64,000 bases of DNA from sequence record NC_049851.1; one strand, 5' to 3'. Every line of letters begins with the position of its first letter. The stretch's first letter is position 1. The notes below the pieces were generated by a model. The model did no database searches, was not told the origin of the DNA, and saw only the letters and a program-made list of their open reading frames with translations. The translations under genes and the position numbers were made by a program. This document shows positions 1 to 64,000 of the stretch, piece after piece.

Positions 1-219
1 AAGGCAGAGCCGGACGATCAACGAACGTTCGACGTGAACCGTGTGAAGATCGCGCTGAACCGGAAACTCGTGACACTGTGCAAAGGCGTGCTGCCGCCGT
101 CTACTCCGGATGAGTGGAAGCCGCCCAAGGTAAAGAGTGACGAGGCGCACGGATTTCCTGAGACCTACCACGCGTGGCACTCGACGCTGTACCCGAAGTC
201 TCGTGGCCTTTTCGGCTAA
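1..219 (+). CDS. 3' end of a gene running in from the left edge; possibly the C-terminus of a 5'-3' exonuclease/flap endonuclease
   Basis: Frame 1 is open from base 1 to TAA at 219. KIALNRKLVTL resembles the C-terminal motif of PolI-type 5'-3' exonucleases. Only a fragment is visible. Confidence 0.4.
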   Translation, partial: KAEPDDQRTFDVNRVKIALNRKLVTLCKGVLPPSTPDEWKPPKVKSDEAHGFPETYHAWHSTLYPKSRGLFG

Positions 220-221
220 AG

Positions 222-259
222 AAAAACCCCACATGGATTGCGGTCCATGTGGGGTTTTT
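222..259. terminator. Bidirectional intrinsic terminator
   Basis: AAAAACCCCACATGGA-ttgcgg-TCCATGTGGGGTTTTT is a perfect 16-bp inverted repeat between convergent genes. Confidence 0.9.
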
Positions 260-262
260 GTG

Positions 263-2698
263 TTACGCGGAGCCCTTCAGGGTGAAGGCCGCGCTTGCGA
301 GTGCTGTGTCGGCTGCGAGCGGGCCGACAACCAGCAGCGTGTCGCCTGCTGCCAGATTAAGGGCTGACGCCATCGTAAAGGTGGGCCGATTTGCGCCTAC
401 CGCCCAGTTGATGGTGCCTACCGTCGTTGCCGTCGTGCTACCAGCCGGGATGCGCTGGATGTTGAACGTGGTAGCCGCAGCCGCGCCCGTCTGCGCATAA
501 CCAGAACTGCCGGTCAAGCCAGCCGGAAGTGTGACTGCACGCGTGATCGGCATTTGCAGCACGATCTGCGAAGCCGTCATGGTGCCGCTCACACCGCCTG
601 CAATGTCGTACGCCTGTGCAGGAGAGGTGCCGCTAACCTTGATCCAGTTCGTGTTGAACGCCAGCACCATATCCCCGACAGCCCAGCTACTCGTACCGTC
701 TAGGCTGGTAGTACCGGCCACCGTTACTCGGTAGGCCGAACCGTTGCCCGGAACAGTCTGGTACACTTGCTGGCCTGCGGCCTGACGGAATGCCGTATCG
801 ATGGTTTGCTGACCGCCCGTCAACAGCGCCGTGTTCGGGTCGATGGTGCCAAGACCCTGATACTGGGACACGTGGTTAGCGCTGGCATCCCAGTCACCGA
901 TCACGTACACGGCCCCGAGAGGCAGTTGTGCGCGAGGCACGCGACCATACACGTAGCCATCTGTGGGGCCCGCGCTGCCCGTGTTCTGGTCAAGCGTGGC
1001 CACGCCTCCGGGCTGACCCTTCTGCGTAGTGGGTATAGCACCAACGTCGGAGGCGCTGAGCACTATGTTGGCATTGCTGTAACCGTTGACTGTTTGAATC
1101 TGGGTCTTCAGCAGGCCCGTTGAGTCGACGGTTAGACCCGCGCCCACGATCACGGCACCCAGTGTCGTGGTCGTCGCAATCGGAATCGAGCCGTTAGGAA
1201 CCGTGTTCCATGCACCCCACGTGTTGTTGACGCACGCGCGGTAGGCCATGCGCGTGCCCGATTTCCACGTTTGCACCACATCACCGCCAGTTCCCGTTGT
1301 CGTGAACGGCGCGACTTCTAGGATAGCAGCATCGGTTGCTGCGTTCGGCTTATTGAAGAGTGAGCTAACATCGGCAGAAAGCACAAAAAACAGGCCGGTC
1401 TGCTTATAAGCATTCATGTCAGCAGCGGCCGGTATTCTTGTTGGATGAACAAGACCAACTGTGGTATCCTGCACGACCACGTTTCCGTTTGCGTCGGGAC
1501 CCACACCATTCACAGTCATCACGGGGCTGATGCCTAGGTCGATGGTGCCGTCCCCAGCAATCGTGATGTGGCCGTTGGTCGGGGCCTTCACACCACCAAG
1601 CGTTGTGGTAGTGGCCACCGGCAGCGTGTACGGCACCGGCTTGTTTATCAGGTCGTTGTAGTCACCCGTGGCCGCTACCCGCGCCGCATCCGGAATGTCC
1701 CCGATCTTCAGGTTCACGTCCCCGGTCTTTCCGTTGACGCTGGTAACCGGGAAGATGCTCGAATTCACGTCCAGCACGCCTTGCGGAGTGATGGTCAGCG
1801 TGTTGCCCACGATCACGGCACCAAGATCAGTGTGCGTTGCAATCGGCAGGTTCGGAATCGTGGTGCTAAGTGCCTGTCGGCCGAACACCACGATTTTGTC
1901 ACCGACCGCAGGCAACTGCGCCAGCGGAGACGAAAACTGGAGCGTGGCGTCGGTCGAGGTCGTGATGACGCCCGTGACGTAGCGACAGAAGCTGAAGTTC
2001 TGGCCCGTCGCAAATTCAGCAATGATCTCGCCTGTGTACGCGGGGCTCATGCCCGGCACGTAGTCAGCAAGCGCGATCTTCACGGATTGCGTACCGACAC
2101 CTGTGATCGTGGCCAGCGCCTGATATGCGTAGTCGTACGCATCAAAGTTCCAGAGGCCGGAGCGGTCGGTGTAGGCTATGAACGCGGACTGTTTCTGGTC
2201 GACGCCCGTGATGATGTAAGCGTTCGGCGTTGCGTTGCTCGATTGCGGCAACTGATCCGGAGACCCGAGAACCGCCATCCGAAACTGGTTGTTCGATTCA
2301 GCCGTGTCGAGCCACATTTCGTAGTTCGTATCCACGACCGACAGGAATTCGTCGATGCGAATGGCGTTGCCGAGGCCCGGGCTCGATACCGATTCCTTTG
2401 TGATCAGTTTGTTCGAGACCGCGAGCGAGAAAAGTGTGTTGCCCACGTACATACCGATCTCACCGAACGCAAACGGGCCGAGTGAGTAATCGAGGTACGC
2501 GCTGTACTTCACGACGTTCGGATTTACTACGAACGGTGCTGTCGGCACGCCCTCGTAAATAGTATTGCCGTGGATATCAACGTCGCTTGGGCTTGGCGTG
2601 TAGTTGTACTGGTCGCCAATTTTGAACGACGTGATGGTGATCGGGCCGGTGGCCGCCCTGATCAGGGCTTCCCCGGCCGTTGTGAGTTGTACGAACAT
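263..2698 (-). CDS. Tail fibre / receptor-binding protein (811 aa)
   Basis: N-terminal LTTAG baseplate-attachment-like start. Three PxATxxxLGxVxxG...V(T/M)(S/T)VNG repeat units typical of fibre shafts. Gly/Thr/Ala-rich, with a beta-rich C-terminal domain and an AGGAG RBS. Confidence 0.8.
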   Translation of the reverse strand: MFVQLTTAGEALIRAATGPITITSFKIGDQYNYTPSPSDVDIHGNTIYEGVPTAPFVVNPNVVKYSAYLDYSLGPFAFGEIGMYVGNTLFSLAVSNKLITKESVSSPGLGNAIRIDEFLSVVDTNYEMWLDTAESNNQFRMAVLGSPDQLPQSSNATPNAYIITGVDQKQSAFIAYTDRSGLWNFDAYDYAYQALATITGVGTQSVKIALADYVPGMSPAYTGEIIAEFATGQNFSFCRYVTGVITTSTDATLQFSSPLAQLPAVGDKIVVFGRQALSTTIPNLPIATHTDLGAVIVGNTLTITPQGVLDVNSSIFPVTSVNGKTGDVNLKIGDIPDAARVAATGDYNDLINKPVPYTLPVATTTTLGGVKAPTNGHITIAGDGTIDLGISPVMTVNGVGPDANGNVVVQDTTVGLVHPTRIPAAADMNAYKQTGLFFVLSADVSSLFNKPNAATDAAILEVAPFTTTGTGGDVVQTWKSGTRMAYRACVNNTWGAWNTVPNGSIPIATTTTLGAVIVGAGLTVDSTGLLKTQIQTVNGYSNANIVLSASDVGAIPTTQKGQPGGVATLDQNTGSAGPTDGYVYGRVPRAQLPLGAVYVIGDWDASANHVSQYQGLGTIDPNTALLTGGQQTIDTAFRQAAGQQVYQTVPGNGSAYRVTVAGTTSLDGTSSWAVGDMVLAFNTNWIKVSGTSPAQAYDIAGGVSGTMTASQIVLQMPITRAVTLPAGLTGSSGYAQTGAAAATTFNIQRIPAGSTTATTVGTINWAVGANRPTFTMASALNLAAGDTLLVVGPLAADTALASAAFTLKGSA

Positions 2699-2744
2699 AG
2701 TTTCTCCTGACGTGTTGTTTGCGTCTCCTTATTAAATTGACAAG

Positions 2745-3674
2745 ATGGCAATCCTCAAACCGATAGCCACGCAAACCCTTGCACGCTCGATCACGAAGCT
2801 GTACAGGGATGCCGTGGCAAATTACCACAGGGCCGAACTCGGGGACCCGACGCGCGTGCTGTTCTTGCGCCCGTCGCAACTCCCGTTCTGCCCAGCCGAC
2901 TTTTTCGTCCAAAACGCGGCCCACGGGACGATGCGCAGCCTAGATTTTGCAGGCTGCTTCTACACCAGTGTCGGGACCGTGGTCCACGAGGTGTTGCAGC
3001 AAGCGCTGTGTCTCTCGGGCAAGCTGCTGGCCAATTACGAGTGCAAAGAATGCGGAACGTGGCACAACATGTCGTACAAGTACGAATGCTGCGGATTCCC
3101 CACGACCTACCACGAACTGAGCATCAAGTACAAGGGCATCAGCGGCCACATCGACGGCGTGCTCGACATGGGTGACGGCACGCACTCGGTCATCGACTTC
3201 AAGACGACGGGCGTCAATGCGGCGGCCAAGAAAGCGAAAGACCCGGGTGTCGTGTACGTCGAACAGATCGAGGCGTACGCCGTACTTCTCGAACTTCAGT
3301 ACGGGTTGAAAATTTCAGGAATTTCTGATATCTTCGTGCTTCGCGACAATCCGACCAAGGACCCTGCGATCTTCACGCGCGCGATCACGGATGAACGCCG
3401 GTCGGTGATCAAGAAGCGGCTGAAACGCTACCTGAAGATGCACCGCGAGACGTTGGACGTGTCGACGCTGAAAGAGGCGCTGGCGCTGCTCGAATACGAC
3501 CGGTGCACCAACCCCTACTGCCCGGTCTGCAAGCTGGATGACGAAGGCCGACGCAGGGAAATCAAGAAAGCGTACAAGCTCGGCAAAGCCGCTGGCCACG
3601 TCCCGATACGGGGCATGGCAGAGCGTGCAGTCGCAGCCAAAGCCGCAAGCAGCAAGAAAAAGAAAGCCGCCTAG
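2745..3674 (+). CDS. cas4: Cas4-like PD-(D/E)XK exonuclease with zinc-ribbon insertion
   Basis: GHIDGVLD...VIDFKTT...QIEAY nuclease motifs. N-terminal PFCP plus C-terminal CxxxxCxxC fit the Cas4/AddB Fe-S cysteine pattern. Extra CKECG...ECCG ribbon. Confidence 0.8.
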   Translation: MAILKPIATQTLARSITKLYRDAVANYHRAELGDPTRVLFLRPSQLPFCPADFFVQNAAHGTMRSLDFAGCFYTSVGTVVHEVLQQALCLSGKLLANYECKECGTWHNMSYKYECCGFPTTYHELSIKYKGISGHIDGVLDMGDGTHSVIDFKTTGVNAAAKKAKDPGVVYVEQIEAYAVLLELQYGLKISGISDIFVLRDNPTKDPAIFTRAITDERRSVIKKRLKRYLKMHRETLDVSTLKEALALLEYDRCTNPYCPVCKLDDEGRRREIKKAYKLGKAAGHVPIRGMAERAVAAKAASSKKKKAA

Positions 3675-3687
3675 TAAATAGGTGGTG

Positions 3688-3710
3688 CAGGGGCCTAGGC
3701 CCCTGTTTTT
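3688..3710 (+). terminator. Intrinsic terminator
   Basis: CAGGGGCCTAGGCCCCTG palindrome followed by TTTTT. Confidence 0.8.
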
Positions 3711-3725
3711 CGTTCTGGAGGAAGA

Positions 3726-3941
3726 ATGGATTACGTTGTACGGTATCAACGACGCTGTATCCCAAGCGCTGATCGCATGCGCCCGATGGCCCAGTTCCCG
3801 GGTGTCGTAAAGCTGGATCGGATCGCGATGACGCTCGTGCGTGTCACGTGTGAGGGCGACCACGCGGCGTTTCTCGCGGCCACCGATCCGGGAGGCCCGA
3901 CCTACGACTGGAAACGGATGCCGCAGGATCAGGGAAAGTGA
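3726..3941 (+). CDS. Hypothetical protein
   Basis: GGAGG RBS; overlaps the start of the next gene. Confidence 0.6.
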   Translation: MDYVVRYQRRCIPSADRMRPMAQFPGVVKLDRIAMTLVRVTCEGDHAAFLAATDPGGPTYDWKRMPQDQGK

Positions 3942-4258
3942 ATCACCCGCTTGTCCGTAACCAAAAAGACGAGTATGATGTGTACATTGGCCGACCCTCG
4001 CGTTGGGGAAATCCGTTTTCCCTTGAGGGCGGCACTCGCAAGCAGGTTCTAGCCCTGCATCGTAAGTGGATCGACGGCCTGATTGAAGCGCCGTGCGGAA
4101 CACGACCTCCAACCCGCGCTGAAATACGCAGAGAGTTGCGTGGCAAACGCTTGGGCTGCTTCTGCCGCCCGCGCGCCTGTCACGGTGACTATCTTGCGGA
4201 GATCGCGAACGCGAGCACTGGAGGTGGTCTTTTTGCCAATGTGAGGAAAAAGTCTTGA
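3938..4258 (+). CDS. DUF4326-family protein
   Basis: YDVYIGRPSRWGNPF...LRGKRLGCFCRPRACHGDYL signature. Confidence 0.85.
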   Translation: MNHPLVRNQKDEYDVYIGRPSRWGNPFSLEGGTRKQVLALHRKWIDGLIEAPCGTRPPTRAEIRRELRGKRLGCFCRPRACHGDYLAEIANASTGGGLFANVRKKS

Positions 4259-4384
4259 CCCTTGACGAATTTGCCGGAGATTGGCAGCAGTTGATCAAGA
4301 ACTTCGTTGCCGACTACAAGGACGGCGCACGTAAAACCAAGCAGACGCAGGTGCGTCCTGCTGAACAATGGATGGAGTTACTGG

Positions 4385-4693
4385 ATGAGTACGTTGAACA
4401 GCGCACTGACTTCGGCGGCCTTCGTCGATAACGCGGCGCATCGCTCACTGGGCGGCGCTCTCGCGGATTTCATACACACCACGGCCTCGCGCTCTGGATT
4501 CGTGCGCTCGCTGTTCGAGTGGATCGAGTTCGACAAGACCAATCACACGTGTCCTGAGTACGGGCGCGACGAGTGGACGGTGGCGCGCCGTATCCTGAAC
4601 CGGGCGAAGAAGCGACACGCCATGATCAACCTCACGTACACCGAGCGCCTACGCTGCGTGCTGCGTGAAATTCGGAGAACCAAGTACCAATGA
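4385..4693 (+). CDS. Hypothetical protein
   Basis: GGAG RBS before ATG 4385; coupled to the next gene. Confidence 0.6.
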   Translation: MSTLNSALTSAAFVDNAAHRSLGGALADFIHTTASRSGFVRSLFEWIEFDKTNHTCPEYGRDEWTVARRILNRAKKRHAMINLTYTERLRCVLREIRRTKYQ

Positions 4694-4920
4694 AGATCAG
4701 ACGAATCTCAGTGTCCCTGTCGAAGACGATTCAGGCGGCACGGTTCGAGCCCGTTGAAGTCGGCTTCTCTGTAGACGCCGATCTCGAAGATGACGATGAC
4801 ATTGCAGAGGCGCGTGCCGAACTCTACAAGGAAGCATCGAAGTCGGTGCGGCTGATGATGAAGCGCGATCTCAAGACGTGGCGCGCAGAACACGACCAAT
4901 GGCATGAGGAAAATTCGTGA
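4690..4920 (+). CDS. Hypothetical protein
   Basis: ATGA overlap; phage-typical codon usage. Confidence 0.65.
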   Translation: MKIRRISVSLSKTIQAARFEPVEVGFSVDADLEDDDDIAEARAELYKEASKSVRLMMKRDLKTWRAEHDQWHEENS

Positions 4921-5159
4921 TGACTACAGAAGATGTGAAGCAAGCATTCGCCACATTCCGGTCTACCGGCACCGTGAGCGTGATGAAGACTGCCGTCGAC
5001 GCGCTGGTGTCGGACGCCAAGTTCCTCGTCAAGTCCGGTGAGTTCGACATTCTTCCGGGTGACGCGCAGGACCACATCGAGCAGGCAGAAGATGCGCTAC
5101 GCAGTGCCGCGTGGTATCTGGATGCCGCTCTGTACGCACTCGGGAACTCGCGCCAATGA
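4917..5159 (+). CDS. Hypothetical protein
   Basis: Coupled ORF in the operon. Confidence 0.6.
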   Translation: MMTTEDVKQAFATFRSTGTVSVMKTAVDALVSDAKFLVKSGEFDILPGDAQDHIEQAEDALRSAAWYLDAALYALGNSRQ

Positions 5160-5341
5160 CACCGCAGCAACTGAAGAAAGCAGCGATGTACCTGTGCGCG
5201 CTGCGCGGACTCGATCCGAACGAGTTGGTGGCCCCAGACCCGAACGCACACCACACCGTCTACCAGTGGCGTCTGGCCGCTGACGAGATCGAGGCGCACC
5301 AGCAAATCGAAGCCGCTATCTACCACGCAACAAAAGGGTAA
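5156..5341 (+). CDS. Hypothetical protein
   Basis: ATGA overlap with the previous stop. Confidence 0.6.
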   Translation: MTPQQLKKAAMYLCALRGLDPNELVAPDPNAHHTVYQWRLAADEIEAHQQIEAAIYHATKG

Positions 5342-5344
5342 TTG

Positions 5345-6499
5345 ATGTTCGCAAACGCAAAGAAGAAAACCGCAGCCACAACCGTGGACACGGAGCAGCA
5401 TGCGCTGCATCGCAAGTACCGTCCGACGAAACTCGACCGCTATCTGGGTCAGGAAGCTGTGGTGACGCGCATCCGTGGCATGCTCGAAACCGGAAAAATT
5501 CCGAGCGCGATGGCGTTCTTCGGACCGCGTGCCGCAGGCAAGACGACGCTCGCGCGTATCATCGCGACCGAGGTCAACGGTAAGCCTGTCGAGAAGCAGG
5601 GCGACTACAAGGAACTGAACGCCGCGACCCAGAAGGGCATCGACGACGTACGGGAACTCGAAAAGCTGTCGAAGTTCCGCGCCATGTCAAAGCGCCGCTT
5701 CATCGTCATCGACGAGGCCCAGCAATGGCTGTCGAACGCACAGGCGGCACAGGCCGTACTCAAGCCGCTGGAAGAGCCGTCGAAGGATACGACGTGGATC
5801 ATCTGTTCGATGGAGCCGGAGCGCTTCAACGCCACTGAAGTAGGCCGCGCCATCCTCTCGCGCTGCACCCAGTACGTGCTGGACGCGCCCACGGTTTCCG
5901 ATCTCGGGAAGCAGGCCCTGCGAATCGCCAAGGGCGAGGGCATGGACTACGTGCTGGACGAAGATCGCGCGATCATCAAGCAGGTGGCCAAGAACTGCAA
6001 CGGGAACATGCGTGAACTCGCAAACCTGATGCAGTCGCTCCAGCAGTTCTACGACGGCATTCAGGGCAAGAAGCCCAAGCTTCTGACGCCGGAGGACGTG
6101 ACCACAGCAATCGCAAGTACCGTTAGCGCCGACGAGAAGCTGGCAATCCAGTTCATGGTCGCTGCGTACTCGCGCAACTACGCAGATGCGTACGCGGCCC
6201 TGCTCGACGTGAGCGATCAGTTCGGATTCGTGAAGAAGCTGGTGTGGATCGCCCAGTTCATCATGGGCATGGACGTGCTCAACGGGGCCAAGCATCCGAA
6301 GCTGTGGTGGAACACGGCAAACAAGGCGGTGTACGCGGAAGTCAAGAAGATGGGCCTGAACCGTGGCTTCAAGGCCGCTGTGCTGGCCAAGCTTCTGCAC
6401 GTGCAGGCACAGGCAGGTCAGTTTGCGATCCCCGCTACCGATCTGCTGGCCGCACACTCGTACGACCTTTTCATCGAACTCGACCGACACGCAAAGTAA
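5345..6499 (+). CDS. dnaX: DNA polymerase III gamma/tau-like clamp loader (AAA+)
   Basis: LHRKYRP, Walker A GPRAAGKTT, ELNAA, Walker B IIDEAQ, KPLEEP and the LSRC sensor motif. Confidence 0.9.
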   Translation: MFANAKKKTAATTVDTEQHALHRKYRPTKLDRYLGQEAVVTRIRGMLETGKIPSAMAFFGPRAAGKTTLARIIATEVNGKPVEKQGDYKELNAATQKGIDDVRELEKLSKFRAMSKRRFIVIDEAQQWLSNAQAAQAVLKPLEEPSKDTTWIICSMEPERFNATEVGRAILSRCTQYVLDAPTVSDLGKQALRIAKGEGMDYVLDEDRAIIKQVAKNCNGNMRELANLMQSLQQFYDGIQGKKPKLLTPEDVTTAIASTVSADEKLAIQFMVAAYSRNYADAYAALLDVSDQFGFVKKLVWIAQFIMGMDVLNGAKHPKLWWNTANKAVYAEVKKMGLNRGFKAAVLAKLLHVQAQAGQFAIPATDLLAAHSYDLFIELDRHAK

Positions 6500-6502
6500 C
6501 CT

Positions 6503-8755
6503 ATGCACCACATCTACACGTTGCTGCTCGAAAAGGTAGGGCCCTTTCAGAAGCGCACTGTCTTCAACATACCGCCCGGCGTAAGCACGATTTACGGGCT
6601 CAACCGCGCCTCCGGAAAAGCCTCGAAGAACAGTAACGGGGTGGGTAAGTCGTTCTTGCTTTCGATGATTCCTGAAATCATCCACGACGTTCCGCAACTC
6701 GGTGAGAAGTCGGATCGCGTGAAGCAAGGCATCAAGGAACTGCGCTTCAAGAGCCACGGCGGCAAGGAAGTGATCGCGCGCCGTGCGTCGCGTGGCAAGA
6801 CCGATAAGCTGGAACTCTCGATCAACGGCAAGGAGAAGGAAATCCGGACCGTGGCCGAGGCCAAGCGCGTGCTCGCGCGTCTGTTCCCGCTCACCGAGGC
6901 CGACTATCGAACGTACGTGTCCATCGACGCGCGGGTCCCGCACCCACTGGTCATGGGCTCTGGTGCCGAGCGCAAGGCATTCCTTACCGAGTTCTTCGGG
7001 CTCGACAAGCTGGACGCCGAACGCAAGCTGTATGTTGCTGAGTTGTCCAAACTTTCGAAGGTTCGTGCTGCCTACGACGAGTTGCGTGCACAGATCGAGC
7101 GCGCCCGCGAAGACCTGCTTGATCGCGAAACGCTGGACCGGTTGAAGAAACGCGCGGCCACCATCAAGAAGAAACTGTCCGCGCTACAAGCGCTGTTCAC
7201 GGAGGCGCAGGAAACAACGCGTCTCGTGGCGTTTGCTGAGTCGATGGGTCCGCAGGTGGGAATCATCCAGAACGCTATCGGAGAGATCACCGAAGAATCG
7301 TTTGCAGATCATGTGGCGCAGATCAAGTACGAGTACGAGCAGACGAAGGCCAACATCGAGGAAGCCGAGGCGTACGAGCAATACAAAAAGGACGTGGCAC
7401 GCTACAATGAGGCACTGTCCAAGGTTAGCGAATCCACCCAATCTCTTGTCGAAACGAGTGGACGCGATCTCGCGGTCGAAATGGCCAAGAACGCGTACGA
7501 CGCATACATGCAATTGCAGGGGAAGGTGCGCGTGCTCGAAGCACAAGTGGCCGAGTTGCAGGAAGAAGTAGACGCCGAGTTGCCGGAGCGCGTTAAGCGG
7601 CCGGATGAAAACGAGGCCGATCTTGAGACACTGGTTCGTGTGTACGAGCACCAGATCGAGCACGCCGAGAAGTTCTCAGAAGGTAAGTGCGAGACCTGCG
7701 GCCAGACCGTGGTCATCAAGGACCCGAAAGTTTTGGCCAAGCGCCTGAAGATCGCAAAGCAGAAGCTTTCGGCCCACGCGAAGTACGAGGCATACCGGAA
7801 GGCCCGGGCCGCGCAGCAGAAGGCCGAGGTTCAGTTGAACGCCGCGCAGTCAGAGTTGGGGCGTGTAAAAGCCCAGCAGAAAAAGCACCGGGCTAACGCA
7901 AAGGCACACAGGGAACTGGCAGCACTTCCCCCGGAGCCCGAAGAGTTCACGGGCAAGAAGCTGGAATTGAAGGTGCTGCGTCGCATGCTGGAAGAGATCA
8001 CGGAACGCCGGTCGCTGCTGCGACAACTGGCCGACCACCTCGATACCATCATCGCGATTCAGAAGCTGAAGAAATCGGATATGGAGATCGTGAAGCGTGC
8101 TGAAGAAGCAGCTTCCCAGATGAGCGATCTTCAGGAGCGGCTGTCGAGCGCTCAGGCCAAGATCGAAATGCACCGCACCGTCCGCGCCCGCATCGCGGAC
8201 ATGAAGGAGCGGGTAGCAGAAATGGAGGCACAGCTTGCCGAGGAAGAGGCGCTGAAGCACTTGGTTCAGGGCTTCCAAGACAAGAACCTGAAGAAGATGG
8301 CTATCGAGGCTATCAGTCAACGCCTGATGGTCCTGATCAACCGGTATGCGTCGCGTGTGTTCCCAGAAGCATTTCAGTTCGAGTTCCAGTGGGACACGGA
8401 CATCAGGATCATCGTGCACCGGCCGAACGGCAAAGAGCCGTCGGACGTGCGTAAACTGAGCGGGGCTGAGGCCGCGATCTTCACGTTGGTGATCGTGTGT
8501 GCGCTGCTCAACTTCGTGCCCGATCACAAGCGGTGCTCGCTCATGGTTCTGGACGAGCCCGACGCACATATGAGCCCAGAAATGGCCGAAGCCATGTATA
8601 ATGTGGTGAAGATTCTCAACACGATGGTGCCGTCTATCGTGATCATCACGCCAAAGACGGACCGCGTGTTCCAAGACTCGAAGCCATTCACGATTGTCAA
8701 GGACGCAAGCGGCGATTCACGTATCGTAGAGGGCTTCCCTCACGAGGTAAAGTAA
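6503..8755 (+). CDS. sbcC: SbcC/Rad50/gp46-like SMC ATPase
   Basis: Walker A GVGKS, long coiled coil with central CETC zinc hook, signature LSGAE, Walker B MVLDEPD. Confidence 0.9.
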   Translation: MHHIYTLLLEKVGPFQKRTVFNIPPGVSTIYGLNRASGKASKNSNGVGKSFLLSMIPEIIHDVPQLGEKSDRVKQGIKELRFKSHGGKEVIARRASRGKTDKLELSINGKEKEIRTVAEAKRVLARLFPLTEADYRTYVSIDARVPHPLVMGSGAERKAFLTEFFGLDKLDAERKLYVAELSKLSKVRAAYDELRAQIERAREDLLDRETLDRLKKRAATIKKKLSALQALFTEAQETTRLVAFAESMGPQVGIIQNAIGEITEESFADHVAQIKYEYEQTKANIEEAEAYEQYKKDVARYNEALSKVSESTQSLVETSGRDLAVEMAKNAYDAYMQLQGKVRVLEAQVAELQEEVDAELPERVKRPDENEADLETLVRVYEHQIEHAEKFSEGKCETCGQTVVIKDPKVLAKRLKIAKQKLSAHAKYEAYRKARAAQQKAEVQLNAAQSELGRVKAQQKKHRANAKAHRELAALPPEPEEFTGKKLELKVLRRMLEEITERRSLLRQLADHLDTIIAIQKLKKSDMEIVKRAEEAASQMSDLQERLSSAQAKIEMHRTVRARIADMKERVAEMEAQLAEEEALKHLVQGFQDKNLKKMAIEAISQRLMVLINRYASRVFPEAFQFEFQWDTDIRIIVHRPNGKEPSDVRKLSGAEAAIFTLVIVCALLNFVPDHKRCSLMVLDEPDAHMSPEMAEAMYNVVKILNTMVPSIVIITPKTDRVFQDSKPFTIVKDASGDSRIVEGFPHEVK

Positions 8756-8765
8756 GGAGAAGCAA

Positions 8766-9488
8766 ATGGTATTGAATGCGTACGGACTTGTCGACGCGTC
8801 TCCGATTCAGGTGTCGGAGACGCTGCGCGCCCTGAACCTGAGCCACACGTTTGTAGGCGGCTTCGGTCGCACGACGCACACGACAATTGATGGCCTGTCG
8901 GCAGAACAGCCGGTATGGCCAATCATCATCGACCGGGTGCGCAACATCCACAAGGTGAGCGTGCCATACGACCGGCTCGTCTACTTCGTGTGCGACGCGC
9001 GGGCCCCGCTTAGCCTGTGCAACGTTGACCAGTCCCTGTGGCCCGAGAAGCGCGAGGGTGATCTTGACACGGCGGTGATGAATGCACTACGCGCCCTGAA
9101 TCCGGAGCCCGGAATCGAGTGGTCGCTGACGATGCAAGAGCCCACGCTCGACGACTACGTGGGTCAGGCAGCGCAGCCGTCGTTCCTGAACCTGATGCAG
9201 GGTATCACCTGCAAGATCAACCCCTACTCATTGCGCAAGGAAGCGCAGCGTATGGCTGTGGCGTATTTGGCGTCCGGCATCAGCCGACTGGCGTTGCGCC
9301 GCGCGTACCGTGGGAATTCGAAGCTCGTCGACCTGATGACGATTCTTGATTCACCGGACGCCCTGAACCTGCGCAATGCCGTGGTGGCGGCCCGTACTAG
9401 CACGCCGGATCGTGTGGCCCCGGAATTCGGAGTCCACAGCTTCGAAATCTCGTACATCATGCGTTCGTTCGCGACCAACGGCACCTAA
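8766..9488 (+). CDS. Hypothetical replication-module protein (possibly a degenerate clamp-loader subunit)
   Basis: GGAG RBS, 240 aa, located in the clamp-loader operon. The function is inferred from position only. Confidence 0.5.
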   Translation: MVLNAYGLVDASPIQVSETLRALNLSHTFVGGFGRTTHTTIDGLSAEQPVWPIIIDRVRNIHKVSVPYDRLVYFVCDARAPLSLCNVDQSLWPEKREGDLDTAVMNALRALNPEPGIEWSLTMQEPTLDDYVGQAAQPSFLNLMQGITCKINPYSLRKEAQRMAVAYLASGISRLALRRAYRGNSKLVDLMTILDSPDALNLRNAVVAARTSTPDRVAPEFGVHSFEISYIMRSFATNGT

Positions 9489-9495
9489 TTTAATA
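9487..9495 (+). promoter_or_regulatory. Candidate late-promoter motif AATTTAATA
   Basis: The same 9-mer lies on the minus strand at 2730-2738, upstream of the tail fibre gene. Confidence 0.45.
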
Positions 9496-9541
9496 GGGCT
9501 GAAGTGTGAAAGCCCACGCTTCATCTGATAGGAGAACTCTT

Positions 9542-9910
9542 ATGGCTTCGTACATCCGGCTGTATCTCGTTCCCGTCAATGGCGTTCAGCAGGTGATCGA
9601 CGTGGACGCGACACTGCTGGTACGCAACGGCGGAAAGTTCGAGCCCCCGCAAATAGCGAGCGCAATCGATCTGGTGAAGGTGCCGAGCACCAACACCTTC
9701 ACGCCGTTTGTTCCCGGTGCCGTGGACGTTACGCTCACGACACCAAACGTATGGAACGTGCGTGTATGCTGGCGCGAGCCCGTCGGAACCGACGATAACC
9801 CGAGCACCGAGATCGTGACGACCACCGACCCATCGGGCGGTGAGTGCGTATGCGGTATTACGTGCGATGGTGTCGCTATCACCTATGTCCCTGTTATCAA
9901 CGTGTACTAA
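9542..9910 (+). CDS. Putative virion structural protein
   Basis: GGAG RBS; beta-strand-rich, Val/Thr/Pro-rich composition. Confidence 0.55.
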   Translation: MASYIRLYLVPVNGVQQVIDVDATLLVRNGGKFEPPQIASAIDLVKVPSTNTFTPFVPGAVDVTLTTPNVWNVRVCWREPVGTDDNPSTEIVTTTDPSGGECVCGITCDGVAITYVPVINVY

Positions 9911-9922
9911 GGAGTACCACAA

Positions 9923-10774
9923 ATGGCAACTTACAAACCCAGCTTCCCGCGCATCAACGAAGGTCTGAGTGCACCCTCCGACCAGACCGTGGTTCCGGTG
10001 CTGACGCCGCAAATGCGTGTCATCGGCTTTGCGTCCATCGCAAAGACAACGTTCACGGGCTCGGAAACGACGCTCACGCTCGCCTCCGGCCCGGTGCCGC
10101 TCGTCAGCGTGCAACTCGCGCCCACCGTGGACACGAACGATGTGAACGGCACGCGCGAAGTTCAAGAATTCATGGCCATCATGTGGCCTGAAAACGTGCA
10201 GTACCAGCGCCCGTGGATCGGCTATCCGGAACTCGTGCTCGCGGACGATCCGCACATGATCGACTACTGGGGCTTCTGGTCGCTGCCTGTCAACACCATC
10301 ATGTATCGCTTCAGCAAGGGCTACTACTTGACCGCACTCCAGTTCAATCTGGCTCCGGCCGCCGCGCGTGACGACACGACGCCGCCGACTCCGACGCCGC
10401 CGACCGATGGCGCTATCCGCTGGGCCGTGTCGCTCGACAAGGCAACCGTGCAGCAGACGTGTGCGTTCATCGACTTCAACTGGGTCGAACTGTTCAAGAC
10501 GAACCAGTACGTGATCGCCAAGGGCAACGACGGCCCGAACCCGCTGTCGATCTCGGTGACCCAGCAGCCGTCGACGGGCGAGTTCAAGGCGAGCGTGCTC
10601 AAGGGCATCGGCCAGTCGATCATCGGCCAGAACCAAGTGCTCTACGACACGATCCGTATTCTGCGCCTGCGTGACCCGCAGCCGGGCACGTACACGTTCA
10701 AGTTCGCGGTCACGGTCACGAACGAGACGGGAGCCCCGACGTATCCGGTCACCCTGACACTGACGGTGGTGTGA
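9923..10774 (+). CDS. Putative virion structural protein with PT linker and C-terminal Ig-like domain
   Basis: AAGGAG RBS; TTPPTPTPPT linker; PGTYTFKFAVTV...VTLTLTVV terminal strands. Confidence 0.6.
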   Translation: MATYKPSFPRINEGLSAPSDQTVVPVLTPQMRVIGFASIAKTTFTGSETTLTLASGPVPLVSVQLAPTVDTNDVNGTREVQEFMAIMWPENVQYQRPWIGYPELVLADDPHMIDYWGFWSLPVNTIMYRFSKGYYLTALQFNLAPAAARDDTTPPTPTPPTDGAIRWAVSLDKATVQQTCAFIDFNWVELFKTNQYVIAKGNDGPNPLSISVTQQPSTGEFKASVLKGIGQSIIGQNQVLYDTIRILRLRDPQPGTYTFKFAVTVTNETGAPTYPVTLTLTVV

Positions 10775-11178
10775 TCATGGTCGCCAGCAAGCTTACGAAC
10801 AAGACGAGTGAGTCGGACCTTCGGAACCTTGCGGCGCTGGGCGAACCCCTCAGCCAATGGAACTTCGACCTCGTGGTCGGTGGTGAAATTGACTGGGAGG
10901 TTTCCCGCGTCGACGTGGAACGAGGCAAGATGCGGATCAAGCGACTGCTCACGACGACAAGCAACCCCAAGAACCTGACGAACAAGACGGTGGACCTGCG
11001 GCTGTATCAGTCAGTGGGCGACACCCCGAAATGGATCAGCGCAATCTACCAACTTGGTGATCGCGTGGGCGTCGAAATGAGCGTGAACGCAGGCGGCTCA
11101 CTGCACGATGCACCGCCCATCATGGTCACGGAGGTGTACGCGGTGAAGGGTCTGCTGTACTTCTCGCAGTCGCAGTAA
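10771..11178 (+). CDS. Hypothetical protein
   Basis: Overlaps the previous stop codon. Confidence 0.6.
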   Translation: MIMVASKLTNKTSESDLRNLAALGEPLSQWNFDLVVGGEIDWEVSRVDVERGKMRIKRLLTTTSNPKNLTNKTVDLRLYQSVGDTPKWISAIYQLGDRVGVEMSVNAGGSLHDAPPIMVTEVYAVKGLLYFSQSQ

Positions 11179-11212
11179 ATAGCAACGTAATCACAAAACC
11201 AACACTCGTCAT

Positions 11213-12295
11213 ATGCGCGCACAGGTCGAAACTGTACTAATCAACGAGGCGGTGAAAGTCATCACTCGTCTCGCACCGCCAGTGAGCGGTGCAATCACGC
11301 TCGAATCGACGGGCGCGGTTCTCAAGGTCCACAGTCAGGCCGAACTGAGCCGCTGTTCCGTCACGCTTCCGTGTGAAGTGGAGGGCGAAATGCTGATCGC
11401 GGTTCCGACCGAAGCGATCAGCGCGGCTGTAAAGGGCCACGACTCCGTGGAACTGGAGTTGAAGCAATCGCTTCTCCGAATCACGGACGGCGCGTATAAC
11501 ACGCGACTCACGACGCAGGACGCTCTTGAACTCGAAATCGAAGAGGACAAGAGCGATGCGAAAGTCTGGAAGGTGAGTGCTGAGCAGCTTGCAGAACTAC
11601 ACTCCATGGTCAAGGCCGTGGCCCTGAAGCCCGTGGCCAACATGGCTACGTCCATCATGCCGATCTCGATCCGGCTGACGAAGAAGGGCGCGTTCGTTGC
11701 CTGCTACGACGCGAACCGCATGTGCTTCATGCAGAGCAAGGATTTGGTAGGAGACCTTGATATCACGGTCCCGCTCGATCTCATGAGTGCGGTGCTGGAC
11801 TCGTTTAAGGGCGCGTCCTGCACGATCAAGGTCACGGACTCGTTGGTCTATGTCCAGAACCCCGTGCTCGATGTGGTGCTCGCGCTCCCGGCCTCCGATG
11901 AAGACGCGGTGATCGACACGGACATGGTGCAGGAGAAAGCGCGCGAGGTCCGCAAGGTAGACGGCACGGTCATCGAGATCGTGAAGAAGGACATCATGGC
12001 GTTCATGGACAACGCGCGTGCGGTCGCAACCAAAGAGCGTTCGGAACTCGCAATCACCACCGACAAAGGCAAGATCGGGCTGCTGGTCAAGACCACGAAT
12101 GGCGTGTCGAAAACAAGCATCGGGGGCGGCGTCAACGCGAAGCTCTCGATGAAGGCCGACTTCGAATTCTTGGACGAGACGCTGCGCAAGTGCTCCGATC
12201 AAGTCCAGATCAAGTTCGTGGATGACGCGCAAGCCTTCATCATGGTCAAGGCCGCAAACGGCGTGTACTCGCTGGTCGCACTCAATCAGGACTGA
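11213..12295 (+). CDS. dnaN: DNA polymerase III beta-like sliding clamp
   Basis: 360 aa with three similar-length alpha/beta repeats (e.g. VACYDANRM, FLDETLRK..QIKF), located near the DnaX-like loader. Confidence 0.7.
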   Translation: MRAQVETVLINEAVKVITRLAPPVSGAITLESTGAVLKVHSQAELSRCSVTLPCEVEGEMLIAVPTEAISAAVKGHDSVELELKQSLLRITDGAYNTRLTTQDALELEIEEDKSDAKVWKVSAEQLAELHSMVKAVALKPVANMATSIMPISIRLTKKGAFVACYDANRMCFMQSKDLVGDLDITVPLDLMSAVLDSFKGASCTIKVTDSLVYVQNPVLDVVLALPASDEDAVIDTDMVQEKAREVRKVDGTVIEIVKKDIMAFMDNARAVATKERSELAITTDKGKIGLLVKTTNGVSKTSIGGGVNAKLSMKADFEFLDETLRKCSDQVQIKFVDDAQAFIMVKAANGVYSLVALNQD

Positions 12296-12297
12296 CG

Positions 12298-12696
12298 ATG
12301 GAACAGACACAAGAATGTCGGCTGTACGTGCCGATGGAGCCGTACCTCTTCTATGAGTCGGAAGGCGGGTACGCTCTGAACAAGGGGCCACACACGCTGC
12401 CGCAGGATGCAGTCCTCAAAATAGGCGGCCCCATTCCGCTGTCCTGCATGTTCGATTGCTTCTGGCTACTGCACGAAGGCCAGAAGGTTGGCTACTACTT
12501 CCGCACCTCGTTTCAGGTGCAGAACGGTGGTGGCTATATCTGCGCCTACATGGGTGCTGCACGCGGACAGGCAGACAAGGTAGAAATCCTGCTGAACACC
12601 GAAGACCTCGTGGTGTTCCACTATCCGGGCAAGGGCACGATGATCATCAGCCCGCATGTCGGGCGAGAGGTCAACCAGATTTTCACGGAGCAGTGA
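12298..12696 (+). CDS. Hypothetical protein
   Basis: Adjacent ORF in the operon. Confidence 0.6.
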   Translation: MEQTQECRLYVPMEPYLFYESEGGYALNKGPHTLPQDAVLKIGGPIPLSCMFDCFWLLHEGQKVGYYFRTSFQVQNGGGYICAYMGAARGQADKVEILLNTEDLVVFHYPGKGTMIISPHVGREVNQIFTEQ

Positions 12697-12917
12697 TGAA
12701 CATATTGAGCTACATGACGGCCGTTGTAGTGACGTCCATACTGGCAGTAGCGGGCGGTGTGGCCGGTGCGCGGTTCGCGACCCGCAAGCAAACGGAACTG
12801 GTATCGGCCGTAGTGCCGGGCCTTATTGGCTTTGGTGTAGGCTTCATGTCTGTCATGATCGTGATCTCGCTGCTCACTGACTACATGTTTGCAAAAGGAT
12901 ACATTCATGGCCACTGA
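12696..12917 (+). CDS. Small membrane protein (2 TM)
   Basis: TGATG overlap; two hydrophobic segments. Confidence 0.6.
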   Translation: MNILSYMTAVVVTSILAVAGGVAGARFATRKQTELVSAVVPGLIGFGVGFMSVMIVISLLTDYMFAKGYIHGH

Positions 12918-13449
12918 ATCCGATCTCGCGTCATTTCTCGACGACTTGAAAGAGGACGCGAAATTCAAGAAGTTTCGGCTGATCTTGAAGAACACGCGCG
13001 AGAAGATGAAGATCGAGCGAGACAGGGCCGAGGCGTTGGGCCTCATGGCAAACCGGACCTCGCGCTCGCTACACGGCCGCAAGCAGTTCAGCCCGAAGTC
13101 GTTGCTCGAAGCCACGTCGAACGATCTGAGCGCACGCGCGCGGCTCGTCGAGATTCGTGTGCGTGCCAAGGTCAACATCGATCTGCTGGTAGAAGCCTGC
13201 GACGCGCTGCGAAACCACATCTACACCGAGTACGCGGACGAGATTCGACAGTTCGGATCGTCGGCAGAGCAACGCAAGGCACTGGTGGAGCGAGTGCAGG
13301 GCACGGCCCGCACCATGATCGTCGAGGCTAACGCCATGATCGACATGCTCGACCAGATCATCAAGGACATCGACAGCGCGAGCCATCACCTGCGTCACAT
13401 GGTGGACGTGCTGAAGCTGCTGGATGGCAGTAAAGGGAAGATCGTATGA
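12907..13449 (+). CDS. Coiled-coil protein, possibly a UvsY-like recombination mediator
   Basis: All-helical, ~180 aa, upstream of an SF2 helicase. The functional call is weak. Confidence 0.4.
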   Translation: MATESDLASFLDDLKEDAKFKKFRLILKNTREKMKIERDRAEALGLMANRTSRSLHGRKQFSPKSLLEATSNDLSARARLVEIRVRAKVNIDLLVEACDALRNHIYTEYADEIRQFGSSAEQRKALVERVQGTARTMIVEANAMIDMLDQIIKDIDSASHHLRHMVDVLKLLDGSKGKIV

Positions 13450-13676
13450 TCTGGACTGTCATACACGCCATCCTGAGCGGCATTGGCTGGTACTTCTGGG
13501 CGCTGTTCGGCATCTTCGTGATAGCGCTCGGCGGCGTCGGCGGGTTCTTCAGTGGCATGCTGTTCGCCTGCTTTGACGCCAATGATGGCCGCGAAGCCCC
13601 GCTGATCGTGCTCGGCACGCTGCTCGGGGTGGCAACCTCCCTCATCATCTACTGCAACTACGCACCACACCCGTGA
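13446..13676 (+). CDS. Small membrane protein
   Basis: Strongly hydrophobic, 76 aa. Confidence 0.6.
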   Translation: MIWTVIHAILSGIGWYFWALFGIFVIALGGVGGFFSGMLFACFDANDGREAPLIVLGTLLGVATSLIIYCNYAPHP

Positions 13677-14068
13677 TCGAAAAGTTCTACGAATGGATGC
13701 GTGGCGAAATCCTGCCCGAGCTATGGGAGCACTACAACCTACGCCGGGGGCCCGGGCCGCGAGAAATCGTGGGCCCCGTCCACTGTTGCGTACTGGTAGA
13801 ACGGCCGTCTGGTCCGTTCGAGTTGATGGTGCTGCGCCAAGACGACAAGGCAGTTCGCTACGCCACTTATCTGGCTTCGCTGTACGCGAAGTACTGGATC
13901 GAAAAGGCTCCGGCTCCGGGCCCATGTCGTCTGCGCCTACACGGAGTGCTTGCACGTGCAGCTATCATCGATATGGACCCTTCGTTCACCTACGCGTTCG
14001 ACGAGGCCATCACCATCGGCGGTGACGTTCCGTCATCAACCACTGTAACCCTGACACGGACACAATGA
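13673..14068 (+). CDS. Hypothetical protein
   Basis: GTGA overlap, coupled. Confidence 0.55.
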   Translation: MIEKFYEWMRGEILPELWEHYNLRRGPGPREIVGPVHCCVLVERPSGPFELMVLRQDDKAVRYATYLASLYAKYWIEKAPAPGPCRLRLHGVLARAAIIDMDPSFTYAFDEAITIGGDVPSSTTVTLTRTQ

Positions 14069-14568
14069 TGAACATCATCATCCTGCGAAACAACAACACC
14101 AACATCGATGCATGCGCCTGCTTGGATCGGGACACGAACACGATCCTTGCCTCGATCACGGCCGATCAGGTCATGAGCCCGATTGGCTCTGTCCAGTTCA
14201 CGCCCGGCGTCCTGACCAATCAGGAACAGTTCATCCGGGCTCTGCAATTCATCAACATCGAGTGTCAGAACTCGTACGGCGGCCGGATGCGCCTGAAGCT
14301 GGAGAACACGCAGGCCGTGGCCTTCGCGCTTGCGATGTCGGCACTCGTCGACTCGGACGACGCTACAGTGGTCAGCGCGTGGACGAACCTGTCGTTCGAG
14401 ATCACGCTGTCGAGCATCACGGATACCGGGGCTTCGCAGTCCGTGCGATTCGTTGGCAAAAACCTGACTGGCTTGAAGACCATCGTACGTGCCCAGAACG
14501 TTACGATGTTCATCCAATCGAAGTTGGGTTCGATCCAACGTCCTGCGGGCACGAGCATCGGTGGCTGA
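14065..14568 (+). CDS. Hypothetical protein
   Basis: ATGA overlap, coupled. Confidence 0.6.
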   Translation: MMNIIILRNNNTNIDACACLDRDTNTILASITADQVMSPIGSVQFTPGVLTNQEQFIRALQFINIECQNSYGGRMRLKLENTQAVAFALAMSALVDSDDATVVSAWTNLSFEITLSSITDTGASQSVRFVGKNLTGLKTIVRAQNVTMFIQSKLGSIQRPAGTSIGG

Positions 14569-16102
14569 GGTAAAGCCGATCACGGTGCACGCCCGTGAGG
14601 CTTTCTTCATCAAAAAGCAGGACCTCCCATTGGACGTGCGGGAGGAACTGATCGAGAAGTACAAGTTCCGGTTCTACGAAGACAAGTCGTGCAAGCAGTG
14701 CGAATTCTTCGAAGACCGGCACTCGGATGCCTGTGACAACTGCGGCGCGTTCTTGGGCGGTGCCGACCTAGCGTCTGTCGTCAAGATGGGCGAGAAGGAC
14801 TTCATCAAGACGCCTCTTGGTGACGCGGGCGGCCTGAAGCAGGTGCTCGAAAAGAGCGACATCCAGTTCAAGTTCAAGAAGCACTTCCCGGACAAGGCAT
14901 TCAGTAGGCCGATCAAGTTCACGGGCACGCTGAAGGACTATCAGCCGGGGGCCGTGGAAGCGATCCTGAAGCGCAAGCGCGGGGTCCTGAAGGCACCACC
15001 GCGTTCGGGCAAGACCGTGATGGGCGCGGCGGCCGTATGTCAACTCGGCAAGAAGACGATCATCATGGCGTCTCAGCGTGAGTGGATCATGGGCTTCCAA
15101 GAGACGTTCATCGGGTCCGACACGCAGGCGGCACTGACCGACTGCCGCAAGGACAAGATCGGTTTGTGCAAGACGTACGAAGATTTTCTGAAGTACGATA
15201 TCTGTCTCGTTACGTGCCAGACGTTCTGGAGTGATAAAGGACGGAAGCTTTTGCGCAAGGTTCGCGACATGTTCGCGATGTTGCTCGTCGACGAAATCCA
15301 CACGGGTGCGGCACCGAAGTACGCATCGGTTATCGCGGCGCTGAACTGCGAATACAAGATCGGACTCAGCGGTACGCCGAACCGCAAGGACGGCCGCTAC
15401 GTGCTGATGCGGAACCTGATGGGTCCGGTGATTGCCGATATCAAGGTCGAGCGCTTGCGCCCGCACGTGCGTCTCGTCAAGACCGCGTATTCGCAGAACA
15501 CGAAGGGGCAGGTGCAGTGGACGCGACTGGTATCTGGAATCGAGAACAACCCGCAGCGCCTGAAGCTGATTGCTGAGTGGGCGGTGAAGGACGCGAACAA
15601 CGGGCACATGATCCTGATCCCGATGGCGCTGACGAAGCCGATTAAGGCGTTGGTGGCCGCCATCAACAAGATCGCGGGTGCCGAGATCGCGAAGCCGTTC
15701 CTTGGGTCCGGCTCGATGAAGAAGACGGATCGAGACCGCATCCTTCAGGAAGCGCGCCAGTACAAGATCAAGGTGCTGGTGGGGACGACGAAGCTGCTGA
15801 CGACGGGCACGAACATTCCGCGTGCCTCGGCCCTGTACCTGCTCACCCCGTCCTCCAACATGGAGAACGCGGAACAGCGCGGGGCCCGGGTGCTGACGCC
15901 GTTCGAGGGCAAGCCAACGCCGATCTGGCGTATCTTCCTCGACAACGTTGGCGTAAGTCGTCGATGCCTAGCGAATGAGTGGTGGGGTTGCATGAAGCCG
16001 AAGTTCAAGCCGGTCATGACCGACAAGGACGAGAAGATGTTGCTCGATTACCTGAAGCAGAAGGGTAACGGTGGCTCGATGGAAGGTCGCATCGAACTGT
16101 AA
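14561..16102 (+). CDS. Superfamily 2 DNA helicase (UvsW/Res-like) with N-terminal zinc ribbon
   Basis: YQ..A, APPRSGKT, LVDEIH, GLSGTP, GTNIP and EQRGARVL helicase motifs; CKQC...CDNC. GTG start inferred. Confidence 0.9.
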   Translation: MAEVKPITVHAREAFFIKKQDLPLDVREELIEKYKFRFYEDKSCKQCEFFEDRHSDACDNCGAFLGGADLASVVKMGEKDFIKTPLGDAGGLKQVLEKSDIQFKFKKHFPDKAFSRPIKFTGTLKDYQPGAVEAILKRKRGVLKAPPRSGKTVMGAAAVCQLGKKTIIMASQREWIMGFQETFIGSDTQAALTDCRKDKIGLCKTYEDFLKYDICLVTCQTFWSDKGRKLLRKVRDMFAMLLVDEIHTGAAPKYASVIAALNCEYKIGLSGTPNRKDGRYVLMRNLMGPVIADIKVERLRPHVRLVKTAYSQNTKGQVQWTRLVSGIENNPQRLKLIAEWAVKDANNGHMILIPMALTKPIKALVAAINKIAGAEIAKPFLGSGSMKKTDRDRILQEARQYKIKVLVGTTKLLTTGTNIPRASALYLLTPSSNMENAEQRGARVLTPFEGKPTPIWRIFLDNVGVSRRCLANEWWGCMKPKFKPVMTDKDEKMLLDYLKQKGNGGSMEGRIEL

Positions 16103-16112
16103 GGAGTTGATA

Positions 16113-16475
16113 ATGAGGATTCACAAGCGGATGCCCGCGCGGCTCCGGAAGAAGTTGATGCAGAAGCAGCGGCCGTTTGGCACATACACCAGCACGCGGG
16201 GTGTTGCCATTCTCGATGCCATCATCGGTAAGGAATTGCCCGGCGTTGGTATCGAAAACACCATCCAGAAATGCCGCGCCATGTTCGACGAGCGTGCTAA
16301 CATAGACGCAGAGGCACGTGCGCGGGCCGAGCGTGTTGGACTGGCTGATGAGTACAACGAGCAGCAGTACTGGCCAGAAGTTCCGGCAGGGGACCGCGTG
16401 GACCTGAAGCGTGGCCGCCGTGGTGGCACTGTAGTGGAATTCGGCGTGGGTGATATCCACGTCTGGTCCAAGTGA
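16113..16475 (+). CDS. Hypothetical protein
   Basis: AAGGAG RBS before ATG 16113. Confidence 0.6.
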   Translation: MRIHKRMPARLRKKLMQKQRPFGTYTSTRGVAILDAIIGKELPGVGIENTIQKCRAMFDERANIDAEARARAERVGLADEYNEQQYWPEVPAGDRVDLKRGRRGGTVVEFGVGDIHVWSK

Positions 16476-16487
16476 CGCAGTAAATAA

Positions 16488-16526
16488 GAGGGGCGGACAC
16501 CCTAGTGTCTTGCCCCTTTTATTTTG
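16488..16526 (+). terminator. Intrinsic terminator
   Basis: AGGGGC-G-GACAC cta GTGTC-TT-GCCCCT followed by TTTATTTT. Confidence 0.75.
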
Positions 16527-16574
16527 TGTACGAATGGTGTATAGTGCGCGCAGCACACTAACAGACGAGGACTG

Positions 16575-17351
16575 ATGGAAGCAATCAAGGGCGGGGCTCA
16601 GGGCCCCCGGCGCGGGCGTGGCCCGTACCGCAAGAAGGAAACGCCGGTCAAATACGACCCGGCCGATGACATCGCGAACGAGACACCGGCACCTGATATC
16701 GACGACGAACCCGCACCGAAGGCCAAGAAAGTAGAGGTCGAGGGTGCCGTATGTTCGGTCCCGATGCCCAAGGTGATTGAGGTGAAGCGGACGCCCGGTG
16801 TGCTGGGCGTCGTACCCGGCTGGGTATGGCGGTGCTCGAAGTTCCGGTGGCAACCGCGTGATTTCGGAACCGAGAACGAGAGGTTGCGCGAACGCGTGAT
16901 CGACAGCAGCGTTCAGGACAGTAGCCTGTGCCGATTCCTCGAAGACCCGACAACGCCCATGACGTACTGTGTGGCCGGTTCTCCGGACGACCGGCAGGCC
17001 CTGTACTTTGCGGCCTATCTGGTGTCCGAGTTCCAGCGGCGTAGCCACAACGCAGTCGTCTGGCACAATCTGTACGGAGGGTTCGACAATCCCGTGCTCA
17101 AGAAGTACGACGATGACTCGAACATCCCGGACCCGGGTTTGCTGGTGCTCACGAACCTGAGCCCGCAAGCCACAAACACAAAGCTGGACAAGACGCGTGA
17201 CTTGCTCACGCGTTTTGCTGGTATCCCGCGTATCCTCGTGGTGGCAGGCGAGGACCCGATTTCTTTCTGCGCAGCGCGCCTCAACGTCGAGGTCAATGCG
17301 ATTGCGTATTTCCGTGGCAACACGTTGAAGCAACGAGTAGAGGTGATTTGA
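16575..17351 (+). CDS. DnaC/IstB-like AAA+ fold protein with degenerate Walker motifs
   Basis: Secondary-structure pattern like DnaC, but GSPDDRQA at Walker A and LLVLTNL at Walker B. Confidence 0.45.
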   Translation: MEAIKGGAQGPRRGRGPYRKKETPVKYDPADDIANETPAPDIDDEPAPKAKKVEVEGAVCSVPMPKVIEVKRTPGVLGVVPGWVWRCSKFRWQPRDFGTENERLRERVIDSSVQDSSLCRFLEDPTTPMTYCVAGSPDDRQALYFAAYLVSEFQRRSHNAVVWHNLYGGFDNPVLKKYDDDSNIPDPGLLVLTNLSPQATNTKLDKTRDLLTRFAGIPRILVVAGEDPISFCAARLNVEVNAIAYFRGNTLKQRVEVI

Positions 17352-17692
17352 TGGCAGTAGTCAGAACCGCGCTGTACATTCAGGACCTGCTGGGTCCGCT
17401 GCACGAAGCGTACGTCGACTTTCATTACCAGCACGGCCGCAACCTGAAAAACGATCCGGACCTTACCCGCGTGTTGCGCGAGACCATTACGAAGGTGTTG
17501 GAGACGAACCTAGCGTTAGGCATCATGTGGGGGCTGTACGTGGGCGACTACAGCACGAGCCGAGCCGTGAACGTGAACGGCAAATGGGAACCCAACTGCG
17601 CGGTGCGTGTGTCCATCGACCTGTACGACGTTCGATTCATCATCGACCTGTCGAGCGTAGGTCCCGTCCTCAGCATGGAGGACGTGGCATGA
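17351..17692 (+). CDS. Hypothetical protein
   Basis: TGATG overlap. Confidence 0.6.
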   Translation: MAVVRTALYIQDLLGPLHEAYVDFHYQHGRNLKNDPDLTRVLRETITKVLETNLALGIMWGLYVGDYSTSRAVNVNGKWEPNCAVRVSIDLYDVRFIIDLSSVGPVLSMEDVA

Positions 17693-17970
17693 GGATCACG
17701 ATCAGCACCGAGTACAAGCTGTCGGTCATCAGCGAATGGAAGTGGCTGAACGGCCAGAAGTCTATCAGCTTCATCGACGGGAGCCCGCGCATCCTGCTGG
17801 GTGGCCGCGAGTCCGTAGCGTTCCCGGTGGAAGTGGGCAACATCTACATGCGGGACCCGAAGAACCCGGGTCTCGATTACAAGATCGTGCGGCCCCGCGA
17901 TCTCAAGAGCTTCGTCTCGTACGAGACTTATGCTAAAATTCTCGAACTTCAACAGGAGGTATGGAAATGA
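17689..17970 (+). CDS. Hypothetical protein
   Basis: GGAGG RBS and ATGA overlap (MRITISTEYK...). Confidence 0.6.
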   Translation: MRITISTEYKLSVISEWKWLNGQKSISFIDGSPRILLGGRESVAFPVEVGNIYMRDPKNPGLDYKIVRPRDLKSFVSYETYAKILELQQEVWK

Positions 17971-19802
17971 CCGAAGCTCAACTGAACCAGATACGCTCGG
18001 ACGCTCTTGACCTGACCATCAAGAGCGCGACTCTGGTTGTCGAGGGTTACCTACGCAACAACATCAACGAGACGGGCCCGAAGCTGCGCGATGGTGTGAC
18101 GGCACTGATGCTGGAACGATTCTTTCTCTACTGCTCCGTCGTCATCGTTAAGGAATCGGGGCGCGTGCGTGCCTCGGTGGATGGCACGCTTCGTGCGTTC
18201 CATACCGATGAACTGTCCTTTCAACGCAAATTCGAAGTGGAAGTCCTGAACGTGGAAAAACCCATCTACATCAACGGTGAAAAAGCGGAACGCGCTATCT
18301 GCGCGGCATTCGTGATAGCGAGCGCGGCATGCTCAACGTCGCAGGAAGTGGAGGCCACGATGCACCGCGAGATTCGGGCGCAGGGCATTCGCAACTACCG
18401 CCTTGAGTTGGGCGATCAGCCGACGCTCATGCTCCGCGCGGACCCGGAACGCGGGCTCGACGCAGCGTGCACCATCAACCTGCTGAGCAGTTCGTCGGTC
18501 GCGGAAGCGCCGGTCGCTGTCACGCTGGTGGACGAGAAGCGCAAGAGCAACATCATCGAGGACGATGCACGCGAGGCTGCAACCGTCGTGTCCAAGTACG
18601 CGCGCAATCTGGCGTACACACTGCGCCGTAGCAGTCCGGCTCAGGTGCGTGCTGGGCTCACGGCGCAGGTCGAGCAAGCGTTCAGTGAAAAGTTCACGGA
18701 CATCATGACGAATGTGCGCGTCTACGACGACGTGTCCGGTGCCGAGTTCGAGGTCACGGCTCGTCACCGGCTCATGCAGGCCGTGCACCACATCAAGTTC
18801 CACGTGGATTTCGTGCACGAGTTGAGCATCGAGGAACTGCGCTCGGCTCTCGACACGGCCTTCCGTATCAGTGTCGGTGCCCGCTGTGGCAACGACCACA
18901 ACGCGCATCACGACAAGATCAAGCAAGACCTGACGGACGCGGCGTACGCATACGACGAGCACATCCAGTGCGCGTTTTCGTTGCTATCGTCTGCGGCTGG
19001 CCTGCAATGCGTTGTCACTGTAGTGGACCCCGAGTATGACCGCGTACCGGATTCATCCGTGGCGTTCGCACTGTTCGTTCCGGTGGCTGGCATACAGGAG
19101 CCGGGAATGGTAGAGCGCGACCCGTACGAGTTGGTCGAGTCGGGTCACGGCGGCATGAAGGTGGCGCTCGCGAAGCTGGACGATGACGACGTGGAAGACG
19201 ATCTCGATGAAGGTGATAGTGAGGGATGTCAGTCCGAAGAGCCGCAAGTCGAGTACGACGTGCCGTCGCGTGGTATGGCAGTCGATATGGCGGCCAATGC
19301 ATCCCGCCTGCAATCGCAGTTGAGCAAGGACTCGGCCTTCGCGTGGTCGTGGCACGACCAATACGCGCAGTCGATCCTGCCGTTCATGAACATGGGCAAC
19401 AAGCCGGACAAGTTCCTGAAGGCAAACTCTATCGCCCGGCAGATCATGATCAACACATGGGGCATCGACTCGAAGAAGCTGCCCGAGTGGCGTGCTGGTG
19501 TCGAAGCTGTGGCCGAACGTCTCGAACACGAGCGTCAGGAACGCATCAAGGATCGTGAGCGCATCTGGAAACTGGTGTACCAGTCGTGCAAGAACGCATT
19601 CAAGGCAGGTATCGATGAGGCTGGTATCGAAACACTGCTCGCGGGCGTCGGTGACTCGCTCGGTGACGGCTGGTCCGTCGGTGTCGCGTTCTATCAGCGC
19701 TCGGACGAAGAGTACCGGACGGCACGCATTACCGTCCGGAACGAGGATGGTGAGCGCACGTTCACGGGCCAGTGCTCCGACTACCACCCCGAGAACAACT
19801 GA
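17961..19802 (+). CDS. Large hypothetical protein with acidic linker (613 aa)
   Basis: GGAGG RBS; long ORF with phage codon usage. Confidence 0.75.
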   Translation: MEMTEAQLNQIRSDALDLTIKSATLVVEGYLRNNINETGPKLRDGVTALMLERFFLYCSVVIVKESGRVRASVDGTLRAFHTDELSFQRKFEVEVLNVEKPIYINGEKAERAICAAFVIASAACSTSQEVEATMHREIRAQGIRNYRLELGDQPTLMLRADPERGLDAACTINLLSSSSVAEAPVAVTLVDEKRKSNIIEDDAREAATVVSKYARNLAYTLRRSSPAQVRAGLTAQVEQAFSEKFTDIMTNVRVYDDVSGAEFEVTARHRLMQAVHHIKFHVDFVHELSIEELRSALDTAFRISVGARCGNDHNAHHDKIKQDLTDAAYAYDEHIQCAFSLLSSAAGLQCVVTVVDPEYDRVPDSSVAFALFVPVAGIQEPGMVERDPYELVESGHGGMKVALAKLDDDDVEDDLDEGDSEGCQSEEPQVEYDVPSRGMAVDMAANASRLQSQLSKDSAFAWSWHDQYAQSILPFMNMGNKPDKFLKANSIARQIMINTWGIDSKKLPEWRAGVEAVAERLEHERQERIKDRERIWKLVYQSCKNAFKAGIDEAGIETLLAGVGDSLGDGWSVGVAFYQRSDEEYRTARITVRNEDGERTFTGQCSDYHPENN

Positions 19803-20071
19803 TGCCGGACGCCGTACAGGAAATGTTGGCAGCATCTGTTCGTGGAGACGCGTGGTCGAAGCTGACTAACGCGTGCCTCACGGCAATGCGCTGCGGCGAT
19901 TCACCGGCCGGTATTCGTGCCGCCGTCGCGGTTGTGGCCGCGCGACTGGGCCCAGATTGGCGTGTGGTCGTGACCGTGGAACGCCCCAACTGCGTTTTCA
20001 TGCGGGTCACGAAGAACGCAAACCCTACGCTGGATTTTTCCGGCGCGTGTTACCTAACCCCAATGGAGTGA
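19802..20071 (+). CDS. Hypothetical protein
   Basis: TGATG overlap (MPDAVQEML...). Confidence 0.55.
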   Translation: MPDAVQEMLAASVRGDAWSKLTNACLTAMRCGDSPAGIRAAVAVVAARLGPDWRVVVTVERPNCVFMRVTKNANPTLDFSGACYLTPME

Positions 20072-20074
20072 CTG

Positions 20075-20449
20075 ATGCTGAAATACATGCGTGGCTTTGA
20101 TTGTCTGGGTGTTTCCATGGTAGAGGCTACGGGCCCGACCGAAGAAGAGTACGCGCGGCTGAACGAGAAGATGGCGCGCGAGCAACGTGACTTCGATCTG
20201 ATGGCCGCAGAAATCGGCAGTCTTCAGCTTGCGGGGACCGCCGACCGTATCAACGAGGTCGTGTACGAGGTGGCCAAGCGCTATTTCAAGGAAGTAGCGC
20301 TTGTCTGGAACCTGAACGACATCTGTGTGGCCGTGCTCGACGCTGAACTCGAAATGATGGTGTGGATTCCGTTCACGAAATTCGGCCCGATGTTTGCAAT
20401 CGGTGCCGAAGCCGATCCGTATTCGAAAATCGCGGCGGGGAAGAACTGA
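20075..20449 (+). CDS. Hypothetical protein
   Basis: GGAG RBS. Confidence 0.6.
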   Translation: MLKYMRGFDCLGVSMVEATGPTEEEYARLNEKMAREQRDFDLMAAEIGSLQLAGTADRINEVVYEVAKRYFKEVALVWNLNDICVAVLDAELEMMVWIPFTKFGPMFAIGAEADPYSKIAAGKN

Positions 20450-20658
20450 TGGCAGCCGTCCTTGTTGCACTTAGCGCATCCGGTGCCTTCGACGCGCAGC
20501 CCTGTCCGTACCTCTTAGTGGAATCGCGTTTCAGCCACCCGGGTCCGCGTCGGGGCTCGCGATATCCCGGGGCCCCGGGCGGCCGGTACACGGTACACGA
20601 TGAGCGACACACCGTGTATAACCCGCAGAACTGCACTTACGAGTACGTGGACGAATGA
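20449..20658 (+). CDS. Hypothetical protein
   Basis: Coupled ORF. Confidence 0.45.
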   Translation: MAAVLVALSASGAFDAQPCPYLLVESRFSHPGPRRGSRYPGAPGGRYTVHDERHTVYNPQNCTYEYVDE

Positions 20659-20987
20659 ACGCACATCAGAGACGTATTCGACGCCGGGCCGCGTTTGGCT
20701 ATCCGGTGGTGCGGGCTCTCAAGGGCTACCTGCGCAAGCTCCGGGCCGGATACATTACGATGGACCCGATGCCGATTTTTCCGATCCCGCCCGTACCCGG
20801 GCACGCGATCCCGCTGATGGTGTTCGACTGGATGGGCGCGGACCCGGCGTTTGCGGCCGACGTGCGTATGGCAGTGGCCACGCGTGAGGCACGAATCCAG
20901 TTCACGGTGCCGCGCATGGACCCTGACATGGAGCGCATGATACAGGACGAGTACACGGAGCATCTGCGCCGCACCCTGTCCAAGTAA
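20655..20987 (+). CDS. Hypothetical protein
   Basis: ATGA overlap. Confidence 0.6.
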   Translation: MNAHQRRIRRRAAFGYPVVRALKGYLRKLRAGYITMDPMPIFPIPPVPGHAIPLMVFDWMGADPAFAADVRMAVATREARIQFTVPRMDPDMERMIQDEYTEHLRRTLSK

Positions 20988-21023
20988 ATAGGTAGTTCCG
21001 ATCAACCTGTAAATCAAAAACGA

Positions 21024-22397
21024 ATGGCAACAAAAGCAAGCCCACGTGCCGAACTAGCGGCGCTACGGGCCATGACGCACAAAGACAAGCGGGTGAGCGG
21101 AACCCTTCTCTCGCTGGTCGACGAATCGTACTTCCATTACACCGAAAGCCAAGAGGTCTATCAGGCGATCTTGCGCCACATGCGGGAAACCGGGACAACC
21201 CCGGCCTACCGTATCCTGATCGAGGACCCGCAGGTCTCGGAGCAGAGCCGGAAGTTCCTGCGCGACAGCCAGCCAACCGTCACCAACATCGACGAGGCGA
21301 CGAAGACGGCACGCCTGCTCAACAAGTACAGGCAAATCCGGGGCCTAGAAGAGTTGGCCGTCCAGATCGACCAGACGCTGAACGCGAAGGGCAAACTCGA
21401 TGTTGGAGCGCTGCTCGAAAACGTGGCGACGGGACTGGCGACGACCCGCAGCACCAAGAGCACGAAGGACTCGTTCACGCACTTCGGTGTCGGCAACAAC
21501 GCGACGGCAATGGTCAAGGACTTGCTGTATGGTGAGGACAACGACGAAATCATTCCGACCGGTATCCCCGAGTTTGATCGTCGGTCCGGGGGCATTGCCC
21601 GGGGCGCAATGTTCAGCATCGCCGCGACTTCGGGTGCTGGTAAGTCGACAATGGCAAACGCGCTCGCCATCAACATGGCGACCATGGGCTACAAGGTGCT
21701 GATGGTCCCGCTCGAAATGAGCACCAAGGAAATGACGGCGCGGACGATGGCCAACATCGGTGACTTCGATGTGACGGATATCCTGCGCAAGAAGCTGGCG
21801 GCCGGTGAGCGCGATTTGGTGATGAAGCGGTACAAGCGTTGGGCCAAGAAGGTGAAGGACGCGGGTGGCCGCTACACGATTTTCAAGCCCGACATGGACA
21901 TGACAATCGAAGAAGTGGTGGCGGCCACGAATGCCTACGACGTAGATGTCATGATCATCGACTATATCTCGCTGCTGAAGGGCGCTGACGGTGATGATCA
22001 GTGGCGTCAACTCGGGTCTATCGCCCGATACGCGAAGATCAACGCGGAATCCACGAACCGGGTCAACATCTTGCTCTGTCAGTTGAGCGAAGACGGGAAA
22101 ATCCGGTATTCGCGAGCCATCAACGAGCACAGCAACAACGCGTGGACGTGGGCCCCGACGAAGGAGCAGAAGGAAACGGGGCTCGTGACCATCGAGCAGC
22201 CGAAGTCGCGAAATAGCGAGCCGTTCCCGTTCCCGGTGCGCATCAACTACTCGCGTATGCGGGTCGAGCAGGCACCACAGTCCGACGATCTGGGTGAACC
22301 GGGGGCGCTCGGCGCACCTGTGTCAACCGATCCAAAGTCTGAGCAGAGGCGCAAACGTGCGAAAGAAGTGCCGAACTTGGCAGACATGAGTGATTAA
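21024..22397 (+). CDS. dnaB: DnaB-like replicative helicase
   Basis: N-terminal DnaB-like domain; IPTGIPEFDRRSGG, ATSGAGKST, PLEMS, IIDYISLL, LLCQL and KSRN motifs. Confidence 0.92.
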   Translation: MATKASPRAELAALRAMTHKDKRVSGTLLSLVDESYFHYTESQEVYQAILRHMRETGTTPAYRILIEDPQVSEQSRKFLRDSQPTVTNIDEATKTARLLNKYRQIRGLEELAVQIDQTLNAKGKLDVGALLENVATGLATTRSTKSTKDSFTHFGVGNNATAMVKDLLYGEDNDEIIPTGIPEFDRRSGGIARGAMFSIAATSGAGKSTMANALAINMATMGYKVLMVPLEMSTKEMTARTMANIGDFDVTDILRKKLAAGERDLVMKRYKRWAKKVKDAGGRYTIFKPDMDMTIEEVVAATNAYDVDVMIIDYISLLKGADGDDQWRQLGSIARYAKINAESTNRVNILLCQLSEDGKIRYSRAINEHSNNAWTWAPTKEQKETGLVTIEQPKSRNSEPFPFPVRINYSRMRVEQAPQSDDLGEPGALGAPVSTDPKSEQRRKRAKEVPNLADMSD

Positions 22398-22409
22398 CCG
22401 GAGAAGAGA

Positions 22410-22799
22410 GTGAGTGAATATAGGGCATGCGATCAGGAGTGGGGCACGGTCCGTCGCGAGGTCCGCGACATCGAGAACTCGGGCCTTCCGATCTACCGGC
22501 TCCAGTTGATGGATGTGGAGCAGTTCGGGGACCTGTACTACGAACAGCAGCGCGCAATGTTGCTGCTCGACGATCCTGTACTACGGATCGATGGCAACAT
22601 CATCCACATCGAGGAACATAAGGCTGACTGGGGGCCTAGTTTCACGTGGCGTGAGTTCTACGCGCGCATCACGCACGCACGGCCGCTGTCAGGAGGATAC
22701 CTGCTCGTCAGCCTCAAGATCAGCAGTCGCTGGATCATGGACACGGAACTAGAGGCCGCACAACGTAATGCTGAACACGAGATCAAGGTATATGAGTGA
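22410..22799 (+). CDS. Hypothetical protein
   Basis: GGAG RBS, GTG start. Confidence 0.55.
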   Translation: MSEYRACDQEWGTVRREVRDIENSGLPIYRLQLMDVEQFGDLYYEQQRAMLLLDDPVLRIDGNIIHIEEHKADWGPSFTWREFYARITHARPLSGGYLLVSLKISSRWIMDTELEAAQRNAEHEIKVYE

Positions 22800-22959
22800 T
22801 TTTTGGAACGCTGGCCCGGGCCCGGGCCACGAGGCCGACACGATCAAGAAGCTGCGCCAACTGGGCATCGACCCCCGGTTCTGGGAGAATGCGTCACTGA
22901 CGTTTGAGGGTGCGCTCGACAGGTTCTGGCGCAGTGCCGATGACTGGAGAGGTGTATGA
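22792..22959 (+). CDS. Hypothetical protein
   Basis: Coupled small ORF (MSDFWNAG...). Confidence 0.5.
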   Translation: MSDFWNAGPGPGHEADTIKKLRQLGIDPRFWENASLTFEGALDRFWRSADDWRGV

Positions 22960-23345
22960 TCAAGACCCAGAGCCCGAGCCAATTGGGGATTCCGCCCACC
23001 GCCCTGTATCTGGACGAGAGTACCACACGCACGCTCCATGACGTGAAGTCGCATCCGCGTCCGTTTCAGGATGTGTGGGACGGGAACAAGCGGGCGGAAG
23101 TACGCGTCAACGACCGCGATTACGGGCAAGGGGACGCGCTGCTGATCCGCGAATACGATCCGGGGCCCCGACCGTGGGACCGGCATTCCGCTTTCTACAC
23201 GGGTCGCGAGATCGTGGCGATCATCACCCACGTGCAGCAGGGTTATGGACTGCCTCCAGACCTCGTGGTGCTTAGCATCGACGTGGTAGACCGTCAGGAA
23301 CGTCCTGTCCTTAGCGGGGTTAAGGAAGAACGCAAAATTTTTTGA
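22956..23345 (+). CDS. DUF3850/ASCH (PUA-like) domain protein
   Basis: LHDVKSHPRPFQDVWDGNKRAEVRVNDRDYGQGDALLIREYD...YTGREI signature. Confidence 0.85.
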   Translation: MIKTQSPSQLGIPPTALYLDESTTRTLHDVKSHPRPFQDVWDGNKRAEVRVNDRDYGQGDALLIREYDPGPRPWDRHSAFYTGREIVAIITHVQQGYGLPPDLVVLSIDVVDRQERPVLSGVKEERKIF

Positions 23346-23381
23346 GCCCCGTATAAACGTTTCACCGTAGAAATGAAAACG

Positions 23382-23435
23382 AAAAAGCCCCGTACAACTT
23401 CATCGGTTGTACGGGGTTTTTCTTTGTGCTATGAT
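23382..23435 (+). terminator. Intrinsic terminator overlapped by a sigma70 promoter
   Basis: CCCCGTACAAC/GTTGTACGGGG 11-bp stem plus T-tract. TTGTAC (23407) - 17 bp - TATGAT (23430) overlaps its right arm. Confidence 0.8.
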
Positions 23436-23467
23436 GCACCATTGACTACCACCACACAGGAGCCGTC

Positions 23468-23770
23468 ATGTTCGCACGCGACCGCAAATCTGCCCAACAG
23501 GCCCGGGCGTCCCAGACTACACCAACCCGTGAACAGGCACGTCGCCTGAGCCTGCACCAGCAGGTAGAAATCGTGTTGGAGGGTTTCACGCTACCGGACG
23601 AGGCACGGGCCCGACTCGAACGCGCAGTCAACATGGAAAAAGCCGAAGCCTATCTGGTGCTCCGTGATGACGAGAAACAGGCGCTACGACGAGCCGAGGA
23701 CGCACTCCAGAAGATGGGGTGGTGGGATGATCTGGCGGTCGTGAGGTGCCTGCGTTCCAGAGCCCAGTAA
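23468..23770 (+). CDS. Hypothetical protein
   Basis: AGGAG RBS downstream of the promoter. Confidence 0.6.
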   Translation: MFARDRKSAQQARASQTTPTREQARRLSLHQQVEIVLEGFTLPDEARARLERAVNMEKAEAYLVLRDDEKQALRRAEDALQKMGWWDDLAVVRCLRSRAQ

Positions 23771-25384
23771 TTACACCAGATATGGGGAATCCACGACCCG
23801 CACCGGCTTCTTCTTGCCCTTGATCGCAAGCATAGAATTCACGGTTCTGGATTCCCTGCGCTTTTCATCCGCCTGCTTTACCATCCCCGGGTTCTGTCGA
23901 CGTGCCTTAGCGATTTTCTGTGCACGCTCGTCGACTATCACGCGCGCCAACTTCCCCCGGGTCACCAGAACGCCTGTGCGCTTCTCGATCTCGCGCCCCA
24001 GCTTCTTCTGGCTTGTCCGGATTTCACCAGCCTTTGCTGCCTGCTTGAGAGAATCCAGTACCTGAGCCGCTAGTTCCTCCTTCGCCTTTTTCCTGTCTAC
24101 AGCAGCCTGTGTGCGGGCCGTGGCCTTGGCCCTGACCACCTTCTTCTTCACCTTTGGCTTGTGGAGTTCCTGTACCTCAGCCTCACTGAGTTCCTGCATG
24201 TCGGACTCAAGTTCGGGGGCTTTCCGATGCTGGTGACCTACGCCCAACAGTTTGTCCTGCTCGTGGCGTCGACGTGCCGAATCGCGTTGTTTTGCTGCCG
24301 TGCTGCCTGCCTTTTTCGGTCTCCCGCCCTTGTTGACCTCACGTTCGGGTAGCGGTTCTGTGGATAGTTGGGATTCCGATCCAGTTCCGTCCGCGTGAAC
24401 CACGTCAATCCAGTCTGCAAACGGGTCGATTCCCACGCCAATCGTGGTGGAGTTCTGGGATTGTACAGGATTCCTGTGCTTCTCTCCACCAGTCGTAACG
24501 CCCACGCCCACGCCCACGCCCACGCCCACGCCCACGCCCACGCCCACGCCCACGCCAGCAGTCCCAATATCACCAAACAAGTCACTGAGTTCCTTGTCGG
24601 ATTGTGTTGGTGTGCCCGTGCCCGTCTGGGCCCCGATGGGTGTGCTATAACTGGACACCGATTGCTTTGGGGTCGTGAGTTCCTGTGAATTAGCGTCGAT
24701 CACCCCGTTTCGGTTAGAGAGCGTGGATTCGAGCATCAGGACCCTCGATTCAGCTAGTTCTGCCCGCTGTTCGGCATCGAGACGGGCCTGATCCTGTGGA
24801 TCGATCTCTAGCCCCTGTTGGGTGGCCTGTAGTGCTCGTAGCGCATAGTTTTCTTCATTAAAAATTGGCGCTACGGGCCTCTTTTTAGGCTTTGTGCGTG
24901 GATACACAGGATCAGTAGATTGAGCGGGCACCGGTTTAATGAGGTGTTTTACGCCACCCGATTCGGACTCCGAAATATCGAGCATGAAGTCGTCATCGAG
25001 TTCACCAGATGCTTGGGAGTCCTCACGAACTTCGGGGCCCGGGCCCCACTCCCAATCGTCGTCCGCGTCCTCATCATCGTAGGATTCCTGAGCAACTGCG
25101 TAACCGCGATTGATGGCACCCGCACCCGCGATCTCGGAAATCGCGAGGTTGAGGTTCAGGGCGTGGAATTCGGCACCCGATTCACAGGGTTCGCGTAGGA
25201 CAGTGGGCTTCATCCCCATGTCGTGGAGACGGGCGACCACAGGATCGTGCATGAGACTCGACATCCGGATCGGCTGGTCCCCGTGCTGGACGAGCGCGAG
25301 AATCGGTTTGTTGGTGAAAGTGTAGCCCTGCACCGTGAACGAGCCGGGATGGGTGGGATCGAGTAAAATAATCAGATGTTGCAT
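23771..25384 (-). CDS. Low-complexity protein with acidic N-terminus, (GV)10 tract and basic C-terminus; possibly DNA-binding
   Basis: 537-aa ORF; KGGRPKK AT-hook-like motif; codon usage richer in A/T third positions than its neighbours. Confidence 0.65.
   Translation of the reverse strand: MQHLIILLDPTHPGSFTVQGYTFTNKPILALVQHGDQPIRMSSLMHDPVVARLHDMGMKPTVLREPCESGAEFHALNLNLAISEIAGAGAINRGYAVAQESYDDEDADDDWEWGPGPEVREDSQASGELDDDFMLDISESESGGVKHLIKPVPAQSTDPVYPRTKPKKRPVAPIFNEENYALRALQATQQGLEIDPQDQARLDAEQRAELAESRVLMLESTLSNRNGVIDANSQELTTPKQSVSSYSTPIGAQTGTGTPTQSDKELSDLFGDIGTAGVGVGVGVGVGVGVGVGVGVTTGGEKHRNPVQSQNSTTIGVGIDPFADWIDVVHADGTGSESQLSTEPLPEREVNKGGRPKKAGSTAAKQRDSARRRHEQDKLLGVGHQHRKAPELESDMQELSEAEVQELHKPKVKKKVVRAKATARTQAAVDRKKAKEELAAQVLDSLKQAAKAGEIRTSQKKLGREIEKRTGVLVTRGKLARVIVDERAQKIAKARRQNPGMVKQADEKRRESRTVNSMLAIKGKKKPVRVVDSPYLV
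24498..24556. repeat. Perfect hexanucleotide VNTR (ACGCCC)x9.8
   Basis: 59 bp of identical units encoding Gly-Val repeats on the minus strand. Confidence 0.95.
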
Positions 25385-25441
25385 TTTTGTACCTATCTGT
25401 GTTATTGTTGGTCTACATGAAATTAGTGGAAGTGAGGAACT

Positions 25442-25684
25442 ATGAGCGTACAGATGATGCGGGTCAGACAGGAACTGGAGGCCACTGTTGTTGCGGAATA
25501 CGGGCCCGGGGCCGAGGACGAAGAAATTACGATGACGCGGTATGAATTGCTGCTGCTGATGCAGGTGGGGGTTCGTCGTGTGGCGGCCCGGGACCCCGAT
25601 TTGTCGTTTTTGGTGCGTGAGGGGCTGGGGCTTGGTCGGCGGGTCGAGCGTTCTAGGGTTCGGGATAAGTGGAGTAGGATTTGA
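25442..25684 (+). CDS. Hypothetical protein (atypical G/T-rich)
   Basis: GAGGA RBS, but atypical composition. Confidence 0.4.
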   Translation: MSVQMMRVRQELEATVVAEYGPGAEDEEITMTRYELLLLMQVGVRRVAARDPDLSFLVREGLGLGRRVERSRVRDKWSRI

Positions 25685-25709
25685 CAGGCGTGGAAAAGTT
25701 GGGTAAGAT
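25681..25709 (+). promoter_or_regulatory. sigma70-type promoter
   Basis: TTGACA-17-TAAGAT. Confidence 0.8.
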
Positions 25710-25771
25710 CGGCCAATGTTGAATTAACTGGATTGGCGTGTTGAGCGCCAGCGAAACTACTGGGAGGTGTT

Positions 25772-26593
25772 ATGTCGGATCAGGTGAATGGGGGTTTGTT
25801 GAAGGTCGGTGAGTTGGGTGATGAACGCAGTGAATCACTCAAGGTCGGTGAGTTGGGGGTTGGTTGTAGACTTTATGACTTTTTCGTCGCATTCAGCAAC
25901 TGGCTGGAGCGCGGCGAGTCCCAGCAATCTCTCGAACACGGCCTCGGATTCTCGCGCTATTATGGCCTGTGTTCCAACCTCAACAAGTGGCTGCTTGATC
26001 GGGACCATCGACTTTTCGGGACCGACCAACACGGTCAACCGAGGGGCTGCTTATGGTACGCACGCGTCGACGAGTTTCAACGGGCACTCCAAGCGCTGTT
26101 TGCTGATCGCGGGCTGGATCGTGCGACACCGTTTGATGCTGACGAACTGGCGTACGAGCGCGCGGCGCAAGGCCATACTCTATACGTCAATCAGGCACGT
26201 CTCGCGTTCATCCGCGACGCGTGTGCCGGACTCACGCTGACCACCAGCCAGATCGAGCGTGCTATCGACGCGTTCTACATCGATATCGACAAGGCGGCCC
26301 CCCTGATCACGCGGCACACCAAGCGTGAGTTGTTCGAGCCCGTGTACGGCCTGTGCCAGAATTTCGTGTTCTGGCAGCGTGCGCAAGGCGTTGAGCGATC
26401 ACGCGTGCGCACGTTCCTGAATAATGCGCTGGTGCGTGAGTTCACGGACGCTGGCATGGATTCGCTGTATCCGTTCAATGCGGGCCGCGCAGAAAAGTAC
26501 AACGCGGAAGAAAATACGTTCCTGAACCCGCGACGCCGCAAGTGGATTCGTGATCGCGCGGCCGTCGCCCTCGTACGTATGGGGGTCAAGTGA
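25772..26593 (+). CDS. Two-repeat protein of the GLCxN...PFN family
   Basis: Two ~110-aa domains with F..F..W, GLCxN..W, PF(N/D)...Y...N..R..(F/W)I; paralogous to 32203-33237. Confidence 0.75.
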   Translation: MSDQVNGGLLKVGELGDERSESLKVGELGVGCRLYDFFVAFSNWLERGESQQSLEHGLGFSRYYGLCSNLNKWLLDRDHRLFGTDQHGQPRGCLWYARVDEFQRALQALFADRGLDRATPFDADELAYERAAQGHTLYVNQARLAFIRDACAGLTLTTSQIERAIDAFYIDIDKAAPLITRHTKRELFEPVYGLCQNFVFWQRAQGVERSRVRTFLNNALVREFTDAGMDSLYPFNAGRAEKYNAEENTFLNPRRRKWIRDRAAVALVRMGVK

Positions 26594-27018
26594 GTTACCA
26601 GCTTTCGATGGATGATGTTCTGGGTCTGGGTCACGGCATGCACCACATGGAAACGCGTCGTGGCATGATGACGAAAGCAGAGCCTGAACCGGCCGCGCCA
26701 GCGCCCCCGCGTCCGAAACGCGTGAACAAAGTGTTCAGGGATCGGACGATTCGTATCAGCGCCGTGGACATGGATAAGCTGGCATGGACCTATGCCGAGT
26801 ATCTGGAGTCCGATTGCCCGGATGCTGAGAAGGATGCAGCACTCGATATCGCGCACCTGATGCTCAAAGTGCTCGACCAGATCACGGATATCCGTAAGCA
26901 TCCGAAATACGTAGAAACCAGCGACGACTACGCGGAGGCCGAGGCCCAAGCCGAGCGCGAACGTGCGGAACGCAGGGCCCGGCGCGCTAAGCGTGGACAA
27001 AACACACAGGAGAAATGA
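26590..27018 (+). CDS. Hypothetical protein
   Basis: GTGA overlap. Confidence 0.6.
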   Translation: MSYQLSMDDVLGLGHGMHHMETRRGMMTKAEPEPAAPAPPRPKRVNKVFRDRTIRISAVDMDKLAWTYAEYLESDCPDAEKDAALDIAHLMLKVLDQITDIRKHPKYVETSDDYAEAEAQAERERAERRARRAKRGQNTQEK

Positions 27019-27398
27019 GTATGGCAGAATGGAACAAGCACCACGGGCGACCATTTGACCGTAGCACGTGGACGCCGGAAGACTACACGAAGATGGATGC
27101 GCATGAACTGTCCCTCGCTATCGATTACAGTTTGCGGGCGGCCCGCACACTGGGCAAGAACGAGGCAGAACTGGATTTCGACCTTCGTATCGATTTCCCG
27201 TACGAGTATTCAGGTTACAGGCTGGCCGCCGCCTTCCTGACCGAATACGACAACGACGGTTTCGGTATCGAATCCGACGAAGTTGTCGACGCCCTGATCC
27301 GCGTGCTTCAGCGCTACGAAGAAAGTGGCGGTGCCGCCCATATCGGGTACAAGACCGGGATCATGGGCAACGAGCTTGCACCGGCACCGTATCACTGA
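27015..27398 (+). CDS. Hypothetical protein
   Basis: AGGAG RBS. Confidence 0.65.
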   Translation: MSMAEWNKHHGRPFDRSTWTPEDYTKMDAHELSLAIDYSLRAARTLGKNEAELDFDLRIDFPYEYSGYRLAAAFLTEYDNDGFGIESDEVVDALIRVLQRYEESGGAAHIGYKTGIMGNELAPAPYH

Positions 27399-27404
27399 TA
27401 TAGT
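27376..27404 (+). promoter_or_regulatory. sigma70-type promoter
   Basis: TTGCAC-17-TATAGT. Confidence 0.55.
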
Positions 27405-27437
27405 CGCGTTAGCTCAACATCTGAATGGGAGGTAAAA

Positions 27438-27797
27438 ATGGAAGAACCGAAGATCAACATGGCCGTGTACCCGCAACTCGTTACCTCGGAACGATTCGAG
27501 CACTTCATCGAAAATAACCTCGAAAAGCACCTCATCGAGTGGTTCGGCCAGACCGCTCTCGACGAGTGCGAGGGCATGATCAATCGCGTGCGAATCGCGA
27601 GCATGACCCAGTCGTTTGCCAACAAGCTTCTGACGTTCGCGCGTATCGAGCATGGGCCCGTCGTGTCGGAGGAAATGGCGGTCGATGCAGCCCGCGCCAT
27701 GACCAATCTGGAGTTGCGCATCAACAAGCCCAAGTTGAACGAATGGGAAGAGACGTTTGCAGGTCACCTGCTGGCTGTCGCGAAGGTGGGTGCCTAA
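27438..27797 (+). CDS. Hypothetical protein
   Basis: GGAGG RBS. Confidence 0.65.
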   Translation: MEEPKINMAVYPQLVTSERFEHFIENNLEKHLIEWFGQTALDECEGMINRVRIASMTQSFANKLLTFARIEHGPVVSEEMAVDAARAMTNLELRINKPKLNEWEETFAGHLLAVAKVGA

Positions 27798-28556
27798 ATG
27801 GTGTTCCTAAACTGGTACAAGAAACTGTCGGGCGGCCGTGCGAGCCCTATCGCGACCGTCGCAGAGGCAATCAAGCAGGCGGCCCCGGACTCCAAGTACC
27901 CGACCGATGTATTCAAGGGTGACCACAAGAAACTGGTGGAGGAAGCCTCCGCGTTTCTGCGCACCAACAAACCGGGTGCCGAGTTCTACATCAGGACGAG
28001 TTCTTGGGCCGAGGACGTGGTGAAGTACGCGCTGGTGGCCCTGAATCAGGCTGGGCTGTACCCGCTTTATGAATGGCGGATGGTCGAGACGCTGAAACGG
28101 GAACACCCGATGATCGGCGGCCAGTCCAACGACTACATCCACGTGCTGACGGTGCGTGAGCCCGTACCCGCGCTTACCGCGACTGACGCACGCGAAGGTG
28201 CGGACGACGCTCGCAAGGAACTGCACGCGCGAGCCGCACGCACGGCCACCTCGGTGCTGACCGGGATCGATATCGCAGTTGACGCCGCACGTCGACGTGC
28301 AGACCTGCGTGCCAAGATCGAGCTTGCGTACGATTATCTGGACAACAAAGAGTACGAAAGTGAGCTTCTGCGCCTGCTCCGTAACGAGTTGACGGCGCGC
28401 GGGTTCCAGTACGAGATCGATGTACAACGTGTCAGGACCAGCATGTACAACCACTCGTGGCGCGTCTGCGGCACCCTCCACTGGGGCAGCGACGCACAGC
28501 CGGATTTGTTTGACACGGCTCCGCGAGAGATCAAGGAGGAAGGCGTGGATGGCTAA
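27798..28556 (+). CDS. Hypothetical protein
   Basis: TAAATG coupling; 252 aa. Confidence 0.7.
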   Translation: MVFLNWYKKLSGGRASPIATVAEAIKQAAPDSKYPTDVFKGDHKKLVEEASAFLRTNKPGAEFYIRTSSWAEDVVKYALVALNQAGLYPLYEWRMVETLKREHPMIGGQSNDYIHVLTVREPVPALTATDAREGADDARKELHARAARTATSVLTGIDIAVDAARRRADLRAKIELAYDYLDNKEYESELLRLLRNELTARGFQYEIDVQRVRTSMYNHSWRVCGTLHWGSDAQPDLFDTAPREIKEEGVDG

Positions 28557-28998
28557 ACCGTACTACCTGATCAGCGCGGACATCGCTGAGGTGCAGGTCC
28601 TGTCGATTCTGTCGAACGAGGTGCAAGTCGAGTACGACCGGCTCGTGTCCGAGGCCAACACCAAGTTCTACCGGGGCTGTACCACGGTCATCCGCTCGCA
28701 CATGGTCCATCACATGCAGAATCTGCTGGACCGGTTCTATCACTCGGACACGATTGCGGGCTACGTGATCACGTGTGACGACGACACGAATCCGGGCGAC
28801 GAGTTGCACGGGCTCAACATGCTGATCCATATTCCGCCCGGAGGCCAGCGCGGCGACGGTGTGGTGGAGCATCTGTTCCGTGGCCGTCGTTCGAATCCGG
28901 AGGCGGCTAAGGCGCTGGACAACGCAGTGGCCTACGCATCGACGATTCCGGCTCCGGAGCCGGTTTCGGATGCTGATCTTTACATGGAGGGTTTTTGA
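28549..28998 (+). CDS. Hypothetical protein
   Basis: Coupled ORF (MAKPYYL...). Confidence 0.6.
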   Translation: MAKPYYLISADIAEVQVLSILSNEVQVEYDRLVSEANTKFYRGCTTVIRSHMVHHMQNLLDRFYHSDTIAGYVITCDDDTNPGDELHGLNMLIHIPPGGQRGDGVVEHLFRGRRSNPEAAKALDNAVAYASTIPAPEPVSDADLYMEGF

Positions 28999-29207
28999 TG
29001 AAAGACAAACGTTACGATGCGCGGCTCAAGGAGTACGTGGAAAGCCCGGCCCACGTCGAGGCTTTCCTAGACGAGTACGAGGCACTGTGCCAGAAATTCG
29101 GCCTGAGTCTCGGCCACGAGGATGCGCACGGTGGTTTCATCATCGAGGAATTTCACGAATACAACATGAAGTGGGTGCGCGAGGCGTCCATGCAGGTGGA
29201 GGAATAA
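28995..29207 (+). CDS. Hypothetical protein
   Basis: GGAGG RBS. Confidence 0.6.
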   Translation: MMKDKRYDARLKEYVESPAHVEAFLDEYEALCQKFGLSLGHEDAHGGFIIEEFHEYNMKWVREASMQVEE

Positions 29208-29389
29208 TGGACCGAAGTGACGAGTATTACGAAGGCTACGATGCGTTCTGCGCCGGGCTCACTGACGCGGATAATCCGTACGAAGCTGGCACCGACAAGG
29301 GTATGGACTGGTTCGACGGCCATATGGATGCCGAGTGCGACCACATGGCCCCGGAACGTGAAGACGGCCCCCAGACGGAGGCACCGTGA
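29207..29389 (+). CDS. Rmf/CrpP-like small protein
   Basis: YYEGYDAFCAG...NPY......WFDGH matches the ribosome-modulation-factor-like pattern. Confidence 0.55.
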   Translation: MDRSDEYYEGYDAFCAGLTDADNPYEAGTDKGMDWFDGHMDAECDHMAPEREDGPQTEAP

Positions 29390-29595
29390 CCCTTATCGAA
29401 CTGGCGAACAAAGTGAACCAGATGCTGGCAGACGGCGCGGACCCCAATCTCGTGGTCGGCGGCCCTGATCCGTATGGTGACCTGCTGTGCGAGTTGCTGG
29501 ATATCGGACTCGCGCAGGGTGCCAATGCCGTACGCCGTGGCAAACAGCAGTACGTTGAATTGCTGGGAATCTGGTCGTTACCGGACCCGGACTAA
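29386..29595 (+). CDS. Hypothetical protein
   Basis: GGAGG RBS, GTG start. Confidence 0.55.
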   Translation: MTLIELANKVNQMLADGADPNLVVGGPDPYGDLLCELLDIGLAQGANAVRRGKQQYVELLGIWSLPDPD

Positions 29596-29605
29596 TGGAG
29601 GAAGG

Positions 29606-30451
29606 ATGTCGAAGAAGATGAAGAAGGACGTTATGGGTAACCAGATGAAAGCGTTCGAAGCGCAGGAAACGGGTCGCGAATTCATGCCCGAAACGTACAT
29701 CGTGGCGCGTCTCGACGGCCGTGCGTTCCACACGTTCACGCGTGGTCTGGAGCGCCCGTACTCGAAGCGGTTCTCGCGCTGCATGCTCACGACTGCGGCT
29801 GCTCTCGTCGAGGATTTCCACGCGGACCTCGCATACACCCAAAGCGACGAGATCACGCTGATGTGGGAACCGCGTGCTCAGGAAAACCTGCCGTTTGCGG
29901 GCCGCATCTTCAAATTCAATTCGCTGCTGGCAGCACGCGCATCCGTCGCGTTCCTGCGGGCGGTGGCGCAGGAGATTCCTGAGAAGGCGCACCTGAATCC
30001 GCTGTTCGACTGCCGCGCGTTCGCTACCCCGAACGAGGAAGTTGCGTTCTCCCAGTTCCTGTGGCGCGAGATCGATGCCACGCGCAACTCACTGATGATG
30101 CTGGCGCAGGCTCACTACTCCCACAAGGAGTTGCACGGCAAGGGCTCGGCGGCCCAGCACGATCTGCTGCACGCGCGTGGCATCAACTGGAACGACGAGC
30201 CCGCGTTCTTCAAGCGCGGGACCTACTTGCGCCGCTTGAACTACATGCGTACGCTCAGCGACGCGGAACTGGCACGTATTCCGGTGGCCAAGCGCCCTGA
30301 CGGTCCGGTGATCAGGAGCAACGTGTTCCCGCTGGCGGTGCCACCGGTCGCCAGTTTGGGCAGGTTCGATGCGATCTACGAATGTGGTGCTGATCGTACC
30401 AATCCGTGGTTCCCGGACGAGCGTCTGCGGGACTTGCCAGCCTATAACTAA
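29606..30451 (+). CDS. thg1: tRNA(His) guanylyltransferase Thg1-like protein
   Basis: IVARLDGRAFHTFT, YTQSDEITL, FDCRAF, FLWREIDATRNS and FFKRGT motifs. Confidence 0.92.
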   Translation: MSKKMKKDVMGNQMKAFEAQETGREFMPETYIVARLDGRAFHTFTRGLERPYSKRFSRCMLTTAAALVEDFHADLAYTQSDEITLMWEPRAQENLPFAGRIFKFNSLLAARASVAFLRAVAQEIPEKAHLNPLFDCRAFATPNEEVAFSQFLWREIDATRNSLMMLAQAHYSHKELHGKGSAAQHDLLHARGINWNDEPAFFKRGTYLRRLNYMRTLSDAELARIPVAKRPDGPVIRSNVFPLAVPPVASLGRFDAIYECGADRTNPWFPDERLRDLPAYN

Positions 30452-30462
30452 TCGTGTAAAGT
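30434..30462 (+). promoter_or_regulatory. sigma70-type promoter
   Basis: TTGCCA-17-TAAAGT. Confidence 0.55.
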
Positions 30463-30625
30463 TTGGCCTCTTTTACGGAGGTTGAATGAAAAGCGATGAG
30501 TTTTACGCCGGTCGGCTTGCAGGTCTGTGTCACCGCCTGCGAGTCAACCCGCATCAAACGAAGAGCAAACGCGCTGACTGGTTCGCCGGGTACGACGAGG
30601 CAAAGCGCATTCTCAAGGAGAAGCA

Positions 30626-30892
30626 ATGAAGGTTCGCAAGATCGCGAAGCGGCCACCGACGTACCTGCGTGTGGACACCGTGAACGTACCGACCGGATTC
30701 TACGGTGTGACGCAGCGGAAAACGAAGAACGGCGTAGACATCCACCTGATCACGGAGCGGAAGGAGTTCATCGCCCTGTACGGTCAGCCGGATTTCGACA
30801 CCACGGTCACGATCACGGATCGTGGAATCGCGTTGTTGGCCAGCCTCGATTTCCCGAGAGTGGTGCCTTATGCACAGCGGGTGCGCACGTGA
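30626..30892 (+). CDS. Hypothetical protein with MKVRKIAKR N-terminus
   Basis: AAGGAG RBS; first 9 residues identical to 45654-45983. Confidence 0.65.
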   Translation: MKVRKIAKRPPTYLRVDTVNVPTGFYGVTQRKTKNGVDIHLITERKEFIALYGQPDFDTTVTITDRGIALLASLDFPRVVPYAQRVRT

Positions 30893-31098
30893 AGCACAAA
30901 ATCCGCCATTTTGTGGGGACCGTGGAGCAGCCTCCGATTGAGGTGGACACCTCGATCCTCAACGATTCCACCTACCAATGGGCCAAGACACTGGTGCGCT
31001 GGTACGACGAGATCGGTCACTGGAACAACGATTCTGAAAACTCCAGCCTCTTCAACCTGCTGAAGCAGGAGATCAAGGAATACGAGGTTCGGCAATGA
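30889..31098 (+). CDS. Hypothetical protein
   Basis: GTGA overlap. Confidence 0.55.
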   Translation: MKHKIRHFVGTVEQPPIEVDTSILNDSTYQWAKTLVRWYDEIGHWNNDSENSSLFNLLKQEIKEYEVRQ

Positions 31099-31307
31099 AC
31101 AGATACAACAGTTTCCCCGAAATCCACCACCACGACGCGGCGGACCTAGCACGCGATCTCGTGAAGTGGATCGAGGCGTCGGACCCAGAATTGGGCTCTC
31201 CCCTTCTGGACTTCTGCTATCGTCTGGAAGACGAGATTACCGCATTCCAAGACCGTATCATCGTGGCGGACCGCGAAGCGTATTATCAGCATTATACGCC
31301 GAAGTAG
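31095..31307 (+). CDS. Hypothetical protein
   Basis: ATGA overlap. Confidence 0.6.
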   Translation: MNRYNSFPEIHHHDAADLARDLVKWIEASDPELGSPLLDFCYRLEDEITAFQDRIIVADREAYYQHYTPK

Positions 31308-31356
31308 TTGACAAGTCCCGTTCAGTTGAATAAACTGGCGGGACTTTATCTTTTCT
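31308..31356 (+). promoter_or_regulatory. sigma70 promoter embedded in a terminator-like hairpin
   Basis: TTGACA-17-TAAACT, with an AAGTCCCG/CGGGACTT stem and a TATCTTTT tail. Confidence 0.8.
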
Positions 31357-31366
31357 GGGGCGCAAA

Positions 31367-31996
31367 ATGCAGACCAAACAGATCAACAAACTGGAAGTCC
31401 TGAAGAACGTCATCAAGTGCGACTCGAACGCCGATGGTTGGGTTGATGCATACAAGATGGCGCATGCACTGGAACTCTACAGCTTCCACGGCGGCCCGGA
31501 CGACGCGCAGACCCGTCTCCGGGCCTATGCGGTCACCGAATGGCTCTGTACGGACACCCACGTGGGCCTCAGCGCCATCTACTTCGACGGCAAGCTCGTT
31601 GGCTGCATCGAACAGTGGTCGCGTAAGGGTGACGTGAACTACTCGTGGGTGAGTGCCGAGGCCGCGATGGCGGTCCGCAACTTTCTGGCCGAGGGCATGG
31701 AATTCGAGTTCCCGACCATCGGAGCCGATGACACTGTGGATTCGCGCTATCGCGTGAACTACCGTGATCAGATTCTGTGCGTCAACGGTTGGTACGCCGG
31801 TAAACCGGTCACCTACGTCAAGGAGCCGCGCGCTCGGGTAGACGGGAAGTATCTGGCGTTCGACGCCGATTACGACTGCGTTATCCTGATCGCGCACGAG
31901 GACGGCACCACCGAACGGATTCCGGTGTCCGAGTTCTACATGGACCTGCATGTCCCGAAGCACGTGGTCGACGATCTGTTGACAGACGCCGAATAA
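31367..31996 (+). CDS. Hypothetical protein
   Basis: 209-aa ORF directly after the promoter. Confidence 0.7.
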   Translation: MQTKQINKLEVLKNVIKCDSNADGWVDAYKMAHALELYSFHGGPDDAQTRLRAYAVTEWLCTDTHVGLSAIYFDGKLVGCIEQWSRKGDVNYSWVSAEAAMAVRNFLAEGMEFEFPTIGADDTVDSRYRVNYRDQILCVNGWYAGKPVTYVKEPRARVDGKYLAFDADYDCVILIAHEDGTTERIPVSEFYMDLHVPKHVVDDLLTDAE

Positions 31997-32033
31997 GCGC
32001 GTACGATACGCCCATCTGATCACGGGAGGCCCT

Positions 32034-32210
32034 ATGAAATACTTCTGGATTGCGGTTGTCGCGTTTCTCGTCTGCGACGCCTACCTGTACACTGAGAACG
32101 GTGAGTCGTATTTCTGGGGCAACCAACACCGTATCGAACGCCTTTTCAAACACGTGGCTCTCAGCCTCGGCACCTATCACGGTCAACAGGAGGACCAAGA
32201 CGATGAATAA
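32034..32210 (+). CDS. Small membrane protein (58 aa, not in the ORF track)
   Basis: GGAGG RBS; MKYFWIAVVAFLVCDAYLY...; stop overlaps the next start. Confidence 0.55.
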   Translation: MKYFWIAVVAFLVCDAYLYTENGESYFWGNQHRIERLFKHVALSLGTYHGQQEDQDDE

Positions 32211-33237
32211 ATACGCAGCGGAGTTCTTCGGCAAGTTTCACTACGCGATCACGGTCGGCTACGACAGGGCCGAGGGCGGCCCGTTCCAGTTCAACGATGG
32301 CATTTGCGAGAACTTCAGCGTGTACCTGCGTCGCGCTGGCGTCCCGGGCATCATCAAGGATGCGTATATGCGCGCGCTCGCCGACGCCTTCCAGTTCAAC
32401 GGACAGGGCCGCGTGTTCCCGTTCAATACGGGTCGCATGGCCGAGTACAGTGAGGAAGTGCTCACGAACACGGTCTACAAGAACGAGGAACGCAAGACGT
32501 TCCTGCGCAACATGGTCAACGACTACGATCTGGTCGAACACCGAGTGGTCACCAACCTGCTGGACCAGTATTTCCGTGAACTGGAACTTTGGCTGAACGG
32601 TAGCCTCGATGGGCAACGCCGGTTCCGGAACCACACCGGCATCTGCACGAACGTCGAGCACTGGCTCAAGTCCCATGGTGTGGACGATTTCGCACTCACC
32701 TGTAACATGCGGAACCAGTTGACCCAAGAGTTCCAGATTGCGATGGGTGCTCGTGACGAAGGGGTGTACGATGGCTACCCGTTCAACGCCAACGTCGGCC
32801 ACTACCTGAATGAAGCTCAAGCATGCACGACCTACGGCAACGCAAAGCGCGTAGCCTACATCCGTCGCCGGGCCGCACGTGCTTATCTGAACACGAGCAC
32901 CGTCGACTCGTTTCTGACCGAATTCCGTCACTGGTTCCGGGCGGCCCTTCCCGCCGACAACACGTTCTCGTCTGCGGCTGCTGTCTGTTCGAACCTGACA
33001 CGGTGGATGCGCAGCACCGGGGCAGACGACTTCGCGTGCACGTGGGCACAGAAGAACCTCATGGAAAAATTCGTGCGCATGGGGCTTCACGCGCGATTCC
33101 CGTTCAACGAGCGCGCGATGGAATACGCAGACGAGCGTGACGCCGGAACGTTTTACAAAAACCCCAAGCGCTGTGCTTGGATCGAAAAGATGGGAATCAT
33201 TTCGCATGAAGAACTCTGCAAGCAGTTCGGGGACTAA
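32203..33237 (+). CDS. Three-repeat protein of the GICxN...PFN family
   Basis: AGGAGG RBS; three ~110-aa domains, each with (G/A)(I/V)CxN and (F/Y)PFN...Y..E.....Y.N..R. Confidence 0.8.
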   Translation: MNKYAAEFFGKFHYAITVGYDRAEGGPFQFNDGICENFSVYLRRAGVPGIIKDAYMRALADAFQFNGQGRVFPFNTGRMAEYSEEVLTNTVYKNEERKTFLRNMVNDYDLVEHRVVTNLLDQYFRELELWLNGSLDGQRRFRNHTGICTNVEHWLKSHGVDDFALTCNMRNQLTQEFQIAMGARDEGVYDGYPFNANVGHYLNEAQACTTYGNAKRVAYIRRRAARAYLNTSTVDSFLTEFRHWFRAALPADNTFSSAAAVCSNLTRWMRSTGADDFACTWAQKNLMEKFVRMGLHARFPFNERAMEYADERDAGTFYKNPKRCAWIEKMGIISHEELCKQFGD

Positions 33238-33369
33238 GATTGACGACCCGAAGATCGAGATCGTACGCCAGTGCATCGAGCGTGCGGTCGTCGAGGCCGC
33301 TAATGGCGGTGACCTGTGGCTCACGACTTTCTTGGCCGCCGAGAAAATCGTGGACATGGTAAAGAGTAG

Positions 33370-33404
33370 TTGACGTAACGTCAGGGCCACTATATAGTGG
33401 CCCT
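33370..33404 (+). promoter_or_regulatory. sigma70 promoter with two palindromes
   Basis: TTGACG-17-TATAGT. TGACGT-A-ACGTCA lies over -35 and the perfect 22-bp palindrome AGGGCCACTATATAGTGGCCCT over -10. Confidence 0.85.
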
Positions 33405-33428
33405 TCCAACAAGTGACTGGAGGTGTTA

Positions 33429-33635
33429 ATGAACAACGTAGCGTCCCGCATTCTCGGCATCCTGAGCACCGAACTCGATCTCGAACCCGAGCACCTGAGT
33501 GTCGACCATTCGTTCCACTTTTCGGAATTCGAAACCGCACTGGACGACGAGTTCGATCTTCTGTCGGGTGCCGTCGTCTACGAATTCATGTCCGTGCGGG
33601 ACATGGCATCGCGCATCGAGCGAGTTCTGGCGTGA
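33429..33635 (+). CDS. Acyl-carrier-protein-like protein lacking the DSL loop
   Basis: Aligns by eye to AcpP (RILGILSTELDL...SF...EFETALDDEFD...SVRD); the VEDLGADSLD segment is absent. Confidence 0.65.
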   Translation: MNNVASRILGILSTELDLEPEHLSVDHSFHFSEFETALDDEFDLLSGAVVYEFMSVRDMASRIERVLA

Positions 33636-33952
33636 AGCTCAGTCCGCTACAGCGCAAGATTATGGTGCTGGTGCGTGACGCGTTTGTTACCTACTACAGC
33701 CACACCCAGCTTTTCATTTGTAACGAGGTGAAGACGGCCGCGCACGCGCTCAATCGATCAGTGGACGATTCGTCCGTGAACGACTTGCTGTGGGCTATTC
33801 GTGAAGCACTCGGAGGCCGTAATACGCTGGGTGATTGGCTCATGTGGGAGTATGACCCTGCTGTCTATCTGACGGGCACAGAGCGAAATCGTATCCTCAA
33901 CCTGTGTCGAGAAGCTTGGCTCGACGCTATTCTCGAACGGGGTGAAATTTGA
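33632..33952 (+). CDS. IC...RxAW paralogue family member
   Basis: LFICNEV ... ALGGRNTLGDWL ... REAWL. Confidence 0.7.
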   Translation: MKLSPLQRKIMVLVRDAFVTYYSHTQLFICNEVKTAAHALNRSVDDSSVNDLLWAIREALGGRNTLGDWLMWEYDPAVYLTGTERNRILNLCREAWLDAILERGEI

Positions 33953-34329
33953 AAGACGATGACGAGTACTTCAGCGCGAAAGAACTGGAAATCCTGAATC
34001 TGGTGCTGGAGCGGTTGGAACACGCGGCAGAGACCCCGGTGGATGGTGCCCATCAGTACCTGTGCCTGCACATCGGCAGCGTCGGGCGCGAACTCAGCTA
34101 CTCCAAAAAGCGCTATTTCTTCCATCGCCTATTCGGGCTCGACACCACGTACACGAAGGCGGCGCAAGCCCTGATCGAACAGATCGCACAAGCACTCGAC
34201 GGCAAGAGCGGCAACACGCTTCAGGGTTGGGTGAGTCTGCGCACTGGCTACATACCGTACGCAGATGTCATGAACGCGGCGCGTGATGCGTGGCTTCGTC
34301 GTGCACTCGAAATCGGGTATTTCGGATGA
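33949..34329 (+). CDS. IC...RxAW paralogue family member
   Basis: EILNLVLERL..TPVD..YLC.H resembles 56209-56586; ends RDAWL. Confidence 0.7.
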   Translation: MKDDDEYFSAKELEILNLVLERLEHAAETPVDGAHQYLCLHIGSVGRELSYSKKRYFFHRLFGLDTTYTKAAQALIEQIAQALDGKSGNTLQGWVSLRTGYIPYADVMNAARDAWLRRALEIGYFG

Positions 34330-34667
34330 GCACCGCACTGAATGCACGCCAGATGGAGATCATGGTGTTTGTGTGCGCTGCCCTCAACTACCGTGATTCG
34401 GCCTATCCGCAGTACATCTGCCAAGCTGTGAAAGACGCGGCATGTGATCTGGACGCCTGTGTCTGGTACGGGTTCTTGCGCCCATACCGCAGTCAGGTCA
34501 ATTCGATCCTGCGCATGATCGATCAGGCATTGGATTGTCGGACGTTGGAGCGTTGGCTCGCGGGCAAGGTTTCGTTCAACGGGTTCCCGGCTGACCAGCT
34601 TGGACTTTTCAATCAATGTCGGGCCGGTTGGCTCGAAACCATAATCGCGCGAGGGCGCATCGAATGA
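34326..34667 (+). CDS. IC...RxAW paralogue family member
   Basis: YICQAV ... ALDCRTLERWL ... RAGWL. Confidence 0.7.
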   Translation: MSTALNARQMEIMVFVCAALNYRDSAYPQYICQAVKDAACDLDACVWYGFLRPYRSQVNSILRMIDQALDCRTLERWLAGKVSFNGFPADQLGLFNQCRAGWLETIIARGRIE

Positions 34668-34879
34668 AGAAATATGTGGGAATTGCACTGATCTTGGGGC
34701 TGATGCTTGCCGCGCTTGCGGCTGTCGCAAACCCGACATCGGTGGTGATCGAAACGCGGTTCGGCTACATCCGCATCTACGACGTGTTGACCCCGGCAGG
34801 TCACCAGTGTACGATTGCGTCCTCCGAAGCGGACAGCAACAGTGCGGGCCGCGCATTGGCCATGCAGTGCTACAAATAA
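34664..34879 (+). CDS. Small secreted protein
   Basis: MKKYVGIALILGLMLAALAAVA signal peptide; two Cys. Confidence 0.65.
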   Translation: MKKYVGIALILGLMLAALAAVANPTSVVIETRFGYIRIYDVLTPAGHQCTIASSEADSNSAGRALAMQCYK

Positions 34880-34887
34880 GGAGAATC

Positions 34888-35139
34888 ATGAAGAAGCTCA
34901 TTCTGGCAGTGGCGTTGGTCGCTGCCCTCACCGGGTGCACGCGCCCGGATCAGGCACGTCGTCTGCTGGCGGCACAGGGCTACACGCAAATCGAGATCAC
35001 GGGCTACGCGCCATGGGCCTGCTCGGAAGACGACACGTTCCACACGGAGTTCCGTGCGGTATCGGCGGCAGGTCATCGGGTACAAGGCGTTGTCTGTTCA
35101 GCCTTGCTCAAAGGCGCAACTATTCGGCTGGAGGATTAA
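34888..35139 (+). CDS. Conserved phage lipoprotein
   Basis: Lipobox LTGC; GYAPWACSEDD...GVVCS..KGATIR pattern common in phages. Confidence 0.8.
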   Translation: MKKLILAVALVAALTGCTRPDQARRLLAAQGYTQIEITGYAPWACSEDDTFHTEFRAVSAAGHRVQGVVCSALLKGATIRLED

Positions 35140-35523
35140 ATGCGTGCAACTCATGCAAAGCTTGAAGTAACGGGAGAGCGTAGCGCCCTTATCACTGCCG
35201 ACATCATCGCGCGCTTTATCGGCAGCGAAATTACGTATCTCGCGGACTTGGTGGACGACACGCAACCCCTGCGGGTCGTAAACCTGCGCTTCCGTGGTGA
35301 TCTCGCAGACCTGCATGGTGAAAAGATCATGCTGCCGTTCGCGGATGCAGTTCGCGGCGGCAAGGCTCTCGGGCTGCTCATCAAGCGCATCAACTGCGCG
35401 GCGGCGCAAGTGGGCTATGCAGCACACAGTTTGGTTGATCAGTATGCTGGTGCAACCGTGGACACCGATGCGGAAACCGGGAAGATCGTGGTGACCGTAC
35501 GACTTCAAAGGAGCCGAGCATGA
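35140..35523 (+). CDS. Hypothetical protein
   Basis: GGAGG RBS, TAAATG coupling. Confidence 0.6.
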   Translation: MRATHAKLEVTGERSALITADIIARFIGSEITYLADLVDDTQPLRVVNLRFRGDLADLHGEKIMLPFADAVRGGKALGLLIKRINCAAAQVGYAAHSLVDQYAGATVDTDAETGKIVVTVRLQRSRA

Positions 35524-36341
35524 CGCCACGACAACGCGAAAACGCGCAGCACGCAATCAATCAGGGCAATCGCTACCCGCTCGACAGCCTGCAAACCGTC
35601 CACTGGACGCTGGACGCTGCTCGCGGTATCATGCGCGAACTGAACGGCCGTGACTCGTTTGGTGACGCGCCCGACGAGTGCGATCAGGCTGTTCTCGACG
35701 AAATCACGGTAGCGATCCAGAACATCATCCGGGTCGCGCACGCCTCTGTTAGCGAGCACGCGGATCAACCGCCCTCGGCCACCGATGCAGCCATCGCGCT
35801 GGCGCATGAAGCCCAGTCGGCCGTCACCTCGATCTACGCTACGCATTTCGGTATCGGTGACGTGCAGTGGCATGAGGACATCGAGCGCGAAACCGGGCTG
35901 GACGAGAACGACCGTCAGGAATTGCAGGAAGCACTGGAACAGCGTTTCAGCGCCGTGTTCGACGAACGCGAATTCGAGGCGTGCCGCACGGCCAGCGCTC
36001 TCGTCGCCTTTATCGTCAAGAACCTGCTGCCGTTCGAGGGCGACCCGCTGGTGGTTGCCACGCAGACGGCCAAGGATCGTGTGATCGTGGCCCGGGCCCT
36101 CTACAAGCTGCTGAGTGCCGATCTCAACATCCACGAATGCAGCAGCGCCGACCGCCTGTTCGAAGACCTCCAGATCAACAGCGCGGATGCTGGTAACCTG
36201 ATCCGCGATCTGGGTGACGATCTTGGCATCGACATCGCGAGTGTGCTGTTCCAACTCAAGGAGCCTGCTATCGAAGATGTGCTGGAGATCGGAGCCCTCA
36301 AGCTGGAGGCACAGCGTGCACGCAAGGTTGCCCATGGATGA
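35520..36341 (+). CDS. Protein with two tandem ACP-like domains
   Basis: Domain 1 has GLDENDRQELQEALEQRF (Ser replaced by Glu); domain 2 has EDLQINSADAGNLIRDLGDDLGIDI (Ser kept). Confidence 0.7.
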   Translation: MTPRQRENAQHAINQGNRYPLDSLQTVHWTLDAARGIMRELNGRDSFGDAPDECDQAVLDEITVAIQNIIRVAHASVSEHADQPPSATDAAIALAHEAQSAVTSIYATHFGIGDVQWHEDIERETGLDENDRQELQEALEQRFSAVFDEREFEACRTASALVAFIVKNLLPFEGDPLVVATQTAKDRVIVARALYKLLSADLNIHECSSADRLFEDLQINSADAGNLIRDLGDDLGIDIASVLFQLKEPAIEDVLEIGALKLEAQRARKVAHG

Positions 36342-36534
36342 TGTGGACGATTTCATGGACGACGGAGAGCCCGTGGATCGCGATCAGGCACTCGACATCC
36401 TGAACACGGCTAGTGTGTACCTCAGCCGCTACGAGAGCGAGGCTCGGGGTTCGCACGCGGACGACGTTTGGATCGCAAACGGAAATCTGAAGCGGCTTAT
36501 TTCGCAGTTGACAGCAGAGTGGTCGGCAGAGTAA
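36334..36534 (+). CDS. Hypothetical acidic protein
   Basis: Coupled small ORF. Confidence 0.5.
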   Translation: MDDVDDFMDDGEPVDRDQALDILNTASVYLSRYESEARGSHADDVWIANGNLKRLISQLTAEWSAE

Positions 36535-36537
36535 ACT
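36508..36537 (+). promoter_or_regulatory. sigma70-type promoter
   Basis: TTGACA-18-TAAACT. Confidence 0.65.
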
Positions 36538-36565
36538 GTCTTCTCTACAGTAAAGGAGGGGTCGC

Positions 36566-36853
36566 ATGAAGTGGTATCACCCGAATCATGTAACACCGGA
36601 TCGTGACCATTGCCCGTATTATGAGGACGACTACTCGGTCCCCGTGATCGTGACGATGCGTCTCGAAGACGGTGATCTGGTGGTTGCGTCCACGCAGTGG
36701 ATGTACTCGTACCGCGAACAGGGCTGGGTCGAGTGTGGGCTGGAGGACGGCCCGTCGCCTGCCGACTATTCGGATTACGGTGTGGTAGTGGCTTGGGCAT
36801 ACCCTCCTGAGCCGTGTGGGCCCAATGAATATGCGGAGGTAACGGATGTTTAA
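36566..36853 (+). CDS. Hypothetical protein
   Basis: AAGGAGG RBS. Confidence 0.65.
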   Translation: MKWYHPNHVTPDRDHCPYYEDDYSVPVIVTMRLEDGDLVVASTQWMYSYREQGWVECGLEDGPSPADYSDYGVVVAWAYPPEPCGPNEYAEVTDV

Positions 36854-37232
36854 CGAAGACGAATACGGTGAGATCACCGACGATCTGTACGCACAGCGCA
36901 CGATCTACATCGCAAACTACCACGACCGACACTATCCGGAAGACGACGAGATTCTGGGTGCGTTCTTTACCGAGGAAGAGGCGAAGGCCGCCAACGAAGA
37001 AGAGCGTCAGAACTACGTCGGCCGCTACCAAGAGGGCCACCACCGGGCGCGCGAGCACTACTACGGGGTGAAGCTCGCTACGCTGGAAACCCGTATCTCG
37101 GTCGACGACCTGCACCTGCTGCGTGCGCTGGAGGCCGGTGAATGCGACGAGGACGAGCAGAATGCAGTGTTCCGTATGGTAGCGCGCCTGCTGGGCCTGA
37201 GTGACGAAGACACCGACGCGGAGGACAAATGA
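36846..37232 (+). CDS. Hypothetical protein
   Basis: GGAGG RBS. Confidence 0.65.
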   Translation: MFNEDEYGEITDDLYAQRTIYIANYHDRHYPEDDEILGAFFTEEEAKAANEEERQNYVGRYQEGHHRAREHYYGVKLATLETRISVDDLHLLRALEAGECDEDEQNAVFRMVARLLGLSDEDTDAEDK

Positions 37233-37355
37233 TCAACCTGACGCAACACGAGAAAAACCTGATCGCGCGTCTGCGTGACTGCCGTCAGGAACTGAGCCCG
37301 GCTGACCGCCACGGCCTGCTGGACCTGATCGACGAACTTCTGGAGGCAGACGAAC

Positions 37356-37685
37356 ATGGCCCGGAGTAAGAGGCTGGCGGAAGCCTACGAGAAGCTGACT
37401 CGCGAAGACGTGTACGACATGATCAACAGGTCGAAGGAAGGCCCGCAAGCCAGCCTCACCAACGCTGAGGTCCAGAGTTTTCTGGAACAGGTTCGCGACC
37501 TCGCGTCCAAGCAGTTCGGGATCACGCTCGTCACCGACTACAACGGCCAGTACGGTGATGCAGGTGCCACGTACATGACGCTGCGCACCAACGACGCTGA
37601 AGCCACGTTCAAACTGATGAACGTCACGGACAACAGGGCCGAACAGAACCTGCGCGATATCGAGAACTGCTGGCGCGGCAAGTAA
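37356..37685 (+). CDS. Hypothetical protein
   Basis: GGAGG RBS. Confidence 0.65.
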   Translation: MARSKRLAEAYEKLTREDVYDMINRSKEGPQASLTNAEVQSFLEQVRDLASKQFGITLVTDYNGQYGDAGATYMTLRTNDAEATFKLMNVTDNRAEQNLRDIENCWRGK

Positions 37686-37692
37686 AAAGCAG

Positions 37693-37730
37693 TTGACGCG
37701 ACACAAAACGGACCCTATACTGGGTCCGTT
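37693..37730 (+). promoter_or_regulatory. sigma70 promoter with the -10 box as a hairpin loop
   Basis: TTGACG-17-TATACT; AACGGACCC[TATACT]GGGTCCGTT. Confidence 0.85.
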
Positions 37731-37761
37731 GTCATTTCCAGACCCAGAAAAGGAGATTTCG

Positions 37762-38217
37762 ATGGATATTCAGGTTGTCGCTGCCGCAATTTTCGGGTTT
37801 TTGGCAGGTGCACTGCTCATGTTCCTGATTTTCGAGAACGTGCTGCTCAAGAACGCGGTTGCGCAGACCGAAAAGCCGAAGTATGATGGCGGTCAGTACA
37901 CAAACAGCGTGAAACCGAACAAGAATCGGCCCGATCCGGAGTGGCAATTCAGCGAATCGAAGTACATGAAGGCCAATTTTGGCCCAGACATCGATCCTGA
38001 CCTGCATCCGTTCGGTGAACCTGAGCAAAATTCGGGTGAAACGACGACGGTCACGAGTTCCGGGTACACGGTGAACGGAAAACCCGCGACTCCGGAGCAG
38101 GAAAAGGTGATCAAGGAGGCCATGGGGCTGGCGGACACCGCATTCGAGACCGCGAGCACGAGTTTCAGCCAGATGAGCGACGCGTTCAAGGCGCTTAGCA
38201 AGATCAAACCTCAGTAA
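37762..38217 (+). CDS. Single-pass membrane protein
   Basis: AAGGAG RBS; N-terminal TM helix. Confidence 0.7.
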   Translation: MDIQVVAAAIFGFLAGALLMFLIFENVLLKNAVAQTEKPKYDGGQYTNSVKPNKNRPDPEWQFSESKYMKANFGPDIDPDLHPFGEPEQNSGETTTVTSSGYTVNGKPATPEQEKVIKEAMGLADTAFETASTSFSQMSDAFKALSKIKPQ

Positions 38218-38230
38218 AAGGGAGAAAACG

Positions 38231-38746
38231 ATGCTTAACCACAATGACGCCAACGTGGCATGGGCCGAATACATGGCAATCAGGGCCGACGGGAGCCGTG
38301 ATCTGAGCGAGCGCGACGCGTTTGCCGTATTCCTCGACGGTTTTGCGAAGCGCGTGGCCCGTGCCGCCCGTGCCGAGTCCTACACGGACCTCCAGCACAT
38401 GGAATATGTGGCGCTCGCACTCGGGTTCGATGCCGAAGACGTACTGGATGACAACGACGGTGATGGCCCGTACATCCATACGCGCAGCCGCACTCTCGAA
38501 CCCCTCGTTCGCACCGAACACGCGATGCTCGTGGCACTCCAACTGATGCTCAAGGTCGAGCAGTGCGAGATCGCTGGTGCTAGACGCGAAATCAAGGTCA
38601 CGGAAGTGGACGGCCCGACCACGGGAGCCGCAACGTACACGGCAATCGTCGAGCATCCGGCATCGGAGCACGATATGCAGATCGCACTGAATCGTGCAAT
38701 CGTCATGTGCGCCTCGATCATGGGCCAGCGTGAGGACCTGTTCTGA
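38231..38746 (+). CDS. Hypothetical protein
   Basis: GGGAG RBS. Confidence 0.65.
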   Translation: MLNHNDANVAWAEYMAIRADGSRDLSERDAFAVFLDGFAKRVARAARAESYTDLQHMEYVALALGFDAEDVLDDNDGDGPYIHTRSRTLEPLVRTEHAMLVALQLMLKVEQCEIAGARREIKVTEVDGPTTGAATYTAIVEHPASEHDMQIALNRAIVMCASIMGQREDLF

Positions 38747-38902
38747 TGGCCTCGATTACCACGGAAACATTCGGTCTGCTCTGGTTCGTGGCCGGTATCT
38801 GTGCCACGCTGATCATTCAGGGCATTTGGCGTGTTCTGAATCCGCCTGAAGACAAGGTTCAGGACGTGGACAAACGCCGACGCCAACAACGGGAGCACGA
38901 CC

Positions 38903-40345
38903 ATGAGTGAACTCTGGGAAAATCCCTTGTTCTCGCTCGAAGAACGTCTGGAGATCGCGGCCGGTGCCGTGCAATTCCACAAGCGCATCATTGCCCAGTT
39001 GCGTGCGAAGTGTGCGGAGGCCGCTGTGAAACTGGACGAGGTTTCGCGCAACGCCGACTCGTGGCACTGCGACTGCAACGCCATCGACGACGTGGCTGAC
39101 CGGCTGCGCGAACTGGGTGACGCACGATGACGTTGCCCGACTCGTTTTACAGGAAGCAGCACGACTCGATCCAGCGCTCGTTGGCCCGGCTATCCGAAAA
39201 GCTGAAGTTGTTGCGCGACGCGTGCCCGCACCTGAACGTGCAGAAGAAGGCGCGCTCGGACACCGGTAACTGGAGCCGTAGCGACGACCGCTACTGGTAT
39301 GACTGCACGTGCCCCGCGTGTGGCAAGCACTGGACGGAGGACCAATGAACGTGAACGACGCGTTGAAAGAAGTGATGCACGAGATACAGCACATGCCGGT
39401 CGAAGAGTTGCGTGCTCTCCACGAAGCCTCCAAGAACGGCCCGTGGGCCGAGGTGTTCCGTGCACTCTATCGTGATGCTGTCGACATCGAAGCCCCGGAA
39501 GAAAGTGCGGTTCCGAGCATGGCGTGCGTTGGTCGCAAAATCAAGGGTGAAGTTGTTTGGTACACGCGACCGAAACGTGGCTACCTGTATCAAGTGGCCG
39601 ATCCGTGCTTCAAGATCGAGGGCCCGACGTTCGAGGACTGGGCACGTGATCATGGCTACGAACTCAGCACAGATGTTGAAGGTGACTACGAAAGTCAGAG
39701 GACGCGCGCCGCATTCGAAGGTTGGAAAGCGGCTAAAGCTGGAGGCTAAATGACAAAAGATACGCTGAATATGCTCATCATGGACCTGCAAGAAGAAGGT
39801 TCGGAGTTGAGCGAACGCGCAGCCGTCTCCATCCACAAACTCCGACGCGATCTCGGGTTCGCGCGGGGCCGGTTGCGTGCGATCACTGCGCAGAACGAAC
39901 GGCTGGAAGAAAGCGCAAGCCTGCACACGTGGCGAGAGTCCGAAGAACAGCGGGCACAACGTGGAGCAATGATGTGATGGATCGTGAAGAATTAAAGGTA
40001 CTGGCGCTCGAAATGGGTGTCGGTGAAATGGTCACCCGCAAAAAGACTGGTAAGGACTGGTTCTTTGCCTCGGAAATGACGGGCAACGAATTGCTGGCCT
40101 ACGGTGAAGCCGTCCTAGCGCGGGCGGGTAAGCCTCCGCGCCTCGATCTGCATGCGTCGTTCGAGCAGTGGTGGACGCACGGCATGAAGGATGGAGAGGA
40201 ACGTACCGATGTCATGCGACAGATGCGTGTAACTTGGGACAAGTTTGGCACGTACGAACCGTATCGGAAAGACTGCCAAGATTCGTTCACGTCGTTTGCG
40301 GCTTGCTACGCACTTATCTACACAGGAGAATTTGGTTATGCCTGA
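38903..40345 (+). other. Run of five small coupled hypothetical genes (38903-39130, 39127-39348 with CP...CTCPAC, 39345-39749, 39750-39977, 39977-40345)
   Basis: Consecutive ORFs with ATGA/TAAATG overlaps and GGAG(G) RBSs. Confidence 0.6.
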
Positions 40346-40562
40346 AATCATCAGCGCCGGTCAACTGCCGGGAAACAAACGCTACGAAGCCACGTGCTCG
40401 AACTGCCGTACGCGTTTCTCGTTCCTGCAAAAGGAAGCACAGCACGGCTACGACCGCAACGACAGCTACCTGTCGATTAGGTGCCCGCTCGCTGGGTGTG
40501 GACACATGGTGAACGTGTCGACCAGCACCAGCGCGGGTAGCTCTTGGTATGCGGATCGCTAA
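40338..40562 (+). CDS. Small zinc-ribbon protein
   Basis: CSNC...CPLAGC. Confidence 0.65.
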   Translation: MPEIISAGQLPGNKRYEATCSNCRTRFSFLQKEAQHGYDRNDSYLSIRCPLAGCGHMVNVSTSTSAGSSWYADR

Positions 40563-40852
40563 TGGCCATCATCGACACGATGCCTGCGACCCATCTGGAG
40601 TTCGCGAAGGACCCGAACGAGACGCGGCCCGAAGTCCTGTGGGCCGAGATCGAGCGTCTGCACGCTATGGCCTACCACTCGAACGGCACCCTGTGGCAGG
40701 AACTCGCAATCGAGGAAAAGATGAAGCGCATCAAGATGGAGGCCGGTGTCATGGCCAACATCCGGGACTTGCTTTGTTCGGTGACCGGGGTTAAACTGGA
40801 TACCCTTACGATTCAACGTATCCTCAAAACCGCACAGGGAGAGCAAGCATGA
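40562..40852 (+). CDS. Hypothetical protein
   Basis: TAATG overlap. Confidence 0.55.
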   Translation: MAIIDTMPATHLEFAKDPNETRPEVLWAEIERLHAMAYHSNGTLWQELAIEEKMKRIKMEAGVMANIRDLLCSVTGVKLDTLTIQRILKTAQGEQA

Positions 40853-41253
40853 AGACGAAAGAGATTCTGAATCTACTGCTGGAGATCAATCGGGCTGTGG
40901 CACGGGCCCCCGACAAACCTCTGGGCTTGGGCACCGTCGAAACTTTGGGTCGTGCCATCGAGGCGCTGAGCAAGAAGCAGAAGCGTAAGTTCGAGCGGCA
41001 TGTCAACGACTGGTTCACGCGTGAGGTTGCCCGCATGTCGGCTACCAAAGCGCATCGCATCGACGGCTGGGAGACGCTGGAAGAGTACGGTTTCGAGGTG
41101 CATGGTGGGACGGACGATGCCCCCGTCAACGACTACCAAGAACTGCAACACGCAATCGAGCGTGAGACCGGCGTAAAGATTCCGCTGTTCGTGCTCTACC
41201 ACACGACCATCGAGGGCATCATCCAGTACATCATTCACGGAGGCGCACAATGA
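40849..41253 (+). CDS. Protein with C-terminal ACP-like domain lacking the Ppant serine
   Basis: LEEYG-[insert]-NDYQELQHAIERETGVKIP...TTIEGIIQYI aligns to AcpP helices II-IV. Confidence 0.6.
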   Translation: MKTKEILNLLLEINRAVARAPDKPLGLGTVETLGRAIEALSKKQKRKFERHVNDWFTREVARMSATKAHRIDGWETLEEYGFEVHGGTDDAPVNDYQELQHAIERETGVKIPLFVLYHTTIEGIIQYIIHGGAQ

Positions 41254-42231
41254 AGCGAGTTGCAATCGACTATCTGGTTCTGGGCGAGCACGGGCAATCC
41301 TTGTCGGAGTTCGAACGCGTGGTGCTCAAGCACCTGCTGCGTGGCTACGAACTCGTCGGCGGCCCGTGGCACGATCCACAGCGCGGGTGCATGCGACAGG
41401 CCGTGGTGGAGTATCAGGACAGCGAACCCGCAACCCAACACGTACAGGACTGACGAACATGGCAGAATTTTGCGATCTGTGTGCCGAAGACATGGGATTC
41501 CCCCATTCGGATTTCGAGGGCATCGGTGAAGTGACCGACGCTGACGGTAGCCCGTGGTACTACACGGTGCTGTGTGAAGGCTGCGGCCCGATTCAGGTGA
41601 CGGGCGACGGCCGCAACGTGAGCCGCGAGTTCGACCGTCAGGAGGCGCTGCGTAACAGCGCGGGAGCCGGTGATGCCCCGCAAGCACGATAGCGACTGGA
41701 CTGCGATCTACTGGGGCTCGGACCCTGCGCGGCCGGGCCGTCTGTACCCGACAGTCAGAATCGTGCTCGGCTACTGCGATGGTGAAGAGTACGGATTCAG
41801 CCACGGGCTCCCCACCAACGTATTCTTCGACGACGAGGATGCGGCAATTCGGTGGGCACAGCGTGTGGACGCATACATCGAAGAGGCGATGCGCGGCTTC
41901 ATGGAAGAGGCTGCGGATCGTATGTTCAGGAAGGAGAAAGACAGTGATTGACCATATGGCAAACGCGTTCTTCGTGTACACGGCGCTCGCGTTCACGGGA
42001 ATCGGGGCAGCGGTCGGGGTGCTGGCGCACGCCCACCATCGACGCAAGCGCGATCTCCGAACCACCTACGAGTTCAGCCAGTTCTGCGAGTGGGCGGCCA
42101 AGAGGGGCTACGATCTGACGCTCACCTCCCATGTGTGGGATGTGGATAGCGCCGGAGACTCGCGGTACGTGTTCCAGTCGTTCACGACGAAAGCAGCATG
42201 GGATGCGTGGCTCGGGAGCGTCTTTCGATGA
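41250..42231 (+). other. Run of small hypothetical genes (41250-41453, 41459-41692 with CDLC/CEGC, 41670-41951, 41956-42231 membrane)
   Basis: Consecutive coupled ORFs. Confidence 0.55.
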
Positions 42232-42455
42232 AAGCCATCGATTATCTGAAAAGCCTGCACGAAGTGTGCGCTTTCCAATCCACGGAACGCCGTGGCACCG
42301 GCCCAGCCTCCAACTCGGAACTGGGCCGTTGGCTTAAAAGCGGTGCGCTCCACGTGAACGGAAAAGCCTACGGTCCCATGGACAAGATCGAATTCCCGAT
42401 CACGTCAGTCGTCCTGTTCCCAAAATCGAAGCGCAGTCGTTCGACCCTGCTGTAG
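42228..42455 (+). CDS. S4-like RNA-binding domain protein
   Basis: ASNSELGRWLKSGALHVNGK resembles the S4/TyrRS C-terminal motif. Confidence 0.55.
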   Translation: MKAIDYLKSLHEVCAFQSTERRGTGPASNSELGRWLKSGALHVNGKAYGPMDKIEFPITSVVLFPKSKRSRSTLL

Positions 42456-42463
42456 GAGATTCA

Positions 42464-42724
42464 ATGTTTGGCATTCTGAAGAAGATTTTCGGGGACCCCG
42501 AAGACCCGACCGTGTGCGCTATGGCCTACGCGCGTGGCCGAAGCTATGCACTAGGCGAGTTCCTTAAAGTGGACTACAACGATGATGCCGAGCTTGGTCC
42601 CGTGGTAGACCGCCTGCAAGCTGAGTGCTGTGGCAGTTTCAACACAACGGGCAAAGAGCACGCGTTCGACCGTGGCATTCAGGCTGTGCTCGACGAGTAC
42701 TACACCGAGCAGGGTATGCCTTGA
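42464..42724 (+). CDS. Hypothetical protein
   Basis: AGGAG RBS. Confidence 0.6.
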   Translation: MFGILKKIFGDPEDPTVCAMAYARGRSYALGEFLKVDYNDDAELGPVVDRLQAECCGSFNTTGKEHAFDRGIQAVLDEYYTEQGMP

Positions 42725-42749
42725 CAGCGTAGGCAGAACTATTTAAACT
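42721..42749 (+). promoter_or_regulatory. sigma70-type promoter
   Basis: TTGACA-17-TAAACT. Confidence 0.8.
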
Positions 42750-42775
42750 TGCGCCATTCCATTCAAGGAGAGCAA

Positions 42776-43927
42776 ATGTTTCCGACAATCAAACATATCA
42801 ACGATCTGCAACCGTTCGTCGAAGGCATCGAAGAGATCAAGTTCCTGAAGCAGCCGGGTCAACGCACGGTCGTCTGCTACACGTTCATGGACAGCCACAC
42901 GTTCGACACGCCGAAGGCCCGTGAGTGCCGTGGTATCTCGTTCGACATCAACGGCAACGTCGAGAGCCGTCCGCTCCACAAGTTCTTCAACATGGGCGAG
43001 AAGCCGTGGCTCATGGAGGACAACATCCGACGCGCGGGTCGCGCAGGTGCCATCGTCGGCATCTACAACAAGATCGACGGCTCGATGGTGAACACGTCGT
43101 ACTCGATGGCCAGCGGCTTCGCCTACAAGTCGAAGAAGTCGTATTCGAGCGATACCGTTCTCATGTTCGAGAAGCATGTGCCGGTGCGCATCGACGAGTT
43201 CTCGCGCCGTGTCGCGGGCATGGGCTATACCGCGACGTACGAGTTCACGCACCCGGAAGCCCAGATCGTGGTTCCACACGCGGTGCCCGACATCAAGCTG
43301 CTGCATATCCGGGACAACACGACGGGCGAATACGTGATGCTGAACAAACAGCACATGATCTGGGACCTGATCCACGCGCACGCGGTGCCGTATTCGGTGA
43401 ATCTGCTGCCGGAACTCTCGGTCGACGCCGCTATCGATAGTCTCGAATCCATGATCGACAACGAGGGCTTCGTCTTCCAGTTCGCGGACGGTGACATGGT
43501 GAAAGCAAAGTGCCCGTGGTACTCGTCGAACCATCGTGCGATCTCGTACATGCGCGAGCGCGATATCGCGGTGCTCGTGCTGAACGAGCAACTGGACGAT
43601 CTGAAGGGCACGCTCGTGAAGCTGGGTCACGATCTGGGTCCCGTCGAGGAAGTCGAGCACCGGGTCAAGGAACGCATGCTCCAGATCGACCGTGACATCG
43701 ATTTTCTGGCTGGCGTCGGTGCCGCGCTTCGTGCCACAAATCCCGAGGGTTGGAAGAAGGCGTTTGCGGCGTCCCACTCGAAGCTCGAACTGTTCGGTCT
43801 GGCGGTCAAGCGACTGGAAGGCCGCGACGAGCAGGTCGTGACGTGGTACACGCGTTCGAAACTGAAGGACGAATTCGGGCTCCGCTCGCTCCTGAACGCA
43901 AGCCAGCAAGAGGCAATGGAGGGTTAA
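42776..43927 (+). CDS. rnl1: T4 Rnl1-like RNA ligase
   Basis: RECRGI.F, RPLHKFFN.GE, motif I KIDGS, TYEF, LLHIRDN.TGEY, EGFV and VKAK. Confidence 0.9.
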   Translation: MFPTIKHINDLQPFVEGIEEIKFLKQPGQRTVVCYTFMDSHTFDTPKARECRGISFDINGNVESRPLHKFFNMGEKPWLMEDNIRRAGRAGAIVGIYNKIDGSMVNTSYSMASGFAYKSKKSYSSDTVLMFEKHVPVRIDEFSRRVAGMGYTATYEFTHPEAQIVVPHAVPDIKLLHIRDNTTGEYVMLNKQHMIWDLIHAHAVPYSVNLLPELSVDAAIDSLESMIDNEGFVFQFADGDMVKAKCPWYSSNHRAISYMRERDIAVLVLNEQLDDLKGTLVKLGHDLGPVEEVEHRVKERMLQIDRDIDFLAGVGAALRATNPEGWKKAFAASHSKLELFGLAVKRLEGRDEQVVTWYTRSKLKDEFGLRSLLNASQQEAMEG

Positions 43928-44615
43928 ATGATCAGCGCAACAGAACTTCGTGCGCTTTACTGTGATCCTGTGGCCGCTACACTGGGTCGCGTCGAGCGCG
44001 CCCTAGTCCAAAACTTGGATAAGGCACTCGACCGCAACACGGGCGCGACGCCGCCGCGTACCAACGTGTTCGTGGACGCATCGCTTTCCGATGACGAGTT
44101 AGAGCGCGTGCGCGCCGTTATCGTCGCCAACGGCTTCGGGTTTGCAGTGGACCTCAGCTACGGTAACGCGCTGCTGCGAAGGATCATTGTCAGTTGGTCT
44201 GCACGGGCCCGACGCCGGGTCCCGGACCAGCAAACCGTCACGATCTCGGAAACGTTCGTGCACGACCGATCAGGAGCGCGCCAAGCATGAAAGACAAAGA
44301 CGTTGTGTTGTGGATTTGGGCCGTGGTAGCCGCGATCATCGTGTGCTCGGCTCTGGATCACTTAGGGATCACGCTGTGAAGTACTTGATCTACGACTGGT
44401 GTATCGACATAGGTGTCTGGAACAAGCACGACGACATAAACCGTGTGATCGATGCGCTTGCGCGGCAGGGTTACGTGACGGACGACGTGGTGATCACCTC
44501 GATCTGGATCAGCCACTCGCGCAAAGCCGACAGCAACTGGTTGCCGATGGACAACCTGACCGACGAAGAGTTGGCGGCTGTCTTCATCGGCTACTGCGAA
44601 CGACAGGAGTGTTGA
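43928..44615 (+). other. Three small hypothetical genes (43928-44290, 44287-44379, 44376-44615)
   Basis: Coupled ORFs between the ligase and the nucleotidyltransferase. Confidence 0.55.
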
Positions 44616-44617
44616 AA

Positions 44618-45463
44618 ATGTACGAAACGATGGATGCCCGGATCAAGGACGCGCTGGATAATGTGGAACGCACGCAGGGCGTGAAAATCCTGATGGCCGT
44701 GGAGTCGGGCTCGCGCGCATGGGGCTTCGAGAGCCCGGACTCGGATTACGACGTGCGGTTCATCTACGTGCGCTCGTTCAACGAGTACCTGACGGTGCAC
44801 GAGCGCCGTGACGTACTGGATTGCCACACGCAGGGCTTCAAGGACTGCCTGAAGGGCACGCCCATGGATCACCCGGACCTCGATCTCGTGGGCTGGGACG
44901 TGAAGAAGGTGCTGGCTTTGATGCAAAAGTCGAATCCGCAACTTCTGGAATGGATCAACTCGCCTGTCGTGTATCGCGGCAACCACGCGGCCGTGGATGA
45001 CCTGTATGTTCTGGCCCACAAGATGCTGCGTGCGCGGCCCGTGATCCAGCACTACCTGCACATGGCCAAGGGCAACTATCGCGAGTATCTGAGGACGCCG
45101 ATGGTGCGCTACAAGAAGTACCTGTACGTGATCCGTCCGCTGCTGGCTGCGCGGTGGATGCTGGAACGCGTGGACCCGCCTCCCGTGTCGTTCGCGATCC
45201 TGAACTCGGCAACGGGTGACGAGGACCTGCAAGAGCCGCTGAACCGGCTGCTTGAGGTCAAGCGTCGCTCCGGTGAAGCCGACGTGCACCCGGCCGACCC
45301 CAAGCTGAACCGATGGATCGAGGACGCGATGCGTGATGTCGAAGACGGGCTGCAATACGTTCCGGACGGCCCGGGCCATGAACTCGATCTCGACTTCGAA
45401 TTCCGGACCCTCCTATACCAGTGGGCTGACGGCAACCCCGCAGACGCGAGGCCCGTACGATGA
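44618..45463 (+). CDS. RlaP/YcgL-like Pol-beta superfamily nucleotidyltransferase
   Basis: AVESGSRAWGFESPDSDYDVRFIY, GWDVKK.L.L..KSNP.LLEW..SP and KKYLY..RPLLA motifs. Confidence 0.88.
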   Translation: MYETMDARIKDALDNVERTQGVKILMAVESGSRAWGFESPDSDYDVRFIYVRSFNEYLTVHERRDVLDCHTQGFKDCLKGTPMDHPDLDLVGWDVKKVLALMQKSNPQLLEWINSPVVYRGNHAAVDDLYVLAHKMLRARPVIQHYLHMAKGNYREYLRTPMVRYKKYLYVIRPLLAARWMLERVDPPPVSFAILNSATGDEDLQEPLNRLLEVKRRSGEADVHPADPKLNRWIEDAMRDVEDGLQYVPDGPGHELDLDFEFRTLLYQWADGNPADARPVR

Positions 45464-45657
45464 AGCGCGCACGCGGAGAGGTTTATGGCTCGTCGTATTC
45501 AGGCTGTGAGGGATGGAATTCGTGGCTGGTCGACGTGGTTATAGTTGAAGCTGCCGACGACGAAGAGTTGCAGATGCTGAAGACCGAGATCGAGAACGTG
45601 GAACGGGCGCGGGGTGACAGGTACGTGCGACGTAACGTAGTGTGGGGTGTCGCATGA
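45460..45657 (+). CDS. Hypothetical protein
   Basis: ATGA overlap. Confidence 0.55.
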   Translation: MKRARGEVYGSSYSGCEGWNSWLVDVVIVEAADDEELQMLKTEIENVERARGDRYVRRNVVWGVA

Positions 45658-45983
45658 AGGTCAGAAAGATCGCGAAACGCGAGCCCAAGTTCATCACCCG
45701 TTACTGGAATGAGGAAGTGGTTCGAGTGGCCGACGTCATGGACCGTGACCGCGAGCAGGCGCTGCGCACCATGGACCCAAAGATGATAAGCTTCCAGTTT
45801 GGCAACGGCGGTGAGCCCAATCGCAACAACCGCGTGTACCTGCCGGGCTTCGATGACAAGTACCCGATGGACAAGTTCACCATCGAGTTCGAGCCGCAGC
45901 ACCAACCGAGGGTCATCGAGTGGATCAACGTAAGCAGCCTCGGTGATCAGGTTCAACACAATATCGTAGGAGGTGTTAAATGA
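45654..45983 (+). CDS. Hypothetical protein with MKVRKIAKR N-terminus
   Basis: ATGA overlap; shares its N-terminus with 30626-30892. Confidence 0.65.
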   Translation: MKVRKIAKREPKFITRYWNEEVVRVADVMDRDREQALRTMDPKMISFQFGNGGEPNRNNRVYLPGFDDKYPMDKFTIEFEPQHQPRVIEWINVSSLGDQVQHNIVGGVK

Positions 45984-46414
45984 AAGACGCAGCAGTAGAA
46001 GCAATCAAGTTCGCAATCGGCCAAGGACTCGACGGCCTGTCGTTTCTCAACGCGTGGCTCCACGGTGACTTCGACGAGATTCGTCGTGACTGGCCGGAAG
46101 CCCCGGAAGACGTGTACCCGGTGACCGAGAGCGAGCCGCCTGAAACGGCATACCGACTCGCATACCCGATTTCGACTTCCGAGATCGAGGGCTCGCCCAT
46201 CAGCCAAGAGATTACGTTCAACGTGACGTTCGGGCCCGACAACAAGGTGTCGCCGGAAACCCTACTGTTCGAGAAGGAAAAGGCACCAATTCGCCTGACC
46301 GAAGACGGGCGTCCCACGGACGTGAGCATCCGCTTCTCGGCACCGGGCGAGACCCCGGTATTTGACGCGCAGGGTAAGCCGACACAGGTTCATGTGTCGT
46401 TCGAGCAGCAGTAA
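45980..46414 (+). CDS. Hypothetical protein
   Basis: AGGAGG RBS. Confidence 0.65.
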   Translation: MKDAAVEAIKFAIGQGLDGLSFLNAWLHGDFDEIRRDWPEAPEDVYPVTESEPPETAYRLAYPISTSEIEGSPISQEITFNVTFGPDNKVSPETLLFEKEKAPIRLTEDGRPTDVSIRFSAPGETPVFDAQGKPTQVHVSFEQQ

Positions 46415-46417
46415 GTG

Positions 46418-46446
46418 TTGACGTGTGATGCAACTATCGGTATAAT
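46418..46446 (+). promoter_or_regulatory. sigma70-type promoter
   Basis: TTGACG-17-TATAAT. Confidence 0.9.
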
Positions 46447-46488
46447 TCGTTTCATCAGTTAGGCAATCGGCGTAGCGAAAGGAGGTTC

Positions 46489-47747
46489 ATGACGTACAAT
46501 CAGTGGAAAGACAAGCTGTTCGAGATTTACCGTATGTATCGTGATACGGGGCGTGGTGCCGATGCACAACTGGCGATGGCCGCTGAATGCCATCGAGCCC
46601 TCCACTTGGAGAGCGTGACTTACGAGTTAGTGGTGACTCCGCATGACATGACCAGCTTTACCATTGACATGTACATCAAGGACCCCGACGAGCCCGAGTT
46701 CTTGGTCCATGAGCAGTTCTCGGATACGACGATGGGCGAATGGGCGATGCTGAATTCTCTGATGACCGATTTCGATGTACAACACGAAGGAGCAATGTAT
46801 GGCAACTAAGAATCACGCACCCGAATTTCTCGTTATCGTCGACGCGCAGAGCAAGGCAACAGCCGTACTCGAAGTGCAGATCACGTCGAAGCTGGATCGT
46901 AGTCTGGTGAATCGTGCGGCTGGCCTGTATGGCTTCTTTCAGGTAAGCGGTGAAGAGGCCGCTGACATCGTATCGAGCGGCGTGGCGCTCACCAAGTTGC
47001 CGTCCGTCCTGTCACTTCTCAGCTTCGGTGCCTCGAACCTGAAACCGAAGCGGCTGTTCCCGGACACCGGAGCGTTTCCGTTTGGCAAACCCGAGGTCGC
47101 GTATGGCGTCTGACTCACAGATCAAGCTTCCGCGCGAACTGGAGGCCGCGATCCACAAGCGTCTGGTTCCGCTGTTGTACAAGCGCGATCAGGGCCGGGT
47201 GATGGGCGTGATCCGCGAAGAGTTCAGCCGGTTCTACACGCCGGAGGTAGTCGAGGCCCCGAAGCACGAGTTGTTCGACGCCCAGCACGAATACGAGTGC
47301 CTGCTCACGTTCTGCAACCTGAATCGCTACCGGGTCATCGAGCACGGGCCCGAGGGTCAGTGCTACCGGTCGTCCGTCGACGAGGACGGCACGATCAACG
47401 TCGGGTTCTTCACGTGCGACCAACAGCGATTGCTTTCGTTCGCGAGCGCCGTGGGCGTGCGCCAATCGAATCAGAAGGACTGGTCGATTGTCGAGCGGCA
47501 GGCCCGTGGTCGAGTATGGGCCTGCGAAGCACTGAGCGGGCGTGGTCTCGCCGGGAAATTCATGGCACAGGCCGTTGATGCCCAGATCGCGGAACTGAAA
47601 CGGTACGAGAACTGGCATGCGGTACGTGGCATCAAGTTCGCGCGCCTTGACGAGCGCGTCAACGACTACATCATCAAGGTTCTGCTCCGGCTCGTGGAGC
47701 CGAGTCAGGTTCAGTATAGCGAATTTCGCGAATTCGCAGACCCATGA
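46489..47747 (+). other. Three hypothetical genes (46489-46809, 46799-47113, 47103-47747)
   Basis: AAGGAGG/GGAG RBSs, overlapping junctions. Confidence 0.6.
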
Positions 47748-47772
47748 AAAAAGGGCCCATTTGGGCCCTTTT
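47747..47772. terminator. Bidirectional terminator where the two arms converge
   Basis: AAAAAAGGGCCC-attt-GGGCCCTTTT. Confidence 0.9.
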
Positions 47773-47868
47773 CTGTATCTGATGTATGCTGAGTCACTTT
47801 GGCTCTTTTAGGCCCTGTACGGTGCGTTTTTAATGAAGAAAACAGCATCCTACAGGGCCTTGTTACGT

Positions 47869-49749
47869 CTAGCTCTTGAGCGCGGCACGCTGGTTCTTCA
47901 GCAGCGCAATTTCCGCCTCGATCTCGTGGTTGCCGGGATCGCGTTCCAGCTTCTTGTTGAGACGCACGATCTTGGCGCTGAGGCTTCGGTACAGCTTGAT
48001 ATTGTCGCCCATGGATTCAGCGAACCTGCTGCTGCGTGCCGCCTGATTGACGACGCGTGCTTCGTGCTTCTCCTGAGCCGTTGCCCCGTTGTACGACCAG
48101 CGGTGCATTGAGCCCAGCGCCTCAGTCGTGTCGACCGCGATCTTCGGGTAGTTGTGCATGCGGGCCCGGACTTTTTCCGCAAGCCCCATAGTCGACACAA
48201 TGGCCAACATCCGCTTCTTCGTGTTGTGGTTCCGAATGTTCCCGCGACCAAGAGACTGGATCGCCTTGTCGACCACATAGTCCTCTGCCACGTCATAGTC
48301 AGGGAGCAGCGCCGTCAGCAGTTGATCGAGCAGCGGTGGCGGATTGATGGCGGCCAAGAAGGCAACGACGTTCGAGTGCATGAACTCGTTACGTCCCTCG
48401 ACGGCACCCACACTCAGGTGATGGTAATACTTGCGGTTGAACGCGTGGCTCAGATACTCCTTGTTGACGACGACCACGCCCTGCTGCACCACGTTGTCAC
48501 GTTTGACCGGAGCATTGTCTTTCCACCACGACTTGATCAATCGGTTGCTGGATTTCACCATCCACGCAAACACGTCGACCTCGCACCCGATTTCGCGCAT
48601 GTACGATTCGAGTTCGATTTGCTCGGGTTGCAGAATCCCCTTCTGCACGTCGGGATCGCGTTTGGCCCGCACCAAATCCTGCAAGTGCTCGGTCGTCACA
48701 CCCAACTCTTCCATCTTCAGCTTGAACGGCATCAGCTTTTCCACCGGCATGATGACGCCGCGATCCAACTGGTTCTTGCTCGGCATCGCCTTGTCCATGA
48801 GAAGCGGGACAATCGTCAGCTTCTCGTATCGGGCACTGACCTCCGAATGGGCCTTACCAAAACCGCCCGGCAGATGCTTGTTCAGGAATCGGTCGGTCTC
48901 GTTCTGGACTTGACAGCCCTCCATCTTCAGCAGGTGGTACATCTGACTGTTCTCGAAATCGGCGCTCATGATCATGACGCTCTTGAAGCCAACGAACGGC
49001 TGGCTGGGCAACGTGATCCCGATGAACGAGCGCTTGGAGCCGTGGCCCCGGAACGATCCGAACATCTGCATGCGCACCGGCCCATCATCACCAGTACGCA
49101 GCGCGTCGTATATGTTGACGAGCGTGCCAAACGACCGCGCGTCGCCCTTCATCTTCACGAGACTGGCCAACCGGTTTGCGGGCAGCGAACGCGCGCGCAG
49201 CGTCATCAGGCCCTGCGCCTTCTTCCCGGTAACGCTGACGAGTTCTTCGGTATCGAACAGTTGGTGGAACAGGCGCTCGGTGGGCTCGTCGAACGTCATG
49301 TTCATGTTCTCGGTCACCCACTTGCGCGACTCGTCGAATATGACAGTCGTTTCCTTGAACTTCGGGTGTCGGCGCAACTTGATGAAGGCCGCGTGTGTCA
49401 GGAACAGAATCGAGCCCGGCAGAAAGGGGAGCGGGGCCTTGGTGTCGGTCGAGCGCCCGTCGAGCGCGGCCCGGATTCTCTCGTCGACGGTGGCCGTGGT
49501 CGACGTGTGTTTGTCGGCCGAGCGCGCGTATTCAGCACGTATCATTCGCTGCTCGTTCTCGTCGAGCAGGGCCCGGAGATTACCCAGCGTCTGACGCAAC
49601 AGGGCTTGTGTAGGAGCCACATAGAAAATGTAGCCCGTGCCCTTGACACCCTTCATGCCACGACGGATGTGCTTGGCCATGAAGTTGACGGCAGCACGAG
49701 TCTTGCCAAGTCCGGGAACGCCGGACACGTATTGAACGGTAATGGTCAT
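47869..49749 (-). CDS. SF2-type helicase / origin-binding-like replication protein
   Basis: SGVPGLGKT, VAPT..L, LTHAAF, IFDE, IMSA and QSLGRGNIR motifs. Start reassigned to MTITVQ. Confidence 0.75.
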   Translation of the reverse strand: MTITVQYVSGVPGLGKTRAAVNFMAKHIRRGMKGVKGTGYIFYVAPTQALLRQTLGNLRALLDENEQRMIRAEYARSADKHTSTTATVDERIRAALDGRSTDTKAPLPFLPGSILFLTHAAFIKLRRHPKFKETTVIFDESRKWVTENMNMTFDEPTERLFHQLFDTEELVSVTGKKAQGLMTLRARSLPANRLASLVKMKGDARSFGTLVNIYDALRTGDDGPVRMQMFGSFRGHGSKRSFIGITLPSQPFVGFKSVMIMSADFENSQMYHLLKMEGCQVQNETDRFLNKHLPGGFGKAHSEVSARYEKLTIVPLLMDKAMPSKNQLDRGVIMPVEKLMPFKLKMEELGVTTEHLQDLVRAKRDPDVQKGILQPEQIELESYMREIGCEVDVFAWMVKSSNRLIKSWWKDNAPVKRDNVVQQGVVVVNKEYLSHAFNRKYYHHLSVGAVEGRNEFMHSNVVAFLAAINPPPLLDQLLTALLPDYDVAEDYVVDKAIQSLGRGNIRNHNTKKRMLAIVSTMGLAEKVRARMHNYPKIAVDTTEALGSMHRWSYNGATAQEKHEARVVNQAARSSRFAESMGDNIKLYRSLSAKIVRLNKKLERDPGNHEIEAEIALLKNQRAALKS

Positions 49750-49919
49750 TTGTAGAAACGTACAAACGGTTGAGGTACTGTAAAATTGGGGATCTGGGGT
49801 CAGGTCATGGCTCGGGTCCTCTAGGACGCGGAAATAAGGTGAAAAAGTGCAATAATTGAGATAGGTGTAGAAACGCCTCGCTCCTAAATACATTAAGGAG
49901 TGACCCATTTACACGCAGG

Positions 49920-50310
49920 GTGGGTTCGGGAGGGGCGCAGCCCCTTCCGGTGGGGTGAGCGCAGCGAACCCCTCACCGATCAATTCACGCAGCAACGTGT
50001 TCAACAAGGGGTCTCGTGTCTGCTCTGGGAATGCGTGTCGCTTCGCTCCACGCTGCCCACTCGCTTCGCTCGTGATTGCTGTCGCTCAGCCGGGGCTGCG
50101 CCCCGTCAACCTAGGTGCCCGGCCCGAACGTGGTTTTGACGCATTCTATTAGGAGTGGGTCGTTTATACTCACGCTCCTGAAATGCTTGTTTTTTACGCT
50201 TATTTTGAAAAACAACGAAAAACCCCAAAAACGAGGGTTCTTGGGGTCTTGATGTGTGTTCCCTTACTTTGGGGTTTTAAGCATCGATTCCGCGTGTTTT
50301 TAATGAGAAA
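49920..50310. other. Structured non-coding region; candidate replication origin
   Basis: 13-bp inverted repeat GGGGCGCAGCCCC (49932/50092), GCGNAGC mini-hairpins, TCGCTTCGCTC x2, and an adjacent A/T-tract region. Confidence 0.5.
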
Positions 50311-50319
50311 AACTACACG

Positions 50320-51982
50320 CTATTCGGGCTTAATCTGGGCTCCGCATGACGGGCAGAAGTTGAGGTGTACGACCTTCCTCACGTTCCAGTCCCCGTACTC
50401 GATGGTGTGCTCCCACAGTTCGACGAACGGGTCGTAGGTCCGCAACTGATCCGTGACCCCGAGCCCGGCCCTTACGTCTTGCAGGTATTGTGCACGCTCC
50501 GTGCAGCACGCCGTCATCAGTCGAGGTCCGCACGCAGTTGCGTGTACAGGTCGACCGCCTTCTTGGTCGGCGCGTACGCCTGCTCGAACGAGCGGCCGCC
50601 ATCCGCAAGCGTCGCCTGCATGATCGGGACCGCGAACCCGTTCTCGACCAGAAAGTCGACGGACGCCGGGTTGATCGTGGACTGGGCGACGGGCCCGTGG
50701 TCGATCATGATGTTGAGCGTGTTGATCACGGCCTGCAACCGATCCTGAGACAGATCGATCAACTCGTACGTCAGATCGTCGTACTCGTGAACCTGCGTCA
50801 TCGTGTCGCGCAGATCGCGGTAGATTTCGTTGACCGTGTTGCTCGGCACCTGCGCGAGACGCGGCAGGATGCTCGTGTGCACGACGTGGGCCAGATGGGA
50901 GAGCCGGGCCATGCGCTGGCCCACGATCAGTTCCGCTGCTGTTTGCGTTGTCATGTTTTTCTCCTTAGAACATTTCCAGTTCGGCGTTGGCCGACACGAA
51001 ATACGTCTTACCACACTCGTCGCATTCCTGCTCGACGCCGCGCGGATCGCCGTACCAGCCGTCCTGCTCTTCACCGCAGTACGGACAGTTGATGTGCATG
51101 GCCTTGACCGTGACCGTCTGGACAATGCGCTTGCCGTCAGCCGTGGTCGGCGGTTCCTTACCGGCCAACAGCCCGGTTTCCTTGTCGCTCATTTTCTCTC
51201 CTTGCGTTGTAAGTTTCGATCTGCATCAGATGACGACGCACTTCCACCAACGTCGAGTGAAAGTTGCGGCGCACGCGACTCTGGTTCCCAAGCAGGTAGA
51301 AAATCTCGTATCCGGTTTCCCATTCGTAGCTGCCATCCAGTTGCTGAACGCGACCGGCCCACGGACGAAAGTGCGGCTTTTCACGAATCTGGGCGGCAGT
51401 ACGCGGGCACCCGGTCCCCGGATGGCGCACCATCCTGTTGGCTGAGAGCATGGCGTGCACTCGCCCGATTGCGCCGTCGAGCGTGCGGTGTACGGTGGTG
51501 CGCGGACGCTGCTGCATCCCACACGTGCCCCGCACGGTCCATCGACCCTGCTGAAACTTCATATGCGGCTTCGGGTGGTATCGCATGTTACCTCCGTTGA
51601 ATAGATGCCGCCATTCTAGTGACAGCCGATTACGCGGTCAAGCGCGAAATTCCAATGTTGTCCAGTTCCACCCGATACTGGTGAAAAAGTCGTAGATCGA
51701 CCGATGGCTCTTGCTCTCGACATGCCGCAACGGATTGTCCGGCACGTAGTCCCAGCCGTCTGCGTACGCGTTCCAGTCACCGATGTCCATGTAGGTCGTG
51801 AACTTCCGGAATCCGGGCACCCGGTTCTTCATGTTCTGGCGCACGCGTTCCACCTGCGCGCGACGCCAGCCGCTGAGTGCGGTAGCCGCGTGGTAGCGTC
51901 CGACTTCCCCGAGCCCAGGGATGCCAATGTCGTGCAACACGTGCGGCTGCGTATGCCACTCAAGCACGTAGATTCGATCCAT
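50320..51982 (-). other. Five small hypothetical genes (50320-50517 Zn-finger, 50517-50954, 50965-51192 Zn-ribbon CPYC/CDEC, 51158-51586, 51638-51982)
   Basis: AAGGAG/GGAGG RBSs and coupled junctions. Confidence 0.6.
51613..51641 (-). promoter_or_regulatory. sigma70-type promoter
   Basis: TTGACC-17-TAGAAT; the -10 is flanked by a G:T-containing GCTGTCA/TGGCGGC stem. Confidence 0.75.
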
Positions 51983-51990
51983 GTCTCTCC

Positions 51991-52335
51991 TTACCAGTTT
52001 TCGATCATCCAGTACACCCACGCCATCCGCGTCTTTCTGAGCAGCGGGTCGGCGTCGGTGGTCCGGATACGGTGCTGCCACCACAGCCACTCGTCCAGTC
52101 CGGAACAGCGGTCGAGTAACCGGGCGACACGGACGATCAGATTGTCGACCGCGTTGTTGATTTCTCGATCCGTGAACTCTTGGCGTAGGCCACCGGACGC
52201 CCGGTAGATGGCGCTGCACACACGGTCAGCCTGCCTGTCTTCGAGCCACATGTAGGCACGGCACAGGATACGGCGTTGCAAGTCCGTGATGCCAAGCTTT
52301 TCCGCGAACTCGATCTTTTGCTGTTCACCACGCAT
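51991..52335 (-). CDS. IC...RxAW paralogue, array member 13
   Basis: RVCSAI...LDEWL...TRMAWVYWMIENW. Confidence 0.85.
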   Translation of the reverse strand: MRGEQQKIEFAEKLGITDLQRRILCRAYMWLEDRQADRVCSAIYRASGGLRQEFTDREINNAVDNLIVRVARLLDRCSGLDEWLWWQHRIRTTDADPLLRKTRMAWVYWMIENW

Positions 52336-52649
52336 CACCAGTTCTCCAACATGAACTGAGTCCACGCGATCCGCGACTCCTGAACCCACTTGTGATTCTG
52401 CGAATAGGCTGGGTAGCCGCGCCGTGCCAGCCAGTCCGTGTATGAGATACAGCAGTCGATTTCGTTGTGGATGCGCCGCGACAAATCGCGCTCGGCCGCA
52501 AACAGGGCACGACGCTCGGACGATTTCGGCATCCGTTCCGCAATGATGTCATTGACTCCGTGCCCGATAGCGCCGCAGATGTACGTGTTGTTCCCGGCGC
52601 GCAGGTGGTGGAGAGCACGAACCAACAGTTCTCGATGCAACTCGTTCAT
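52335..52649 (-). CDS. IC...RxAW paralogue, array member 12
   Basis: YICGAI...YTDWL...SRIAWTQFMLENW. Confidence 0.85.
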   Translation of the reverse strand: MNELHRELLVRALHHLRAGNNTYICGAIGHGVNDIIAERMPKSSERRALFAAERDLSRRIHNEIDCCISYTDWLARRGYPAYSQNHKWVQESRIAWTQFMLENW

Positions 52650-53026
52650 ACCCAGTTCTCCAGCATGAAATCCATCCACGCGATGCGCGACTCACGCAGT
52701 TTCGCCGTGTCCTGATCATCGATGTGAACCTGACCGGTGTGATACAGCCACGCCGAATAGCTGCCAACCGGACTCAGGGCCGCGTGGATACGCGTGGTCA
52801 GCCGGTCTGTTGCCTCAGCCAGATACCGGAACTGATCGCGGCGTTCGCGCTCCGTGATCATGCCCGTCCGCTGCATTTGGCGGACACTGCGCATACATTC
52901 CTCACGTGCCTCGAACAGTGCAAAGCAGATCATGGAGTTACGGCCGTCGACCATGCGATCACGTGCGACGCGTAGCACACAGCGTGCCGTGTATCGGATT
53001 TTTGCGTTGTTGAATTCTTCGGTCAT
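52646..53026 (-). CDS. IC...RxAW paralogue, array member 11
   Basis: MICFAL...YSAWL...SRIAWMDFMLENWV. Confidence 0.85.
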   Translation of the reverse strand: MTEEFNNAKIRYTARCVLRVARDRMVDGRNSMICFALFEAREECMRSVRQMQRTGMITERERRDQFRYLAEATDRLTTRIHAALSPVGSYSAWLYHTGQVHIDDQDTAKLRESRIAWMDFMLENWV

Positions 53027-53427
53027 ACCCAGTTCTCCAGCATGAAATCCATCCACGCGATGCGGGTGGCGCGTCGGGCCTCTACGCTACTGTGGCCCGT
53101 CCCGTACGGAATGCCGTGCCGCATTTGCAGCCACGAGTCTAAGGAACTTGCGCCCCCAAGCTCCTGACGAATGCGAGTCGCCAGTTTCTTGTGTGCGAGC
53201 CCGATGTATTCGAGCGCCGCAGCCCCATCTTCCACCGTGATCGTGTCCGCGTTCACCTTCTGCTCGACGATAGTGCTGTGTTCCTCAGCCACGTTTGCGA
53301 GGGCAAAACAAATCATGCTGCTCTGCTTTCGCACGATGCGGAGCCGCGCGCACACCAAGAGCAAACGTGCGTAGTTCTTAACGGCGTGAGCCTCTACAAT
53401 ATCGTCGACTTCTTGTGTTTCGCTCAT
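53023..53427 (-). CDS. IC...RxAW paralogue, array member 10
   Basis: MICFAL...LDSWL...TRIAWMDFMLENWV. Confidence 0.85.
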   Translation of the reverse strand: MSETQEVDDIVEAHAVKNYARLLLVCARLRIVRKQSSMICFALANVAEEHSTIVEQKVNADTITVEDGAAALEYIGLAHKKLATRIRQELGGASSLDSWLQMRHGIPYGTGHSSVEARRATRIAWMDFMLENWV

Positions 53428-53807
53428 ACCCAGTTCTCCAGCATGAAGTTGATCCACGCTAAACGCGTGACCCGCAGCGGCTCCCGGAGTTCTCGGGCCT
53501 TGAGTCTGCGCGGCAGGCATCCCTTGTTCAGAATCCACGACGTAAGCGACGTGTAGCCCTGCAACTCGGTGATGATACGATGTTGCAGAGCATCACGGGC
53601 TGCGTTCATAACGTCGATCACGTGGTTGCACTCGGTGGCTGTCAGGCATCCGCGCAGTAGCGCGTCCTTGGCCGCCGACACGTGGTTGTCCTTTACGACC
53701 GAGATTGCGACACAGATGTACTGCGACCGGCCTTCCTCGAATCGTTCACGTGCACCTTGCAACAGTGTCCGAGCCGCTGACCGAATTTCGTCATGCGTGG
53801 GCGTCAT
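53424..53807 (-). CDS. IC...RxAW paralogue, array member 9
   Basis: YICVAI...LTSWI...TRLAWINFMLENWV. Confidence 0.85.
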   Translation of the reverse strand: MTPTHDEIRSAARTLLQGARERFEEGRSQYICVAISVVKDNHVSAAKDALLRGCLTATECNHVIDVMNAARDALQHRIITELQGYTSLTSWILNKGCLPRRLKARELREPLRVTRLAWINFMLENWV

Positions 53808-54139
53808 GCGGCCTCCACCTGCTCGATCATCCACTGGACCCATACGATGCGGGTCTCGCGGATTCCCTTCAGGTCGTAGTACGGATCGTTGCTGTTACGC
53901 AGTTGCCGGGACGACCAGCCGTTGAGCGTAGTGTACGGGTAGATCAGGATATTGATCCACGCACCCAGATCACGCCGGGCACACACGAGATCGTTCAGCG
54001 TGTAGTTCTGGTTCGGGAGCAGGAGATTCAGGTACTTGTAGGCGCGATCCAGTGCGTTGCACAGGAACTCTTCATCCTTGTTGCGGATATAGCCCTTCGC
54101 CAATTGCAGCAGCCGGATTTTCAGCGCTTTGTGTTGCAT
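53804..54139 (-). CDS. IC...RxAW paralogue, array member 8
   Basis: GGAGGTGA RBS; FLCNAL...LNGW...TRIVWVQWMIEQ. Confidence 0.85.
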   Translation of the reverse strand: MQHKALKIRLLQLAKGYIRNKDEEFLCNALDRAYKYLNLLLPNQNYTLNDLVCARRDLGAWINILIYPYTTLNGWSSRQLRNSNDPYYDLKGIRETRIVWVQWMIEQVEAA

Positions 54140-54154
54140 GGTCACCTCCAAAAG

Positions 54155-54204
54155 AAAACGAGTTGCAAGAATACAGCGCGGGCCGTACCTTGTCAACTCG
54201 TTTT
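54155..54204 (-). promoter_or_regulatory. Terminator-promoter junction inside the paralogue array
   Basis: TTGACA-17-TATTCT. AAAACGAGTTGACAAG / CTTGCAACTCGTTTT arms cover -35 and flank -10, followed by a T-tract. Confidence 0.8.
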
Positions 54205-54206
54205 CA

Positions 54207-54521
54207 TCACTTCCAGTTATCCAGCATCCACTGAATCCACGCGATCCGCGTTTCTTGTGTGAGCGCTGCCGGAAGGTAGCGCTGGTTGTAGCCGGTTTCC
54301 TTCTCGATGTACGATTCCAGTGTCCACCGGAAACCCATCTGATCGCGCTCGGCACCCATGGCCGCAGCCAGAATTCCATACACGTGCTCGCGCAGGTCCT
54401 CGGCGGTATCGACCATGTTGCGCTCACGCCCGATCTTGGAGATCAGGCAGCACACGAAGTCGTCACCACGCAGCAGCCGTCGCTGTACCTCTTCCAGAAT
54501 CTGGCGGTATTCAGCCTTCAT
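54207..54521 (-). CDS. IC...RxAW paralogue, array member 7
   Basis: FVCCLI...LESYI...TRIAWIQWMLDNWK. Confidence 0.85.
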   Translation of the reverse strand: MKAEYRQILEEVQRRLLRGDDFVCCLISKIGRERNMVDTAEDLREHVYGILAAAMGAERDQMGFRWTLESYIEKETGYNQRYLPAALTQETRIAWIQWMLDNWK

Positions 54522-54747
54522 GCGGCTGCTCCGGGTGCTTGAGGCGACCACGCGGTTCTTCGTCGTTTTCCGCGCGCTCGACACCGACCGTGTAATTCGC
54601 AGTCGAGGCCGTTACGGTGGCCAGCACCGCAGTGAGTTCGACCGGCGTCAGCCCGTGCTTGGAGGCGAGGCCCTGCATGAACGTGTACAGTTCTGAGGTT
54701 GCGAGTGCGACACCCCAATGTCGCTCGTGAATCGGCATCAGTCCCAT
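54511..54747 (-). CDS. Unrelated small hypothetical protein inserted in the array
   Basis: Coupled at both ends; lacks the family motifs. Confidence 0.6.
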   Translation of the reverse strand: MGLMPIHERHWGVALATSELYTFMQGLASKHGLTPVELTAVLATVTASTANYTVGVERAENDEEPRGRLKHPEQPHEG

Positions 54748-55055
54748 TATGCCCAGTTCTCCATCATGTAGGTGAGCCACTGGACACGCGTTTCCTTCAT
54801 GTCACGCTTGTCCAGACGCTGGTGACCAGTGCACAGGCGCACGAAGTCGTCGAGGACAACCGGCTGATCTTCCGGGGTCCGTGTGCAGTTACGCAGAATC
54901 TGCGTCACGTGCGTGCGCAGCACCTCAGCCGCGTCCGGTGCGTTCAGGTGGTTGCCAGCGATACGGATTGCCGTACACACGAGCATCACACTGTCCGTCT
55001 CGATCAGATCGCGCGCCTTTTCCAGAATGCGGTAGTAGGTGTCACGCATCTGCAT
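54747..55055 (-). CDS. IC...RxAW paralogue, array member 6
   Basis: LVCTAI...TRVQWLTYMMENWA. Confidence 0.85.
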   Translation of the reverse strand: MQMRDTYYRILEKARDLIETDSVMLVCTAIRIAGNHLNAPDAAEVLRTHVTQILRNCTRTPEDQPVVLDDFVRLCTGHQRLDKRDMKETRVQWLTYMMENWA

Positions 55056-55500
55056 CTTTCCCCTTCTGCTCTTGTTCCTCGGCCGCGATGCGCGCCAATT
55101 CGCGGGTGAAATCGATATCCTGCTCCACCATCCACCGGGCCCAAATGGCACGCGTCTTCTGGAGGTCTTCGAACACAAGTCCCGCTGCCTCGTACCCGTG
55201 GACGCGGTGAAGCCATGCTTCGAGCGTGTCCCCATCACCCAGCACCTTACTGATGTACCACACAATCTCGCTGGCTTCTGCGCTGATGGTGGTGCCCTCG
55301 ATTTCCAGTGCGTTGAAGAACGAACCGGGACCATTCACCGTGTCACGCCCGGACTGCTCGCGATTAATCTGGACAGCCGCAGCCTCGATTGCGTGGCATA
55401 GGAACGAGTGAACGTTCCCGCTATGCGAATTCTGGCCCGGGCCATTTTCGAGCACCAGTTGCGCTGCACGCAGCAGAAGTTGCTTTTGGATTTCTTTCAT
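55042..55500 (-). CDS. IC...RxAW paralogue, array member 5 (C-terminally extended)
   Basis: FLCHAIE...LEAWL...TRAIWARWMVEQ. Confidence 0.8.
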   Translation of the reverse strand: MKEIQKQLLLRAAQLVLENGPGQNSHSGNVHSFLCHAIEAAAVQINREQSGRDTVNGPGSFFNALEIEGTTISAEASEIVWYISKVLGDGDTLEAWLHRVHGYEAAGLVFEDLQKTRAIWARWMVEQDIDFTRELARIAAEEQEQKGKDADA

Positions 55501-55502
55501 TG

Positions 55503-55859
55503 TCATTCTCCCATCATGTGACGGAGCCACGCGAGGCGGCCAAGCTTTGTTAGTTCAGCGCACGCCGTGCCCGGGGTCAGCCCCATAGCGTCCTCGACCC
55601 AGCCTTCGTAGGTCATGAAGCCCTTGATTTGGGCCTGTACGAACTCCACTAGTTCGGCTGCTGCCTGAACGTATTCGCGCTGCTCCTTCGTTTCCAAGCG
55701 CCGCCCATGCAGGCCGTCGAAGTAGCCGGTGCTCAAGCCCGTCATGATGTTGCCAGCGCCCTCGATTGCGTGGCATAGGAAGTGGTGCTGATCGTAGCGC
55801 GCGGACTCGATCACCAGTTGGTGCGCGAGTGCCAGAATCTCGTATTTCTTGCTCTTCAT
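55503..55859 (-). CDS. IC...RxAW paralogue, array member 4
   Basis: FLCHAIE...YEGWV...GRLAWLRHMMGE. Confidence 0.85.
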   Translation of the reverse strand: MKSKKYEILALAHQLVIESARYDQHHFLCHAIEGAGNIMTGLSTGYFDGLHGRRLETKEQREYVQAAAELVEFVQAQIKGFMTYEGWVEDAMGLTPGTACAELTKLGRLAWLRHMMGE

Positions 55860-56209
55860 TGCCAGTTGTTCTCCATCATCCACGTGATCCACGCAAGGCG
55901 CGTTGCCCGCATCTTCACTTGTTGTTCAGGGGCCGCCATGCTGGCCAGCGTCAGTTCCGGATGCCCGTTTTCGCGCAGCCACACTTCGAGCGTGTGAGCG
56001 CGTGAGCCATCCTTCAACTCCAGCAGGTTACCGATGTGGTAGTCGATATCCAACTCTGCGATATGATACGCTTCTTGCTCTTGCGCCGTCAAATCAGCCG
56101 TGAGTTGGGTGACTGCCCACTGAACGGCGCTGCACACGAATTCCTCGTTGCGCGCCTGAATCAGGTCCCATGCGGCACGCAGGATTTCCCGGTGAATGTT
56201 CTTCTGCAT
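55856..56209 (-). CDS. IC...RxAW paralogue, array member 3
   Basis: FVCSAV...LEVWL...TRLAWITWMMENNWQ. Confidence 0.85.
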   Translation of the reverse strand: MQKNIHREILRAAWDLIQARNEEFVCSAVQWAVTQLTADLTAQEQEAYHIAELDIDYHIGNLLELKDGSRAHTLEVWLRENGHPELTLASMAAPEQQVKMRATRLAWITWMMENNWQ

Positions 56210-56586
56210 CACCAGTTCTCCAGCATGTGCCGTACCCACGCGATGCGAACTTCACGCGTTCGCACGATGTGCTCGACTTTCGTCACCAGATCGTAGAGCG
56301 GAATGCCCAGCTTCTTTTCCAGATAGCTGTCGATGGTGCAGGAACCCGGAACCTCGCGGTCGAGAGCCGCGTTGATCGAGTTGTAGAGGGAGCGCGAGGC
56401 CACGCGCATTTCCTGCGAGCGCGCAGTCGGCCAACGCCACATGGCACGGTGGTTGACGGAATCGCCGCCCAGCGCGCTACCCGCGCTGGCCACATGGCCG
56501 CAGATCAGGGTTCGCTGGTCGACCGGTGTTGCGATAAGCCTTTCGAGTACCACTTCGAGGATTTCACGTTCTTGCGATGTCAGCAT
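56209..56586 (-). CDS. IC...RxAW paralogue, array member 2
   Basis: LICGHV...IDSYL...VRIAWVRHMLENW. Confidence 0.85.
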   Translation of the reverse strand: MLTSQEREILEVVLERLIATPVDQRTLICGHVASAGSALGGDSVNHRAMWRWPTARSQEMRVASRSLYNSINAALDREVPGSCTIDSYLEKKLGIPLYDLVTKVEHIVRTREVRIAWVRHMLENW

Positions 56587-56589
56587 CCA

Positions 56590-56916
56590 TTAACTCCAGT
56601 TGTCGAGCATCCACGTGATCCACGCGATGCGGGTTTCTCTCAGTGCCTGCTCCTGCGCACGCTGCTCCGTGTACGACAGATTCCACGGATCGTTCCGGAT
56701 ATGGCCGTGCTTCACGAGCCACGTGTTGAGCGAATGGGAGCCCTCCAGCAGCGTCGCGATCCGGGCCTTGATGGATTCTGCGGCATGTTTAGCGACTGCC
56801 GTACCCTCGGCCTTCGCGTACCGGTCGACGGCGACGCAGATGTACGTGTACCGCTTGCACGCGATGTCGGCTCGCGCCCATAGTAGCAGGTCGATTTCCT
56901 TGCTAGTCAGCTTCAT
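56590..56916 (-). CDS. IC...RxAW paralogue, array member 1
   Basis: YICVAV...LNTWL...TRIAWITWMLDNWS. Confidence 0.85.
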   Translation of the reverse strand: MKLTSKEIDLLLWARADIACKRYTYICVAVDRYAKAEGTAVAKHAAESIKARIATLLEGSHSLNTWLVKHGHIRNDPWNLSYTEQRAQEQALRETRIAWITWMLDNWS

Positions 56917-57064
56917 GGCCAGCCACCTCCACGTGAGCCACGCATTTCAGGCCCGTAGTGTATTCGATGAATGCCGCGCACTCCCAGTGCTTTTCGGCCG
57001 CACGGTCTGCGGCACCTGCGAGCGCCGCGAGAAGCAGAATCGCACCCAGAACCATCTGTTTCAT
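56903..57064 (-). CDS. Small secreted/membrane protein (53 aa, not in the ORF track)
   Basis: GGAGG RBS; MKQMVLGAILLLAALAGA signal-like N-terminus. Confidence 0.55.
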   Translation of the reverse strand: MKQMVLGAILLLAALAGAADRAAEKHWECAAFIEYTTGLKCVAHVEVAGHEAD

Positions 57065-57106
57065 GGAAACCTCCCCGATGTCTAAAGCGCTACTTTACAC
57101 GCCCGG

Positions 57107-57568
57107 CTACCGTAGCGCAACAGAAATATCATGCTTTTTGTACGCGGCCTCGATAACCACATCCGCGCTCAGCCAGTTGGCGGCGGCCACACGCTTCATC
57201 GCCTTCACCCACTCGCGACGGAATGTCACGGAATCGGCACCGAACGAGGCCAGCGCGTCGTGCTCGAATTGCATGGAACTGAGCATTTGACGATGCGGCT
57301 GAAGTTGGGCCTGCCATTCGGAGAACGCAGGGTTCTGGTATTCGGTCAGGAGAATCGCGTCGATGCGATTGCCCTCCAGTGATCGGTCGTACAGGTCGTC
57401 CGGGATCGCGTGGCCGACCACGCACTTACAGCCGTTGTCACCACGATACATGCAACCCCAGCCTCCGTCCATCTTCGTGATGGTGGAAGGGCGGCCCTGC
57501 TCCAGAATAGCGAGTGCGAGGTGGTCAAACAGGATTTGTCGCGCGTCTCGGATGTCGTCGTAGCTCAT
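57107..57568 (-). CDS. Conserved phage hypothetical protein
   Basis: CMYRGDNGCKCVVGHAIPDDLY...LEG motif seen in many phage proteins of unknown function. Confidence 0.7.
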   Translation of the reverse strand: MSYDDIRDARQILFDHLALAILEQGRPSTITKMDGGWGCMYRGDNGCKCVVGHAIPDDLYDRSLEGNRIDAILLTEYQNPAFSEWQAQLQPHRQMLSSMQFEHDALASFGADSVTFRREWVKAMKRVAAANWLSADVVIEAAYKKHDISVALR

Positions 57569-58386
57569 CAGAATTCCTCGTCGTTGGGGATGGGTTTCAC
57601 ACGCGAGAAGAACATCAGTTCCTTCAGGCATTCCATGCGCGTCGTGTACGCCCGCGTCTCGTGGTCGGCATCGCCATCGTCACCGTCGGGCCACAGCGCT
57701 GCCGCGATCTTCTTGTCGCCCGTGGCTGCGAACGAGATACGTTTGCAGTTTGCGGCAAACCAGTCAACCACTTGGTAGGCCGAGTACTGAGGAATCTTGC
57801 CCTCTTTCTTCACACGGTTTGCCAGTGCCTCGATGGCGCGCACGTACGTCGGACCCATGGCTTCGAGGCCCACGATACCGTCCCAGCGCACGACCACCGC
57901 GTCAGATGCCGAGGTCACGACACGGATACGCTGGGCCTGAGTGTTCAGGAACTGGAGCAGCGTCGCGATGGACATGCTTTCGGTGAAACCTGTGGCCTCC
58001 TTGGCAATCTTCATGCCTTTGGCCTTGCGTTGCGACACACCCTCGTCGGCACTCACGTACACGTTGACGACGCCATTGCCGACGTAGGTCGCGGTATCAC
58101 CGAAAACTCTTTGATCGTGGCTCGTGGCCTTGGTCCGAAGTTCGGGAATCGATTGGAAAGTGCAGTGCTCGAACGCGCGACGGCCGTCCGAGAACAGCGC
58201 GTGCACCCGCACCACGTGCGGAGTCAGGTATACCGTCTTGTACTTCTTGTTGCTGAACGTGTGATTCATCGTGGGCCAACGACGTCGCGCGTCAGCCAGA
58301 GCATCAGCTTCTGTTTCGTAGTTCAACGCCATATCGTTCAGCGTATCGTGGTTCATGATCTTCCATTGTTTGGGCAACGCCGCCAT
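57568..58386 (-). CDS. Hypothetical protein
   Basis: AAGGAGG RBS; first gene after the promoter. Confidence 0.7.
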   Translation of the reverse strand: MAALPKQWKIMNHDTLNDMALNYETEADALADARRRWPTMNHTFSNKKYKTVYLTPHVVRVHALFSDGRRAFEHCTFQSIPELRTKATSHDQRVFGDTATYVGNGVVNVYVSADEGVSQRKAKGMKIAKEATGFTESMSIATLLQFLNTQAQRIRVVTSASDAVVVRWDGIVGLEAMGPTYVRAIEALANRVKKEGKIPQYSAYQVVDWFAANCKRISFAATGDKKIAAALWPDGDDGDADHETRAYTTRMECLKELMFFSRVKPIPNDEEF

Positions 58387-58419
58387 GCTCTGCTTCCTCC
58401 TTGTTAATCGATGGGCCGG

Positions 58420-58448
58420 ATTCTACTGCACGTTCAACGCCGTGTCAA
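58420..58448 (-). promoter_or_regulatory. sigma70-type promoter
   Basis: TTGACA-17-TAGAAT. Confidence 0.85.
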
Positions 58449-58771
58449 CGCCGTTCGATGATCATGTACTGGGTGCCGCGCACGTCCGGGTTGGTGCGCA
58501 GACGGCGCGTCAGCCCCGGCCACCGGTTATCCGCATCGTCTTCCGATTCCGTGTGGTACAGGTAGAACCGACGCCACTGATGCTCCGAGGTCTCCATGTC
58601 GATCTCCAGCACGTCCACGTAGTCTTCGCCCCGGCCGGTCTCCGCCAAATCGAGACGCTTCAGAATTTGGTCTTCCGACAGCGGCTGTCCCGACAGCACT
58701 TCATCCACGTAATCGTTGTGGGCACCGCTCGGATAATACTGATGGTGTGCAAAAATCATGGTCTTCAGCAT
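58445..58771 (-). CDS. Hypothetical protein
   Basis: GGAGAG RBS. Confidence 0.65.
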   Translation of the reverse strand: MLKTMIFAHHQYYPSGAHNDYVDEVLSGQPLSEDQILKRLDLAETGRGEDYVDVLEIDMETSEHQWRRFYLYHTESEDDADNRWPGLTRRLRTNPDVRGTQYMIIERR

Positions 58772-58782
58772 TTTCTCTCCAT

Positions 58783-58832
58783 AAACAAAAACAGGGGAAC
58801 CACATTGTATGGTTCCCCTGTCTGGGTGTCAA
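58783..58832 (-). promoter_or_regulatory. Terminator hairpin with the promoter -10 box in its loop
   Basis: TTGACA-17-TACAAT; ACAGGGGAACCA[TACAATG]TGGTTCCCCTGT followed by TTTTGTTT. Confidence 0.9.
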
Positions 58833-60142
58833 TAATTCAGCCGTTCGTCTTCTTTGGCCCAGCCCGCGAGTACCGCGTCTGCCGCCTCGTCGCAATCTGC
58901 TCCGTGCAGTGCGCGCGTCACCGGGACCGCGCCTTCTTCCGACAGGTACAGGCACGCGAACACCGAACCGCTCTTGATCGGCAGCGGATGGCTGATGGCC
59001 TCGTAACGTGCGGCGGCCAGTGCATTGTTCTCGATCTCGGTGCGCAGGTCACGAAAGCGCTGCCGCAACGCGTCGTCTGCGCCCGTATCACGCTTGAGCA
59101 CGATTTCGATGTAGTTCAACAGTGCCACGTCTTGCTTGCTCAGCACGGTCATGTGTTCTCCTTCAGGGGTTGTGGAAGTTCGTCGTAATACTGATGGGCA
59201 CACAGCCAGTCGTAGATGAGGGGTGCCGCTTTGAGGTCGTCTGCGTAGAACAGTTCGGGCCATGACCCCTTGATGTAGAGGTTGCAGAACCGCTGTCCCA
59301 TGCGCAGGCCATCGTTGAGCCGCTTGTGCTCACTCACAAACTGCATGTGTGCCGCATTGATCACGATGATCTCCTATTTGATGACCAGATGGAAGAAGAA
59401 GTACAGGACACATGGAATCCCGATACCGACAACGATACCGGTGGCCGTCGCATTGTCCTCTGCGTCGTGGAACACACCACGCACCTTCATGAACGTGAGC
59501 ATCAGGATCATGACGGCGCAGCACGCTGCTACCAAGAACAGAATGGTATCGTCTGCGCTCATGATTACCCCCGGGCCCGGATGTAGGCCATCGCCTTGTC
59601 GAACGCCTCTTCGAACTCGCGCTCCGTACTCGCGTACTCGCCGCTGCCCCAGAAGTATTCGAGGCCGCCTTCGTGTTCGATGCTCAGGCACGTGGGCTTG
59701 ACCGACACCGAATACTGCGCGTAGTCGCCCATGCCATAGGTGAAGCGCACTTCGACTGTGCGGTCCGCGTCGACGCGCTGGTAGATGCGATGGACAATGG
59801 CACCGTCACCCTCGTCCTCGTCGTCACGGCGATAGATGGGGACCTCGATGTTGACGTGGACCTTGCGTTGCTGTCGGTAGTACAGAATGTGTTCCATCAT
59901 TCCTCCTTGAACGTTACGTCGTCTCCGCGATCATAGGCTTCCGCCAGATCAGCGGCCTGCTCGCGCATCTGCTGAGCCAGATTCGAATGATACGCGGATG
60001 AACTCGGCATGTCAAATGCATCTGCCTCGACAGCCCACGAATCGTGCAGGTCAGCCAGCGCCAGCAGCGCCTGCGGCGATTGCGAGAGCATGCGCGACTC
60101 CTGCTCCCCGATCTTGAACGTTCGGAATACGCGATCAGCCAT
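58829..60142 (-). other. Five small hypothetical genes (58829-59152, 59149-59364, 59374-59562 membrane, 59565-59900, 59897-60142)
   Basis: Coupled ORFs with GGAG(G) RBSs. Confidence 0.6.
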
Positions 60143-60380
60143 TCTGAAGTCCTTCCGAGTGAGGAATCGGGCCGCGATCCGACTCCATCGCGTAGATGTA
60201 GGTGGCACCCCAGCCGAGCGCAGACCATCCGGTCAGCAGGTTGAGCACGGCGATGCCAAACACACGGTGGTGTTCACGGCTGATCGCAACGTACGTGGGC
60301 ACGAAGTACATGAATATGAGGATCGCGCCCCCGATGATCGACCACGCGTCGCCCCAGTTGAGGGTCAGGGTAATCAGCAT
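60135..60380 (-). CDS. imm: Superinfection immunity protein (T4 Imm family)
   Basis: YFVPTYVA..R.H....IAVLNLLTGWSALGW. Confidence 0.8.
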   Translation of the reverse strand: MLITLTLNWGDAWSIIGGAILIFMYFVPTYVAISREHHRVFGIAVLNLLTGWSALGWGATYIYAMESDRGPIPHSEGLQNG

Positions 60381-60574
60381 CACGCCTTCCGTTGGTTCGT
60401 GAACGCCCATACGAGAGCGCCGCCCCAGCCGATCAGCGACCAGCCGAATACGATGTTCAGGGCCGCGATAGCCGTTACCTGCGGGTGCGCGCGCCGGACT
60501 GCCACGATGGTCGGGGCCGTGTACAGAACCACGGCCATGACCACGACGCAGATTGTTACGATGAAGCCAAACAT
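60380..60574 (-). CDS. imm: Superinfection immunity protein (T4 Imm family)
   Basis: LYTAPTIVAVRRAHPQVTAIAALNIVFGWSLIGWGGALVWA. Confidence 0.85.
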   Translation of the reverse strand: MFGFIVTICVVVMAVVLYTAPTIVAVRRAHPQVTAIAALNIVFGWSLIGWGGALVWAFTNQRKA

Positions 60575-60583
60575 TTTCTCTCC

Positions 60584-63183
60584 TTACGCGGTTTTGAGAA
60601 GTTTTTCACGGATACGTTGAGCGAACGCGTGTTGGATCACCTGTGCCTTGCTCATTTCGAGGCTGGTATCCCCGATTTCCGCGTCCATCAGACGAAGGAT
60701 ACGGAGAATGACACGGTGCTCCAGTTCACGTGTGGTCGCGATGTCGGGCTGGACCTCGGCCACGCTTAGCAGCCACTGGGCGAACGCGTACACCTCGTCA
60801 TCGTCGGCCACGATCTTGAACTGGGAATACGCCATGTTCGAAAGCAGGTTAGCCGTATCGTAGCTGTCGACGCCCCGGATTTTCACCTCATTCGTCAGCA
60901 TCGGCAATCCTGAAAACGAATTCGGTCTTGACACTGGGACGCAGGATCACGTCCGCTGCGTACACGATGTCGCCTACATGTCCTTCACGCAGGTACTGCA
61001 CGCTGTCAATCAGCTTGATCGCGGCCACGATTTCGCGGTCTCCGGATTCGCCCTCCGAAAACAGGGCCGCCGAGCCCAAATATGTAGTCCAGTACGGACT
61101 GCCGTGATCGGTGGCGTACGCGAAATACAAGAGGCGGCCGTTTTGCTGCTGACACACGAGCATGCGTTTCAGCGGCGGTTGCTTGAATTCAATTGGCACC
61201 GGAGCCCCCGCACACTTTGTTGATGAGGTCCCAGTACAGATCGATCATGAGTTCCGCGATCTCGTAGACCCGGTGGAAGCCCATGAAATCCTCCAGATCG
61301 ACTGCGAACAGGGATTCGAGGTGCTTCTTCACCATCTGGTACGCTTCGTCCGTGTAGCCGAGATCGGTGTACAGATCGTCGGAAAGGCCGATGTAGAACG
61401 TCTCGGCCCGCTTGTTCGGACAGTTGTAGCACAGGACACCGCGAACCACGGTCTTCACGAATTCCGCGACTTCCACACGGTTGGCCACATTCGGATACTC
61501 CACGTCATAGAACGGGAACACGGTCATGTAGTACTTGCCGTTTTCCAGAACCGTGAACTTGGGGTTGGGCGTCACGATAACGCCTTGATCCTTGACCGGC
61601 TCCTTGTTGGGGCCGACGCCTAGCGCCGCATCCCACGCAGCCTGAAGGTCGGCAGGCAGGATGTAGCCACGCACTTGCAGCACTTCTCGGTGGTAGCGTT
61701 CCCACCACTGTTCGAAATTTTCAGCCACCGTTCGTTCTCCCGAAAAGCTTGTCCATAGATTTGTCGAAACTGATGTCGACGAGCAGGAAACAGGCGGCCA
61801 TTGCCATAAAGTAGGCCCCCTTATCGAACCTCTCGAACGCTACCGCGTCGACAGCGCCCACGAGCATAACAATGCCCGCCACCAATTTAAACATTCCCAC
61901 CCTCCAGTTCGCCCTGAGCCAGAACCCGGATCATGGGGTTCGTGAAAGCCACGTTGAAACTGTCGATGCGTTCGGCACTCACGTCGGCAAGCAGCGTGAA
62001 TGCTTGCGTTCCGAACTCACGCTGAAAATGCCACACGGGAACGCGCACGTCGGTCTGCCCCAAGCAGTACGCTACATACGGCGCAATCTGGTTCAGCGTT
62101 GCTTGATCGGGAACCACGATCACGACAGCCGGATTGTCGGCGTTAAGTGCATCGTACATCACGTTGTCGATCCACTCGAACAGACGCCCCGGGATGATGT
62201 GGTCCCGGTCGTGCGTGCCCACGAACGCGGTTTCGTGATACACGTCGCAGTCGCTGTAAATCAGCGTATGCTTCTCGTCGCTGGGTGCGTCGAACGCCAC
62301 CGGCTGCTGGATCGACCATCCGTTGCGCTCCGCATCGAACGAGACGCGGATGCCTCGCGACATGCGCACGCTTTCCTGATCGATCTCGACGACGCGGACA
62401 CGCTGACCCTGATCTGGTGGCTGAACGTCCGGATACGTGAGCGTGACGTACAGAGTGCCCCGCTCGTTGTCGTGCACGTCGTAGTTGCGCTCACAATAGT
62501 CCGAACGGAAGGCCAGCGGCGCGTCCATGAGCGCACGGATACGACGACGCACGGTCGCGGCGCTACTACAGTCCAGCATGCGGGAGATTTCCTCCAGTTC
62601 GCTACGCAAATCCTTGTGGCTCATCTTATACCCCCGTCATACGAACGACAGCGTACGGATTGGGCTTGACGTGGAAATCACCGAAGGATTCAGCCATGTT
62701 CCAGTTGCGTCGACCAGTCGGCTCGATAACCGTGGTCACGGCCACCAGATCACGCACGTTCAGCTTGCCCGTAGCCCGGTCACGCCCGTAGTGAAGGCGG
62801 TACTCGTGATCGTACAGAATTCCGGCCTTGACACGTTTGATGTAGGCTTCACGCGCAGCCGCAGTCTGGAACGTTCGGTGCATGTTGTACTGGTCCTCGC
62901 GCAGATCGCGATTCGGACGCACGATGTTGCGGTCGTCGACGTACAGGCGGTTCGCGTGTTCGAGCATGTGATCCCAGCGCTTGACGTACTTGTACGTACC
63001 ATCGAATGCGGTCTTGAACTCCACGGCGTCCACGACCCAGAACCCTGTATCACGGTCTTGGTACGGGCGGCTCGTCAGCAGCGCCTCGTACTTGCTGAAC
63101 TGCGCGCCGTGCTGTGCCGAACGAAACACGTCCACACAGAACAGCGTGTGACCGGCGCGCAAATCTTTGAACTTTTTCATCAC
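60584..63183 (-). other. Six hypothetical genes (60584-60934, 60888-61199, 61189-61728, 61721-61894 membrane, 61887-62624, 62626-63183)
   Basis: Consecutive coupled ORFs after the promoter at 63237. Confidence 0.6.
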
Positions 63184-63208
63184 TTTTCTCCTTTAGTCTA
63201 GACGCGCT

Positions 63209-63237
63209 ACTTTATCCTGAACCTATGTCCGTGTCAA
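63209..63237 (-). promoter_or_regulatory. sigma70-type promoter
   Basis: TTGACA-17-TAAAGT. Confidence 0.75.
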
Positions 63238-63998
63238 CGAAGTTCGTTGGTGCCCACGATTGCCTTGAACCAGTCCGGCATTTTCTCGAACCGCTCACGG
63301 TTGATACGCCATATGTAATCGTGATCCCCTGCGGCCTCGGCCTTGGCGTAGCCCACACCGTTCCAGTCGTAGCTGGAAACGCAGATCGGGAGCCACGGGC
63401 GTCGCTGTTTCGGCCACACCGCGTAGAACTTGCCGCCTTCGCTCAGGACCTTGACGGTGGACAAGACGCCTTCACGGCCGTCCCAGTGACCGGACCAGAA
63501 GAGGTCGGGCACCACCTCGTCGAACTCGCGATCCTTAATGCGCCAGTCCGGGTCCTGTTCCGATTCCCAGCCACCGGAGGACAGGGCGCGGCGCGTGGCC
63601 CAGCCGCTGTAGGCGCGCACGTCGTCAGTCGACTTCCAGCACGCGTACCACTGAGCCGAGTTCACGTGTTCGACGAACTCCGGGAATCCCTTCTCGGTGC
63701 TCGTGTACGAGTACGAATCGCAATGCAGGATGATACCCAGTTCCGGGTGCGCGAGGATCGCAAACTTCTCGCTGCGCGGGTTGTTCGGCTCATACTTCGA
63801 GGTGTAGACGAACGTTTCATGGTGCGCGATGCGGAAGCCCGCGTCTTGCAGCGTCGCCAAATACATCGTGAACGACATGCGGCCGTGCACGTCGCCCATG
63901 CGCGCCAGTGCTGCGGTCACGCGCTGTCCGTGGAGCGCGGAGTTGGCCAGCACCATCATGCTTTGGTCGTCGGTGAAGCCGCTCCAGTGACTGTCAAA
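63234..63998 (-). CDS. Hypothetical protein, 5' end probably outside the window
   Basis: The frame stays open to the right edge. Confidence 0.7.
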   Translation of the reverse strand, partial: FDSHWSGFTDDQSMMVLANSALHGQRVTAALARMGDVHGRMSFTMYLATLQDAGFRIAHHETFVYTSKYEPNNPRSEKFAILAHPELGIILHCDSYSYTSTEKGFPEFVEHVNSAQWYACWKSTDDVRAYSGWATRRALSSGGWESEQDPDWRIKDREFDEVVPDLFWSGHWDGREGVLSTVKVLSEGGKFYAVWPKQRRPWLPICVSSYDWNGVGYAKAEAAGDHDYIWRINRERFEKMPDWFKAIVGTNELR

Positions 63999-64000
63999 CA

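Follow-up and report, generated by a model that had tools for sequence, protein, structure and literature searches.

In the Burkholderia jumbo phage BcepSauron (NC_049851.1), 13 paralogous genes lie in tandem on the minus strand (51991-56916), and the DNA identity that persists between these old paralogues is mainly due to constraints on coding and translation initiation that overlap, a caution against taking such patches for recombination devices. Dual-coding constraint, together with short-tract gene conversion and ordinary homologous recombination, probably accounts for the patches. Those at the gene junctions appear to be used by ordinary recombination, and nothing points to a dedicated shuffling system. 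All coordinates refer to the window, the whole stretch of 64,000 nucleotides that was analysed.

The tandem array and its protein family

The array consists of g1-g7 and g9-g14 plus an unrelated inserted gene, g8, and corresponds to BcepSauron_390 to _403, as delimited by ORFs and their starts, protein alignment, HMM searches and the GenBank annotation. All genes are on the minus strand: g1 (114 aa; 51991-52335), g2 (104 aa; 52335-52649), g3 (126 aa; 52646-53026), g4 (134 aa; 53023-53427), g5 (127 aa; 53424-53807), g6 (111 aa; 53804-54139), g7 (104 aa; 54207-54521), g8 (78 aa; 54511-54747), g9 (102 aa; 54747-55055), g10 (152 aa; 55042-55500, with the start at 55506 in GenBank), g11 (118 aa; 55503-55859), g12 (117 aa; 55856-56209), g13 (125 aa; 56209-56586) and g14 (108 aa; 56590-56916). 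Each was called from its ORF, and protein alignment and HMM matches cover all 13 paralogues; g5, g10 and g11 were also compared with a sister phage, and g14 in addition had a tblastn match to Bcep176 gp40. The inserted g8 gave no match to the array HMM and is predicted to be translationally coupled to both neighbouring genes. The GenBank labels 'histidine kinase?' for g2 and 'HTH Cro subunit' for g9 were without support in the present analysis.

The sole intergenic gap of the array (54140-54206, minus strand), past which g6 is the first gene, is terminator-like, in that a U-run comes after a strong hairpin (fold dG -31.7 kcal/mol, z -4.08). In a promoter scan this hairpin overlapped a sigma70-like TTGACA-17-TATTCT. 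All array genes are intact, individually translatable ORFs, so that a silent-copy/expression-site arrangement is absent. Programmed variation of the shufflon type was also considered and is not supported: the repeats are direct and coding, each unit has its own Shine-Dalgarno and ATG, and the gene order is the same in the sister phage.

The PHROG 8421 HMM matched 12 of the 13 paralogues (best E 7.8e-11), and an HMM built from the array matched 13 of 13 as well as Bcep176 gp40 (E 4e-17) and two distant members at 33.4-34.3 kb. The paralogues had been described in a sequence-only reading as otherwise unalignable, which holds for the DNA but not for the proteins, as these align over their full length (25-33% identity) and share invariant L, C, R, W and M. 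A profile search gave about 1450 representative clusters of the family in public data. Its fold is confidently predicted as all-alpha (AF2 model of g1, pLDDT 91), with no PDB relative. PHROG 8421 proteins are a phage-specific, uncharacterised family of small all-alpha proteins.

The window contains 16 copies of the family, including a second, smaller array of distant members h1-h2-h3 linked by xTGA overlaps (33632-34667, plus strand), which was delimited with the HMM and the sister comparison. Copy number at this second locus is 3 in BcepSauron versus 2 in the sister phage BcepSaruman, from which h1 is missing. The family is also amplified in tandem, independently and with a two-domain fusion, in an unrelated 236-kb jumbo phage. 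Temperate phages have a single copy in early regions, adjoining CI/Cro. It is reasonable to consider the family a candidate for a diversified protein of early host interaction or counter-defence, and the family merits functional study given its many clusters, the lack of a solved relative and the CI/Cro proximity.

In the protein tree, the neighbours g2-g5 group together as one another's closest relatives (clade support 80/71); g10/g11 and likewise g7/g9 are mutual nearest neighbours by identity. Because g2-g5 are mutually closest, the array probably originated by accordion-like tandem duplication, which would have been followed by diversification. Judging from its context, the diversified array would most plausibly serve as a panel of early accessory proteins against varied host targets.

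Dual coding at the junctions and the repeat patches

At 12 of the 13 junctions, a stop codon overlaps the following start codon or is at most 3 nt away from it (ATGA, TGATG, TAATG; spacing -14 to +3 nt). A GGAG or GGAGG is placed 6-10 nt upstream of the ATG at these junctions, inside the upstream ORF, where the Shine-Dalgarno GGAG is written within the L-E-N-W codons. Packed in this way, the head-to-tail genes are predicted to be translationally coupled. One motif is strongly conserved in the family, R-[IL]-A-W-x-x-[WFH]-M-[LIM]-E-N-W at the C-terminus. In the 42-bp and 18-bp patches, which are gene junctions, the GGAG and the ATGA stop/start overlap of the following gene are supplied by the last 13 codons (R-I-A-W..M-L-E-N-W), so that one stretch of DNA encodes both the C-terminal motif and the signals from which the following gene is initiated. 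This simplest cause, a C-terminal motif combined with a Shine-Dalgarno and a start/stop overlap, had been overlooked in the sequence-only reading.

Synonymous positions had been described as identical within the patches amid unrelated flanking sequence, and codon counts across the 13 paralogues bore this out. In the C-terminal block, degenerate codons for identical residues were the same in 235 of 352 cases (155 expected from codon usage), whereas outside the block synonymous sites were saturated, with the same codon in 588 of 1350 cases against 566 expected. The Ala of R-I-A-W is GCG in 10 of 10 genes, compared to a background usage of 0.31, and the Glu of the motif is GAG in 9 of 10 genes, which fits GGAG. 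The family-wide synonymous conservation at the junctions arises because the same bases are dual-coding. RNAalifold predicted 0 pairs over 12 aligned junctions, and Rfam gave no match better than E 0.94 for a junction RNA element. Dual coding at the junctions forms the base layer of patch conservation. Most junction pairs have just 14-17 nt in common.

All exact repeats reported from the letters were found again, each on the minus strand. The 42-bp patch occurs exactly twice, at 52646-52687 (the last 13 codons of g3 plus its stop, together with the Shine-Dalgarno GGAG and the start ATG that belong to g2) and at 53023-53064 (g4 end and g3 start), and 0 of 100 shuffles yielded a match of any kind; its first 24 bp recur at 53424-53447 (g5 end and g4 start). 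The 22-bp patch lies inside g10 (55383-55404) and g11 (55760-55781) and encodes F-L-C-H-A-I-E, including the family's invariant Cys. The 18-bp repeat falls in the C-terminal motif (A-W-I-T-W-M) of g12 (55877-55894) and of g14 (56608-56625).

The patches were compared with a null model in which codons were resampled while the proteins were held fixed. The g3/g4 patch (39 nt of coding identity) was above this null (P=0.0025 for the pair, 0.003 family-wide), and the 22-bp g10/g11 patch exceeded it more weakly (P=0.007, pairwise). No other gene pair had significant excess identity under codon resampling. Identical amino acids and codon bias suffice for the 18-bp repeat of g12 and g14 (P=0.076) and for the 24-bp g5 extension (P~0.075), both of which are at chance level. 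The conserved S-M-I-C-F-A-L of g3 and g4 is written with differing codons, so DNA identity is not given by protein identity alone. Patchwise gene conversion, as proposed earlier, is in line with the g3/g4 and g10/g11 patches; the 18-bp and 24-bp repeats do not call for it. Between adjacent copies, short-tract gene conversion or unequal pairing may have homogenised the g3/g4 junction and the internal Cys patch of g10/g11, which we tentatively infer from these statistics and one concerted change described below.

Selection might suffice on its own, with patch identity arising from the C-terminal helix, the Shine-Dalgarno, its spacing and the start/stop coding under strong codon bias; recombination would then have no special role, and selection for intact genes would set where exchanged blocks end. 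We hold this to be possible but rather unlikely. It agrees with a synonymous conservation that is family-wide and not pair-specific, and with the chance level of the two shorter repeats. However, the Shine-Dalgarno and start signals explain just the final 16 nt or so of the 42-bp patch, the g3/g4 coding identity stands out even with fixed proteins, the 22-bp patch is internal and far from starts, and no conserved RNA structure explains the extra constraint.

A further alternative is that g3/g4 (perhaps with g5) and g10/g11 are young duplicates whose bodies diverged fast under positive selection while the constrained parts stayed unchanged. The genes that share patches are indeed adjacent and, at 31% and 29% identity once the C-terminal block is left out, nearest paralogues, and g2-g5 form a supported clade, but we consider this explanation scarcely credible. 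It is contradicted by the synonymous saturation in these pairs (for g3/g4 outside the patch, the same codon in 13 of 31 cases versus 12.7 expected), which positive selection on the protein cannot yield. Moreover, terminal branches of the 13 paralogues in the protein tree are 0.5-3.5 substitutions per site long, and both members of each pair already have orthologues in both phages. The patches are not relics of recent duplication, in agreement with the sequence-only reading.

Mosaic alleles in BcepSauron and BcepSaruman

The sister comparison rests on one genome, BcepSaruman, with no outgroup. Its array is collinear with that of BcepSauron, with 13 versus 13 copies in identical order, and no chimeric paralogue of the array was found across the two phages. 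Looking for mosaic genes in a sister genome, as had been suggested, did reveal replaced alleles. Mosaic block A (53445-53772, unstranded) holds 52 Sauron/Saruman substitutions and affects g5 only, and block B (55309-55830, unstranded), which extends from the middle of g10 to the 5' end of g11, holds about 100 substitutions and one 3-bp indel. The dS values were 0.39 for g5, 0.33 for the N-terminal part of g10 and 0.58 for g11, the allele with the greatest divergence, compared to 0-0.09 in neighbouring genes. On these divergences, g5 and the stretch from the N-terminal half of g10 to g11 are imported divergent alleles, with dN/dS of 0.22-0.34. All 12 substitution types were present in blocks A and B, and adenine-specific substitutions like those of a DGR were not found.

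Three of the four block edges lie near junctions (21, 32 and 26 nt away; P=0.028), and the fourth is mid-gene. The g11/g10 junction is the longest identity tract in block B, with 0 substitutions in 46 nt; that diverged orthologues keep their junction patches, and that the sister array is collinear, would also be expected from selection alone. Since no identical tract between diverged alleles is longer than the junction patches, recombination of co-infecting relatives would tend to resolve there, and single genes would then be swapped as units, as the positions of the three edges suggest.

The 22-bp patch provides the concerted change. One synonymous site is CTA in both BcepSauron copies (g10 and g11) and CTG in both BcepSaruman copies, where the patch is 1 nt longer owing to one adjacent base. 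As evidence for gene conversion this is thin, and as parallel mutation it would have a rough chance of 5-15%. A patch that is identical between the two genes in both phages, with a synonymous base that co-varies, speaks against selection as the only cause. In BcepSaruman the g3 patch differs at 2 sites, and the g3/g4 identity there is 33 nt, a difference that is unpolarisable without an outgroup.

The sequence-only reading had gone further and proposed a recombination-driven cassette system, in which the patches are homology anchors for duplication, deletion and exchange. As a dedicated system, this would mean anchors designed for such events at high frequency, by which the repertoire is diversified. 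The idea of recombination anchors agrees with the replaced alleles and their junction-near edges, but the units of the array were neither shuffled nor duplicated or deleted between the two phages, and the cassette system as such was not supported. We judge a dedicated system very unlikely. In its favour, patches are repeated at unit boundaries, junctions bound single-gene allele replacement, the second locus differs in copy number and the family was amplified independently in another jumbo phage, two-domain fusion included. Against this stand an array without copy-number change, reordering or chimera between the two phages, the short identity shared by most junction pairs, the intactness of all copies and the non-DGR substitution spectrum. 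Furthermore, no meaningful inverted repeats or recombinase sites were found in the array, and the two whole-gene indels seen nearby (51641; 33639-33982) lack an identity patch at their boundaries or have 1 nt of homology there at most. Across the rest of the window, mosaic blocks and indels are just as frequent, and mosaicism is genome-wide; blocks outside the array, such as 57631-57790, have mid-gene edges.

A further possibility, speculative and in our view unlikely, is that the reiterated dual-coded junction acts as a universal linker, through which family members are exchanged, gained or lost as ready-to-express units by the general recombination machinery. If true, jumbo phages would have an integron-like cassette economy without an integrase, and with it a panel of early proteins, host-targeting and possibly anti-defence, that could be updated rapidly.

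Relation to known systems

In phage T4, the dmd-tifA 'accordion' involves segmental amplification and deletion via short-homology recombination; its amplicons are young identical copies with 6-10 bp microhomologies that appear and collapse within a few passages (PMC9391042). Genomic accordions are also known from poxviruses (Elde et al. 2012, as cited in PMC9391042). Like these, the BcepSauron array has small accessory genes arranged head to tail in a large lytic virus, with short repeats bounding the units and with the virus's own recombination or replication machinery being sufficient without a site-specific recombinase. In contrast to T4, the copies are ancient (25-33% identity, saturated dS) and have stayed stable across two isolates, and their repeats (14-42 nt) are functional coding/RBS junctions. 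Of the features of an accordion, the head-to-tail order and the closeness of neighbours were found, whereas copy-number variation in the main array and repeat-bounded rearrangements were not, as far as the two phages show.

A large paralogous expansion is also seen in Bacillus phage G, with about 35 zinc-ribbon copies described as a lineage-specific jumbo-phage expansion; the same paper cites BcepSauron for RNA ligases only and leaves the array unmentioned (PMC7824862). Both cases concern a jumbo phage and a small protein whose role is unknown, but the BcepSauron array has another fold and belongs to another family. Concerted evolution by short-tract gene conversion is known from tandem multigene families, e.g. 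the arrays in PMC1855330. The array resembles these in that paralogue tracts are identical within a genome while the rest has diverged, and one tract co-varies by genome. It differs from typical cases, as the tracts of 22-42 nt coincide with the most constrained signals, which confounds conversion with selection, and a single site co-varies.

Phage modular mosaicism involves exchange at gene boundaries or conserved 'linker' sequences, as in the Susskind-Botstein modular theory and the boundary sequences of lambdoid phages. The array behaves similarly, with divergent alleles replacing single genes and crossovers at junctions that have a short conserved sequence. Unlike in modular mosaicism, one junction sequence is reiterated 13 times per operon and the flanking genes are paralogues. 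This reiteration permits out-of-register exchange in principle, although none was observed between the two phages. Junction-bounded single-gene replacement offers a concrete, testable example of how conserved boundaries can channel mosaic exchange in large lytic phages.

Gene array and its junctions

Positions 51900-57100 match Burkholderia phage BcepSauron (MK552141, 262,653 bp; record position minus 186,000 gives the window position) at 100% identity and its sister phage BcepSaruman (MK552140) at 96.1%. The two phages are jumbo myoviruses of the genus Sarumanvirus with B. cenocepacia as host, and their ANI across the genomes is 93% (2026 preprint). The three repeats of the sequence-only reading were all confirmed as exact: a 42-mer at 52646 and 53023, the first 24 nt of which occur a third time at 53424, a 22-mer at 55383 and 55760, and an 18-mer at 55877 and 56608. 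Dinucleotide-preserving shuffles predicted none of the three.

The repeats lie in 14 abutting small genes on the minus strand (51991-56916), numbered g1 to g14 from the lowest coordinate upwards, of which 13 (g1-g7 and g9-g14; 102-152 aa) are paralogues. These had been called unalignable, which is true of the DNA but not of the proteins, as they align over their whole length with 25-33% identity. A Leu and a Cys near the N-terminus are invariant, and the C-terminus carries the motif R-[IL]-A-W-x-x-[WFH]-M-[LIM]-E-N-W, in which R..W...M is invariant. The remaining gene, g8 (54511-54747, minus strand; 78 aa), has no relation to the paralogues; it lies inside the array in both phages, with predicted translational coupling on both sides. 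The array is preceded directly upstream of g14 by a 53-aa ORF (56903-57064, minus strand) that overlaps the g14 start by 14 nt and has an N-terminal hydrophobic signal-like segment. Directly downstream lies g0 (51638-51982, minus strand), which belongs to a different small family.

At 12 of the 13 junctions the stop codon overlaps the next start or is separated from it by no more than 3 nt (ATGA, TGATG, TAATG and longer overlaps), and the GGAG ahead of each start is provided by L-E-N-W codons in the upstream gene. The 42-bp patch therefore spans the signals of both genes: it contains the last 13 codons and the stop of one gene and, for the next gene, the ATG with its Shine-Dalgarno sequence. 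The sole intergenic gap (54140-54206, minus strand) harbours a strong hairpin (11+ bp; dG -31.7 kcal/mol, z about -4.1) with a U-run after it, and a sigma70-like TTGACA-17-TATTCT overlaps this hairpin. The gap is likely a terminator/promoter module, which suggests that the array may be transcribed as two units, g14-g7 and g6-g1.

Codon constraint in the shared patches

We compared codons at aligned positions where two paralogues have the same degenerate amino acid. Outside the C-terminal block the same codon was used at 588 of 1350 positions, close to the 566 predicted by codon usage, and synonymous sites there are therefore saturated. This saturation rules out a simple recent duplication, the alternative named in the sequence-only reading, as the origin of the patches. 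Inside the C-terminal block the same codon was found at 235 of 352 positions, where 155 were expected, and this excess of synonymous conservation is family-wide. The Glu of the C-terminal motif is GAG in nine of ten genes, as GGAG demands. All ten genes that have Ala in R-I-A-W encode it as GCG (background usage 0.31), a constraint explained neither by the Shine-Dalgarno sequence nor by any detected RNA structure. An RNA element at the junctions was ruled out, as no consensus structure and no Rfam match was obtained; likewise, no conserved RNA structure or Rfam family accounts for the extra constraint in the patches.

When codons were resampled with the proteins held fixed, the run of 39 coding nucleotides between g3 and g4 was exceptional for that pair (P=0.0025), as was any family pair reaching 38 nt (P=0.003). 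The 22-nt run of g10 and g11 was also longer than expected for the pair (P=0.007). The 18-nt repeat of g12 and g14 (P=0.076) and the 21-24 nt common to g5 (P about 0.075) were unremarkable. The conserved S-M-I-C-F-A-L motif of g3 and g4 is encoded by different codons in the two genes, and protein identity alone is therefore insufficient for DNA identity in these genes. The main cause of the patch identity is dual coding at the junctions, predicted to be translationally coupled, of an old tandem family.

Comparison with the sister phage

BcepSaruman has the same 13 paralogues and g8 in unchanged order. Comparing sister genomes for mosaic genes, as had been proposed, revealed strongly mosaic divergence in the array, at g5 and g10-g11. 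Most array genes differ by 0-3% between the two phages, whereas g5 differs by 13.5% and g11 by 20.4%; in g10, the N-terminal half has diverged to a comparable extent. Synonymous divergence was 0.39 for g5, 0.33 for the N-terminal part of g10 and 0.58 for g11, compared to 0-0.09 for their neighbours; dN/dS of the three was 0.22-0.34 and all substitution types were present. These values argue that the divergent blocks are alleles of more distant relatives, imported by homologous recombination, and not hypermutated or fast-evolving genes. DGR-like mutagenesis was excluded by the substitution spectrum and dN/dS, and positive selection was rejected since dS in the blocks is 5-50 times higher.

The first divergent block (A, 53445-53772) is confined to g5, and its edges lie 21 and 32 nt from the two junctions of this gene. 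The second (B, 55309-55830) has one edge 26 nt from the g11/g12 junction and the other in the middle of g10. Three of the four edges of these two array blocks, on which the statistic is based, lie less than 35 nt from a junction (P=0.028). The g11/g10 junction holds the longest inter-phage identity tract within block B (46 nt), which would make junctions the most suitable substrates when diverged alleles exchange by homologous recombination. Ordinary homologous recombination preferentially resolved in conserved junctions is thus supported but not proven.

Exchange between the paralogues themselves was also considered. The 22-bp patch is identical between g10 and g11 within each of the two phages, its Leu codon reading CTA in g10 and g11 of Sauron and CTG in the same two genes of Saruman, and in Saruman the identity is one base longer. 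This pattern is the signature that concerted evolution would leave, at essentially one site. The g3/g4 patch matches at 42 of 42 positions in Sauron and at 40 of 42 in Saruman (longest run 33 nt), and the direction of the two changes in Saruman g3 is not polarisable without an outgroup. When searching for one, the patch pattern in IMG/VR returned BcepSauron itself only, a metagenome scan for the pattern gave no match, and the exact g6 protein was found in the two NCBI genomes only; phiMatilda belongs to a different genus, with about 36% ANI (bioRxiv 10.64898/2026.10.21.760668). Short-tract gene conversion between neighbouring paralogues has support, yet is not proven.

The sequence-only reading had regarded the patches as homology anchors of a recombination-driven cassette system. 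Such a dedicated system is not supported. The main array has the same copy number and gene order as in Saruman and contains no chimeric paralogue; most junction pairs have just 14-17 nt in common; every unit is an intact gene carrying its own initiation signals. Mosaic blocks and indels are equally frequent in the remaining 48 kb of the window, the edges of a block at 57631-57790 lie mid-gene, and two nearby whole-gene gain/loss events have no repeated patch at their boundaries. For these two events, which concern a 363-bp Saruman-only gene and h1, a distant family member at a second locus, patch-mediated deletion was ruled out, as the boundaries are without repeat.

The Saruman-only gene is a g0 paralogue of 125 aa (L003 3367-3741), present as a precise whole-gene insertion of 363 bp at window position 51641 with boundary homology of at most 1 nt. 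The block at 57631-57790 contains about 60 Sauron/Saruman substitutions in 160 nt, has sharp edges and sits in the 3' part of the gene at 57568-58386. Numerous other blocks, and indels the size of a gene, are spread over 1-48 kb, for example at 19.7-20.6, 22.4-23.6, 36.0-36.3 and 47.3-47.7 kb.

Protein family and related systems

A profile of the 13 proteins matched 1450 representative clusters among 1.84 billion (E<=0.001), nearly all of about 100 aa, lacking informative names and models in Pfam or NCBIfam. Searches for function in Pfam, NCBIfam, PDB folds and BFVD yielded uncharacterised phage proteins at most. The AlphaFold2 model of g1 has six helices and is confident (pLDDT 91, pTM 0.81); a PDB search gave no relative (best E 2.6), and its sole matches in BFVD are uncharacterised proteins of phages BcepSauron, BcepF1, Maja and Xanthomonas RiverRider. 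On g2, g11 and g9, GenBank has the labels 'histidine kinase?' and 'HTH Cro subunit', which are unsupported by the Pfam, NCBIfam and fold searches. For a 272-aa protein the name 'DNA polymerase III alpha subunit' looks doubtful, as does 'glycosylhydrolase family 32?' for another gene; the loci with these unsupported or doubtful names are 52335-52649, 55503-55859, 54747-55055, 57568-58386 and 51158-51586.

In temperate phages the family occurs in single copy. Bcep176 gp40 is a member located in the early region, and on a metagenomic contig a member lies beside a CI/Cro switch. Amplification was found in an unrelated metagenomic jumbo phage of ~236 kb (52% GC), with four tandem domains (L006 9634-11242), two of which are fused into one 243-aa protein present on dozens of assemblies. 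A second mini-array of distant members occupies 33632-34667 of the plus strand (h1, 33632-33952; h2, 33949-34329; h3, 34326-34667) with GTGA, TTGA and ATGA overlaps. BcepSaruman is without h1, and its h2 cannot be aligned to Sauron h2 over the first ~20 codons. In the tree of the family the neighbours g2-g5 group together (support 80/71) and branches are 0.5-3.5 substitutions per site long, which points to a probable origin of the array by old local tandem duplication.

In BcepSauron the array is part of a long block of small accessory genes that all run in one direction. Two tandem superinfection-immunity genes (PF14373) lie in the same block, upstream of the array and in the same direction (L011 3566-4005; ~246.1-246.6 kb of the BcepSauron record, window ~60.1-60.6 kb, minus strand). 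Judged from context, a role of the family in early host interaction or counter-defence is a reasonable guess. Among the closest precedents are the short-homology amplifications and deletions of T4, which feature microhomologies of 6-10 bp (PMC9391042), as well as viral genomic accordions and phage modular exchange at conserved gene boundaries.
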